This document shows positions 1-39,004 of a stretch of DNA of 39,004 bases, in pieces. The stretch spans positions 27,313 through 66,316 of the forward strand of contig CAYUTF010000007.1 of NCBI GenBank assembly GCA_964447495.1. The letters are read 5' to 3'. The notes beneath the pieces are model-generated. The model searched no databases and had not been told where the DNA came from. It saw only the letters and a program-made list of their open reading frames with translations. The DNA is from an uncultured archaeon (GTDB lineage Archaea > Asgardarchaeota > Lokiarchaeia > Sigyniarchaeales > SOKP01). The position numbers and the translations under genes are program-made. Within the stretch, counting starts at the first letter, position 1, and each line of letters starts with the position of its first letter.

Positions 1-1545
1 CTGAATGGTATAACTACTCAAGACAGTGAAGATGAAGTTTATCTTGATTTTGATGGGACATTGTCTTCGGGGGAGGAAGCCACTCTTGACGCGATTGTTG
101 CAGCGCATGACGGAGACGAAGACCCAGCACAGAGTTCTGAGATAATTAGTTTTTTAGATGTGAACACTATTGTTACAGACCCAGTAACGAGTTTGTTCGG
201 TCCGTTTTTTATAATGCAGTTAATGTTAAATAGAAAAGCTTTGTATAATGACAATGAGAATCCTTTATATGAAGCTGGATATACTCCCCTGCTTGGGGAG
301 GTGGGTTCAGTACCCTACCTTTTGAGTATGCACGAAAAGACAGGATGGCACAGGATAGAATTAATGCAAGCAAGATATGTTAAACCAAGGGCTTTGTTAA
401 TCTATTATGGCTATCCAAATTCTTTTAATTATTCCGACAATTCTTGGAATAACGAATTAGTTGCTCAAGATATGGCCAAGTATAGTCTTATAGTCTTGGG
501 TGGGTCCATTGTTAGGCATGAGTCAGGAAGTCATACTGGGAGTAATGGAGCTTCAACTCTTGAGGACACAGGTAAGAGCTGGGAAACAAATGGACTTGTA
601 GGGCTTACGGTAACCAATAGTACGGACGGAAGTTCCGGAACCATAACAGCCAATACGGCCACAACAGTCACGGCCACTTTAACCGGGGGTACTGACAATG
701 ATTGGGATACCGATGACGTTTATGATATTCGGCATCCGGATTACACGAACGCTTCTACTATCATATCTAGGGTGAAAGCTCTTAACCCGAATACAAAGAT
801 TTTTGGTTATGTAAAGACTCCACTTGAATACACTCCATGGACAGCTCGGGTTAATGAATGGGACGCGGAAGAAGTTCACGGAATATTTATGGATGAGTCC
901 GGGTATGACTACGGCACTACATCTACAAACAGCAGGACTGCGTTCAACTCTAAAGTCGATTTTGTCCACGGGAAAACAAATTCGAACTTATGTTTTGTTA
1001 ATTCTTGGAATATGGACCATGTGTTGGGTACGGTGAACGACGCCTCATACCCAAACACCACGTGGAATCCAAGTTTGGTGGAGTCGAATTTGACTTGGGA
1101 TGATTATTATTTGCTTGAGAGTTTTACGGTTAACACTTCGGCGTATTCCGCGAATAACGGGTATGAGTCCAAGACTAACTGGGCGTACAGAGGTGCTAAG
1201 GCAATCGCTCATCGATATACTTATGGCATTAACCTTGTAGGCTCGGGAATAATTTCTAATGGAAATGCAAATGGAAGTGACCTTTTCAACTTTGGGTTCA
1301 TCTCAGCTTTAATGTTGGCTCTAGAGGCTTTTGGGACAAGTGATGAGTATTATGGGGCTTCATCAGCTGAAGTTGATTGGTGGAGTAGGCCAGACGTTTC
1401 TGATATGGGTTTAGCATATGAGGTTACACCGGTTATTCAAGTAGATGCAGGTGACTCGGATGTCTATCACAGATATGTCGAGTTTGGTAAATTGTCACTG
1501 GACTTTTCTACCGGGGCACAGAGCTCAAGTATTACGAAGTATTAG
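1..1545 (+). CDS. Virion-associated protein with glycoside-hydrolase-like TIM-barrel domain (GH114/GH135/PelA-like); 5'-truncated
   Basis: Frame 1 is open from base 1, so the true start lies upstream of the window. Motifs LLIYYGYP, VKALNPNTKIFGYV, VHGIFMDESGYDYG, FVNSWN and YLLESF follow the strand pattern of GH114/GH135-like barrels. A Thr/Gly-rich insert lies at about 520-729. Confidence 0.55.
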   Translation: MNGITTQDSEDEVYLDFDGTLSSGEEATLDAIVAAHDGDEDPAQSSEIISFLDVNTIVTDPVTSLFGPFFIMQLMLNRKALYNDNENPLYEAGYTPLLGEVGSVPYLLSMHEKTGWHRIELMQARYVKPRALLIYYGYPNSFNYSDNSWNNELVAQDMAKYSLIVLGGSIVRHESGSHTGSNGASTLEDTGKSWETNGLVGLTVTNSTDGSSGTITANTATTVTATLTGGTDNDWDTDDVYDIRHPDYTNASTIISRVKALNPNTKIFGYVKTPLEYTPWTARVNEWDAEEVHGIFMDESGYDYGTTSTNSRTAFNSKVDFVHGKTNSNLCFVNSWNMDHVLGTVNDASYPNTTWNPSLVESNLTWDDYYLLESFTVNTSAYSANNGYESKTNWAYRGAKAIAHRYTYGINLVGSGIISNGNANGSDLFNFGFISALMLALEAFGTSDEYYGASSAEVDWWSRPDVSDMGLAYEVTPVIQVDAGDSDVYHRYVEFGKLSLDFSTGAQSSSITKY

Positions 1546-1647
1546 GGTTAGGGATAGTGGTTTGTGGATTGCGTAAGTATGCTCTGAGTTTGGGATTAGA
1601 GCGTATTGGTATTGAGCATGTTCTTGGGGAAGGCATGGAGTTTGGGT

Positions 1648-2157
1648 ATGGACAAAAGGGACGTTCCATCAGAGCCGACTGGAGTGAGGCAGCAAGATAT
1701 TCGGGCATTACATGCACGGATAATGGAGTTGGAGCTTCGCATGAAAGCCGAGTTGGACAGAAAAAAGGACGCAAAAGTTGTAGACCTTGAAGTCGTACAG
1801 CTCAAAGAAGCCGTAAGCAAGCATGAATGCAGCCAGATTACTCGTATAGAGTTGATGTCGTCGAGCATGTCGGCCATTCAGAAGAGTATAAGCAACATCG
1901 AGGGAAGCATTAGCCGATGGAAATCTTTTCGTCTAGGAGGGGTGCTCGCGATCGTTCTAGCGCTGATTTCAGGGGCGACCTATATAATCAGGGCTGAAAC
2001 GAAAGCAGATACAGTTAGCACTTCGGTAAAACGGATTGAAGAAGACGTAGCCGAGATGAGGGAGCAGTTCGACGGGATAACCCCGAAGAGAGAGGCCGAT
2101 GAAGAGACCCTAAACGTTATTCGAAGTACGATAATGGAAGCTCTTTCCGGGAGGTAA
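1648..2157 (+). CDS. Coiled-coil membrane protein with one TM helix (hypothetical)
   Basis: ATG at 1648 follows GGAG at 1637-1640, a better start than 1606. A heptad-rich region, then hydrophobic GGVLAIVLALISGATYII, then a second coiled coil. Confidence 0.6.
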   Translation: MDKRDVPSEPTGVRQQDIRALHARIMELELRMKAELDRKKDAKVVDLEVVQLKEAVSKHECSQITRIELMSSSMSAIQKSISNIEGSISRWKSFRLGGVLAIVLALISGATYIIRAETKADTVSTSVKRIEEDVAEMREQFDGITPKREADEETLNVIRSTIMEALSGR

Positions 2158-2158
2158 C

Positions 2159-2758
2159 GTGGAGACACATGTAAGGCAGGTAGGGGAAGTGGTAGTATCT
2201 CAGTTCCCTATATTTGATGAAGATGGTGTTTCGTATTTATCCGGGGTGCTTCCGAGTTCTTTTGATATTTCACAGTTTCGCAATGACGCCGAGGTTGCGG
2301 TTACAGCTACAGTTTCGGAGATAGGTACCAGCGGGATTTATCAAGTTACGTTCACCCCCACCGATTCGGCGCAGTGGGCTATCGTGGTAAAGCTCCCGAG
2401 TACAGGGGACGTTTGGGGTATGCATGTTACCTCATTCGTTGAAGATTTTAATGGGGTGTCTGAGGCGCAGATGAACGCGGCGTACGATGAGGACACTTCT
2501 ATTCTCTTCCTGGAGATGTGGTTGGATAGGAACGGGGAGACCGTATTTACTGGGTTGGTTTCTGCAAGTGTTGAAGTGTATGACGACTTAGAGAATCTTC
2601 TATTTTCCGGCAGTTCGAGTTCACCTAAAGTCGATGGTCGGTTTAGTGTGTCGAGTGTCGTTTCTTTAGTGGAGAACCGGCCGCACAATGCGGTGGTTTC
2701 TATAACGGATAGTCTGGGGACTGTTGTAACTGGACAGGCTTTCACCACGGTGGGTTAG
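2159..2758 (+). CDS. Putative structural protein, two Ig-like beta-sandwich domains
   Basis: Acidic and beta-rich (VSEIGTSGIYQVTFTP). Tightly coupled to its neighbours in the structural module. Confidence 0.55.
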   Translation: METHVRQVGEVVVSQFPIFDEDGVSYLSGVLPSSFDISQFRNDAEVAVTATVSEIGTSGIYQVTFTPTDSAQWAIVVKLPSTGDVWGMHVTSFVEDFNGVSEAQMNAAYDEDTSILFLEMWLDRNGETVFTGLVSASVEVYDDLENLLFSGSSSSPKVDGRFSVSSVVSLVENRPHNAVVSITDSLGTVVTGQAFTTVG

Positions 2759-2991
2759 TGTTTTTAGTATCGAAAAATAAACGGTCTCAAGTACTGTTTC
2801 GTCGGGGGCTTGAGGGGGACAAGCCACCGGATATTTTCTTTGAGTCGCCACTTAGGGTAACAACAGAAGGTCTGATTATCATGGTTGATTCGCTTAATAC
2901 AGTTGTGGAGTCGGAGTACGGGTGTAAAGTTGTGGATGAATTAACATTATCCCTTGAGAATGAGCCTGTGTTATCTTTGGATTGTGAGTAG
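2758..2991 (+). CDS. Hypothetical protein
   Basis: GTG start overlaps the upstream stop (TAGTG) and the ORF fills the gap exactly. Confidence 0.5.
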   Translation: MFLVSKNKRSQVLFRRGLEGDKPPDIFFESPLRVTTEGLIIMVDSLNTVVESEYGCKVVDELTLSLENEPVLSLDCE

Positions 2992-2999
2992 GAGGGTCT

Positions 3000-3353
3000 A
3001 TGAGTGTTCCTAATGTTTTAAGGGTGGTGAAGAAACGGCATTCTCAAAGGCCATACCTTAGAGTGAGAGTCAGCGGGTCCGATGAGACACCTTTTGATTT
3101 CACTGGTGCCTTGTCGGTCACGTTCACTATGGTCAACAGAGTCAGTGGTATTGAGAAGGTCAATGCAGCCGGAGTTATTGTAAGTCCGGTTACAGAGGGT
3201 TTACTCGAGTATCAGTGGAAGGCTGTTGATGTAGATACCGCAGGAGAATATATTGCGGAGTTTGACGTGGATTATGGGGCTGGGGAAACGATGACACTTC
3301 CCGAAAATGGTAATATTTTGGTTACCATTTTTGAGGATGTAAACGACGAATAG
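3000..3353 (+). CDS. BppU N-terminal-like (baseplate upper protein) domain protein
   Basis: AGGAGG RBS. Pattern DFTGALSVTFTM...GLLEYQW...DTAGEYIAEFDVDY...TLP is typical of this phage Ig-like family. Confidence 0.65.
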   Translation: MSVPNVLRVVKKRHSQRPYLRVRVSGSDETPFDFTGALSVTFTMVNRVSGIEKVNAAGVIVSPVTEGLLEYQWKAVDVDTAGEYIAEFDVDYGAGETMTLPENGNILVTIFEDVNDE

Positions 3354-3361
3354 GTGATATT

Positions 3362-5272
3362 ATGGCTGCAAAAATCAATATCGAAGTTACAGGGTTTCCT
3401 CTAGGCAGTCCGGGTGAAAGTGAAGTTCATCCCTATTCTGTAATCGAAAGTTCTTCTCCTTTGGTCAATCTTTCGCTGACTGATGACACGGGAGTAAACC
3501 AATACTTTTGGTCTTTTGTTTCGAGACCCTTGGGTTCTACGGTGACTATGGTTAACGCCACGTCTCCCATAGCGAGTTTCAACCCGGATATAGGGCTTGC
3601 TGGAACGTATATTGTTCAGTGCTCACTGAATAATGGCGCAACCATTTTGACCAACGGGGTTGCTTTCACGACAGACGTTATGGAAGTTCGAATACCCAGC
3701 GCAAAGGAGACCAAGGAGTTTGATGCATACTCCGGATGGGACCCGGCCTTACAGGATTTCATGCGTAAAGTCGATGTCGGCATAGGGGGTATTGGGGCTA
3801 CGTACTGGGAGCAGTTTGCCGGCAGCCTTATTGGGGGCTCCGGGGTATACCTGAAGCCTGCCTTGGACGAGAGAGTAGCGCTCCCAGCAGGAACTTTTGC
3901 GGGGCCTTCTTTAGTGTTTGGTGGAGATGCCGAGACGGGGTTTTGGTTAAGGAATACCGGGGAGATTGCAGTTACGGTTAATGGGTACCCGGGAATGACT
4001 CTGTATGAAATGTGGGGTGGGCTTTATTTTGAAACCTATGATGTTGAAGACTCATGTTATGAGTTCCATTTGTCACATTATAAAGACTCTTCAGGGGCTC
4101 CAGCTACATTCTATGTAGCAGCTATTGGAACAGATGATAATGCGGGGTCAAGTCTTAATTTATGGAGTGTGGCAGGTTATACCGCTGGAAGTAGTTATGT
4201 TGAGGTAGCTGCATATGATGGAACGGACACACATATTGGTATTAACGCATGGAATAGTACTGGGTATACAGGTTCAGTCTCTATCCTGGCAGTAGCGGAA
4301 GATGTAACAAGCGTTAATGTTCATTCTCGTTGTATGAGTACTGCGTGGTCTTATCTACAGATTACATCCGAGTCAATACATGGAGGAGCATCTCTAGTAT
4401 TGTCGTGCAAGGGTAAAGCTGGGGCTTCCGTGGACGAGGGCAGAATTCAAATAGGAGATAATGCTACAGGTAAAGTTACTTTCTGGAATGCCGATATTTA
4501 TGCGGCTCCATCTTGGCCGGGGGATTATGTTTACCTAATCGATGATTTTACTGAAATGGATGATTATTATAGCGCTTTTGGTGAAGTGTCTATTCTTAAC
4601 GCCATTGTTCAAGCGTCGACGACGGGGTTTAGTGTTTCGGGTTTAACAGAAGACCAAATAGTTTTCGGAGCTCCGAGTGGAGCATTAGACCAGTCTCAGG
4701 ATTTCATGTTAACGGACACCTTAAGATTTAAGGTAGCTGCCGATTCGAGTGTTTCATACGATTATTCAAGCGTGTTCGGTAGGTATGTGAATTCTGAGTT
4801 TTCAGGAGCCCAGTTTGTCGCCTACTCTAGACGGGGCACTGACACAGGTTCTGCTCAAGTTGCGGATAATTTAGTCTTGGTTTGTGAAACCACGGGGGAT
4901 GATACGGCGTCATTCCGATTAGTATCTGGGGGTACCGATAATCCTATAAAGCTTTCAGAAAATAGGGTTATGGCTTTTAAGGTCAAAATAGTATCTTCGG
5001 GGGTAGACACAAGTACAGGTGTTCGTGTTCAAGAGCGTCATGTGCTTTTCTGGAATAGTTCTGTGAATTCTTGGGATTGGGGACCGGCAGCTACAGTTAT
5101 CAACGACAGGTCTACTTGGGTTTCTTCTATTGGAGTTTATATGGGGGGTGTTGACGGAGAGTTTGGATTGTCGATAGAGGTTACTGGAACAAGTGGGAGT
5201 CCGAATATTTTTCACGTAGCTTATGTTACTGAAATGGTCATAGCTCAAACGGCATATAATGCGAGTAGTTAA
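3362..5272 (+). CDS. Tail fibre/spike protein with N-terminal PKD-like domain
   Basis: N-terminal YFWSFVSRPLGS...ASFNPD..GTYIVQ is PKD/Ig-like. Fibre motif GTFAGPSLVFGGDAETGFW. Repetitive beta-strand core. Confidence 0.65.
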   Translation: MAAKINIEVTGFPLGSPGESEVHPYSVIESSSPLVNLSLTDDTGVNQYFWSFVSRPLGSTVTMVNATSPIASFNPDIGLAGTYIVQCSLNNGATILTNGVAFTTDVMEVRIPSAKETKEFDAYSGWDPALQDFMRKVDVGIGGIGATYWEQFAGSLIGGSGVYLKPALDERVALPAGTFAGPSLVFGGDAETGFWLRNTGEIAVTVNGYPGMTLYEMWGGLYFETYDVEDSCYEFHLSHYKDSSGAPATFYVAAIGTDDNAGSSLNLWSVAGYTAGSSYVEVAAYDGTDTHIGINAWNSTGYTGSVSILAVAEDVTSVNVHSRCMSTAWSYLQITSESIHGGASLVLSCKGKAGASVDEGRIQIGDNATGKVTFWNADIYAAPSWPGDYVYLIDDFTEMDDYYSAFGEVSILNAIVQASTTGFSVSGLTEDQIVFGAPSGALDQSQDFMLTDTLRFKVAADSSVSYDYSSVFGRYVNSEFSGAQFVAYSRRGTDTGSAQVADNLVLVCETTGDDTASFRLVSGGTDNPIKLSENRVMAFKVKIVSSGVDTSTGVRVQERHVLFWNSSVNSWDWGPAATVINDRSTWVSSIGVYMGGVDGEFGLSIEVTGTSGSPNIFHVAYVTEMVIAQTAYNASS

Positions 5273-6025
5273 ATGAAAATAGAGAATGCTAAAGTTCGGT
5301 GTATAAATTTGGAACGGTCACATAAGAGGTGGATAGATATTGTCACACTATTCGGTGATAAAGTGATACGGATTGATGCCGTAGACGGGATGCAGTTTGC
5401 TTTAGGTGAGTGGGATCGTATGGGCAAGCCTTGCTGGGCTGAACTCCCTAGCGATGTGACCACAAAGTATTTTGAAATGTACCCTACTACTTATGGTTGT
5501 AATCTTTCTCACATTAAAGCATGGGAGCACTTTTTAAACAGTGACGAAGAGTGGGGAATCTTTGTGGAAGATGACACTATGCCTATTAAGGGTATTTTAT
5601 CGGTAGATATTCCTGACGGCTGTGACTTCTTCTATCTTATCGGGCCAGACCATCCGGGTTATCGTATAGGATTATTCCCCGATGGGCAAGTGCGGTTTGC
5701 CAGGACGTTGGGGGCGTATTTAATGTCTCGTAAAGCTGCTGGGCTGGCTATCCGAGCTATGAATACCCATTATTATCAGGCAGACACACAAGTTCCGATT
5801 AGACTCTTTGACTCTATGAAGCACCATAAAATAAAAGCGCCGAATTGGGCGGAGTTGCCCAGGATAAAAGCCTATGGGCCTACGGAGTCTATAGTTGGTC
5901 ATTCTGAGCATGCAGAGTTGTCAACGTTCACGATTGACGGCAAAAAGAATTGGATACCAGATGAGCTAAAGAGTATAAAGTATACCAGTCATCAAAGGAG
6001 GCATCATGACAGTAGTTACAAATAA
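5273..6025 (+). CDS. Glycosyltransferase family 25
   Basis: CINLERSHKRW, RIDAVDG, GCNLSHIKAW, FVEDD and AYLMSRKAA are the GT25 signature motifs, in order. Confidence 0.85.
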   Translation: MKIENAKVRCINLERSHKRWIDIVTLFGDKVIRIDAVDGMQFALGEWDRMGKPCWAELPSDVTTKYFEMYPTTYGCNLSHIKAWEHFLNSDEEWGIFVEDDTMPIKGILSVDIPDGCDFFYLIGPDHPGYRIGLFPDGQVRFARTLGAYLMSRKAAGLAIRAMNTHYYQADTQVPIRLFDSMKHHKIKAPNWAELPRIKAYGPTESIVGHSEHAELSTFTIDGKKNWIPDELKSIKYTSHQRRHHDSSYK

Positions 6026-6533
6026 TCAATTGGCCGTAGTTAGCGCAGTGTTCGATAAGCTCGGAAACACAACAGATGAGGTTTCGCGGTGGGAGTTTGC
6101 AGTTAGGATTTGTAAATTTAAACCATTCGTTGATGCATTAAACGAAGCCAGAAAACCCTCTGATGGGGCAAAGAGATTCCAGGATAGAGTCCAAGGTCTG
6201 GTTATGAAGCACGGATTTGTCGTGGAAGAAGTTAATGGGTTCCGTAGGTATGAAATCCCCGAGGAGGAAAAGGGGACATTTGCACGGGAGCAGGAGAATC
6301 TCCGAGTAGAGTACGCATCGGAGTTTCAGGAGTTTGTTAAGCATCAGAACAATTTGCGGGTGCTAGGGGATAAAGAAATAGAGTTGGACATAGAGCCGAT
6401 AAAGTATGAATGGTGTGATAACCTGATTAATGCTAAGGAGGTCGCTTTCCTTATGGGATTGGGGCTGATAACGGCCAGTGTTCAAGAAGACGTTAAAAAT
6501 GTACCCAACGTTATGCGCAAGGTAGGAGGTTGA
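6006..6533 (+). CDS. Hypothetical helical protein (possible tail-fibre chaperone)
   Basis: AAGGAGG RBS. Acidic and helical, located after the fibre gene. Confidence 0.5.
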   Translation: MTVVTNNQLAVVSAVFDKLGNTTDEVSRWEFAVRICKFKPFVDALNEARKPSDGAKRFQDRVQGLVMKHGFVVEEVNGFRRYEIPEEEKGTFAREQENLRVEYASEFQEFVKHQNNLRVLGDKEIELDIEPIKYEWCDNLINAKEVAFLMGLGLITASVQEDVKNVPNVMRKVGG

Positions 6534-6534
6534 A

Positions 6535-7770
6535 TTGCTCGGATGGGGCATTCAGTATTGGGGCCTAGATTATTGGGGTGGGATAGGGCCTACTTTAGAT
6601 GAAGGATTCGGAGAATTCCAGTTTAGGGTGGTTGCTATGTCCCAAGGGTACACCATAAAGGTTACTCTAACCACTCCGGATGCGGCTGATAGCCCACAGT
6701 GGTCGCGAAGGTTTATGATTCTTCGCAAGAGCAACGAATGGCCGCAGGCGGTCGATGATACGAATGTCTTTGTCATTTCCGATGTGGTTGATTTGGGGTC
6801 TACTGAATATTCGTTTTTGGATCCGGATTTGGTTGCGGGCAAGGATTATTACTATCGGCTGTTTCTTTTGGGCACCGATGGGATTTGGTATTCAAGTCGA
6901 GCTGAAATGGATTCGGCTTACCCGTATGAGCGGTGGGGGAGTACGAAGTCGATGTACATGAGCCTTCCTAGGGGATGGAGGTCTCATGATGAAACCCAAG
7001 ACTTGTACAACTTCGTTGATATGTTCGGCGCGGTTGCGGACAATCTCAAGACCGATTGTGAGTACTTAAAAACTCTGTTCTCTATTTACGAAGTTCATGA
7101 AGATTTACTTCCGATAGCTGACAGCAAGATTGGGTGGCCTACCTGGATCCAAGCCGGCGGGGTTCATAAAAGGCGAGACTCGGCGAATGCCGTTGATACG
7201 TATAAGCGGTTAGGCACGGAGTATGGATACAGCCAGCTTTTTGCGTCTGTTACAGATTGGGAGTTCACTCTCACTTCAGGGTGGAGGTACCTTTTTTGGT
7301 CGAACAGTGCTTACAGCACCACTCCGGATTTAACTAATCCGGATTTATTGGCCGATGTGGGTGGAGTTGGTGACCTACTTCGGTATACGAATGACCCATC
7401 CCGATGGCAGTCGATTACTGGGTTGGGGTTTTATTTGACTGAGATCCCAGGGGTTACCGGTCCGTTCACTCAAGAGATGTGGGATAGGATTCTATTTCTC
7501 ATCGAGTGGGGGAAAGCCTCGTACGTAGTGTATGAGGTCCGGATTGTCCCGATATCGGAAGAAGAGTATCTAGCGGACTGGGTCATAGACGAAGCTTTGG
7601 AACCCCTCATTGCGTTTATCGAGCGTAGTGTGAGCGCTGAGCTGGACGAAGAGGATGCCCCGTATTCCCCTGATTTACTTGTGTTCACATCGAACACCGC
7701 GGTGTGCATAACGAACACGGATTATAGTCGGGTATGGCACAGCTATTTAAGCTTTGATTTTCCACCATAG
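6535..7770 (+). CDS. Baseplate wedge / tail protein (P2 gpI-like) with N-terminal FN3-like region
   Basis: AGGAGG RBS with TTG start. WGIQYWGLDYWG N-terminus, FN3-like DPDLVAGKDYYYRLF, and gpI-like LPRGWRSHD...LLPIADSKIGW...YKRLGT. Confidence 0.6.
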   Translation: MLGWGIQYWGLDYWGGIGPTLDEGFGEFQFRVVAMSQGYTIKVTLTTPDAADSPQWSRRFMILRKSNEWPQAVDDTNVFVISDVVDLGSTEYSFLDPDLVAGKDYYYRLFLLGTDGIWYSSRAEMDSAYPYERWGSTKSMYMSLPRGWRSHDETQDLYNFVDMFGAVADNLKTDCEYLKTLFSIYEVHEDLLPIADSKIGWPTWIQAGGVHKRRDSANAVDTYKRLGTEYGYSQLFASVTDWEFTLTSGWRYLFWSNSAYSTTPDLTNPDLLADVGGVGDLLRYTNDPSRWQSITGLGFYLTEIPGVTGPFTQEMWDRILFLIEWGKASYVVYEVRIVPISEEEYLADWVIDEALEPLIAFIERSVSAELDEEDAPYSPDLLVFTSNTAVCITNTDYSRVWHSYLSFDFPP

Positions 7771-7791
7771 AGGATTGAAAAAGAGGTTGTA

Positions 7792-8316
7792 ATGAAAATT
7801 GTAGGGCGATGGCAGGATGTTTATCGGTATTCAAACGGGCTGGTCACCCCGGGGAGAGCCGGAGAGTTTGTCTGGGGGTTTAACCAGATACAGAATTCTT
7901 TTCGGACGTTGTTGGCTTGTTGGGCGCGAGAAGAGTCGGGGTACGGACGTATAGGGTTTATGGGGATTGGTACTGGGTTACCTGGTTGGGACACTACCCC
8001 GCCGGTTCAGAGCTATGACCAAGCCATCCTAGAAGCTGAATATTATCGGTTGACGATTCCCCAAGGGGAAATCATTTTTATCGATCCGAGTACTGGGTCC
8101 CCAGCAGGGAGTCCCACCAATAAGTTAGAGATCACCGTTATCATCGGGTATTCAGCGGCCAACGGCACCATGCGGGAATTCGGTCTGTTCGGGGGAACGG
8201 CCACTTCCACGGTGGATACCGGCGAAATGGTCAATTGGATTGTGCATGACCGGATCGATAAAACATCAGGTTTTGAAATTCAACGAAAAGTCAGAATTGA
8301 GTTTGTTACCCAGTAG
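7792..8316 (+). CDS. Baseplate / tail-fibre attachment protein
   Basis: Motifs MGIGTG, ANGTMREFGLFGG and IDKTSGFEIQRKVRIEF match tail-collar/fibre N-terminal-type proteins. Confidence 0.65.
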   Translation: MKIVGRWQDVYRYSNGLVTPGRAGEFVWGFNQIQNSFRTLLACWAREESGYGRIGFMGIGTGLPGWDTTPPVQSYDQAILEAEYYRLTIPQGEIIFIDPSTGSPAGSPTNKLEITVIIGYSAANGTMREFGLFGGTATSTVDTGEMVNWIVHDRIDKTSGFEIQRKVRIEFVTQ

Positions 8317-8327
8317 GAGGAGGCAGA

Positions 8328-10202
8328 ATGCCAGGCAACGTTCCAAACATAAGTGACGATACTTTCAACTTTATCAAGGAGTATGCAAAAGTCGTACTTC
8401 AACAAGGCGTTCCTATTACCGATGCGGATTGGAATGAGCTACAGGACATTATTCGTTTGCGAGAAATCAGGCAGAATATTGTAGCTCTTGGGAACTGCCG
8501 GCTGGCCGCTGGGGCGTCGAGCGATACTCCGGGCTTTGTGATCACAGGTACCGGGGCTTCGAACAACTTCACCATTTCCGGAGGGCTTGCTTGTGCTGAC
8601 GGGGTTATTGTGCCTTCTCAGCATGGGGTCAGTGAGCCTGGAGACATTGAGTATGATTCTTCTGATAACTATATGATGGAGGGTACGGTTTCCTCAGTCG
8701 GAGGGGGCAATATAGTCGATGAGCACACGTTCTATTCGTCTTTTATGAATGTGGTGAATTGTCGAATTCGAATGACTTCAGGGACTGAGAGCGGCAATGA
8801 TTTCGTCATATCGGTGTTGGTTAATTCAACCACCCTGACCCTGAGTGGAGGTACTGGCACAATAGCCCCAGGCGATACGTATCTTATGTTACCTCCGGAG
8901 CTTACAACCCCAGGCACTGTCCGGGTTGACCAAGTGTATATCCAGGCATGGTTTGACGACATAAATGCCGAAGAAGATACCGATTTGTTGAATCCTGCTT
9001 TGGGATTGGAGCCATCGCATCGTAGTAAGCTGAGGTCGTGTGTTCGGGTTGCAGAAGGAGGGGTCTCTCCGAGCACTCCTGACCCCTATTCAACGGGAGT
9101 TCGTTATCTGAATATTGGGTATATTGAGCGCAATGTTTCGGATCTCATCCTCCCGTGGTTTTGTTTCCCTGCGGGTGCCTCCCAGGTTAAGTCGGGGTTG
9201 GGGGGAACTGACTTCTACACCACTTTACCCATGTTAGTTTGGCGGAATATGGGAAGGAAAAGCGATGCGGAGGTGGACAGTGCTACCTTCAGTATTTACC
9301 AATGGCAAGACAGGTTCATCCTAGTGAGGGGTGGGTATCTTGAGGCTGATGGACATGTCTTTGTAGGCACAAGTACAACGTATCCTGTTTGGTTCGACAC
9401 CGATGGGTTTGTAAAGTATGGGTCGGACAACACTCCGGGAGCTGATTTAGGCCAGGCGTATCTAGATGATAGTACGTGGGATTCGGAAACTCAGTTTGCT
9501 TCCTCCGGACCGATTTTTAAGGGGGGTGAAATCGCCGTTCACAATACCCTAGCCCTTAAGGAGGGTTCTTTTCTCCAGCTAGAGGATGACGCGCATCTTT
9601 TGGGTGACCCCACTGTGTTGGGGGCTAACCCCATGAAGATGTTTGGTGTGGATGCAGGGCATTATTCCCAGATACATTATAATGATAGCGAGATCTGGTG
9701 GACATTGAACACCACCTATGATCGGGCTACGGGGGAGTTCACTTCAGTTGCCCCGATTTCGGCGAGCTTTCTTGTCCGGTTTATTGATGGGGGTTTTCGT
9801 CTAATGTACCATGCTTTTTCATATACTGCGTGGACAATAGGTGAATGGACAAATGAAGTAATTGTTGACCCCTTGATGGTACATGCGAAAGATTTCAATC
9901 TTACCAGGGAGTTGCAGACCTATATTGTGGGTCAAGAAAGGGTCTTTTCGCGCAGGATGGGGTTTTTAGCGGTGAGGCTGCATCATACCATGCAGGGTAA
10001 GCATGTGGCTTTGTTTCGGACTGAAGAAAATGATGCCTTGTTTGAGATGATAAGCGGAAACAGTGGGTATTTTTCGATTAATGAAAACGAAGCGGGGCGC
10101 GTAAATGTTTATCCTGAAGGTTCAGACCAGGTAAGGATTCAGAATAAGCTGACACAGCAAGTGGATATAGGGTATGGTTACATAGACATGACGGGTGTCT
10201 AG
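8328..10202 (+). CDS. Tail fibre with N-terminal DUF6519/DUF4815-like domain
   Basis: Strong AGGAGGAGG RBS. N-terminal DTFNFIKEYAKVVLQQGVPITDADWNELQDI matches the 'V.xQQG....DADWNE' baseplate-attachment motif of contractile systems. Confidence 0.7.
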   Translation: MPGNVPNISDDTFNFIKEYAKVVLQQGVPITDADWNELQDIIRLREIRQNIVALGNCRLAAGASSDTPGFVITGTGASNNFTISGGLACADGVIVPSQHGVSEPGDIEYDSSDNYMMEGTVSSVGGGNIVDEHTFYSSFMNVVNCRIRMTSGTESGNDFVISVLVNSTTLTLSGGTGTIAPGDTYLMLPPELTTPGTVRVDQVYIQAWFDDINAEEDTDLLNPALGLEPSHRSKLRSCVRVAEGGVSPSTPDPYSTGVRYLNIGYIERNVSDLILPWFCFPAGASQVKSGLGGTDFYTTLPMLVWRNMGRKSDAEVDSATFSIYQWQDRFILVRGGYLEADGHVFVGTSTTYPVWFDTDGFVKYGSDNTPGADLGQAYLDDSTWDSETQFASSGPIFKGGEIAVHNTLALKEGSFLQLEDDAHLLGDPTVLGANPMKMFGVDAGHYSQIHYNDSEIWWTLNTTYDRATGEFTSVAPISASFLVRFIDGGFRLMYHAFSYTAWTIGEWTNEVIVDPLMVHAKDFNLTRELQTYIVGQERVFSRRMGFLAVRLHHTMQGKHVALFRTEENDALFEMISGNSGYFSINENEAGRVNVYPEGSDQVRIQNKLTQQVDIGYGYIDMTGV

Positions 10203-10248
10203 GCCAAAAGCTGTTGCCCCGGGCTAACGGGGTGTAAGGAGGAAATGC

Positions 10249-10779
10249 ATGGCCAGTACAATGAGTAAAAGGGACATTCTTGCAGTGTCTGCCAGTGGTA
10301 TAGCTACCAGAAAGCTTCATCAGTGGTTGCAGGATGCCCGAAACGACATGGTGAATTTAGCGGCGGGAGCCACTATATATCACCAGGGAATCGATGACGG
10401 AGCATTGGAGGGCCGTGCAGACGCGGCCGTAACTCTTGCTTCGGCACTCGAGTTGGCGAATTCTTTGCGTCGGAAGATCGTGGCGCATTTTGTCTCCACC
10501 GGTCAAGCGGGAGCGCATGCAATCGCAGACGCAGTGAATGCTATCGCGGCGCCGGCGGCGACAGACCTTGCGACGGGTCTAACGTTGGTGAATGAGTTGG
10601 CGACGGATTTTGATGCGCATTTGAGTCAGCCAAATGTGCATCTTAATGATGACGGCATCAACGCGGTTGGTGGGGCTGATGCGACAGACCTTGCGACGTT
10701 GATCACGAGAGTAAATTTAGTCAAAGCTAAATACAACCTCCATACGGCGGCGGCTTTGACCTCAGCGTATGTTCTGTAG
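10249..10779 (+). CDS. Ala-rich protein with three ~41-aa His-containing repeats (possible decoration/fibre protein)
   Basis: AAGGAGG RBS. Repeats AVTLASALELANSL..IVAH / ATDLATGLTLVNEL..FDAH / ATDLATLITRVNLV..YNLH. Confidence 0.6.
   Translation: MASTMSKRDILAVSASGIATRKLHQWLQDARNDMVNLAAGATIYHQGIDDGALEGRADAAVTLASALELANSLRRKIVAHFVSTGQAGAHAIADAVNAIAAPAATDLATGLTLVNELATDFDAHLSQPNVHLNDDGINAVGGADATDLATLITRVNLVKAKYNLHTAAALTSAYVL
10558..10698 (+). repeat. 18-bp exact direct repeat GCGACAGACCTTGCGACG (two copies, 123 bp apart)
   Basis: Copies at 10558-10575 and 10681-10698, both encoding ATDLAT. Confidence 0.9.
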
Positions 10780-10788
10780 GAGGAGCAA

Positions 10789-11178
10789 ATGAGCGTATTA
10801 AAAGTTGGTTACAATGTTTTTGCAGGGGCCTCTCAAGCCGGAACGAATTCCGGAACCCCCGGGGTGGTTCAGGCAGAGGTTAATCAGAGCAAAGCGTATT
10901 TCATGAAGATTACAGAGCTGCCTGGCGGTACATACTGGAACAACACCACAAAAGCGTTCCAGGGAGGAGCCCCGGCACAGGCGGATGAAATCCAGATCCA
11001 GGGGTCCTGTCCCTATTCGGGGTCTCCGAACACCATCCGGCGGCTTTCCGACCGTATTCCCTACGAAGCGCTCGCGGGAATTGGTGTTGGCGGCTGCACT
11101 CTCACCATATATGCCGATGGGGATGACCCAGCGACAGAAGGTGTGTCGATTACGCTTGCATACAAGCCGGATGCATAG
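10789..11178 (+). CDS. Hypothetical (probable structural) protein
   Basis: AGGAGGAG RBS. Gly/Thr-rich beta protein directly upstream of the terminator. Confidence 0.65.
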   Translation: MSVLKVGYNVFAGASQAGTNSGTPGVVQAEVNQSKAYFMKITELPGGTYWNNTTKAFQGGAPAQADEIQIQGSCPYSGSPNTIRRLSDRIPYEALAGIGVGGCTLTIYADGDDPATEGVSITLAYKPDA

Positions 11179-11203
11179 TATAAAGAGTCACCTCTAAGCC
11201 ATG

Positions 11204-11252
11204 GCCCTCTTGTGGTTCCTTGCTAACACCCCACAAGAGGGCATCTTTTTTT
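11204..11252 (+). terminator. Rho-independent terminator
   Basis: 12-bp perfect stem GCCCTCTTGTGG (11204-11215) / CCACAAGAGGGC (11231-11242), 15-nt loop, then a T7 run at 11246-11252. Confidence 0.8.
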
Positions 11253-11275
11253 CAGCCAAAAATTCAGGAGGAGTC

Positions 11276-11662
11276 ATGGAAACGTTCAAGGAAGCTTGGG
11301 AGTTTATGTCGGAATCTATCTGGCCGCATTGGATAGGGATATTTTACACTCTCGTGGTATCGGTAACAGCACAGACGGTGAAAACCAGGGTTCTAACCCC
11401 GGAATATGCTCGAAAGTACCGGGTTGTTTTCTGGATACGGAGAGTCTTTCCGTTAACGCTCATAGGGTTAAGCGCTCTGATTGGGTGCATCGTCCAGAGC
11501 GAGGTCGCTCCGGGAGTAGTCTCTCTAGGGCACAGAGTATTATATTTTAGTGCATGTGCATGTTTTGCTATAATCGGATATGACATTGTGAAGCAATGGG
11601 CAAAAAAGAGGTATGATGTTGATTTAAATATCGGAGGTAAAGATGTTCTTAAGCTGGATTAA
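11276..11662 (+). CDS. Putative holin (three TM segments)
   Basis: ATG at 11276 follows AGGAGGAG; the listed 11201 start lies at the terminator hairpin. Three hydrophobic segments and a basic C-terminus (YDIVKQWAKKRY). Confidence 0.55.
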   Translation: METFKEAWEFMSESIWPHWIGIFYTLVVSVTAQTVKTRVLTPEYARKYRVVFWIRRVFPLTLIGLSALIGCIVQSEVAPGVVSLGHRVLYFSACACFAIIGYDIVKQWAKKRYDVDLNIGGKDVLKLD

Positions 11663-11993
11663 GTCGGCTTTTTCTTGGGTCAAAAATAATGTGGCGTTAA
11701 TCGCCGTTGCCGTTGGTGGGGTTATCGCCATGTTGTTTGCTGTCTCCCATGAGAAAAGCAAAATTAGAGGTATAGAGTTAACAAAGGAGATGGAAAAGCT
11801 TCAAAGTGATAAAAAGAACATGGAAGCCGTTCGTAAACTGTATATAGAAGACATTAAAAAGGATTCTATTGAAGTAAAAATCATTAAAGAAGAAGTCGAG
11901 AAGATCGACAAGAAGATTGAGAGGGTTAAAAATGAAGTTAAACAGCTTGAGCCGTCAGAAGTTGTTAATCGCTTTAATAGCCTGTATGGTTAG
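11643..11993 (+). CDS. N-terminally anchored coiled-coil protein (i-spanin-like)
   Basis: GGAGG RBS. TM segment VALIAVAVGGVIAMLFAV followed by a Lys/Glu coiled coil. Follows the holin. Confidence 0.5.
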   Translation: MFLSWIKSAFSWVKNNVALIAVAVGGVIAMLFAVSHEKSKIRGIELTKEMEKLQSDKKNMEAVRKLYIEDIKKDSIEVKIIKEEVEKIDKKIERVKNEVKQLEPSEVVNRFNSLYG

Positions 11994-12390
11994 TCTGTCG
12001 GCCAGCGCTCAATCCGTAAGGTTGGAGTTCAACGGGAAGTCTGGAGTATGGTTCCCCGACGATATGAGCAATCGGATTTTAAGCGATGTAGAAACTATCC
12101 CTCTTCTCAAGGAAAAGATTCAATTACTTGAGGAGAGTCTCAAGTTAAGTGAAAACTCACTTAATAAAGCCGTAAGTCTGGAGACTGTGGAACATGGGCA
12201 CATGGAGATGCTCTACTTAAGCTTGGAGGGGTCTATCAAGGCACTTGAGGGCGCATGGGAAGAGAACGATAAGCTAAAGAGGTCTAAAAGTCCGTGGTGG
12301 AAGCACCCAGCGGTATGGTTTACGGTGGGGGTTGCAGTAACTTCGGGGGTTCTGGTCGGAGCTACACAGGTAATAAAAGTATCTAAGTAG
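11932..12390 (+). CDS. Exported coiled-coil protein with C-terminal TM (spanin-like)
   Basis: ATG at 11932 overlaps the upstream gene. Signal peptide with possible lipobox LIAC or an SASA cleavage site. C-terminal WWKHPAVWFTVGVAVTSGVLVG TM. Confidence 0.5.
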   Translation: MKLNSLSRQKLLIALIACMVSLSASAQSVRLEFNGKSGVWFPDDMSNRILSDVETIPLLKEKIQLLEESLKLSENSLNKAVSLETVEHGHMEMLYLSLEGSIKALEGAWEENDKLKRSKSPWWKHPAVWFTVGVAVTSGVLVGATQVIKVSK

Positions 12391-12396
12391 CACTTC

Positions 12397-12424
12397 TTGA
12401 CAAAACGCCATCTTCAATTACACT
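12397..12424 (+). promoter_or_regulatory. Sigma70-type promoter TTGACA-N16-TACACT
   Basis: Perfect -35 in the intergenic gap at the late/early boundary, with context TTGACAAAA. Confidence 0.65.
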
Positions 12425-12530
12425 TACTGTACATGAAACTTTATTAGGGTTTGTGTAAAGTGAATAGAGTTTATTAGGTCTATTGCGGGGTATAGGCAGA
12501 CGGAGAGCTGCATTCCCGGGAAGGTATTAA

Positions 12531-13901
12531 ATGGAAAAATTATTTTTCACAATGACTCCTGAGTACACGATGAATTGGGGCTTATGGGAGGGGCTAAGGG
12601 AGCTGTTACAGAACTCTCTAGACGAGCTTGACCAAGGGGCGGAGATGAAAGTGTTTTATGTAAACGACACTTTGTATGTCCGTACTATGGGAGACGAGAT
12701 TGGTGTAGATTCTTTTTTATTGGGAGAATCCGGAAAGAGGGAAATTAAGGGCTTGCGTGGAAAGCACGGGGAGGGATTGACTCTAGGGCTCATGGCTTTA
12801 TGCCGAGCTGGCATAAAAGTCTGGGTGAACTCCGGGGATTATTCATGGGAGCCCTCGTTTGAGATGGTAAATACTCTTAATGGATTTGTTATCAATAGAG
12901 ATTTATTTTGTTTGACACAGAAACCGGTCAATGAACGTTACACACAAGAAGTTCTTGTAGGTATATGTCTTCCCCCCGATGTATGGGAAGAGTACAAGTT
13001 TAAATTTTTACCCCTTGTAGAAGAGACAATTCCAATGGACAAGTTCCATAAAGCACCAATGGGTACCTTGATTTTGGATAAACGGTTTTCTGGGATGATA
13101 TATTCCAAGGGTATATATGTCCAAACAAGAGACGATTTCGAGTATGGTTATGATTTGAATAATCTTACTCTTGACAGGGATAGGAACATGTTACCGGATT
13201 TTGATGTAAAGTGGGAAGCCGGGCAGGTACTATCTCATTATGAACGACAGGGTAAGTCTAGAGTAGTTTACGATTTGATTTTTCAAGATAAGCCGGAATG
13301 CACTTTTCCGAATCTATCTTCTGATGGTTATGAAAGGCTTGGCAAGTTCTTTCAAGAGGACCACGGTGAGGATGCAGTTCCAGTTATTTCAGAAGAAGAG
13401 TCTTCAGTTGTTCGTAGGGCTGGAAAGGTTCCAGTTATTGTATGTGGTAAAGTAAAAGAGTCATTGAAAAAGTCTAACGTTCCAGCTGTTTCGGATTTAG
13501 AAAATGACTATTCGGTACAAGTTGTAAGAACAATTCCAGGGGATGAGATAACAGACTCACAGAGTGAGGTATTAGATTATATATTTGGTTCATACTTTAA
13601 GCTTATTGGGAGGATAACTACAAATACGCCGCAGGAAGTTGATAAAGAGTTTGTTGATTTTCTACTCTCTATTAAGTTTAAAGTAGATGTTGTAGAGTTA
13701 TCACGAGAAGAAGCTTATTATTGTATTGATTATAATAATGAAGTTATCGGCATAACCTGTGAAGCGCTGCGGAGTCGAGAATTTGCTCTACGAACCATAT
13801 TTCGTAGTATTGCAAGTTATGCAGTAGCAAAGGAAAAGGTCTCTACAGTTTTAACAGGAGTGGAATATTTATGGTCCATGTGTTATGCTTTTCCAACCTG
13901 A
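12531..13901 (+). CDS. GHKL (HATPase-like) ATPase domain protein
   Basis: N-box LRELLQNSLDE, then LLGESGK and GKHGEGL G-boxes. Confidence 0.75.
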   Translation: MEKLFFTMTPEYTMNWGLWEGLRELLQNSLDELDQGAEMKVFYVNDTLYVRTMGDEIGVDSFLLGESGKREIKGLRGKHGEGLTLGLMALCRAGIKVWVNSGDYSWEPSFEMVNTLNGFVINRDLFCLTQKPVNERYTQEVLVGICLPPDVWEEYKFKFLPLVEETIPMDKFHKAPMGTLILDKRFSGMIYSKGIYVQTRDDFEYGYDLNNLTLDRDRNMLPDFDVKWEAGQVLSHYERQGKSRVVYDLIFQDKPECTFPNLSSDGYERLGKFFQEDHGEDAVPVISEEESSVVRRAGKVPVIVCGKVKESLKKSNVPAVSDLENDYSVQVVRTIPGDEITDSQSEVLDYIFGSYFKLIGRITTNTPQEVDKEFVDFLLSIKFKVDVVELSREEAYYCIDYNNEVIGITCEALRSREFALRTIFRSIASYAVAKEKVSTVLTGVEYLWSMCYAFPT

Positions 13902-13954
13902 GTTTAATTGTACAGGTCAGAGTGTGTGAGGTTTTGAAAATAGTTGTTTTTCTG

Positions 13955-13984
13955 TTGACTCCTATATTGTGTATTGTGTAAGGT
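13955..13984 (+). promoter_or_regulatory. Possible promoter TTGACT-N18-TAAGGT upstream of the initiator gene
   Basis: Near-consensus -35 in a 209-bp AT-rich gap. The spacer contains tandem TATTGTG. Confidence 0.35.
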
Positions 13985-14110
13985 AGTACGCGGAGTTAGC
14001 GTTTGAATAGATAAGAATTTTGTAAACTGGGGACTATATAGTTATGCCGAGATCTTTGCTTGTTAAAGATGTATGGACCGTTGTGTTAACCCTTTTGACT
14101 AGGAGTATCC

Positions 14111-15220
14111 ATGTGCATTGAGGTATCTAGAGTGTTGGCGTATCCAGGATTAAGTGATAGAGAGGTCCGGATTATCTTGACTATCGACGAGTTATCGAGG
14201 GTTAAGGATGTGATTAAAGAGGACCTAATCACATACTTATCGATAAGTAAATCGACGGTTGAGAGGGTATTACGGAGTTTAAAACAAAAAGGAATACTTC
14301 TAATGAAAAGAAGTGGTCCGTATCGGTGGATATATTCCTTTACTGCGGGTCTTCATTCGGATGACGATGCAGTGGGTCTTCATCCGGATGACGCCTCGGG
14401 GAACCTTCAGACGGGGGGTTCTGCAGTGGGTCTTCAGTCAGATGAAGACCCACAAGAAAGAGATACTCTTTCTTTCTTCTTCTTCTCTTCCCTAGATCTA
14501 CTTAAAAAGAATAATACTTATTTGGGTCCCCCAAATGTGACTCTTCACCTGAGTGAAGACCCACGAATCAAGATGTCGCCATTGAGGTTTAAGCAGAGGA
14601 GCTCCTTGTCAGATGCGCTTGAAGAAGTCGTTTCTAGACCCCCGAAGAAGAAACCCCCGAAGAAGCCGTTTAGTTGGCCGAGTAGAGAAGAACGTCTTAG
14701 AGATAAAATGGAAAGCAAGTCTCTTGACGAATACAACTGCAACGATATGCGATTTGTCTTTGAAGATGCGTGGAGTGATAAAGGTTGGAAGGGGAGCATT
14801 CCTAGGTGGGTGGGGAAGGACCACGGACTTATGAAACGCCTTATTGTTAATTACGGTGCTGAGCAAGTTGTCTTGTACGTTAAGTACGTAATTAAAAATT
14901 GGGAAGATATATGTCGGAGATATAAGATTCACGGTTACCCCACGGTTGGGATATTGTCCGCGTACAGTAGGTCTCTTTATCCTGAGATGGTTAACGGGTT
15001 GCCCGTTGTGCATGATAACGAGTATCGGGATAGGTCCATGGTGGTGGATGAAAGTGTCGAGAAGTTTAGAGAGACCCGTGGGATGAGCAAGGAGGAACGG
15101 GAAGCGGAGTCTCGTTTAGCCTTGAAGTATGGTTTAGGGGATTACGAGCTACAGCTCATATCGTCCAGGGGATTGAGTGTTGAAGAATTTATTGCCGAGA
15201 CCTTTGGCGAGGACAGTTAG
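14111..15220 (+). CDS. Replication initiator (lambda O-like architecture: N-terminal wHTH, internal origin, C-terminal domain)
   Basis: AGGAG RBS. HTH LSISKSTVERVLRSLKQKGIL. The linker is encoded by iteron repeats, and the gene lies just upstream of a DnaC-like gene. Confidence 0.7.
   Translation: MCIEVSRVLAYPGLSDREVRIILTIDELSRVKDVIKEDLITYLSISKSTVERVLRSLKQKGILLMKRSGPYRWIYSFTAGLHSDDDAVGLHPDDASGNLQTGGSAVGLQSDEDPQERDTLSFFFFSSLDLLKKNNTYLGPPNVTLHLSEDPRIKMSPLRFKQRSSLSDALEEVVSRPPKKKPPKKPFSWPSREERLRDKMESKSLDEYNCNDMRFVFEDAWSDKGWKGSIPRWVGKDHGLMKRLIVNYGAEQVVLYVKYVIKNWEDICRRYKIHGYPTVGILSAYSRSLYPEMVNGLPVVHDNEYRDRSMVVDESVEKFRETRGMSKEEREAESRLALKYGLGDYELQLISSRGLSVEEFIAETFGEDS
14345..14564. repeat. Putative replication origin: palindromic iterons plus AT/pyrimidine-rich tract
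   Basis: (T/C)CTTCA cores at 14350, 14377, 14404 and 14431 give an exact 27-bp period, with another at 14542. Perfect GTGGGTCTTCA-N6-TGAAGACCCAC at 14426-14453. CT/AT-rich tract at 14461-14523. Confidence 0.75.
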
Positions 15221-15301
15221 TGGAGTAAAGGCAATTAAGGCTGGATGTTTTATGCTATATTCTTTTTGATGTTGTTGATGAAAAGCATAAGTGGAGGAGC
15301 A

Positions 15302-15604
15302 ATGGCCAGCGAGAAACGAACAGTAAGTCCAAGAAGTTTGATTCGGTGCAAGCACATATTCATAACCCCGGACGAGACGGGGAAGAAATTTTGGGTAAAG
15401 CTTATCGATTTTACTTCAGGGAAAACCATCGGGCATTCCGGGGGCCGTATAGTGCATGTGTTAAAGGCATATAGCGAGAATGATATTGTGAGGTTCTGCC
15501 GAGATTGGGCAGTTCGATTTAGGGTCCCTCCGGAGGCAATCATACGGGGAAAAACCCCGGAGAAGTATCACGAAGAGTTTAAAGAGACATGGGGGGTTGG
15601 ATGA
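15302..15604 (+). CDS. Hypothetical protein
   Basis: ATG at 15302 follows GGAGGAG. The stop overlaps the next start (ATGA). Confidence 0.6.
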   Translation: MASEKRTVSPRSLIRCKHIFITPDETGKKFWVKLIDFTSGKTIGHSGGRIVHVLKAYSENDIVRFCRDWAVRFRVPPEAIIRGKTPEKYHEEFKETWGVG

Positions 15605-16221
15605 CGAAGCTCCGAAGAGGTCACATGCATCTGATGAATATTGGGGTGAAATATTGGAAGGCAACCAGAGCGGATTTAAGTGAAGCCCAGAAAGCCGCTT
15701 GTGGGTATTACCTTTCTCATATGGATGAGTTTGTACCTTCTGGAGTTGGGGTATTTTTGCATGGGGATAACAGCGTCGGTAAGTCCTATTTGGGCGCTGT
15801 CATGTGCAAAGTTGCTTGGGGGCTTTATGGATACCCAAGTTTCTGTGTAACGGCTTCGGAGCTGAAGGATGCATGGGTTTCGGATAGGCCCGTGTATCCG
15901 GAAGCAAGACAAACTGTTAGCGAAAGAGCAAACGATGTTCGATTTTTAGTTATAGATGATCTGGGTAAGGAGTACAGAGCCAGTTCGGGGTTTGCTGAGA
16001 ATCGATTTGGGGCCTTGATTAGAAGTCGGGTACGGGATGGTAAGGTTACAGTTATAACTACAAACTTTTCTTTGAATGATTTCGAGGGGACTTATGGGCG
16101 GTCCACTTGTGAGTTGGCTCGCGAGAGTATGCACATAATAAATTTGGTCGATGTTAATCATAGGAGTGCTGAGGCGTATAAATTGCTGAAGCAGGTATCA
16201 AAGTTTCAAGGAGTAAAGTAA
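15601..16221 (+). CDS. DnaC/IstB-like AAA+ helicase loader
   Basis: Walker A GDNSVGKS, Walker B FLVIDDLGKE, IRSR and ITTN motifs. Confidence 0.85.
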   Translation: MTKLRRGHMHLMNIGVKYWKATRADLSEAQKAACGYYLSHMDEFVPSGVGVFLHGDNSVGKSYLGAVMCKVAWGLYGYPSFCVTASELKDAWVSDRPVYPEARQTVSERANDVRFLVIDDLGKEYRASSGFAENRFGALIRSRVRDGKVTVITTNFSLNDFEGTYGRSTCELARESMHIINLVDVNHRSAEAYKLLKQVSKFQGVK

Positions 16222-17189
16222 TGGCTAGAGTGCAAGTGGTTAATTTTGGTAAGTATCGAGGGATGAGTATAAAAGGGGACACGATTATGAACCCCCCGAT
16301 ACCCGAGAATCACCTAGACGAGGCGTCGTGGTTGACCGCAATGGTCGAGAGCAACGGTCGTTTTGGGTGTGTTATGAATTATGATGGGACGGGAATGACT
16401 GCGGGTATCCATCAGGCAATCGCGGTTTATCCTTCGGCTCTTGCAGATAATAATCGAGCCAATGACCAGGGGCCATTGTGGCAGTTGCTGGAGGTGTTTA
16501 GGACTCTTGATTTAACTTCCGCTATTGATCGTCATCTTAAAGAATACGGCGTGTATCCATCCATGGATGGCCTGTGTGTTTCTGAGGCTACCGGTAAGCC
16601 TGTTACAGGTCAGTTTATTCGGGAGATGTTTACCGGCGATGCAGAGGGCATCATGCCTCTAGAGGGCAAAGGAAGAAGGGAGTGCCGTAGATGGCTTGTG
16701 GAGTTTCATGAGGCGTTTTCAGAGCCCTACGGATTGGTTGCGCAGTTGAATTACGGTAAGCGTCATTTCGAGGCCATGAGCCGGCGTAGGCTTCGTTTTT
16801 GTCGTAACGATAAGCATGAAAAAATGACTTTGTCAGAGGTGTTCTATGATGGGGTTTCGTTGTCCTCGGTTTGGGGTTTGCCGGATCATTACAGTTTAGC
16901 TATGAGTATGTTTTGGAGCCATTCAGTGAATGCTCCTGGGTATGCTCTAAAAGTTCTTTGTAGAAAAGTTGTTGATAAGCTTGGACTCGAAGCCATAAAG
17001 GAGCAGAGTCCAATGGTTTCTAAAGCTATTGTTGCGGCTTTCGGTAATTCTTCGTTTGGTCGTTGGAGCGATGACCTGAAAAACGGTCGGTATCAGAGAA
17101 CCCGGAACTATGCTAAGCAGTATTGGGAAGCAGGGTTGTTTGATGTAGAGTGCATTATGCCGTATAAAGTATCCAGGAGGACAGCATGA
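16221..17189 (+). CDS. Putative lysozyme-fold peptidoglycan hydrolase
   Basis: AMVESNGRFGCVMNYDGTGMTAGIHQ resembles the E-S-x-G...N-Y-D...G-x-x-Q lysozyme-like catalytic motif. Confidence 0.45.
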   Translation: MARVQVVNFGKYRGMSIKGDTIMNPPIPENHLDEASWLTAMVESNGRFGCVMNYDGTGMTAGIHQAIAVYPSALADNNRANDQGPLWQLLEVFRTLDLTSAIDRHLKEYGVYPSMDGLCVSEATGKPVTGQFIREMFTGDAEGIMPLEGKGRRECRRWLVEFHEAFSEPYGLVAQLNYGKRHFEAMSRRRLRFCRNDKHEKMTLSEVFYDGVSLSSVWGLPDHYSLAMSMFWSHSVNAPGYALKVLCRKVVDKLGLEAIKEQSPMVSKAIVAAFGNSSFGRWSDDLKNGRYQRTRNYAKQYWEAGLFDVECIMPYKVSRRTA

Positions 17190-17608
17190 GCGATAAAGAT
17201 TGGATAGGAGTTGAGTTGGATGGGACATTAGCCACCGAGGTTTCCTATCAGGATGCTTTAGGGATTGGGCAGCCTGTGGCTATGATGATTAAACGGGTGA
17301 AGTGGTGGTTGGCCGAGGGGAAAGACGTCCGAATAGTTACAGCCAGAGTTGAAGGTGTAACCAGTCCGGCTGTGACGGCGGGTATTCGGGACTGGTGCAT
17401 TAGGAATATTGGGAAAATTCTTCCCATCGTGAGCGGAATAGACAAGGGTACGACGGAGCTTTGGTCAGCAAGAGCGGTTCAAGTTGTGAAAAATACCGGA
17501 AGAATTTCGAGCAGTGAGAATTTGTGGAGAGACCAGCGAATGTTTGATGCTAGAGCACAAGACCGGAAGGACCGGTTGGCGGAGATAGCTGCTCTAAAGG
17601 CCGAGTGA
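17186..17608 (+). CDS. HAD-superfamily phage protein with degenerate catalytic motifs
   Basis: WIGVELDGTLA, IGQPV, VRIVTARV and ELWSARAVQVVKNTG. From memory, the family normally has VDLDGT and LWDDRAVQV. Confidence 0.7.
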   Translation: MSDKDWIGVELDGTLATEVSYQDALGIGQPVAMMIKRVKWWLAEGKDVRIVTARVEGVTSPAVTAGIRDWCIRNIGKILPIVSGIDKGTTELWSARAVQVVKNTGRISSSENLWRDQRMFDARAQDRKDRLAEIAALKAE

Positions 17609-17609
17609 G

Positions 17610-18128
17610 GTGGAAAAGGACGCTACAGTTTTTGGTAGGATTTTACGTTTCACGTGCAGCGGCCCCGATGTGGCTTCCTGGATTGTAGTTCTATGCGTTC
17701 GGCTCATTTACGGAGGTCGACTTTGGTTCCTTGGCGGCCTATGGTGTGAACTCCCTCAGGGGAAGGCGAAGGACCAGTACGTACGTCCTCTAGGGCACGG
17801 TGGGTGGTACAGGCCGCCTAAGCATGCGAGTAGAGCAGAAGGGCAACAGTACGCTTTGAGAGAGGCCGTTGGGTATGTAGTGGCTTATGAAGCGTATAGT
17901 TTGTTCAGGTGGTTATTTAGATTGCCATATGCCGGCTTGTTTTGTTTCTTTGTGGGGTTTAAGTACTTTTTATTAGTCTATATTCTTTCAGGGGTTCAGT
18001 TTGGATTATTGGGCTTTGAAATGAGACAAAAAGTCGTAAGGGTTTTGATGGCAAGGTACGTTGTTGATACTCGGGGGGTCTATGTAGTTGCAAAAGAGTA
18101 CATGAAGCATAAAGTCGGCATTCGATAG
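17610..18128 (+). CDS. Hypothetical membrane protein
   Basis: Fills the gap between neighbours. Hydrophobic stretch YAGLFCFFVGFKYFLLVYILSGVQFGLLG. Confidence 0.5.
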   Translation: MEKDATVFGRILRFTCSGPDVASWIVVLCVRLIYGGRLWFLGGLWCELPQGKAKDQYVRPLGHGGWYRPPKHASRAEGQQYALREAVGYVVAYEAYSLFRWLFRLPYAGLFCFFVGFKYFLLVYILSGVQFGLLGFEMRQKVVRVLMARYVVDTRGVYVVAKEYMKHKVGIR

Positions 18129-18136
18129 GTTCAGAT

Positions 18137-18568
18137 ATGCTTAGAGGTGAGTTGTCTAACATGCTGTCACCCATGTTTGGGGTGGATTTTCGGATTCTTT
18201 TGGAGGAGCCGGAGATTTCAAAAGTTGGAAGGGTTGCTGATAGGTTGCTTATGACTTCAGGCATGCCGGGGTTTCTGATGCATAGGTACAAGTGGAGAGA
18301 TGGAGCGATAGATTGGATTAGTAGGGAGTTCGAATACCGAGCAGTAGGGGTTATTGTGGAGAAGGGCATCTATTCTGGAGTTATAGCGGAAGTACTTTTG
18401 CAGGGGCTAGCTGAAGTTAAGATATTTGAGGACCGATATACGTTTAAGCGGTGGGTACGTGTAGAGCCAGATTTAGTCAAGGTATTCACAAATGACCCGT
18501 ATCTTTTGGGGTTAAACGAAGTCATAGATAGGCATTCAGGTTGGACAGAGAGGGTACATGGACTATGA
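18137..18568 (+). CDS. Hypothetical protein
   Basis: Coupled to the helicase gene; no recognisable motif. Confidence 0.55.
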   Translation: MLRGELSNMLSPMFGVDFRILLEEPEISKVGRVADRLLMTSGMPGFLMHRYKWRDGAIDWISREFEYRAVGVIVEKGIYSGVIAEVLLQGLAEVKIFEDRYTFKRWVRVEPDLVKVFTNDPYLLGLNEVIDRHSGWTERVHGL

Positions 18569-19817
18569 ATCAATAGCCATATCTAAGGCTATTCTTGATA
18601 ATGCAGTTGGGGAAATTATCGATAAAGGTATAAAGGATGCTTACTTTGTCACCAATTTGTCAGTATGGCAGTTCGTTCTATGGTCTTATCGTGAGCACGG
18701 AGGCCCTCCTCCTCTAGACATTGTTCAGCAGCATTTCCCGAGCTTTGAGGTTAAGAAGTCGGATGCTCCCGTAGGGCTTATAATAGATGAGCTGAAAAAG
18801 AGACATATACACAACGCGATGCGTGAGTCTCTTCGCGGGATGGCTCGATTGATGGAGAAGGCGAAGCCATTAGATGCGTTCGGATTGATGAAGGAAACGG
18901 TCTTAAAGATACAGGCGGATGAAGATTCCTCTAGGGACGTGAATTTAGCGGAGACTACCGAGGCTCGATTAAGCGAGTATAAGGACCTTGCAAAGTGCGA
19001 GGGAATGGTAGGAATACCTACGCCTTGGAAGATGTTGAATGAGGCTACGTTAGGCTTGCAGTCTGAGGATTTAATAATGTTGGCTGGTAGGAGTGGGGTA
19101 GGTAAGACATGGAGTGAGGTTGTATTTGCTTGTACTGAGTGGATGATGGGCTATGTCCCGTTAGTGATTTCAAATGAAATGTCCGTGAAGCAAATGGTCC
19201 GGCGTATCGACGCCACGTGTGCGAAACTGCCGTATAAGAGATTTAGAGCTGGAATGCTTAGCGGAGAAGAGTTGGAGAGATGGGAGCGTTCGTTACGTGA
19301 TATGAAAGATGGGTTGCCGTTCTGGGTTTCTGGGGATAGGCGTCAGCTTACTGTCACGGGTATACGTGCCAAGGTCAGAAAGTATAAGCCGCATGCTTTA
19401 TGGATTGATGGTGGGTATTTAATTTCTGATGAGTCTCATGGACGGCAGTCTTGGGAAAGATGGTCTAATGTTTGTGGCCAACTTAAGAGGTTGGGACAAG
19501 ATGAGGGCATACCGGTAGGCATTTCTCATCAGTTTAATCTTGAGGGTAAGGGGTCTGAAGGTTCGGCCGACACCCTTAAGTATGGCGATGTGAAGATGTG
19601 GTTTGACCTTATTCTGGGAATGTACCAGACCGATGAGTTAAGGCTGAACAAAGAGATGTTGTTCAGGGTGTTGAAGATACGAGAGAGTGAAGAGTTCAAC
19701 GTTGAGTGGGTTAGCGGATGGGACTTGGATGCAATGGAGTTTCCGGATAAAGGTCCTGGGACGGAAGAGGTGAAAAGGGCTCAAGAGGTTATGGTAAATG
19801 AAGAAATAGATTATTGA
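18558..19817 (+). CDS. dnaB: Replicative DnaB-like (SF4) helicase
   Basis: GIPTPW, Walker A GRSGVGKT, SNEM, Walker B LWIDGGYL, LKRLG..SHQFN and KIRE. Confidence 0.9.
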   Translation: MDYESIAISKAILDNAVGEIIDKGIKDAYFVTNLSVWQFVLWSYREHGGPPPLDIVQQHFPSFEVKKSDAPVGLIIDELKKRHIHNAMRESLRGMARLMEKAKPLDAFGLMKETVLKIQADEDSSRDVNLAETTEARLSEYKDLAKCEGMVGIPTPWKMLNEATLGLQSEDLIMLAGRSGVGKTWSEVVFACTEWMMGYVPLVISNEMSVKQMVRRIDATCAKLPYKRFRAGMLSGEELERWERSLRDMKDGLPFWVSGDRRQLTVTGIRAKVRKYKPHALWIDGGYLISDESHGRQSWERWSNVCGQLKRLGQDEGIPVGISHQFNLEGKGSEGSADTLKYGDVKMWFDLILGMYQTDELRLNKEMLFRVLKIRESEEFNVEWVSGWDLDAMEFPDKGPGTEEVKRAQEVMVNEEIDY

Positions 19818-19825
19818 GGAGAGTC

Positions 19826-20071
19826 ATGTATATAGAAGTCGGGGAAAAGGATTTTAAAAAGTTAGTTGAAGCCATCAAGTATGTTATTTCACGTGAAGGT
19901 GAAGTGGTTGATACCGTTATGGTGGAGCACCTTCAGGGGGTGTTATCGGAGGTTGTAGACCATGTAAAGAATGACCGTTTCGGTAGAGTTGGGGGTCGGG
20001 CTTCCGGGGTGGCAATGCAAATAGATGCGGTATTGCCGTTGTTCGGTGGAAAGAGGAACGAGGGCGAATAG
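19826..20071 (+). CDS. Hypothetical protein
   Basis: ATG at 19826 follows GAGGAG. Lies between helicase and primase. Confidence 0.55.
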   Translation: MYIEVGEKDFKKLVEAIKYVISREGEVVDTVMVEHLQGVLSEVVDHVKNDRFGRVGGRASGVAMQIDAVLPLFGGKRNEGE

Positions 20072-21099
20072 TGAACAAGAAGCAATTATGGAGGGTGCTT
20101 GAGGAGTTAGGAGTTAAAGAAGTCATAGAGTATGAAAAAAATGTTCAGATTCCATGTTTGTTAGCTGGGTGGCGGGTTGGCCACACTAAAGGAAGTGACC
20201 ATGCAGGTTCTATGGGCATTTCGTTTAACGATAAGGGAAAGCCATCGTTAGTGAATTGTTTTGCGTGCCAATTCAAAGGTAATTTGTCCTATTTGCTGTT
20301 CAAGTATGCTCAGCTATCAGGGAAAAATATACAAAAGCTTAGGGAATGGGCTGATGATATTGAGGAAGGTGACCCCATTCAGATGGTTTTGGATATACGC
20401 GGGTTTGATGAAAGGGATGGTGAGGAGGTCCAGAGGGTCGATACTTTATGTGAAGGATTGTTGAGCATGCATTTTGAGCGTGGGTACAGACCGGAGGTGT
20501 TAGCCAAGAGAGGGTTGGAAGAGGACACTCTAGGTGTATGGGAGTGCATGTATGATCGTAGGTTTAATCGGTTTGTATTTCCAGTAAGAGAGATGCAAAA
20601 ACCTACTGGGTATAATTGTTTCAACTATTCCAATTTAGTCGGAGCAGTAGGGCGCTCAGTGGTAGGAAAAAAGAGGTATCACAATTATTTTAATTTTCCT
20701 ACATCGAGATATTTTCTAGGTGAGCATTTAGCCAAGAAGGACACTGTTGCTGTAGTTGTTGAGGGAGTGGTGGATACCATTTCTGTTTGGCAGGAGATAC
20801 ACCGAGCCGGGAGGTCCGATGAATATAGTGTATTGGGTCTTCTGGGTACGGAGGTGTCAGGTAAAAGGGAGAAGTTTCTATGCGACAATTTCACATCTGT
20901 AGTTGCATTTTTTGATAATGACCCGGCTGGATGGACGGGACAAAGAAAGTTGATTATAGCTATTCAGGATAAGACCTTGTTGAGGGGAGTGAGGTATCCG
21001 AGAGTAGCAGGATATGTCAAAAGCGACCCAGCTAAATTGGTAGAGGATGGGGTGGATGTAATCTCGCTTATCGATAATGCTGGGTTGATAGCTGTATAG
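20071..21099 (+). CDS. DnaG-type DNA primase
   Basis: Zn-binding C...H...CFAC, FVFPV...GR, and TOPRIM motifs VVVEGVVD and FFDNDPAG. Confidence 0.88.
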   Translation: MNKKQLWRVLEELGVKEVIEYEKNVQIPCLLAGWRVGHTKGSDHAGSMGISFNDKGKPSLVNCFACQFKGNLSYLLFKYAQLSGKNIQKLREWADDIEEGDPIQMVLDIRGFDERDGEEVQRVDTLCEGLLSMHFERGYRPEVLAKRGLEEDTLGVWECMYDRRFNRFVFPVREMQKPTGYNCFNYSNLVGAVGRSVVGKKRYHNYFNFPTSRYFLGEHLAKKDTVAVVVEGVVDTISVWQEIHRAGRSDEYSVLGLLGTEVSGKREKFLCDNFTSVVAFFDNDPAGWTGQRKLIIAIQDKTLLRGVRYPRVAGYVKSDPAKLVEDGVDVISLIDNAGLIAV

Positions 21100-21107
21100 G
21101 AGGTACT

Positions 21108-21671
21108 ATGAAAAGTTTGTTGACGATTATTTTAATTTTGATGATGTCTTTTGTATGTTTTGGAAGTGGAGTATCCCGGGGTGAGAGGCCGATACCCCAC
21201 GAGCAATGGACCGATAGCACTAAGGTGTGGCTTGCCCGGTCGTGTGTGGGGGAAGCAGGATTTGACGCATATGAGGAGTGCATTGGAATCGCTTGGGTCT
21301 ACGCTGTGCGATGGAAGTCTTCTGCTGGGAGGGATACTTTGGAGGGGGTGATTCGAAGCTATTCTGCGGCTGTAAAGAGTAGAAATTCTCATAAGCGGAA
21401 GTGGATTTTTGATTTGAGATTAGATGGAAAGCGGCCTAAGGGGTGGCCAAAGAGGTTAAGCTGGAAAGGGCATTTGAAGTTTTGGAACAAGATATTGTTT
21501 GAGCTCGAGCAGTGGTCTAAGGGGTTTAGAGAGAATCCCGTGAAGGGGGCTATCCATTGGGGAGGCAGCATGGATACTCCCCATGCAAGTTGGGTTAGGG
21601 TTCTACCTACGGCAGGAGTTACGTTCAAAAATATTTTTTATAGGTCAAAGTATTCGGCGGTAAGAGATTGA
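21108..21671 (+). CDS. SleB/Hydrolase_2-like cell-wall hydrolase with signal peptide
   Basis: AGGAGG RBS. Signal MKSLLTIILILMMSFVCFG, then LARSCVGEA (catalytic Glu), NPVKGAIHW and NIFY. Confidence 0.7.
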   Translation: MKSLLTIILILMMSFVCFGSGVSRGERPIPHEQWTDSTKVWLARSCVGEAGFDAYEECIGIAWVYAVRWKSSAGRDTLEGVIRSYSAAVKSRNSHKRKWIFDLRLDGKRPKGWPKRLSWKGHLKFWNKILFELEQWSKGFRENPVKGAIHWGGSMDTPHASWVRVLPTAGVTFKNIFYRSKYSAVRD

Positions 21672-21695
21672 CAAAATTAACTCGGATGATAAGCT
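21668..21695 (+). promoter_or_regulatory. Sigma70-type promoter TTGACA-N16-TAAGCT with extended -10 TG
   Basis: TTGACAAAA at 21668 and TGnTAAGCT at 21687-21695, upstream of the SSB and polymerase genes. Confidence 0.65.
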
Positions 21696-21743
21696 GCGCA
21701 CAGAAGCATAAAAAACTAAAGGCTTTAGAGCCAAGGAGAAAGC

Positions 21744-22493
21744 ATGACCGAACGACCAAGGTATTTTAGATCGGGGGATGAAGCTGACACTGAGTTGACT
21801 GAGCGGATAAAGACCGCTGAGCGGGGGTTTATTCCAAGAGTTTATATGCCGGTTACTCCGGAAGATTCTGACGGCATGCCATTTACTTTTTTGGATGGCA
21901 ACGTAAATCCTGGTGGGTATAATACTCCCTATGCCTTTGAAGAACACAATTTTGAGATGAGGGGCAATTGGTTTAATCATACTACGTGCATAGAAGGCCT
22001 TCCGCATCCAATTACAGGAAGGCCAATGGCGTGTCCCATATGTCGAAGTAGAGTTATTCCTGCAAACCAGAAACGGCCGTATACGGCGCATGCCTATACC
22101 GTGATCAATCATACACCCTATCAGGTAAAAGAAGAGCTCAGGAATCCTAATGGGGATGAGATCACTTTATTGATTGCGAAGACTAAGTTTGCGGGCAAGT
22201 TGAGAAGGAAGCGCCGGCAGGTAGCTCAGGAAGGTGGGCTGAGAGGTTGGAAAGGGCTGTTTATTCGGTCAGAGAAAGGGGAGCCGAGTACAGGGGGTGA
22301 AGTTGAATGGGTAGGAAAGGTTGAGTTGCCTGACAATCTACAGCCATTTGATTATTCTCAAATTCTGGTTCCCAAGACTCCGGAAGAAATAATCCGGTAT
22401 TTGATTCTTGGCAATATGGCCGATCCAATAGATTCTGGGAGTACAAGGGTCAATGCCCGCATCGGTGAGGGAACAGACCAAATTCCTTTCTAG
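21744..22493 (+). CDS. Single-stranded DNA-binding protein (gp32-like, Zn-binding)
   Basis: TFLD, EHNF..G.W...TC, CPIC, and an acidic C-terminus ending DQIPF. Directly precedes the polymerase. Confidence 0.7.
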   Translation: MTERPRYFRSGDEADTELTERIKTAERGFIPRVYMPVTPEDSDGMPFTFLDGNVNPGGYNTPYAFEEHNFEMRGNWFNHTTCIEGLPHPITGRPMACPICRSRVIPANQKRPYTAHAYTVINHTPYQVKEELRNPNGDEITLLIAKTKFAGKLRRKRRQVAQEGGLRGWKGLFIRSEKGEPSTGGEVEWVGKVELPDNLQPFDYSQILVPKTPEEIIRYLILGNMADPIDSGSTRVNARIGEGTDQIPF

Positions 22494-22534
22494 TCAGGGT
22501 TTAGAGGTATACCCGAAGTAGTTGGAGGCTGTTA

Positions 22535-24484
22535 ATGGAGTGGAGTACTATTGTATCCTCTGATGCGCATGTGTCGGCTTTTTTGGAGAAGGTGGAAGCA
22601 TGTAAGTGCACCTTTGGAACGGACGTTGAGTCGACATCAGCTGTGGCGTTAGAGGATGCCCCTTTGCGTCATGATTTACTTCAGATAGTCGGTATTGGGT
22701 TTGGGTTTCCTGATGGGTCGAAAACTTATTTTCCTTTTGCGCATGCAGAAGGACCAAGGGCGCCAGGGGGGGCCTATGGGGCAGTAAAGAGAGTTCTTGA
22801 AGACCCTAAAGCTGTGATCTGGGCTCATAACTCCAAGTATGAGCATATGGCTTTAAGGTCATTTGGTATTGAGATACTTGGGACACTTCTTTGTAGCCAA
22901 ATAGCTCAGTACAGCTTGGGGAAGTGGCTTCCAGGTAAAGACAGATTGAAGTTGAAGCCGGCGGCGAGAAAATTTCTAAAGATGAGAATGCGTGATTGGG
23001 AAGATGTGGTCCCAATAGGTACAAGAGCCCACGAGGTACCTTCGGATACCGTGGGGGACTATTGCGGAGACGACTCCCTAGCGGCGCTGAGATTGGGGGA
23101 GTTCTGGGTTCCGAAGCTCAAAGAGTATGGGGCATACAAAGCGTTTGTGGAGATGTCTTGCGAGTTCGCAAAAGTCTTGTCTCATATGCGGGAGGTCGGG
23201 TTTGCTATAGATAGGGATAGAATTCTTGAGATAGATTTAAAGTTCAGAGAAGAAGAGAAGCGCATAGTCAAGGAGTTTGAGTCCCTTGTTGGAGTGCATC
23301 CTAACCGGAACCAGGCGGTATCGGCGCGACTATTCAAGGAGATGCAGGTTTGGCCGATACTTCCGCATTTCGAGAAGGGTAGTAATGGTGAGTATCCAGT
23401 GAACAAAGAAGTTCGTGGGGAGCTGAGACACTATCTTAAAAAGGGCTCGAAAGGGCTGCATATCCTCGAGCTTAAGGATAGGCATTCTAAGGTGTCAAAG
23501 TTCATCTCCAACTATACGATATCCCTAGTGGAGAAGGCGGACCGGTCGGTGGATGGACGGCTCAGATGCGAGTTTAATCAGACGATAACGGAGACAGGGA
23601 GGTTAGCTTCTTCGAAACCAAATTTGCAGAATATTCCTAATTTGAAGAAGCTTGGGGGGGAGATTAGGGACAGTTTTGTTGCGGATGATGGTTGGGATAT
23701 TTGTGACGCGGATTATTCACAAGCTGATTTGCGGATGATGGCACATTTGAGTTGTGACCCTAATTTGATGAGGGCGTATATTGAAGATTTAGACGTGCAT
23801 CAGCAGACGGCTGATGCATGTGGGTGTGACAGAGGTGCTGGTAAAATTGTAAATTTGGGTATTATTTATGAGATGATGGCGGGGACGTTGGCTCATGGGT
23901 TGGGTATACCGGTATCAGCTGCGGAGATTATTTGGAATAGATGGCATGGTAACTACCCTGGAGTTCGAAAGTACCAAAAGGGTATGCATTTGTTTGTGGC
24001 GACACACGGCTATGTGAGGACTATAACCGGTAGGTTAAGGTTTATTCCAAAAGGGTATATAAAGGTAGATGAGAGAAGTCTTATAGACGGGCAGTCTGAG
24101 ATGGATTATAGGCTTAGGATTATAAACAATCCTAAAGCTTCGAGAAAATATTCTAGGGCTTTCAGGGAAGCCTCGAATACTCCTGACCAGGGTAGCGTTG
24201 CGGATGTTCTTATGTTGGCGGCAAGGAACATGTACAGGGAGTGGAAGAGCCGAGGGCTTTTGTACGATTATTGGACTGGGGAGGGGAAGGTAAAGATACT
24301 TTCGTTTGTACATGATGAAGCAATTTGTGAGTTCCGAAAAGATTTTGCCGAGGAAGGGGCAGCGGATCTTCGTAGGCATTTGGAGAACGCAGTCGAGTTA
24401 AGAGTACCAATGAAGGCTAATCCCGGTATTGGTTATAGTTGGAAGCAGGCGTGTTTAGACGCTAAAAAGAGAGAAGAGGGTTAG
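22535..24484 (+). CDS. polA: DNA polymerase family A with 3'-5' exonuclease
   Basis: ExoI DVES, ExoII HNSKYE, ExoIII YCGDD, TGRLASSKPNLQNIP, motif A DYSQADLR, motif B RGAGKIVNLGIIYE, motif C VHDE. Confidence 0.95.
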   Translation: MEWSTIVSSDAHVSAFLEKVEACKCTFGTDVESTSAVALEDAPLRHDLLQIVGIGFGFPDGSKTYFPFAHAEGPRAPGGAYGAVKRVLEDPKAVIWAHNSKYEHMALRSFGIEILGTLLCSQIAQYSLGKWLPGKDRLKLKPAARKFLKMRMRDWEDVVPIGTRAHEVPSDTVGDYCGDDSLAALRLGEFWVPKLKEYGAYKAFVEMSCEFAKVLSHMREVGFAIDRDRILEIDLKFREEEKRIVKEFESLVGVHPNRNQAVSARLFKEMQVWPILPHFEKGSNGEYPVNKEVRGELRHYLKKGSKGLHILELKDRHSKVSKFISNYTISLVEKADRSVDGRLRCEFNQTITETGRLASSKPNLQNIPNLKKLGGEIRDSFVADDGWDICDADYSQADLRMMAHLSCDPNLMRAYIEDLDVHQQTADACGCDRGAGKIVNLGIIYEMMAGTLAHGLGIPVSAAEIIWNRWHGNYPGVRKYQKGMHLFVATHGYVRTITGRLRFIPKGYIKVDERSLIDGQSEMDYRLRIINNPKASRKYSRAFREASNTPDQGSVADVLMLAARNMYREWKSRGLLYDYWTGEGKVKILSFVHDEAICEFRKDFAEEGAADLRRHLENAVELRVPMKANPGIGYSWKQACLDAKKREEG

Positions 24485-24488
24485 AGGT

Positions 24489-25226
24489 ATGTATGAAAAT
24501 ATAAAGGTGTTCGGGGAGAGGCATACTGGCACAAAGTATCTGTTGAAGTTGATAGAGTTGAATATGCCAGAGTTTAATATAGTTCAGGGTACTGGGTCAT
24601 GGGTTCTTGAAAAGTTGTATTATAGGCCGTGGGTGGAGTTGGCCTATGATATGTATTTTAGGAAGACATTCCCTACAGTGTTGGGATGGAAGCATTCAGC
24701 TGTTCATTGTGGGGCTCTGTATGAGCAGAAGATTTTTGAAAAGACGTTTTTTGTTTGTTTAGTCAGAAATCCCTATTCTTGGTTGTTGTCAATGCACAGG
24801 ATGCCTTATCATGCTTATGATATGCCCAGGAGTTTAGAGGATTTCTTGACGAGTGAGTGGCCTATATTGGATAGGGATATGTGCAGAGCCAAGAACGTTA
24901 TGGACCTATGGAACATTAAGAATTATTCTTACTTGCATTCTGGTTTTTATTTAATAAAGTTTGAAGATTTAGTTTGTAATCCACGCAAGACTATTTACAA
25001 GCTGGCGAAAAGGTTGGAGTCGGATTTCAGGTACTCTCAGTTTGAGGGGTATAATAGATCTACGGTACAAGACATGTGTCGGGATTCTGACTGGTACAAG
25101 GATTATTACGGTTCAGAAAGGTGGCGTCACAGATTATCTCCAAGGGCATTGGAGATAATAGCCAAGGGTATTGATTGGGGTATAGCACACGAGTTCAGTT
25201 ATATGGAGAGGCCATGTTTTCATTAG
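24489..25226 (+). CDS. Sulfotransferase-fold protein
   Basis: 5'-PSB-like GERHTGTKYL, GWKH, 3'-PB-like VRNPYSWLLS, and IKFEDLV. Confidence 0.75.
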   Translation: MYENIKVFGERHTGTKYLLKLIELNMPEFNIVQGTGSWVLEKLYYRPWVELAYDMYFRKTFPTVLGWKHSAVHCGALYEQKIFEKTFFVCLVRNPYSWLLSMHRMPYHAYDMPRSLEDFLTSEWPILDRDMCRAKNVMDLWNIKNYSYLHSGFYLIKFEDLVCNPRKTIYKLAKRLESDFRYSQFEGYNRSTVQDMCRDSDWYKDYYGSERWRHRLSPRALEIIAKGIDWGIAHEFSYMERPCFH

Positions 25227-26572
25227 GGGCAATGTTAGCATTTCATAGGACGGATATAGACCGGGAGTTCCTTGAGGAGCTGAAGAAGGTTTACCAGGTT
25301 AAGTCGCCTTTCGAAGATAAGGTTGTTGAGCTGTTCCAATACGATGACGTCACGGGTTTTTATGCATTTCCGTGGAGTGCTTTTAAGTATTTTATCCGGA
25401 AGTGCGAAGTGCGGGTGTCAGATGGGGGCCGGACGTTCCGAGCTGATGCCCCGGGGTTTATACCCAGAGAAGGGCAAGAAGAGGCCATAAGGTCCATAGT
25501 GAACTTTCTAAAGGCAGGAAAGGAAGAGCGTGGGTTTGCAGGAGGGGTTCTTTGCGCTGGTTGTGGCAAAGGTAAGACAATTATGTCTTCCAAGATAATT
25601 CTGGAAATGGGAGTTCCTACTTGTGTTCTAGTACACAAGGAGTTTTTAGAGGAACAGTGGTGTATAGCGTTGAAGGAAACTTTGGGGTCTAATGTTTCTG
25701 TTGGGGTATACAGGGGCAAGAAGAAGAATACGGGCAAGACGCATGATATAGTCATAGCAAGCGTTCAGTCTTTAACCTCACCAAAGAGTAAGATTCCAGA
25801 AGGTTTTGCTAAGTCTTTTGGTTTGTTGGTTGCTGATGAAGTTCATAGGTATGGGGCAGAGGTGTGGCAGACAGCTATATGGAAGTTTCCTACTATGTTT
25901 AGATTAGGGCTTACAGCTACTCCAAATAGGTTTGATGGTATGTGGCCAGTAATTTCGGGTAATATTGGACCAATAATTTATGAGTTAGAGTCAGAGGACT
26001 TGCCTAACTCGGTTTATCTGGTCAAGTTGGAGACTCCTTTGAACCGGTCAGAGTGGGACCATAGTTGGAGTAAGGACGAGCATAAGCGTGCAGCGTTGTT
26101 GTCTTTGTTGGCGGTTCATTCAGGCAGGAATTTAGCTATAGCAAAGCAGATAGTTGCGGCCTTTAAGAAGGGGCGAAAGGTTATGGTCTTATCTTCCAGG
26201 AAAGTACAGTTGAGAACATTGTCTGCTCTAGTGGTGAAAGATGGGGTTAGCGAGTCGGACATTGGAATGTTGGTCGGGGGGTTAAAGAAAGTCGAGAGAG
26301 AAGAGGCACAGAGTAAGCAGCTCATTTTTTCGACTTATTCAATGTCCAATGAAGGGTTAGATATTCCTACGCTGGATACTATGTTTCTAGCGCTACCACA
26401 GGCAGACATACGTCAGGCAGTTGGAAGGCTTTTTAGAGATTGCGCTGGGAAGTCTAAGCTTATAACGGTTGATTTTATCGACTCGACTATTAGAGAATTA
26501 GTTGGACAAGCATATAAAAGATTGGCATTATACAGGGATATGGGCTGTGAGGTTCACGGTACAATTGAATAA
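25214..26572 (+). CDS. SF2 DEAD/DEAH-like helicase (UvsW/ResIII-like)
   Basis: PREGQ, GCGKGKT, ADEVH, GLTATP, EGLDIP and QAVGRLFR. ATG at 25214 follows GGAGAGG. Confidence 0.9.
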   Translation: MFSLGAMLAFHRTDIDREFLEELKKVYQVKSPFEDKVVELFQYDDVTGFYAFPWSAFKYFIRKCEVRVSDGGRTFRADAPGFIPREGQEEAIRSIVNFLKAGKEERGFAGGVLCAGCGKGKTIMSSKIILEMGVPTCVLVHKEFLEEQWCIALKETLGSNVSVGVYRGKKKNTGKTHDIVIASVQSLTSPKSKIPEGFAKSFGLLVADEVHRYGAEVWQTAIWKFPTMFRLGLTATPNRFDGMWPVISGNIGPIIYELESEDLPNSVYLVKLETPLNRSEWDHSWSKDEHKRAALLSLLAVHSGRNLAIAKQIVAAFKKGRKVMVLSSRKVQLRTLSALVVKDGVSESDIGMLVGGLKKVEREEAQSKQLIFSTYSMSNEGLDIPTLDTMFLALPQADIRQAVGRLFRDCAGKSKLITVDFIDSTIRELVGQAYKRLALYRDMGCEVHGTIE

Positions 26573-26582
26573 GGAGTAGTAT

Positions 26583-27104
26583 ATGGCACTGAATAGGGCT
26601 ATTGTTAAGTCCGCTGCCGGGCTGTTTGATTTGAACTCTATGTTTAGAAAACGTATTTCAAGGCTGACAGTAGATGAGTGTACTATTTATTGGTCGGTTA
26701 TCGATTTGTTGGAAAAGAAGGTCCTAAAGGGCAGGAAGGCAGAGTTACGTAGCCGTCTGTTGGATCTTGTAAAGACGATGGGGGCGGTGGATAAAAAAGG
26801 AAATAAAGTTTTGAAGCTTGGAGATATTCAAGCAGAAGTGAAAAGGGGTATGAGAGCCGGTAAGATCTCGTATTCTATTGAAGCTGCAAAGGAGTACATA
26901 CATTCTCATTCTGAGAAAGACCCAGAGGTAGCAAGGCTTATACATAACGTGCCAAAGGTGGATGAAAATGTATTGGTAGCGTTGTATGAAATGGGGAAAA
27001 TGAGTCAGAAGGAGTTTGATAGTATTGCTGTTGCGGGTGATGACGTAGAAGTTTTAACGGTAAAGCATCCAAAAGACATCTCGGGTTTATTAGAGGACCA
27101 ATGA
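26583..27104 (+). CDS. Hypothetical protein
   Basis: AAGGAG RBS. Charged and helical; no confident family. Confidence 0.6.
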   Translation: MALNRAIVKSAAGLFDLNSMFRKRISRLTVDECTIYWSVIDLLEKKVLKGRKAELRSRLLDLVKTMGAVDKKGNKVLKLGDIQAEVKRGMRAGKISYSIEAAKEYIHSHSEKDPEVARLIHNVPKVDENVLVALYEMGKMSQKEFDSIAVAGDDVEVLTVKHPKDISGLLEDQ

Positions 27105-27664
27105 ATAAAGAGGAAAGAGAAAGGCGCAAGGAGGTAGCAAGGTTAAAAAGAAATGAGTATTCCAAGAAATACTATAGAGAGCATCGGCACGAGTTGTTAG
27201 ACAACAAGAGGGAGAGGTATAATACCGATCAAGAGTATCACGATAAGGTTTTAGACAGGGCTAAGTCCTATCAGAGGTCTGAAAGGGCGAAGTGCAAAAG
27301 GCGAAAGAGGAATTTGAAAGACCCTAAGGAGGTTGAGGTATGCATTGATGGTAAGGTTAGGGTTATAGAAGTATTCAATTTAAGGCAGCTATCGGTGGCG
27401 TTAGGGAAGAACATCGCCACTGTTAGAGGTTGGGAGGAGAGGGGTATTCTACCGAAGGCTATGTATAGGGAGTCCCATGGGGTTAGTGGTGGAAGGCTAT
27501 ACCCAAAGTTTCAGTTCTTTAAGATACTGGAGGCCTATGCGGAAGTCATTGAGGAAGATACCCAGGAGTTGCTAGATAAAAGAATCTCTTATACGTCATT
27601 TCAGGACAAGTTAAGGGAAATATGGGCGAGGTACCCAAGAGGTTTGGATCCAGCAGAGCTTTAG
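27101..27664 (+). CDS. MerR-type HTH DNA-binding protein with basic N-terminus
   Basis: FNLRQLSVALGKNIATVRGWEERGILPKA...GRLY. Confidence 0.7.
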   Translation: MNKEERERRKEVARLKRNEYSKKYYREHRHELLDNKRERYNTDQEYHDKVLDRAKSYQRSERAKCKRRKRNLKDPKEVEVCIDGKVRVIEVFNLRQLSVALGKNIATVRGWEERGILPKAMYRESHGVSGGRLYPKFQFFKILEAYAEVIEEDTQELLDKRISYTSFQDKLREIWARYPRGLDPAEL

Positions 27665-27673
27665 GAGAGTGTA

Positions 27674-28087
27674 ATGGAAGATAATAATGGAAAAATAGTG
27701 GTTGCAAGTTCTTGTTCCAGGGAGTGCGAGTGTGGAACTGGTGCCTTGGAGTCTCGAGTCGGGAAAGGCCGAGTACTTGTGTCGAGGACTTATCCGAAGT
27801 ATCCGGGTAAGGATAGTGAGGAGTATGAGGAGTTTGAAGTTGGAGTCTTCAATACCGCGACGGCTTCAGTCACAGTTCCAATCAGTATTACTCATAATTT
27901 GGGGAATTATGAGAGTGTTAAAACAGGGGTCATTGTGACGTTGCCTTGTTATGTGGAGGAGCTCGACGAGTGTTTCGAAAAAGCTCGGGCTTTTGCCGAG
28001 GAGAAGTCTGGAGAAATGTCCGATTTTTCTACTTCTTATAAAGCCTTTTTGAAGAAATGGAGACGCGGCGACTATGCCTCCAAGTAA
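27674..28087 (+). CDS. Conserved phage hypothetical protein
   Basis: AGGAG RBS. THNLGNYESVK motif of the kind often seen in phage recombination modules. Confidence 0.6.
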   Translation: MEDNNGKIVVASSCSRECECGTGALESRVGKGRVLVSRTYPKYPGKDSEEYEEFEVGVFNTATASVTVPISITHNLGNYESVKTGVIVTLPCYVEELDECFEKARAFAEEKSGEMSDFSTSYKAFLKKWRRGDYASK

Positions 28088-29303
28088 GAAGAAGAAGGGC
28101 GCCGGTAGAAAAGCGGCTAAGAATGAGGGGGAAGGCACAGCTTTAGAGAGGCTGATGCAGCAGGTGAATGCTACGTATGGAGAGGGTACGCTACTACCGG
28201 CGGTAAGGGCAGAAAGTCTAATAGTAGACTGGATTCCAACGGGCATTTTTGACCTCGACGTGAGGACAGGTGGAGGATTCCCTAGGGGGAGGATCACGCT
28301 CATTAAAGGGAAGTTTTCTTCATGGAAAACGGCGTTGTGCTATAAGGGACTGAGTTCCGTACAGCGTATGTGTAGATTTTGTGGGAAGCCGCTGGAGATT
28401 ATTGACTTGTTTGGGGAGGTCCATGAGGTTGATTGCAAATGCGGAAAGCGAGAGCGTGGAGTTGGTTTGTGGATAGATGGGGAGCATGTTTTTGACCCCG
28501 AGTGGGCTTCTCAGTGGGGGGTGAATTGTGACGATGTTTTGTTATTGGAGCCAGAGTCAGCAGAGCAGGCAATAGATGTTATAGATAAAGCTATTAGAAC
28601 TCGGCAGTGCGACCTTGTGGTAGTGGATTCTATTGCTTCATTGACTCCGATTATTGAGTCAGCTTCGGCAGCGGGAGACCAGCAGATGGGGATTGCAGCC
28701 AAGTTGTTCAATAAAGCATGTAGAAAGTGGACGGCAGGGTTTAATTCGTTTGGGCTCTTAGCGAAAACTAAGTGCACTATGCTGCTGATAAATCAGTTAC
28801 GGGAGAAGCTGGGTCCATATGGTGGGTTAACATCCCCAGGCGGGATGGGGTTTGGTTTTTCCGAGTCCTTAGAGATAATGACAAAGGCTGAGGAGTATAT
28901 CATTGATGAGGCTACTAATCGAAACGTTGGGTCTTTAATTTCTTATCAAATACTTAAGAGTAAAGTGTACCCACCATCTTTGCCATACGGTGAGTTTGCT
29001 TTGTATTTCTCTAAAGTTAAAGGTAAACATTATGTTGGGTCTACGAATACTGAAGAACAGGTTATAAAGTATGGTGAGTATTGGAAGCTTATAGCTAAAG
29101 CGGGGGCTTGGTATACGTTTAAAGATATCAAGGTACAGGGAAAGCCGGCACTTATTAGGGAGTTACAGAAGCGGCCGGAGTATGTGATGGAGTTGATGGA
29201 TGACATTAGGCGTAAAGAGAAGGTTTGGAAGGATGAGGGTAGGTTTGACGAGACCGATGGGTTAGTGTGGGCAGGGAGTAATGAAGAAAAAGAAGAAGGC
29301 TAA
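28074..29303 (+). CDS. recA: RecA/UvsX-like recombinase with Cys4 insertion
   Basis: IPTGIFDLD..GGGFPRGRI, variant Walker A GKFSSWKT, IDGEH, VVVDSIASL, INQLREK, PGG and KAGAWY. Confidence 0.9.
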   Translation: MPPSKKKKGAGRKAAKNEGEGTALERLMQQVNATYGEGTLLPAVRAESLIVDWIPTGIFDLDVRTGGGFPRGRITLIKGKFSSWKTALCYKGLSSVQRMCRFCGKPLEIIDLFGEVHEVDCKCGKRERGVGLWIDGEHVFDPEWASQWGVNCDDVLLLEPESAEQAIDVIDKAIRTRQCDLVVVDSIASLTPIIESASAAGDQQMGIAAKLFNKACRKWTAGFNSFGLLAKTKCTMLLINQLREKLGPYGGLTSPGGMGFGFSESLEIMTKAEEYIIDEATNRNVGSLISYQILKSKVYPPSLPYGEFALYFSKVKGKHYVGSTNTEEQVIKYGEYWKLIAKAGAWYTFKDIKVQGKPALIRELQKRPEYVMELMDDIRRKEKVWKDEGRFDETDGLVWAGSNEEKEEG

Positions 29304-29679
29304 AGTTCGGAGTCCATTTTCAAGGTCGCCGGTTCAGACTTTTCTTTCCGAAAACGCAGAAGAGCCGACCGTGAGGGAGATATCGAGCTTTAATGAGAAG
29401 CGGTTATCTGAGCGTTTAGGTTTTGATCTTACTCCGGGGTCGGGGTGTGTACCGTGGTTATGCAAGAAAGGTGATGGTAGGACAGAAGATTTTGTTATCG
29501 AGTGTAAGGAAACAAAGTCTTCATCTATCCGTATTACCAGCGAGATGTTGGGTAAAGTTTATGCCGAAGCCAAATATTCGGGTAAGGAGCCGGTTATGGT
29601 CATTTCTATTTACGGAGTTCCAGACCCAGTCCCTTGTGACTGGGTAATGGTTCCTGCATATCTCTTTGATTCTACTTGA
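29281..29679 (+). CDS. Holliday-junction resolvase-like PD-(D/E)xK endonuclease
   Basis: E...TPGSG...KGD...FVIECKET, located after recA. Confidence 0.75.
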   Translation: MKKKKKAKVRSPFSRSPVQTFLSENAEEPTVREISSFNEKRLSERLGFDLTPGSGCVPWLCKKGDGRTEDFVIECKETKSSSIRITSEMLGKVYAEAKYSGKEPVMVISIYGVPDPVPCDWVMVPAYLFDST

Positions 29680-29704
29680 CAAAATGCTAATAATTTTTGA
29701 TAAT
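29676..29704 (+). promoter_or_regulatory. Sigma70-type promoter TTGACA-N17-GATAAT
   Basis: TTGACAAAA at 29676 and GATAAT at 29699-29704, in the AT-rich gap before the ligase. Confidence 0.7.
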
Positions 29705-29746
29705 TATTTAATGTCATAACGATATGCCATCGACACAGGAGACATC

Positions 29747-30814
29747 ATGATTAAGCAGCTACACCCCGGAAAATGCCGATATGTTACGGATAAAGTTCTT
29801 AAGTTCTGTCACAATGTTGACTGGATTTTAGAGGAAAAGCTCGACGGGCACAGGGGACTACTTCATTGTGGGGGCGAGCTTGATAGAGCTTACTTGACAA
29901 GTAAACGAAAGTCCGCAGTAACAGGTATGTTTTGCGAGAAGGGGGAAAATGTTCCCCATATTATAGAACAAGCTCAGCGACTATCCAGGGGAAACTCTCT
30001 AGGGTACACGGTGCTAGACGGGGAGATATTAGTACCAGGTCATCCTTTTGAGTCTGTTCAGTCTGTTATGGGGGCTAAGCCTGAGAGGGCAATTTTGTGG
30101 CAGGAGGATAATGGCCGCGCGGCGTATTTTGTCTACGATATTTTATTCTTTGACGGGAAAGATGCCCGAGATGAGCCGTATTATGCAAGGCAAGAGTTGC
30201 TAAACTGTATTCTTAGGGGCAGGGAGCACTCTTCTAGTAACCTTTGTTCGATACGGAGGCATCAGTCAATAGATGCGAGGGGAGGGTTCCAAGAGTTCTT
30301 TGATGCTGTCATAAAAAAGGGGGGTGAAGGCATAGTTCTCAAGCATGTATGGGGGAGATACGGCAAGAATGTTTGGAAGTTGAAGGCGGGGTATTTAGAT
30401 AATAGTTTAGATTTTGATGTGGTAATACACGGGTTTCGGGAGGGAAAGGGTAAATTCAAGGAGTTGATAGGGGCTATCGATTTCTCCTGCTATGAGACTC
30501 GTAAAGGAGCCAATACTTTGATTCCGGTTGGTAGGTGTTCTGGTATGCCTGATGGGGCAGTTCAGTGGGCTTATGCTGGGAGTAGAAGTAAAGGTTCAGG
30601 AAATCATTTGGTTATGAGCCCGGCGTGTGTGGGGGAGCCAGGCACCAGGTCATGGTTTACGTTTTATAGTAAACAACTTATTGGGAAGGTTATAGAAGTA
30701 CGATCAAGCGGCCTAACGGCCAAGGGTAAGTTGAGACACCCAAGGTTTGTCCGTATGAGGCCGGATAAAAATGCTAGTCAATGTCCCATGCCTAGGGACC
30801 AGTTAAAGGAGTAG
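29747..30814 (+). CDS. ATP-dependent DNA ligase
   Basis: EEKLDGHR, LDGEI, VYDIL, GEGIVLK, WKLK and LRHPRF..RPDK. Confidence 0.93.
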   Translation: MIKQLHPGKCRYVTDKVLKFCHNVDWILEEKLDGHRGLLHCGGELDRAYLTSKRKSAVTGMFCEKGENVPHIIEQAQRLSRGNSLGYTVLDGEILVPGHPFESVQSVMGAKPERAILWQEDNGRAAYFVYDILFFDGKDARDEPYYARQELLNCILRGREHSSSNLCSIRRHQSIDARGGFQEFFDAVIKKGGEGIVLKHVWGRYGKNVWKLKAGYLDNSLDFDVVIHGFREGKGKFKELIGAIDFSCYETRKGANTLIPVGRCSGMPDGAVQWAYAGSRSKGSGNHLVMSPACVGEPGTRSWFTFYSKQLIGKVIEVRSSGLTAKGKLRHPRFVRMRPDKNASQCPMPRDQLKE

Positions 30815-30816
30815 TT

Positions 30817-31866
30817 ATGCAAGGAGAGCTTCGTGAAGTTCCGATAGAATTGTGCGTGGTTGATGATTTGTTTAATACCCGTACTAAGGGTATTGGCGAT
30901 ATTTCGGAGTTGGTTGAGTCCATCAAAGATAGTGGGGTTCTAGTTGCCCTTATGGGCAAAGACCGAGAGAATCCCAAGGGTGAGGTTGAGATCTATGCAG
31001 GGTACCGCCGGCTTGCGGCCGCCGCGATTGCCGGGTTGAAAGTCGTACCTGTCATGGTTCGGAAGCGAAGGGCCATGACTCGCAAGGATATGCTTCTTGA
31101 TAACATTTGCGAGAATGTTCAAAGAAGGGATTTGAACCCGGTGGATGAGGCCAGAGCCTTTTACAGACTCCAGGAGGAGTATGGAATGTCGGTATCCGAA
31201 GTCTGTACGTCTTTGGGTCTCAAGAAGAAGTTTGTCACTGACCGGCTTGATTTGTTGCGTCTTCAAAGTGTGGTGCTGAAGGCTTTGCAGGCTGAAGAAA
31301 TTTCGGTTCAGGCAGCAATTGAGATAGATCGGTTGCCGCAGAACAAGCAAGAAAAGTTTGTAGGTATCGCTCGTGAGTTCCGTGGGGCAAAGCTCAAGGC
31401 TATGGTGCAGAAGGAGCTGGATAAGATTCAGCAGAAGCTGGATGGTATTGAGAAAGAAAAGTCGAAGTCGCCCGATGCAGCCGTGATCACTGAGCATGTT
31501 CGTACGATCAAAAAGGCTTCTTCTGTAGTCTGTGTTGGACTTGGGTATTCTGACGAAGAGGCAGAGGCAGTAAAGTCTGTAAACTATCGTTCTTTGGGGC
31601 CGGACGATCTGGGTGTCGTGGCGAAGCTGTTGGACGATTGCGCTGACCAAGTGGAGGATGACATACCGATTAACGATACGGCCAAGGCTGAGCTGATAGA
31701 AGCCGTGAATTCCTCTAGGGGGATAAAGGGTACTGATGAGATTAAGTCCCTATGGGTTCAGTTCCTTATCAGTCAAGCCATGCAGAAGGCCAGGGAGATA
31801 AATCCGGAGAAGCCGAAAGTCACCCTAGCGCTGATGAGGGATATTATTGGACAGGTGTTTGAGTAG
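30817..31866 (+). CDS. ParB/Spo0J-like protein
   Basis: ELVESIKDSGVL, YAGYRRLAAA, ENVQRRDLNPVDEA, then an HTH. Confidence 0.9.
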   Translation: MQGELREVPIELCVVDDLFNTRTKGIGDISELVESIKDSGVLVALMGKDRENPKGEVEIYAGYRRLAAAAIAGLKVVPVMVRKRRAMTRKDMLLDNICENVQRRDLNPVDEARAFYRLQEEYGMSVSEVCTSLGLKKKFVTDRLDLLRLQSVVLKALQAEEISVQAAIEIDRLPQNKQEKFVGIAREFRGAKLKAMVQKELDKIQQKLDGIEKEKSKSPDAAVITEHVRTIKKASSVVCVGLGYSDEEAEAVKSVNYRSLGPDDLGVVAKLLDDCADQVEDDIPINDTAKAELIEAVNSSRGIKGTDEIKSLWVQFLISQAMQKAREINPEKPKVTLALMRDIIGQVFE

Positions 31867-31914
31867 CCTTTGTTATAGATAGGTATTCATTATAGTTTCA
31901 ACACAGGAGGCAAT

Positions 31915-33039
31915 ATGTTAGTGCATCATTCTAAGCAGTCATACAAAGAAGCCGCTTCGGACGCTGCAAGGCATGCGAGGCAGAAGCTGATGGAAGATAT
32001 TGAAAGAGGTAAGGTTTTTGCTTCAAATATTATTGAAAGGGTTCAGACCGAAGTCCCAGATGATGCGGTAGTTAGAAGTAGGGGGTTAAGGTTTGATGGG
32101 GATGAGGATAGCCGGAGCTCTGGGGAGCCGGTTGGGCTTCTTGTTGGGTATGAAGGTTCTTTATTTGAAGCGACAAAGCATTCAAGGGGTCAATTATGCC
32201 AGAGGTCCGGGATGCCCCGAAAGTATTTGTCTTGGTTAGAGGAAACTGAGCGGAGGAGTTGGGGAGTTCGGCTGGCGGCAAATAATTTTAGAGAGATTTT
32301 TCAAAACCAGTCTGACAGGTTTCTTCTTAGAAGTTACGGCGGTAAGCTTAGGGGGTTTCTGTCTGATAGGTATAAACGAAGGGACTCACGGCCATTGTTG
32401 GATGGCTTTATTGAGGCGTGTAATCAGGTAGGAGCGTTGCCCTATGATGGGATAGGGTCTGATACTCGAGTTTCGATGAAAGCGGTATTGCCCAGGGTGT
32501 TCGAGCCGATAGATAATGAAGTTCTGTCCATTGGTTGCATGTGGGAGAATAGCGATTATGGTGCGGCCAGAAACAGATTGTGGGTTTTTGTATCCCGTTT
32601 GTGGTGTACTAATAAGGCAATAATGACCACGGGGTTTTCTCAAGTACATTTAGGAAGTAGGCTACCGGATAACCCGATGATAAGCCAGAAGACGGTTGAT
32701 ATGGATACCAAGGTTACTATCTCGGCTATGAAGGACGTTATCGGAACTACCATGTCACCAGATACCGTTGAAGTACTTTGTGAAGTTATACGGGAGGCTG
32801 GGGAGAAGCAGATAGATCCCACCATTGAGTTAGAGCGTTTTAAGAAACGTTTTTCAGCCAAGGAGTTTGGAGAGGTCAAGGATAGGTTTAATACTCCAGA
32901 TGTAGTCCAACTACCGCCGGGTAATACCGCGTGGAGAATGAGCAACGCTGTTTCGTGGTTAGCGAATGACACTTCTGACTCAGATAGAAAGCTGGAGTTG
33001 ATGAAGATTTCCGGGGAGATGTTGACCACGAAGAAATGA
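31915..33039 (+). CDS. DUF932-like phage/plasmid protein
   Basis: LRGFLSDRYK, NSDYG...RLWCTN...HLGS and TAWRMSNAVS. Confidence 0.7.
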   Translation: MLVHHSKQSYKEAASDAARHARQKLMEDIERGKVFASNIIERVQTEVPDDAVVRSRGLRFDGDEDSRSSGEPVGLLVGYEGSLFEATKHSRGQLCQRSGMPRKYLSWLEETERRSWGVRLAANNFREIFQNQSDRFLLRSYGGKLRGFLSDRYKRRDSRPLLDGFIEACNQVGALPYDGIGSDTRVSMKAVLPRVFEPIDNEVLSIGCMWENSDYGAARNRLWVFVSRLWCTNKAIMTTGFSQVHLGSRLPDNPMISQKTVDMDTKVTISAMKDVIGTTMSPDTVEVLCEVIREAGEKQIDPTIELERFKKRFSAKEFGEVKDRFNTPDVVQLPPGNTAWRMSNAVSWLANDTSDSDRKLELMKISGEMLTTKK

Positions 33040-33443
33040 GTGGAGGTTTAACTGCTATGATGATTAGGCATACATGGACCGATTCTGATGACGAGCTTTT
33101 GCTGAAGATGATTTCAGAGTGTGAGCCGCTGTTTAACTATTATAAAGAGTCCAACAAGGGGTATACCGAGAGTAACGCTTGGGATGCAGTGGCCGGGAGG
33201 TTATTGCCTTTGGTTTGCGTTACGGGTGCCGCATGTAAGAGGAGGTTTGCGCGGATAAAAAAGCAGAAGAGTTCGGATAAGTCTCGTGAGAAGCTTATAG
33301 CCAAAGTAGAAGAGTTTGGAGATGTGAGTTTCCAAGCTGCCTGTGATCAGGTTCCGAGTCTGAGGAGGCAGATTGAAGCTTTAGATGCTAAGGTTGAGAG
33401 TTTGATGGAGAGGTTGGATTTTCTGATAAGTTTATGGAAGTGA
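33036..33443 (+). CDS. Myb/SANT-like (RsfA-like) transcription regulator with C-terminal coiled coil
   Basis: WTDSDDELL...AWDAVAGRL...TGAACKRRF parallels RsfA 'W...DD.LL...AF.EV...L.RT.AAC..RW'. The start may be ATG 33057 or 33060. Confidence 0.55.
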   Translation: MSGGLTAMMIRHTWTDSDDELLLKMISECEPLFNYYKESNKGYTESNAWDAVAGRLLPLVCVTGAACKRRFARIKKQKSSDKSREKLIAKVEEFGDVSFQAACDQVPSLRRQIEALDAKVESLMERLDFLISLWK

Positions 33444-33449
33444 GGGCAG

Positions 33450-34367
33450 ATGTCTCTTAAAGACAGAATAAGGGCTATTAAGCGAGGTGAAGACAGTTCG
33501 GACTTGTCTAGGATTGTCAGGTCGTATTTAGTTTCAAGGCTGCAAGACTTTCGGGAGGATGGATGGCATATATCCGATATTTGTATGATGTGTGCAAGAG
33601 CTCGAGCTCTTAAAATGTTTGGGGTCCCCGGGATGGTTAGTAACGATACGGTTACTGAAAAGTTATACGACTTAGGTAAGGGCATACACCTCATATATCA
33701 GAACTGGTATTTTGGCGGAGCCAACGTATTATGGGGTAAGTGGGAATGTCTTAGATGCCTTAAGACCTTATGGGGGTTTAAGCCTGCGTCTTTCATCGAT
33801 GGCGTCGGGTGTTATCATGATGGTAAGGGGCACCGTTGGTCTTATCAGGAGATTCCTATAAGGGTTAAGGCTGAGGAACGATTAAAAGGTTATGAGTGGG
33901 CACAGCCAGGGTTGGTAGAAGGGATTTTTAAGGATGTGGTTGGGAGTTCTGATGCGTTAGTGTGGATTGACTCAAAGAAACACTGGGTGTGCGCGGACAT
34001 AAAGACTTGTAGGGATGAAATTTTCAAGTTTCAGTATAAGAAGGCAGCTTTCGAACCGCATAGGAGGCAGGCTAATCTCTATGCATATTTGATTAAAAGG
34101 GGTTATGTTGATGGGTGCTCTCGTGAGGACATTCCGAGTCCAGAGGAAGTTTCGGTATTCTATGTTAATAGGAACACTTCTGATGAAATTGAGCATTCTT
34201 TTAATATAGATGAGGGGTTAGTACAGGCGAGTTTTGATGAATTAACTAAGTTCGATAGGTACACGGTTACTGGGGAGCTGCCCGAAAGGTGTGCTTTATG
34301 TGACACCAAGGAGGCAAAAAGAGCAAAGAAATGTGGTCAGCGAATAGCCTGCTTTTCTAGGGAGTAA
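33450..34367 (+). CDS. Cas4-like PD-(D/E)xK exonuclease
   Basis: HISDICMMCAR, GKGIH, SSDAL..ADIKT, QANLY and a C-terminal Cys cluster. Extra internal CLRC. Confidence 0.75.
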   Translation: MSLKDRIRAIKRGEDSSDLSRIVRSYLVSRLQDFREDGWHISDICMMCARARALKMFGVPGMVSNDTVTEKLYDLGKGIHLIYQNWYFGGANVLWGKWECLRCLKTLWGFKPASFIDGVGCYHDGKGHRWSYQEIPIRVKAEERLKGYEWAQPGLVEGIFKDVVGSSDALVWIDSKKHWVCADIKTCRDEIFKFQYKKAAFEPHRRQANLYAYLIKRGYVDGCSREDIPSPEEVSVFYVNRNTSDEIEHSFNIDEGLVQASFDELTKFDRYTVTGELPERCALCDTKEAKRAKKCGQRIACFSRE

Positions 34368-34371
34368 TACA

Positions 34372-34836
34372 ATGGAAGACCATCCAGCGGTATCCGACGC
34401 AAAAATGAAGATAATAACTGAGGGCTTTCCTAGGCCGAGTAAGCCGGCAGATGACAATTTAGGTTGGCCAAAGAGTGTGGGGGATTTGACGAACGAGCAA
34501 TTAGCGCTGCATCTCACGGTATGGTCTGGGTGGGCAGGGTATACCCGGGTGCTATTAGCTGTAGCTTCTGCGAACCAGGTTGCTTATGAGTCTCAAAAGG
34601 GCATATTTAGAAGTCAGGAGATGGTTAAGCACGCAGCGGATTATAAGACAGTTACTGCGTTAAGGGCGGCTGTGGACAGTTCAGAGACCATTCAGCGGTA
34701 TGATGAGAATTTTATGCAGGCAAGAGTTGAGAAGAAGATTCTATCATCATTGTTGGAGACCTATGTCGAGCGAGAGTCGGTAATCAGCCGTGAAATAACG
34801 CGGCGCAGAGGTGACATGGAAGATGCAAGAAGATAG
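34372..34836 (+). CDS. Hypothetical helical protein (possibly UvsY-like mediator)
   Basis: Long helices ending SREITRR, in a recombination-module context. Confidence 0.5.
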   Translation: MEDHPAVSDAKMKIITEGFPRPSKPADDNLGWPKSVGDLTNEQLALHLTVWSGWAGYTRVLLAVASANQVAYESQKGIFRSQEMVKHAADYKTVTALRAAVDSSETIQRYDENFMQARVEKKILSSLLETYVERESVISREITRRRGDMEDARR

Positions 34837-35386
34837 TAGGACTTGCTTAGGCATAGACCCGGGGCAAAAGTCTAGTGGAGTTGTGGTCCTTGACTGGGTT
34901 AATCGCCAGGTACTTATGGCAGATAATCAGTACCCGAATGAACGTCTTTTGAATACTTTAAAGAAGAGTAATTTTTTTCGGGGTCCTGGGAGTGGAGATA
35001 TAGTTTTATTTTCTTGTATTGATATGGTCTCTATAGAGAAGGTAGTGACCTATGGAAGGTCTGTTGGGCAGGAAACTATGGATACAGCTTGGTGGGGGGG
35101 AAAGTTTCATACGGCAGCTGAGTGGACAGTTGGCAGAGTTGAAGCTATATCACGCCCAACAGTGAAGATGATGCTTTATGGGTCATTAGTTTATAAAGAT
35201 GCTACATCCAGAAAAGGGGTAGACACTAAGTTGTTAAAGTCCTGTGCAAAGAGCTATTTTGAACCTACTGGTGGGGGTAATGACCCCTATAGGGGGACGG
35301 TTAAGTGTAAGGGGCCGCTTTTTTGCGTGAGGGGAGTTCACGCTTGGGATGCGTTGTTTGTTGCACTATCGGCAATGCTGGCCTAG
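34811..35386 (+). CDS. RuvC-like nuclease/resolvase
   Basis: LGIDPGQKSSGVVV, VSIEKV and HAWDAL. Confidence 0.75.
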   Translation: MTWKMQEDSRTCLGIDPGQKSSGVVVLDWVNRQVLMADNQYPNERLLNTLKKSNFFRGPGSGDIVLFSCIDMVSIEKVVTYGRSVGQETMDTAWWGGKFHTAAEWTVGRVEAISRPTVKMMLYGSLVYKDATSRKGVDTKLLKSCAKSYFEPTGGGNDPYRGTVKCKGPLFCVRGVHAWDALFVALSAMLA

Positions 35387-35415
35387 AATAGCCTAGGATA
35401 TTCCGGGAGATAAGC

Positions 35416-35724
35416 ATGAAAACACAGAAGACGGAGTTGGTGGCGGAGGTTGGAGAGAGGTCAGAAGTTCTATTCAGAGTGGCCGGCGGGTCTCAAGTTA
35501 AGCTGGTAGCTGGGGCAATAAGTAGGTCTATTCGGGAAGGGAATACTCCGGTCATTGTGGCCATAGGGGCAGGAGCTGTAAATCAGGCATTAAAGGCAAT
35601 ATGTGTATCTCAGGGCATGATAGCCCCGGAGGGCTATTCTATTGTCATTAAGCCGGGATTTAGAGACGAGTTCATCAGTGGCAGAAAATGTACTGCTATG
35701 TCGATGAAGGTAGTTTCTATTTAG
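35416..35724 (+). CDS. spoVS: Stage V sporulation protein S family
   Basis: FRVAGGS.VKLVAGAI...REG...AIGAGAVNQALKAI...G...PGF is the SpoVS signature. Confidence 0.9.
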   Translation: MKTQKTELVAEVGERSEVLFRVAGGSQVKLVAGAISRSIREGNTPVIVAIGAGAVNQALKAICVSQGMIAPEGYSIVIKPGFRDEFISGRKCTAMSMKVVSI

Positions 35725-35732
35725 CTGGAGGA

Positions 35733-36179
35733 ATGATGAATAAAGTTGTTAAGGAAATAACGTTTGACGCCGCACACAGGTTATTTGGGTACCAGGGAAA
35801 GTGTGCCAATATCCATGGGCACAGGTATAGAGTTTTGGTGGCGCTCAATTATAAAGAAGTCAGGGACGATGGTCTATCTGTAGACTTCAGCAGGATAAGA
35901 GATAGCGTGGGGAAGTGGATCTCTGAGAATTGGGATCACAAGTTACTTCTAAGCTCGAATGACCCGCTAGGGAGGCATTTAGTTGACTCGAATATGTGCA
36001 CTGAGAGTTCTATTTTCAGTTTTGAGAAGAATCCTACAGCTGAAGTTTTGGCGGAATATTTAGTCAGTGTTGTGATTCCATATCAGTGGCCATACCTTGG
36101 GCACATTTTACATTCAGTTTCGGTATATGAAACTCCAACATGTTTTACAGTAGTTACGGTTCCCCATGTACCAGATTAA
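35733..36179 (+). CDS. queD: 6-carboxytetrahydropterin synthase
   Basis: FDAAHRL..Y.GKCANIHGHRY, VDF, WDH, NPTAE and VYETPT. ATG at 35733 follows GGAGG. Confidence 0.93.
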   Translation: MMNKVVKEITFDAAHRLFGYQGKCANIHGHRYRVLVALNYKEVRDDGLSVDFSRIRDSVGKWISENWDHKLLLSSNDPLGRHLVDSNMCTESSIFSFEKNPTAEVLAEYLVSVVIPYQWPYLGHILHSVSVYETPTCFTVVTVPHVPD

Positions 36180-36843
36180 TGAGATTTTTTACAGTATTCA
36201 GGGTGAGGGGGTCAGTATTGGTTATCCAGCAATATTTGTCAGGTTCTCAGGGTGTAATTTAGCTTGTCCCTTCTGCGATACTGAGCATGATACATTTACT
36301 GAGTATTCATTAGACAATTTAGTGTCGGCTATAGTCTCATTGAGGGCTAAGTTGGGTATGCGCCAAGGGTATGGACTTTTTCCCAAAGACAGGCCAAGGT
36401 GTATTTTCACCGGTGGGGAGCCAATGCTTCAGTTAGATGTGAATCTTATTGGGGCACTTAGGGAAGCTGGGTTTCTACTGTGCATAGAGACCAATGGTAC
36501 GATAGGGGAGCAGTGGCTGATATCCTTGGATGAAGTTACAGTTTCGCCTAAGAGACCCATCAATGAGTTGCCGGCATTAAGGTACGCGACGACGATTAAA
36601 GTCTTGGTTCCAGTTTTTGAGGGTATAGAGGTATCAAGTATAGTGGAAATGGTAAATATCAGTGCTGTAAGAAGGCGGAATATTAATCTGGTATTACAGC
36701 CAATAAGCGTAGAAGATGGAGCTTCGAGGCAGTTTAGAAACAATTGTCAGGAAGCTGTCGGGTTACAGAAAAGATTGTGGGTTCGACATGGACAGGTATG
36801 GAGAGTAATCCCCCAGGTGCATCGCTCTATGGGGTTAATTTAG
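36166..36843 (+). CDS. queE: 7-carboxy-7-deazaguanine synthase (radical SAM)
   Basis: EIFYSIQGEG, FVRFSGCNLACPFCDT, TGGEP, IETNG, VSPK, LQP and PQVH. Confidence 0.95.
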   Translation: MYQINEIFYSIQGEGVSIGYPAIFVRFSGCNLACPFCDTEHDTFTEYSLDNLVSAIVSLRAKLGMRQGYGLFPKDRPRCIFTGGEPMLQLDVNLIGALREAGFLLCIETNGTIGEQWLISLDEVTVSPKRPINELPALRYATTIKVLVPVFEGIEVSSIVEMVNISAVRRRNINLVLQPISVEDGASRQFRNNCQEAVGLQKRLWVRHGQVWRVIPQVHRSMGLI

Positions 36844-36855
36844 GAGGTCTTGAGA

Positions 36856-37227
36856 ATGAATGAGTACAGAGAAGGTAATACGGAAGCGGAAGACGGAGTT
36901 GAAGATTCTTTTGAGGATGCTGCAACCGGGGAGAAAGTCTCGGCCCCCTCGGCAATATCCGCAATATTGTTGGTATTAACCCCCCGGGGTGTTGAGTTGA
37001 TGACGGACATTAAGGGGATAAAGGTTGATAGGCAGGCAACATATCACGATGTGGTTATGATGACATCGGTAGCAAAAGCAGAAGCTGAGGCCACCATCTC
37101 CAGCAGGTACACTGCGGATGCTATGCTAAAGGGTATGAGGTCTGTCCAAAAGGCGGCCTCCGGCAGAAAAGCTCCAAGAAATGTTGGTGGAGTCCCTATC
37201 ATTGGAGGGGGACGGCGTGACCACTGA
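36856..37227 (+). CDS. Hypothetical protein within the deazaguanine cluster
   Basis: AGGAGG at 36843-36848, ATG at 36856. Acidic N-terminus, basic C-terminus. Confidence 0.65.
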   Translation: MNEYREGNTEAEDGVEDSFEDAATGEKVSAPSAISAILLVLTPRGVELMTDIKGIKVDRQATYHDVVMMTSVAKAEAEATISSRYTADAMLKGMRSVQKAASGRKAPRNVGGVPIIGGGRRDH

Positions 37228-37783
37228 AATACAGCGGGAGATGGAGGAGGCTGTAAAAGTTCTTCTTCGAGGTATGGGTGAAGACATTAGCCGAGAGGGG
37301 TTGGTGGATACCCCTAGACGTGTAGTCAGTATGTTCTTGGAGATGACTGAGGGTTTGAGGGTGTCGCCCCCTCATATGACAACGTTTAGTAAGGGGTCTA
37401 CTGACCAAATGGTAATAGTCTCTGATATTGCGTACACGAGTTTGTGTGAGCATCATCTAGCGCCATTTACCGGTAGAGTTCACATTGGATACCTTCCTAG
37501 AGGTCGGCTGGCCGGGCTATCGAAGTTGGGTAGAATTGTTGAGTGGTATGCAAAAAGGCTTCAAATTCAGGAGAGGTTTACATCACAGATAGCGGATAAG
37601 TGTGTTGATGAGCTGGATCCGGTGGGGATTATCGTAGTCGCAGAAGGGCACCATCAGTGTATGTCCATGAGGGGCATCAAAAAAGAAAATCATAAAACTG
37701 TGACTACGGCAATCAGGGGGTTGATAGCTAAGAACGAGTTCTTTCAGGCTTTGGGGGTTACCCGTGGCCACAATAGTTTGTGA
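37217..37783 (+). CDS. folE: GTP cyclohydrolase I
   Basis: REGLVDTPRRV, SLCEHHLAPF, GLSKLGR, RLQIQER and HQCMSMRG. GTG at 37217 follows GGAGG. Confidence 0.95.
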   Translation: MTTEIQREMEEAVKVLLRGMGEDISREGLVDTPRRVVSMFLEMTEGLRVSPPHMTTFSKGSTDQMVIVSDIAYTSLCEHHLAPFTGRVHIGYLPRGRLAGLSKLGRIVEWYAKRLQIQERFTSQIADKCVDELDPVGIIVVAEGHHQCMSMRGIKKENHKTVTTAIRGLIAKNEFFQALGVTRGHNSL

Positions 37784-38096
37784 TCTGGATGGGGTCATCG
37801 CGAAGCTGGTTTCGAGTCATACTGAGTATTCCCAGTGCGAGCCTAACCAAGAAGTCATAGGAGTCTTGCATAGGCTTGTAGGTTTGGGTCATGAGGTTGT
37901 GATTCATACAGCAAGGTGGGAAGTAGATAGAAGCGTTACTGAGTCTTGGCTTAGGAGGAATTCAGTACCATATTCTAAAGTGGTGTTCGATAAGCCATTA
38001 GGTCAGGTGTATATCGATGATAGGGCTTTATTGTATAGCTCTAATGACGAGACCAGGGGTAGTTTATTAGAAGAGATTCTAGGGAGGCTAAGATGA
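37764..38096 (+). CDS. Cap-less HAD phosphatase (EcbF/BcbF-like)
   Basis: Intact motifs DLDGVI, HTAR, KP and YIDDRA. Confidence 0.85.
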   Translation: MATIVCDLDGVIAKLVSSHTEYSQCEPNQEVIGVLHRLVGLGHEVVIHTARWEVDRSVTESWLRRNSVPYSKVVFDKPLGQVYIDDRALLYSSNDETRGSLLEEILGRLR

Positions 38097-38821
38097 GTCC
38101 TGAAGTTCTGGGTGATTTACATATTATTTTGTACAGTGGTGGTATGGATTCGTATATTACTTATAAGTATGTTGGGCGAATTTCGGGTGAGAATGATATA
38201 GTCTATCCAGTTTATTTTAGCCTTGGGCACAGATACGAGCATCAGGAGCTGGCGGCAGTTGCGAATACTTTGGGAAGCAAAGTTATGCGGGATTATTCAC
38301 TTAAAGGATTGGGTAAAATTGAAGACCTCTTTGCGTATATTCCGGGGAGGAATGCGCATTTAGTTCTGGCTTCTCTGAAGTATGCCGTTGTTAAGGCTGG
38401 AAAGGTCTTTATTTGGCTTACGGTTCAGAAAGATGAGATGAGTATTCCGGACAGGAGTGATGAGTTTTTTGAGAAGATGTCAGAGGTTTGTAGTGTGTTG
38501 GTTGGTTCTGAGGTTCTTGTGGTAACTCCGTTTAGGGATATGGATAAGGCAGATATGGTATCTTGGTATTTGTCTAAAGGATATTCAGTTGCTGAGTTGT
38601 TGAGTACTTGGGCATGTTATGACTCTACTTCGTATATTCCGTGCGGCGAGTGCAGCGCATGTATCCGGAGATACATTGCTCTGAGCATCAATGATTTAAG
38701 TGAGGAGTACCGAGTCGACCCGTTGAGTTCGAGTTTAGCAGATAGTTATAGAAAAGCGGCAAAGTTGGGGGAGTACAGTGAGCAACGTTGTGAAAGAATT
38801 CTGGAGGTGTTAGGTGAGTGA
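38093..38821 (+). CDS. queC: 7-cyano-7-deazaguanine synthase (QueC-like)
   Basis: LYSGGMDS, YIPGRN, PDRS, TPF..DKAD and Zn site TWACY..CGECSACIRR. Confidence 0.88.
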   Translation: MSPEVLGDLHIILYSGGMDSYITYKYVGRISGENDIVYPVYFSLGHRYEHQELAAVANTLGSKVMRDYSLKGLGKIEDLFAYIPGRNAHLVLASLKYAVVKAGKVFIWLTVQKDEMSIPDRSDEFFEKMSEVCSVLVGSEVLVVTPFRDMDKADMVSWYLSKGYSVAELLSTWACYDSTSYIPCGECSACIRRYIALSINDLSEEYRVDPLSSSLADSYRKAAKLGEYSEQRCERILEVLGE

Positions 38822-39004
38822 GTTAAAAGACTGCATGGTGTTGAAGGCTGAGTGGCTTATAACTAGAGAGTGCAATTTGCGGTGTGAATATTGCCAAATT
38901 AGGAATAAGCCAGAAGGCATGTCTGAAATCTCTACAGAGAGGGCTATAGAGATTGTAGAGATGTTTTCTAACTTGTGGCCAGGGGCGCCGATGGTGATTT
39001 ATGG
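38814..39004 (+). CDS. Radical SAM protein, 3'-truncated (absent from the ORF track)
   Basis: Hand translation from GTG 38814 (GGAGG at 38803-38807): VSELKDCMVLKAEWLITRECNLRCEYCQIRN...APMVIYG. CxxxCxxC at 38871-38894; the frame is open to the window end. Confidence 0.85.
   Translation, partial: MSELKDCMVLKAEWLITRECNLRCEYCQIRNKPEGMSEISTERAIEIVEMFSNLWPGAPMVIY

Follow-up and report, generated by a model that had tools for sequence, protein, structure and literature searches.

A phage 7-deazaguanine operon that may make a new, probably sugar-bearing DNA base

The window, a 39,004-nt stretch of DNA placed in an archaeal bin, comes from an uncultured phage of about 110 kb; the host bin assignment is probably mis-binning. 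The phage encodes a single tRNA, tRNA-Ser(CGA), with no member of the Asp/Asn/His/Tyr family. Elsewhere it carries further carbohydrate genes, one of them GT25-like (5273-6025) and others sulfotransferase-like. At the 3' end of the window, in a neighbourhood of replication genes, seven genes on the + strand overlap or lie at most 6 nt apart (overlaps of 14, 47, 20, 4 and 8 nt, plus a single gap of 6 nt), in agreement with the tight cluster of the original prediction.

The queD open reading frame begins at 35688, with a likely ATG start at 35733, and ends at 36179 (+). Its product belongs to the 6-carboxytetrahydropterin synthase (PTPS) family (PF01242, 1.2e-25; phrog_2389, 5e-33), the translation contains C-A-N-I-H-G-H, matching CxxxHGH, and queD is the sole PTPS-family gene in all five related complete genomes. 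queE (36166-36843, +) encodes a radical SAM protein of the 7-carboxy-7-deazaguanine synthase family (phrog_2076, 4.8e-30; PF04055, 3.5e-08) with a CxxxCxxC motif that reads CNLACPFC. Its top NCBIfam matches are all QueE models yet fall under the cut-off (97 versus 240 bits), and the family support is at PHROG and Pfam level only. folE (37181-37783, +) encodes GTP cyclohydrolase I (PF01227, 1.2e-62), and the orthologue in a related locus, L015, scores 222 bits against the NF006826 cut-off of 162. FolE, QueD and QueE have established family functions that lead from GTP to 7-carboxy-7-deazaguanine (CDG). All three are encoded together here, as in phage 7-deazaguanine DNA modification systems.

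Two further small genes accompany this set. Between queE and folE lies an orphan ORF (36850-37227, +) of 123 aa if read from its ATG or 125 aa if a TTG is the start. Its product combines a conserved M..YREG at the N terminus with an acidic linker and a small domain at the C terminus. It had been listed as an unknown ORF, and Pfam, PHROG, NCBIfam and PADLOC all remain blank; its best Atlas score (0.84) is a lead only. Positional homologues between queE and folE, with 21-28% identity, are found in L015 and L103-L106. Immediately 5' of queD, a gene for a SpoVS-like small protein (35416-35724, +; PF04232, 5.8e-20) has homologues in the same place in L015, L016, L103-L106, L024, L025 and L029. This syntenic neighbour is a candidate pathway member at most.

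Downstream of folE, a gene for a 110-aa HAD-like protein (37764-38096, +; phrog_1238, 1.2e-16) overlaps the QueC-family gene by 4 nt and is translationally coupled to it. The product is predicted to be a small capless HAD-IIIA-type phosphatase, and it matches TIGR01689 (5.6e-10) and, weakly, PNKP phosphatase. Twelve sequences from different lineages share D7-x-D9-G, R51, K77 and D85 without exception, and at least 90% of them have T49, which gives the protein motifs I-IV of HAD-superfamily phosphatases (DxD, S/T, K, D/DD). Small HADs of the phrog_1238 type are also found in many phages that have no annotated que genes (que annotation in 0 of 20 records examined).

The next gene (38093-38821, +; PF06508, 7.2e-22) had been called queC, a name that does not hold in the canonical sense. 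Its product, a PP-loop ATPase referred to here as QueCL, scores below the curated equivalog level (TIGR00364, 62.4 bits where the cut-off is 150.3; NF008317, 41.6 against 378) and branches apart from canonical QueC and Gat-QueC (SH-aLRT 96). The clade has motifs of its own, LGHRY..E and VQKDEMSIPDR, where canonical QueC has YGQ[KR]H..E and D.SGYPDC. The PP-loop SGGMDS and the Cys175/184/187/190 zinc site are kept and invariant (alignment A2). Judged from these sequence features, QueCL represents a divergent QueC-family clade and is a paralogue rather than canonical QueC. It is the phage's only QueC homologue; the complete genomes G001 and G002 have one copy each (two matches in one frame of G002 are counted as one gene), and neither homologue is Gat-fused. 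Since the wider QueC-like superclade takes in loci resembling plain DpdA-QueC-QueD-QueE-FolE sets, QueCL may simply make preQ0. Its product may also not be preQ0 at all. L017-type phages encode a full Gat-QueC and a QueC-like gene in addition, which argues against simple redundancy.

The last gene of the window (38814-39004, +; PF04055, 2.5e-05) encodes a second CxxxCxxC enzyme, rSAM2, whose motif reads CNLRCEYC and whose coupling to the QueC-family gene, predicted earlier, consists of an 8-nt overlap. The window's 3' end is the contig end and cuts this gene after its N-terminal 63 codons; the intact orthologue in L015 has 359 aa. In 29 sequences, C20/C24/C27 of the SAM-cluster motif are invariant, together with five further Cys (157, 249, 266, 299 and 302) that include a C-x11-G-x4-C hairpin and a CxxC. 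This Cys pattern would fit an auxiliary domain of the twitch or partial SPASM kind. Scored against curated NCBIfam-type models, rSAM2 stays below every family cut-off. The best fold matches of its AlphaFold2 (AF2) model (pLDDT 91.7) include BlsE (7vob), MoaA (1tv7), DesII (8hzv), AbmM (8wm2) and viperins at E-values of 1e-8 to 1e-6, and BlsE, PqqE, MoaA, SuiB and viperin all fall within one log of one another. These matches are generic, with a lean to nucleoside and sugar editors. In P0007, a methyltransferase is fused to rSAM2.

The operon continues past the contig end. An independent metagenome contig (L023) bridges the window's contig (C7) to contig C77 of the same assembly, with 99.9% identity to the C7 end, 99.7% to the C77 start and 250 bp missing between them. 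C77 carries the remainder of rSAM2, two GT2 genes, a possible third glycosyltransferase gene and a gene for a 517-aa DpdA-like protein. L015 and L016 have the order rSAM2-GT2-GT2-orf306-DpdA, with gaps or overlaps of at most 11 nt. A DpdA, which the original prediction had allowed for downstream, is therefore encoded with the pathway. The protein matches phrog_887 (3.3e-49), and its tblastn matches are phage genes annotated dpdA-like. tRNA-guanine transglycosylases make up the best 50 PDB matches listed for its AF2 model (pLDDT 79.7; Foldseek, E about 1e-6, probability 1.00), and the DSGGF motif is conserved. It is a long form, extended at its C terminus by a Cys4 segment; no Pfam family matches it, and it shares 22-28% identity (maximum 28%) with the closest cultured-phage proteins; one orthologue contains an intein. 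A profile comparison with host TGT was not significant, and the TGT fold gives no distinction between a DNA and a tRNA target.

The glycosyltransferases beyond the window's end are the most telling extra genes of the operon. They are translationally coupled and sited between rSAM2 and dpdA. GT2a and GT2b have DxD motifs and zero hydrophobic segments. The glycosyltransferase call for orf306/307, which has no Pfam match and only two relatives, comes from language-model features only (score 0.96). In five related complete or near-complete phages this position holds other glycosyltransferases, and the contents of the variable cassette include GT2, GT4, GT25, GT1 and a polysaccharide deacetylase. 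Glycosyltransferases also occur in two other lineages of the QueC-like clade, L083 and L029, the latter with HAD present and rSAM2 not detected. Because L017-type lineages have QueC-like, HAD and rSAM2 genes without recognised glycosyltransferases, the two modules are separable. L103 has no QueC-like gene and a split rSAM2, yet retains glycosyltransferases and DpdA. Some other lineages have methyltransferases or short-chain dehydrogenases in place of the glycosyltransferases.

The original prediction turned on whether the radical SAM and HAD genes accompany que genes in relatives, and they do, even where gene order differs. After removal of 5 duplicate loci, the QueC-like clade comprises 22 loci, with HAD in 18, rSAM2 in 14 and DpdA in 15. 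In the well-flanked loci, with 2.5 kb or more of sequence to either side, HAD, rSAM2 and DpdA are all present (11/11), and dpdA closes the operon in every one. Among 23 loci with another type of QueC, none has both HAD and rSAM2 (Fisher p = 3.5e-9, uncorrected for relatedness), and across 60 loci of other QueC types rSAM2 occurs in none and HAD in 3. Mapped onto the QueC tree, proximity to HAD or rSAM2 (18 rows) requires a single label change (branch SH-aLRT 98), a result matched by 0 of 500 label shuffles. Gene order differs among the L041, L043, L083 and L017-type lineages. Within the family of ~100 kb phages the whole neighbourhood is collinear, unrelated upstream genes included, so synteny there is weak evidence.

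Searches of five complete related genomes covered the known tailoring enzymes QueF, ArcS, Gat-QueC and DpdL. QueF gave a sub-threshold match only, inside folE, the ArcS core (DUF5591) was found in 0/5, and Gat-QueC and DpdL were absent from these genomes, each with its one PTPS gene. QueF and ArcS, noted earlier as unrecognisable in the window, are therefore missing from these complete relatives too. A thymidylate-synthase homologue (PF00303) was likewise found in 0/5, as was TET/JBP (PF12851), for which the positive control was equally blank. No acceptor pathway other than deazaguanine was found in the related complete genomes.

Positions 35733-39004 are, on balance, probably the front half of a ~10 kb phage operon that would equip the phage's own DNA with a new 7-deazaguanine, probably one that bears a sugar. 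FolE, QueD and QueE would make CDG from GTP, and QueCL would activate the CDG carboxylate, perhaps on to an amide or nitrile. Slightly favoured is that QueCL joins CDG to an amine-bearing, phosphorylated co-substrate, as RoyL does with lysine. HAD could then take off the phosphate and expose a hydroxyl, and the twitch-type rSAM2 could act as an editor of the side chain or of a sugar. In DNA, the long-form DpdA-like enzyme would swap guanine for the deazaguanine base, and the soluble glycosyltransferases would add one or more sugars. The expected benefit is that host nucleases are kept off phage DNA, and the sugar set would vary between related phages. More tentatively, and somewhat short of an even chance, virion DNA would hold a 7-deazaguanine in which QueCL has joined the C7 carboxyl through an amide to a small hydroxyl-bearing handle, unmasked by HAD, edited by rSAM2 and extended by the lineage-variable glycosyltransferases to a mono- or oligosaccharide. 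A glycosylated purine in DNA has, to our knowledge, yet to be described. The original proposal of a candidate new base-modification pathway stands, because rSAM2 and HAD co-occur with que genes, a DpdA lies downstream and QueF, ArcS, Gat-QueC and DpdL are absent. Its second part, radical tailoring of preQ0 or CDG, does not follow from the rSAM2 fold matches, which are generic and tend to favour enzymes that edit nucleosides and sugars.

That phage DNA contains a 7-deazaguanine that is new and probably glycosylated, which we consider somewhat likelier than not on these gene-based grounds, has to be weighed against an ordinary 7-deazaguanine system. There, QueCL would function as a QueC or as an ADG synthase, the DNA base would be dPreQ0, dADG or dCDG, and HAD, rSAM2 and the glycosyltransferases would be neighbours in nucleotide or DNA-end metabolism or in virion or host-surface glycosylation. 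The occurrence of QueCL sister clades in plain DpdA/QueD/QueE/FolE sets is consistent with this, as are the phrog_1238 HADs common in phages without annotated que genes, the phage's GT25-like gene (5273-6025) and sulfotransferase-like genes elsewhere, the family-wide collinearity and the L103 glycosyltransferases and DpdA that persist without a QueC-like gene. We nevertheless regard an ordinary system as unlikely. The QueC-like, HAD and rSAM2 genes are linked despite gene-order changes in separate lineages (11/11 versus 0/23), and L017-type phages have Gat-QueC alongside the QueC-like gene. Translational coupling ties the glycosyltransferase genes into the interval from rSAM2 to dpdA, cassette variation falls exactly there, and the enzymes have no membrane segments; the methyltransferase-rSAM2 fusion in P0007 also speaks against an ordinary system.

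Two other readings are much less probable. The TGT-fold enzyme might target tRNA or another RNA, where a queuosine-like, possibly glycosylated base would reprogram translation. Glycosylated queuosines occur in eukaryotic tRNA and offer a parallel, and all 50 listed best structural matches are tRNA-guanine transglycosylases. An RNA target is still very unlikely, as the phage relatives of the protein are annotated DpdA-like, the cluster sits among replication genes, one orthologue has an intein and the phage's single tRNA-Ser(CGA) leaves it without an Asp, Asn, His or Tyr tRNA. According to Cui et al. (2023; PMC10516641), moreover, DpdA is present in every 7-deazaguanine-bearing phage studied, and the base is in DNA in those analysed by mass spectrometry. 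Less probable still is a free glycosylated 7-deazapurine metabolite of the huimycin/dapiramicin kind, serving host takeover or competition, with the DpdA-like gene independent. In actinomycete clusters, preQ0 genes do occur together with methyltransferase and glycosyltransferase genes, but the preprint describing them takes a lack of dpdA as its criterion for secondary-metabolite clusters (bioRxiv 10.64898/2026.04.15.718813), and dpdA closes the operon in 11/11 well-flanked loci. PHROG, Pfam and NCBIfam-type family searches also recognised no transporter or regulator gene within the operon.

The closest known relatives are phage 7-deazaguanine systems, which combine FolE, QueD, QueE, QueC or Gat-QueC and DpdA1-4 (Hutinet, 2019, PMC6884629; Cui, 2023, PMC10516641). 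DpdA inserts 7-deazaguanines into DNA, and mass spectrometry of the analysed phages places the base there (PMC10516641). The operon shares with them the same base-synthesis genes, grouped with a gene for a TGT-fold transglycosylase in a replication-gene neighbourhood. It differs in that its QueC homologue forms a separate clade, its 517-aa DpdA has a Cys4 C-terminal extension and no Pfam match, and HAD, a twitch radical SAM enzyme and two to five carbohydrate enzymes replace QueF, ArcS, Gat-QueC or DpdL. rSAM2, with CxxxCxxC, C-x11-G-x4-C and CxxC, counts the sugar- and nucleoside-editing enzymes BlsE, MoaA, DesII, AbmM and viperins among its best fold matches; sequence identity is 13-19%, and it matches the peptide maturases PqqE, SuiB, CteB and SkfB equally well. 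RaSEA is a radical SAM enzyme that finishes the 7-deazaguanine side chain of archaeosine. ArcS-RaSEA synthesis, on the accessible account (PMC11298593), resembles the order proposed here from genes alone, with a C7-substituent conjugate followed by radical SAM processing, whereas the ArcS core domain is absent from the phage's relatives (0/5 genomes).

RoyL, of roseomycin A biosynthesis, is a QueC homologue that acts as a deazapurine amide-bond synthetase and makes CDG-amino-acid amides from CDG and, in its case, lysine (bioRxiv 10.64898/2026.04.15.718813). A QueC-family enzyme working on adenylated CDG without making preQ0 is a precedent for the role proposed for QueCL. RoyL, unlike QueCL, belongs to actinomycete secondary metabolism without DpdA. 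That QueCL has invariant H46, Y48 and E52 in the region that would match the amine-binding Tyr41, His45 and Glu48 of RoyL is only suggestive. In huimycin and dapiramicin, HuiC methylates and HuiG glycosylates preQ0 (same source), and phage lineages show both kinds of decoration on a presumed 7-deazapurine core. Those products are free metabolites, glycosylated at the exocyclic N2 after O6-methylation, chemistry that would disturb base pairing in DNA.

Phage GT-A/GT-B cassettes beside base-modifying enzymes hypermodify DNA with glycans (bioRxiv 10.1101/2023.12.21.572611), a text in which 'guanine' and 'deazaguanine' occur nowhere. Like hydroxymethylpyrimidine glycosylation (T4 alpha/beta-GT) as described there, the operon has soluble GT-A and GT-B enzymes beside base-modifying genes, in sets that vary among related phages. 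Unlike it, the only modified-base pathway of this phage family is for a purine, with a thymidylate-synthase homologue in 0/5 genomes. If the proposed reading is right, the operon would add a sugar-bearing guanine analogue, so far undescribed, to the modified bases of DNA.

All seven open reading frames of the original prediction are present in the translated sequence of window positions 35733-39004, on the + strand, and they do overlap or nearly abut, with neighbours sharing 4-47 nt or standing 6 nt apart. They comprise queD (35733-36179; PTPS, 1.2e-25; CxxxHGH), queE (36166-36843; phrog QueE, 4.8e-30; CxxxCxxC), an orphan ORF (36850-37227) without a family match, for which the Atlas search yielded no usable lead, and folE (37181-37783; 1.2e-62). 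These are followed by the gene for a 110-aa HAD phosphatase (37764-38096; phrog_1238, 1.2e-16) that keeps every catalytic motif across 12 sequences, a QueC-family gene (38093-38821; PF06508, 7.2e-22), and the N-terminus (63 first codons; CxxxCxxC) of a second radical SAM enzyme, rSAM2 (38814-39004). A SpoVS-family gene (35416-35724) lies immediately upstream of queD, as it does in nine related loci.

The window ends where its contig, C7, ends, and no overlap was found between this end and other contigs. The reverse complement of contig C77 begins with a 212-aa open frame with SPASM-like cysteines; two GT2 genes come next, then ORFs of 307 and 517 aa. The C7-C77 join was solved because an independent metagenome contig, L023, spans both ends. 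L023 matches the final 2495 bases of C7 at 99.9% identity and the opening 1443 bases of C77, reverse-complemented, at 99.7%, and between these parts it has 250 bases that are missing from the assembly. The intact order is confirmed by two IMG/VR genomes of ~91% DNA identity (110,050 and 109,495 bp, the latter with terminal repeats). Both read queD-queE-orf124-folE-HAD-QueC-like-rSAM2 (359 aa)-GT2 (288)-GT2 (260)-orf306-DpdA-like (517)-orf140, with operon junctions of at most 11 nt. Thus, DpdA, not recognised in the window and suggested as possibly downstream, has a candidate on C77.

The 517-aa protein matches phrog_887 ('queuine tRNA-ribosyltransferase') at 3.3e-49 and has no match in Pfam, NCBIfam, PADLOC, or PDB sequences (phmmer). 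A Pfam TGT search of the assembly returned two host genes only and did not detect the phage DpdA, and aligning the DpdA profile with the host TGT alone by hhalign gave no significant match (E 0.057). A comparison with 50,697 phage records gives 34 matches, 4 of them covering at least 80% of the query; the top ones are 22-28% identical, and some are annotated DpdA-like. A library of 5.8 billion proteins holds 47 matches at E <=1e-5, of which 43 are relatives of 37-70% identity, several on contigs of ~100-115 kb. In the AF2 model, built from 44 sequences (mean pLDDT 79.7), all 50 best PDB matches listed are tRNA-guanine transglycosylases (E ~1e-6, probability 1.00). Conserved features of the protein include the motifs DSGGF and YSVDSTTW and a four-Cys cluster. 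We accept the protein as a long-form DpdA-like enzyme, whose modelled TGT fold would be compatible with a DNA or a tRNA target. In a related 113-kb phage, the gene (L105:15531-18467) encodes 979 aa owing to an intein with a LAGLIDADG endonuclease.

The window encodes a DnaB-like helicase, a DnaC-like loader, a Toprim primase, a family A polymerase, a bacterial-type RecA, an ATP-dependent ligase, ParB, and tail-type proteins. This combination of replication, ParB, and tail-type proteins identifies the source as a tailed phage. C7 has 46.4% G+C vs 31.3% for the whole assembly, every large ORF on one strand, and a strongly positive GC skew. Contigs C77, C91, and C169 match it in composition and skew; together the four phage contigs have 44-48% G+C, a GC skew of 0.1-0.44 per kb, and all genes on one strand, in a bin of 31% G+C. 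A search for CRISPR-spacer-type links of the phage contigs to the MAG gave a single 20-nt match and no spacer-like match. Because of this, the bacterial-type RecA, DnaB, DnaC, and PolA, and the G+C mismatch, the placement of these contigs in a Lokiarchaeon bin is probably mis-binning. The single tRNA gene in the phage, tRNA-Ser(CGA), is at C77 (L006) 4829-4924, close to a 243-bp direct repeat of 90% identity and shorter repeats (5371-7024). On the minus strand of C91 (L008; 18-10990), at least 11 consecutive small genes encode RyR (ryanodine-receptor repeat) domains, a large paralogous family of the same phage. Elsewhere in the phage are a GT25-like gene beside tail genes (window 5273-6025) and two weak sulfotransferase-like genes (window 24489-25226; L006:3685-4491). 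Sampled words of window 35733-39004 are present at 0.34-1.00 in four salt marsh metagenome runs, one of which may be the source, leaving three other studies.

The gene first called queC belongs to the QueC family, and its product retains the PP-loop and the four-Cys site, but it is not a canonical QueC. It scores 62 vs 150 bits at the curated QueC equivalog cut-off, and in a 65-sequence tree all QueC-like proteins fall on one side, with canonical QueC and Gat-QueC on the other (SH-aLRT 96). The canonical sequences in this tree came from Dp-1, a Queuovirinae vibriophage, Motura, and a host gene, and sampling was biased because loci were gathered using QueC-like motifs. The QueC-like clade is marked by LGHRY..E and VQKDEMSIPDR; the corresponding motifs of canonical QueC are YGQ[KR]H..E and D.SGYPDC. 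In the complete genomes, the QueC-like protein is the sole QueC homologue. At L017, L018, L027, L028, and L032, which belong to a different phage lineage, it shares a cluster with a full Gat-QueC, and this co-presence argues for a QueC-like role that differs from, or extends past, preQ0 synthesis. However, sister clades within the QueC-like superclade are found in plain DpdA/QueD/QueE/FolE sets. Scanning viral contigs with the QueC-like profile gave nothing past four loci. Among cultured phages, Menderavirus, typified by Stenotrophomonas phage YB07 (L021; MK580972.1, 38090-43613), has a locus with folE, a myo-inositol-1-phosphate synthase gene, a 123-aa ORF, a QueC-like gene 29% identical to that of the window, a 403-aa ORF, and a gene of 297 aa without a Pfam match whose annotation is QueE-like radical SAM. 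Neither queD nor DpdA was recognised in the neighbourhood, and the cluster may represent a different, cyclitol-linked pathway.

rSAM2 matches two cultured-phage records, each covering 32% of it, and none spans most of its length. No relative turned up when the rSAM2 and QueC-like profiles were used for pattern scans across 185,579 prokaryote genomes, and 1.84 billion proteins yielded 137 cluster representatives of rSAM2 at E <=1e-30. The best structural match of its AF2 model (pLDDT 91.7) is BlsE (1.1e-8), with PqqE, MoaA, GDGT-MAS, SuiB, CteB, viperin-like enzymes, SkfB, DesII, and AbmM close behind. By its modelled fold, rSAM2 resembles an editor of small molecules or of sugars/nucleosides, though not decisively. 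In one case, P0007, rSAM2 and a methyltransferase form a single fused protein.

The original prediction depended on the radical SAM and HAD genes accompanying que genes in relatives. From a metagenome scan with the QueC-like protein, the best 80 of 283 relatives were taken, neighbours were labelled by phmmer using queries from this analysis, and duplicates (L016, L023, L033, L037, and L038) were left out of the counts. Among the matches listed, 22 loci carry a close QueC-like protein (at least 105 bits), with HAD at 18, rSAM2 at 14, and DpdA at 15; where at least 2.5 kb is present on each side, HAD, rSAM2, and DpdA each occur at 11 of 11. The more distant QueC type, among the matches listed, is accompanied by HAD at 3, rSAM2 at 0, and DpdA at 11 of 60 loci (1, 0, and 8 of the 23 with at least 2.5 kb on each side), counts that very distant versions may escape, since the rSAM2 and HAD queries were drawn from these same lineages. 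The rSAM2 association has a Fisher p of 3.5e-9 among the matches listed, a value that ignores shared descent. The predicted co-occurrence therefore holds at all 11 well-flanked loci listed. Lineages vary in gene order, as in L041 (rSAM2-QueC-like-HAD-DpdA), L043 (DpdA-rSAM2-rSAM2-HAD-QueC-like), and L083 (HAD-rSAM2-GT1-QueC-like-DpdA). In the ~100 kb phage family, an upstream exonuclease, a 154-aa ORF, and SpoVS are collinear as well, so conserved order there says little alone, and the synteny argument draws its weight from the shuffled lineages and a variable gene cassette.

This cassette lies between rSAM2 and DpdA. Four more IMG/VR phages (97-113 kb), with rSAM2 44-48% identical, have an unchanged layout, and the QueC-like gene is present in three of the four. 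The interval differs in content in each of L103 (GT2 + GT4), L104 (GT2 + GT2 + GT25), L105 (GT2 + unknown + GT2 + GT4), and L106 (GT2 + polysaccharide deacetylase + GT2 + GT1 + GT4), which looks like arms-race diversification. In L103, a 104-kb phage, the QueC-like gene is missing and rSAM2 is broken into 258-aa and 113-aa frames (9519-11062), which may reflect decay or a misassembly; glycosyltransferases and DpdA are retained and so can persist without QueC-like and intact rSAM2. The window's phage has two GT2 proteins, GT2a and GT2b, with DxD motifs and no hydrophobic segment. A possible third glycosyltransferase, orf306/307, resembles GT-B enzymes by language-model features only (0.96), had no match in a Pfam search, and, as orf307, has only 2 relatives among 5.8 billion proteins. 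Glycosyltransferases also occur in L029 and L083. Other lineages with QueC-like, HAD, and rSAM2 carry a short-chain dehydrogenase (L026, L028, and L032) or methyltransferases (L017, L028, and L032).

Known tailoring routes were sought in five complete genomes. QueF and ArcS, unseen in the window, are missing there too (the sole QueF signal is a sub-threshold match within folE, and the ArcS core was not detected), and each genome has a single PTPS gene. A TET/JBP search of these genomes was empty, as was its positive control. Thymidine hypermodification as the role of QueC-like, HAD, and rSAM2 was rejected for the window's phage family, because no homologue of thymidylate synthase occurs in its five complete genomes. 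A UDG-PolA fusion and a ThyS-like gene do occur in L017-type phages: at L017:12760-16501 and in L018, the que cluster includes a thymidylate-synthase-like gene, HNH endonucleases, and a family A polymerase that carries a fused uracil-DNA glycosylase domain. Fusions of this type reportedly occur in phages with T-modified genomes (PMC13697223), and in the L017/L018 phages both G and T may be modified.

Judged by sequence and fold, one operon combines all enzymes of the CDG pathway, a QueC-family ATPase of a divergent type, a small HAD with intact motifs, a radical SAM that is probably of twitch type, soluble glycosyltransferases, and a TGT-fold transglycosylase. On balance, we lean slightly toward a product in which a 7-deazaguanine is put into DNA and then decorated, most likely with a sugar, on a glycosylation handle that QueC-like, HAD, and rSAM2 would construct. 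We conjecture, by analogy, an amide handle: QueC-like would act as a RoyL-like ligase, and HAD would unmask a hydroxyl. This route is favoured because there is no QueF to provide an amine, and because a C7 substituent sits in the major groove, while huimycin-style N2/O6 chemistry would disturb pairing. A sugar-bearing deazaguanine would be a new chemical class in phage DNA and would reveal the way in which three enzymes, a HAD, a radical SAM, and a member of the QueC family, make a glycosylation handle on a purine. It would also offer new enzymes for site-specific DNA labelling and predict where restriction, CRISPR, and glycosylase defences would have blind spots or find new targets.

To our knowledge, and in the literature searched, the glycosylated bases of natural DNA are all either pyrimidines or base J, and the eight known 7-deazaguanine derivatives carry small C7 groups only. 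A full-text literature search found no sugar-bearing 7-deazaguanine in DNA and nothing linking an rSAM2-type radical SAM or HAD to DpdA, although supplements such as Supplementary Data S1 of Cui 2023 might list related clusters. In the available portion of Hutinet 2019 (PMC6884629), the words 'radical' and 'glycosyl' do not occur. Phage GT-A/GT-B cassettes glycosylate 5hmC, according to the accessible text of bioRxiv 10.1101/2023.12.21.572611. The retrieved part of Cui 2023 (PMC10516641) describes eight derivatives, DpdA1-4, QueC*, DpdL, DpdM, and DpdN; no system in that part includes a second radical SAM, a HAD, or sugars. The preprint bioRxiv 10.64898/2026.04.15.718813 covers RoyL together with the huimycin enzymes and, in the portion available, excludes dpdA-containing clusters by design. 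Huimycin is decorated at N2/O6, whereas the proposed phage handle would be at C7.
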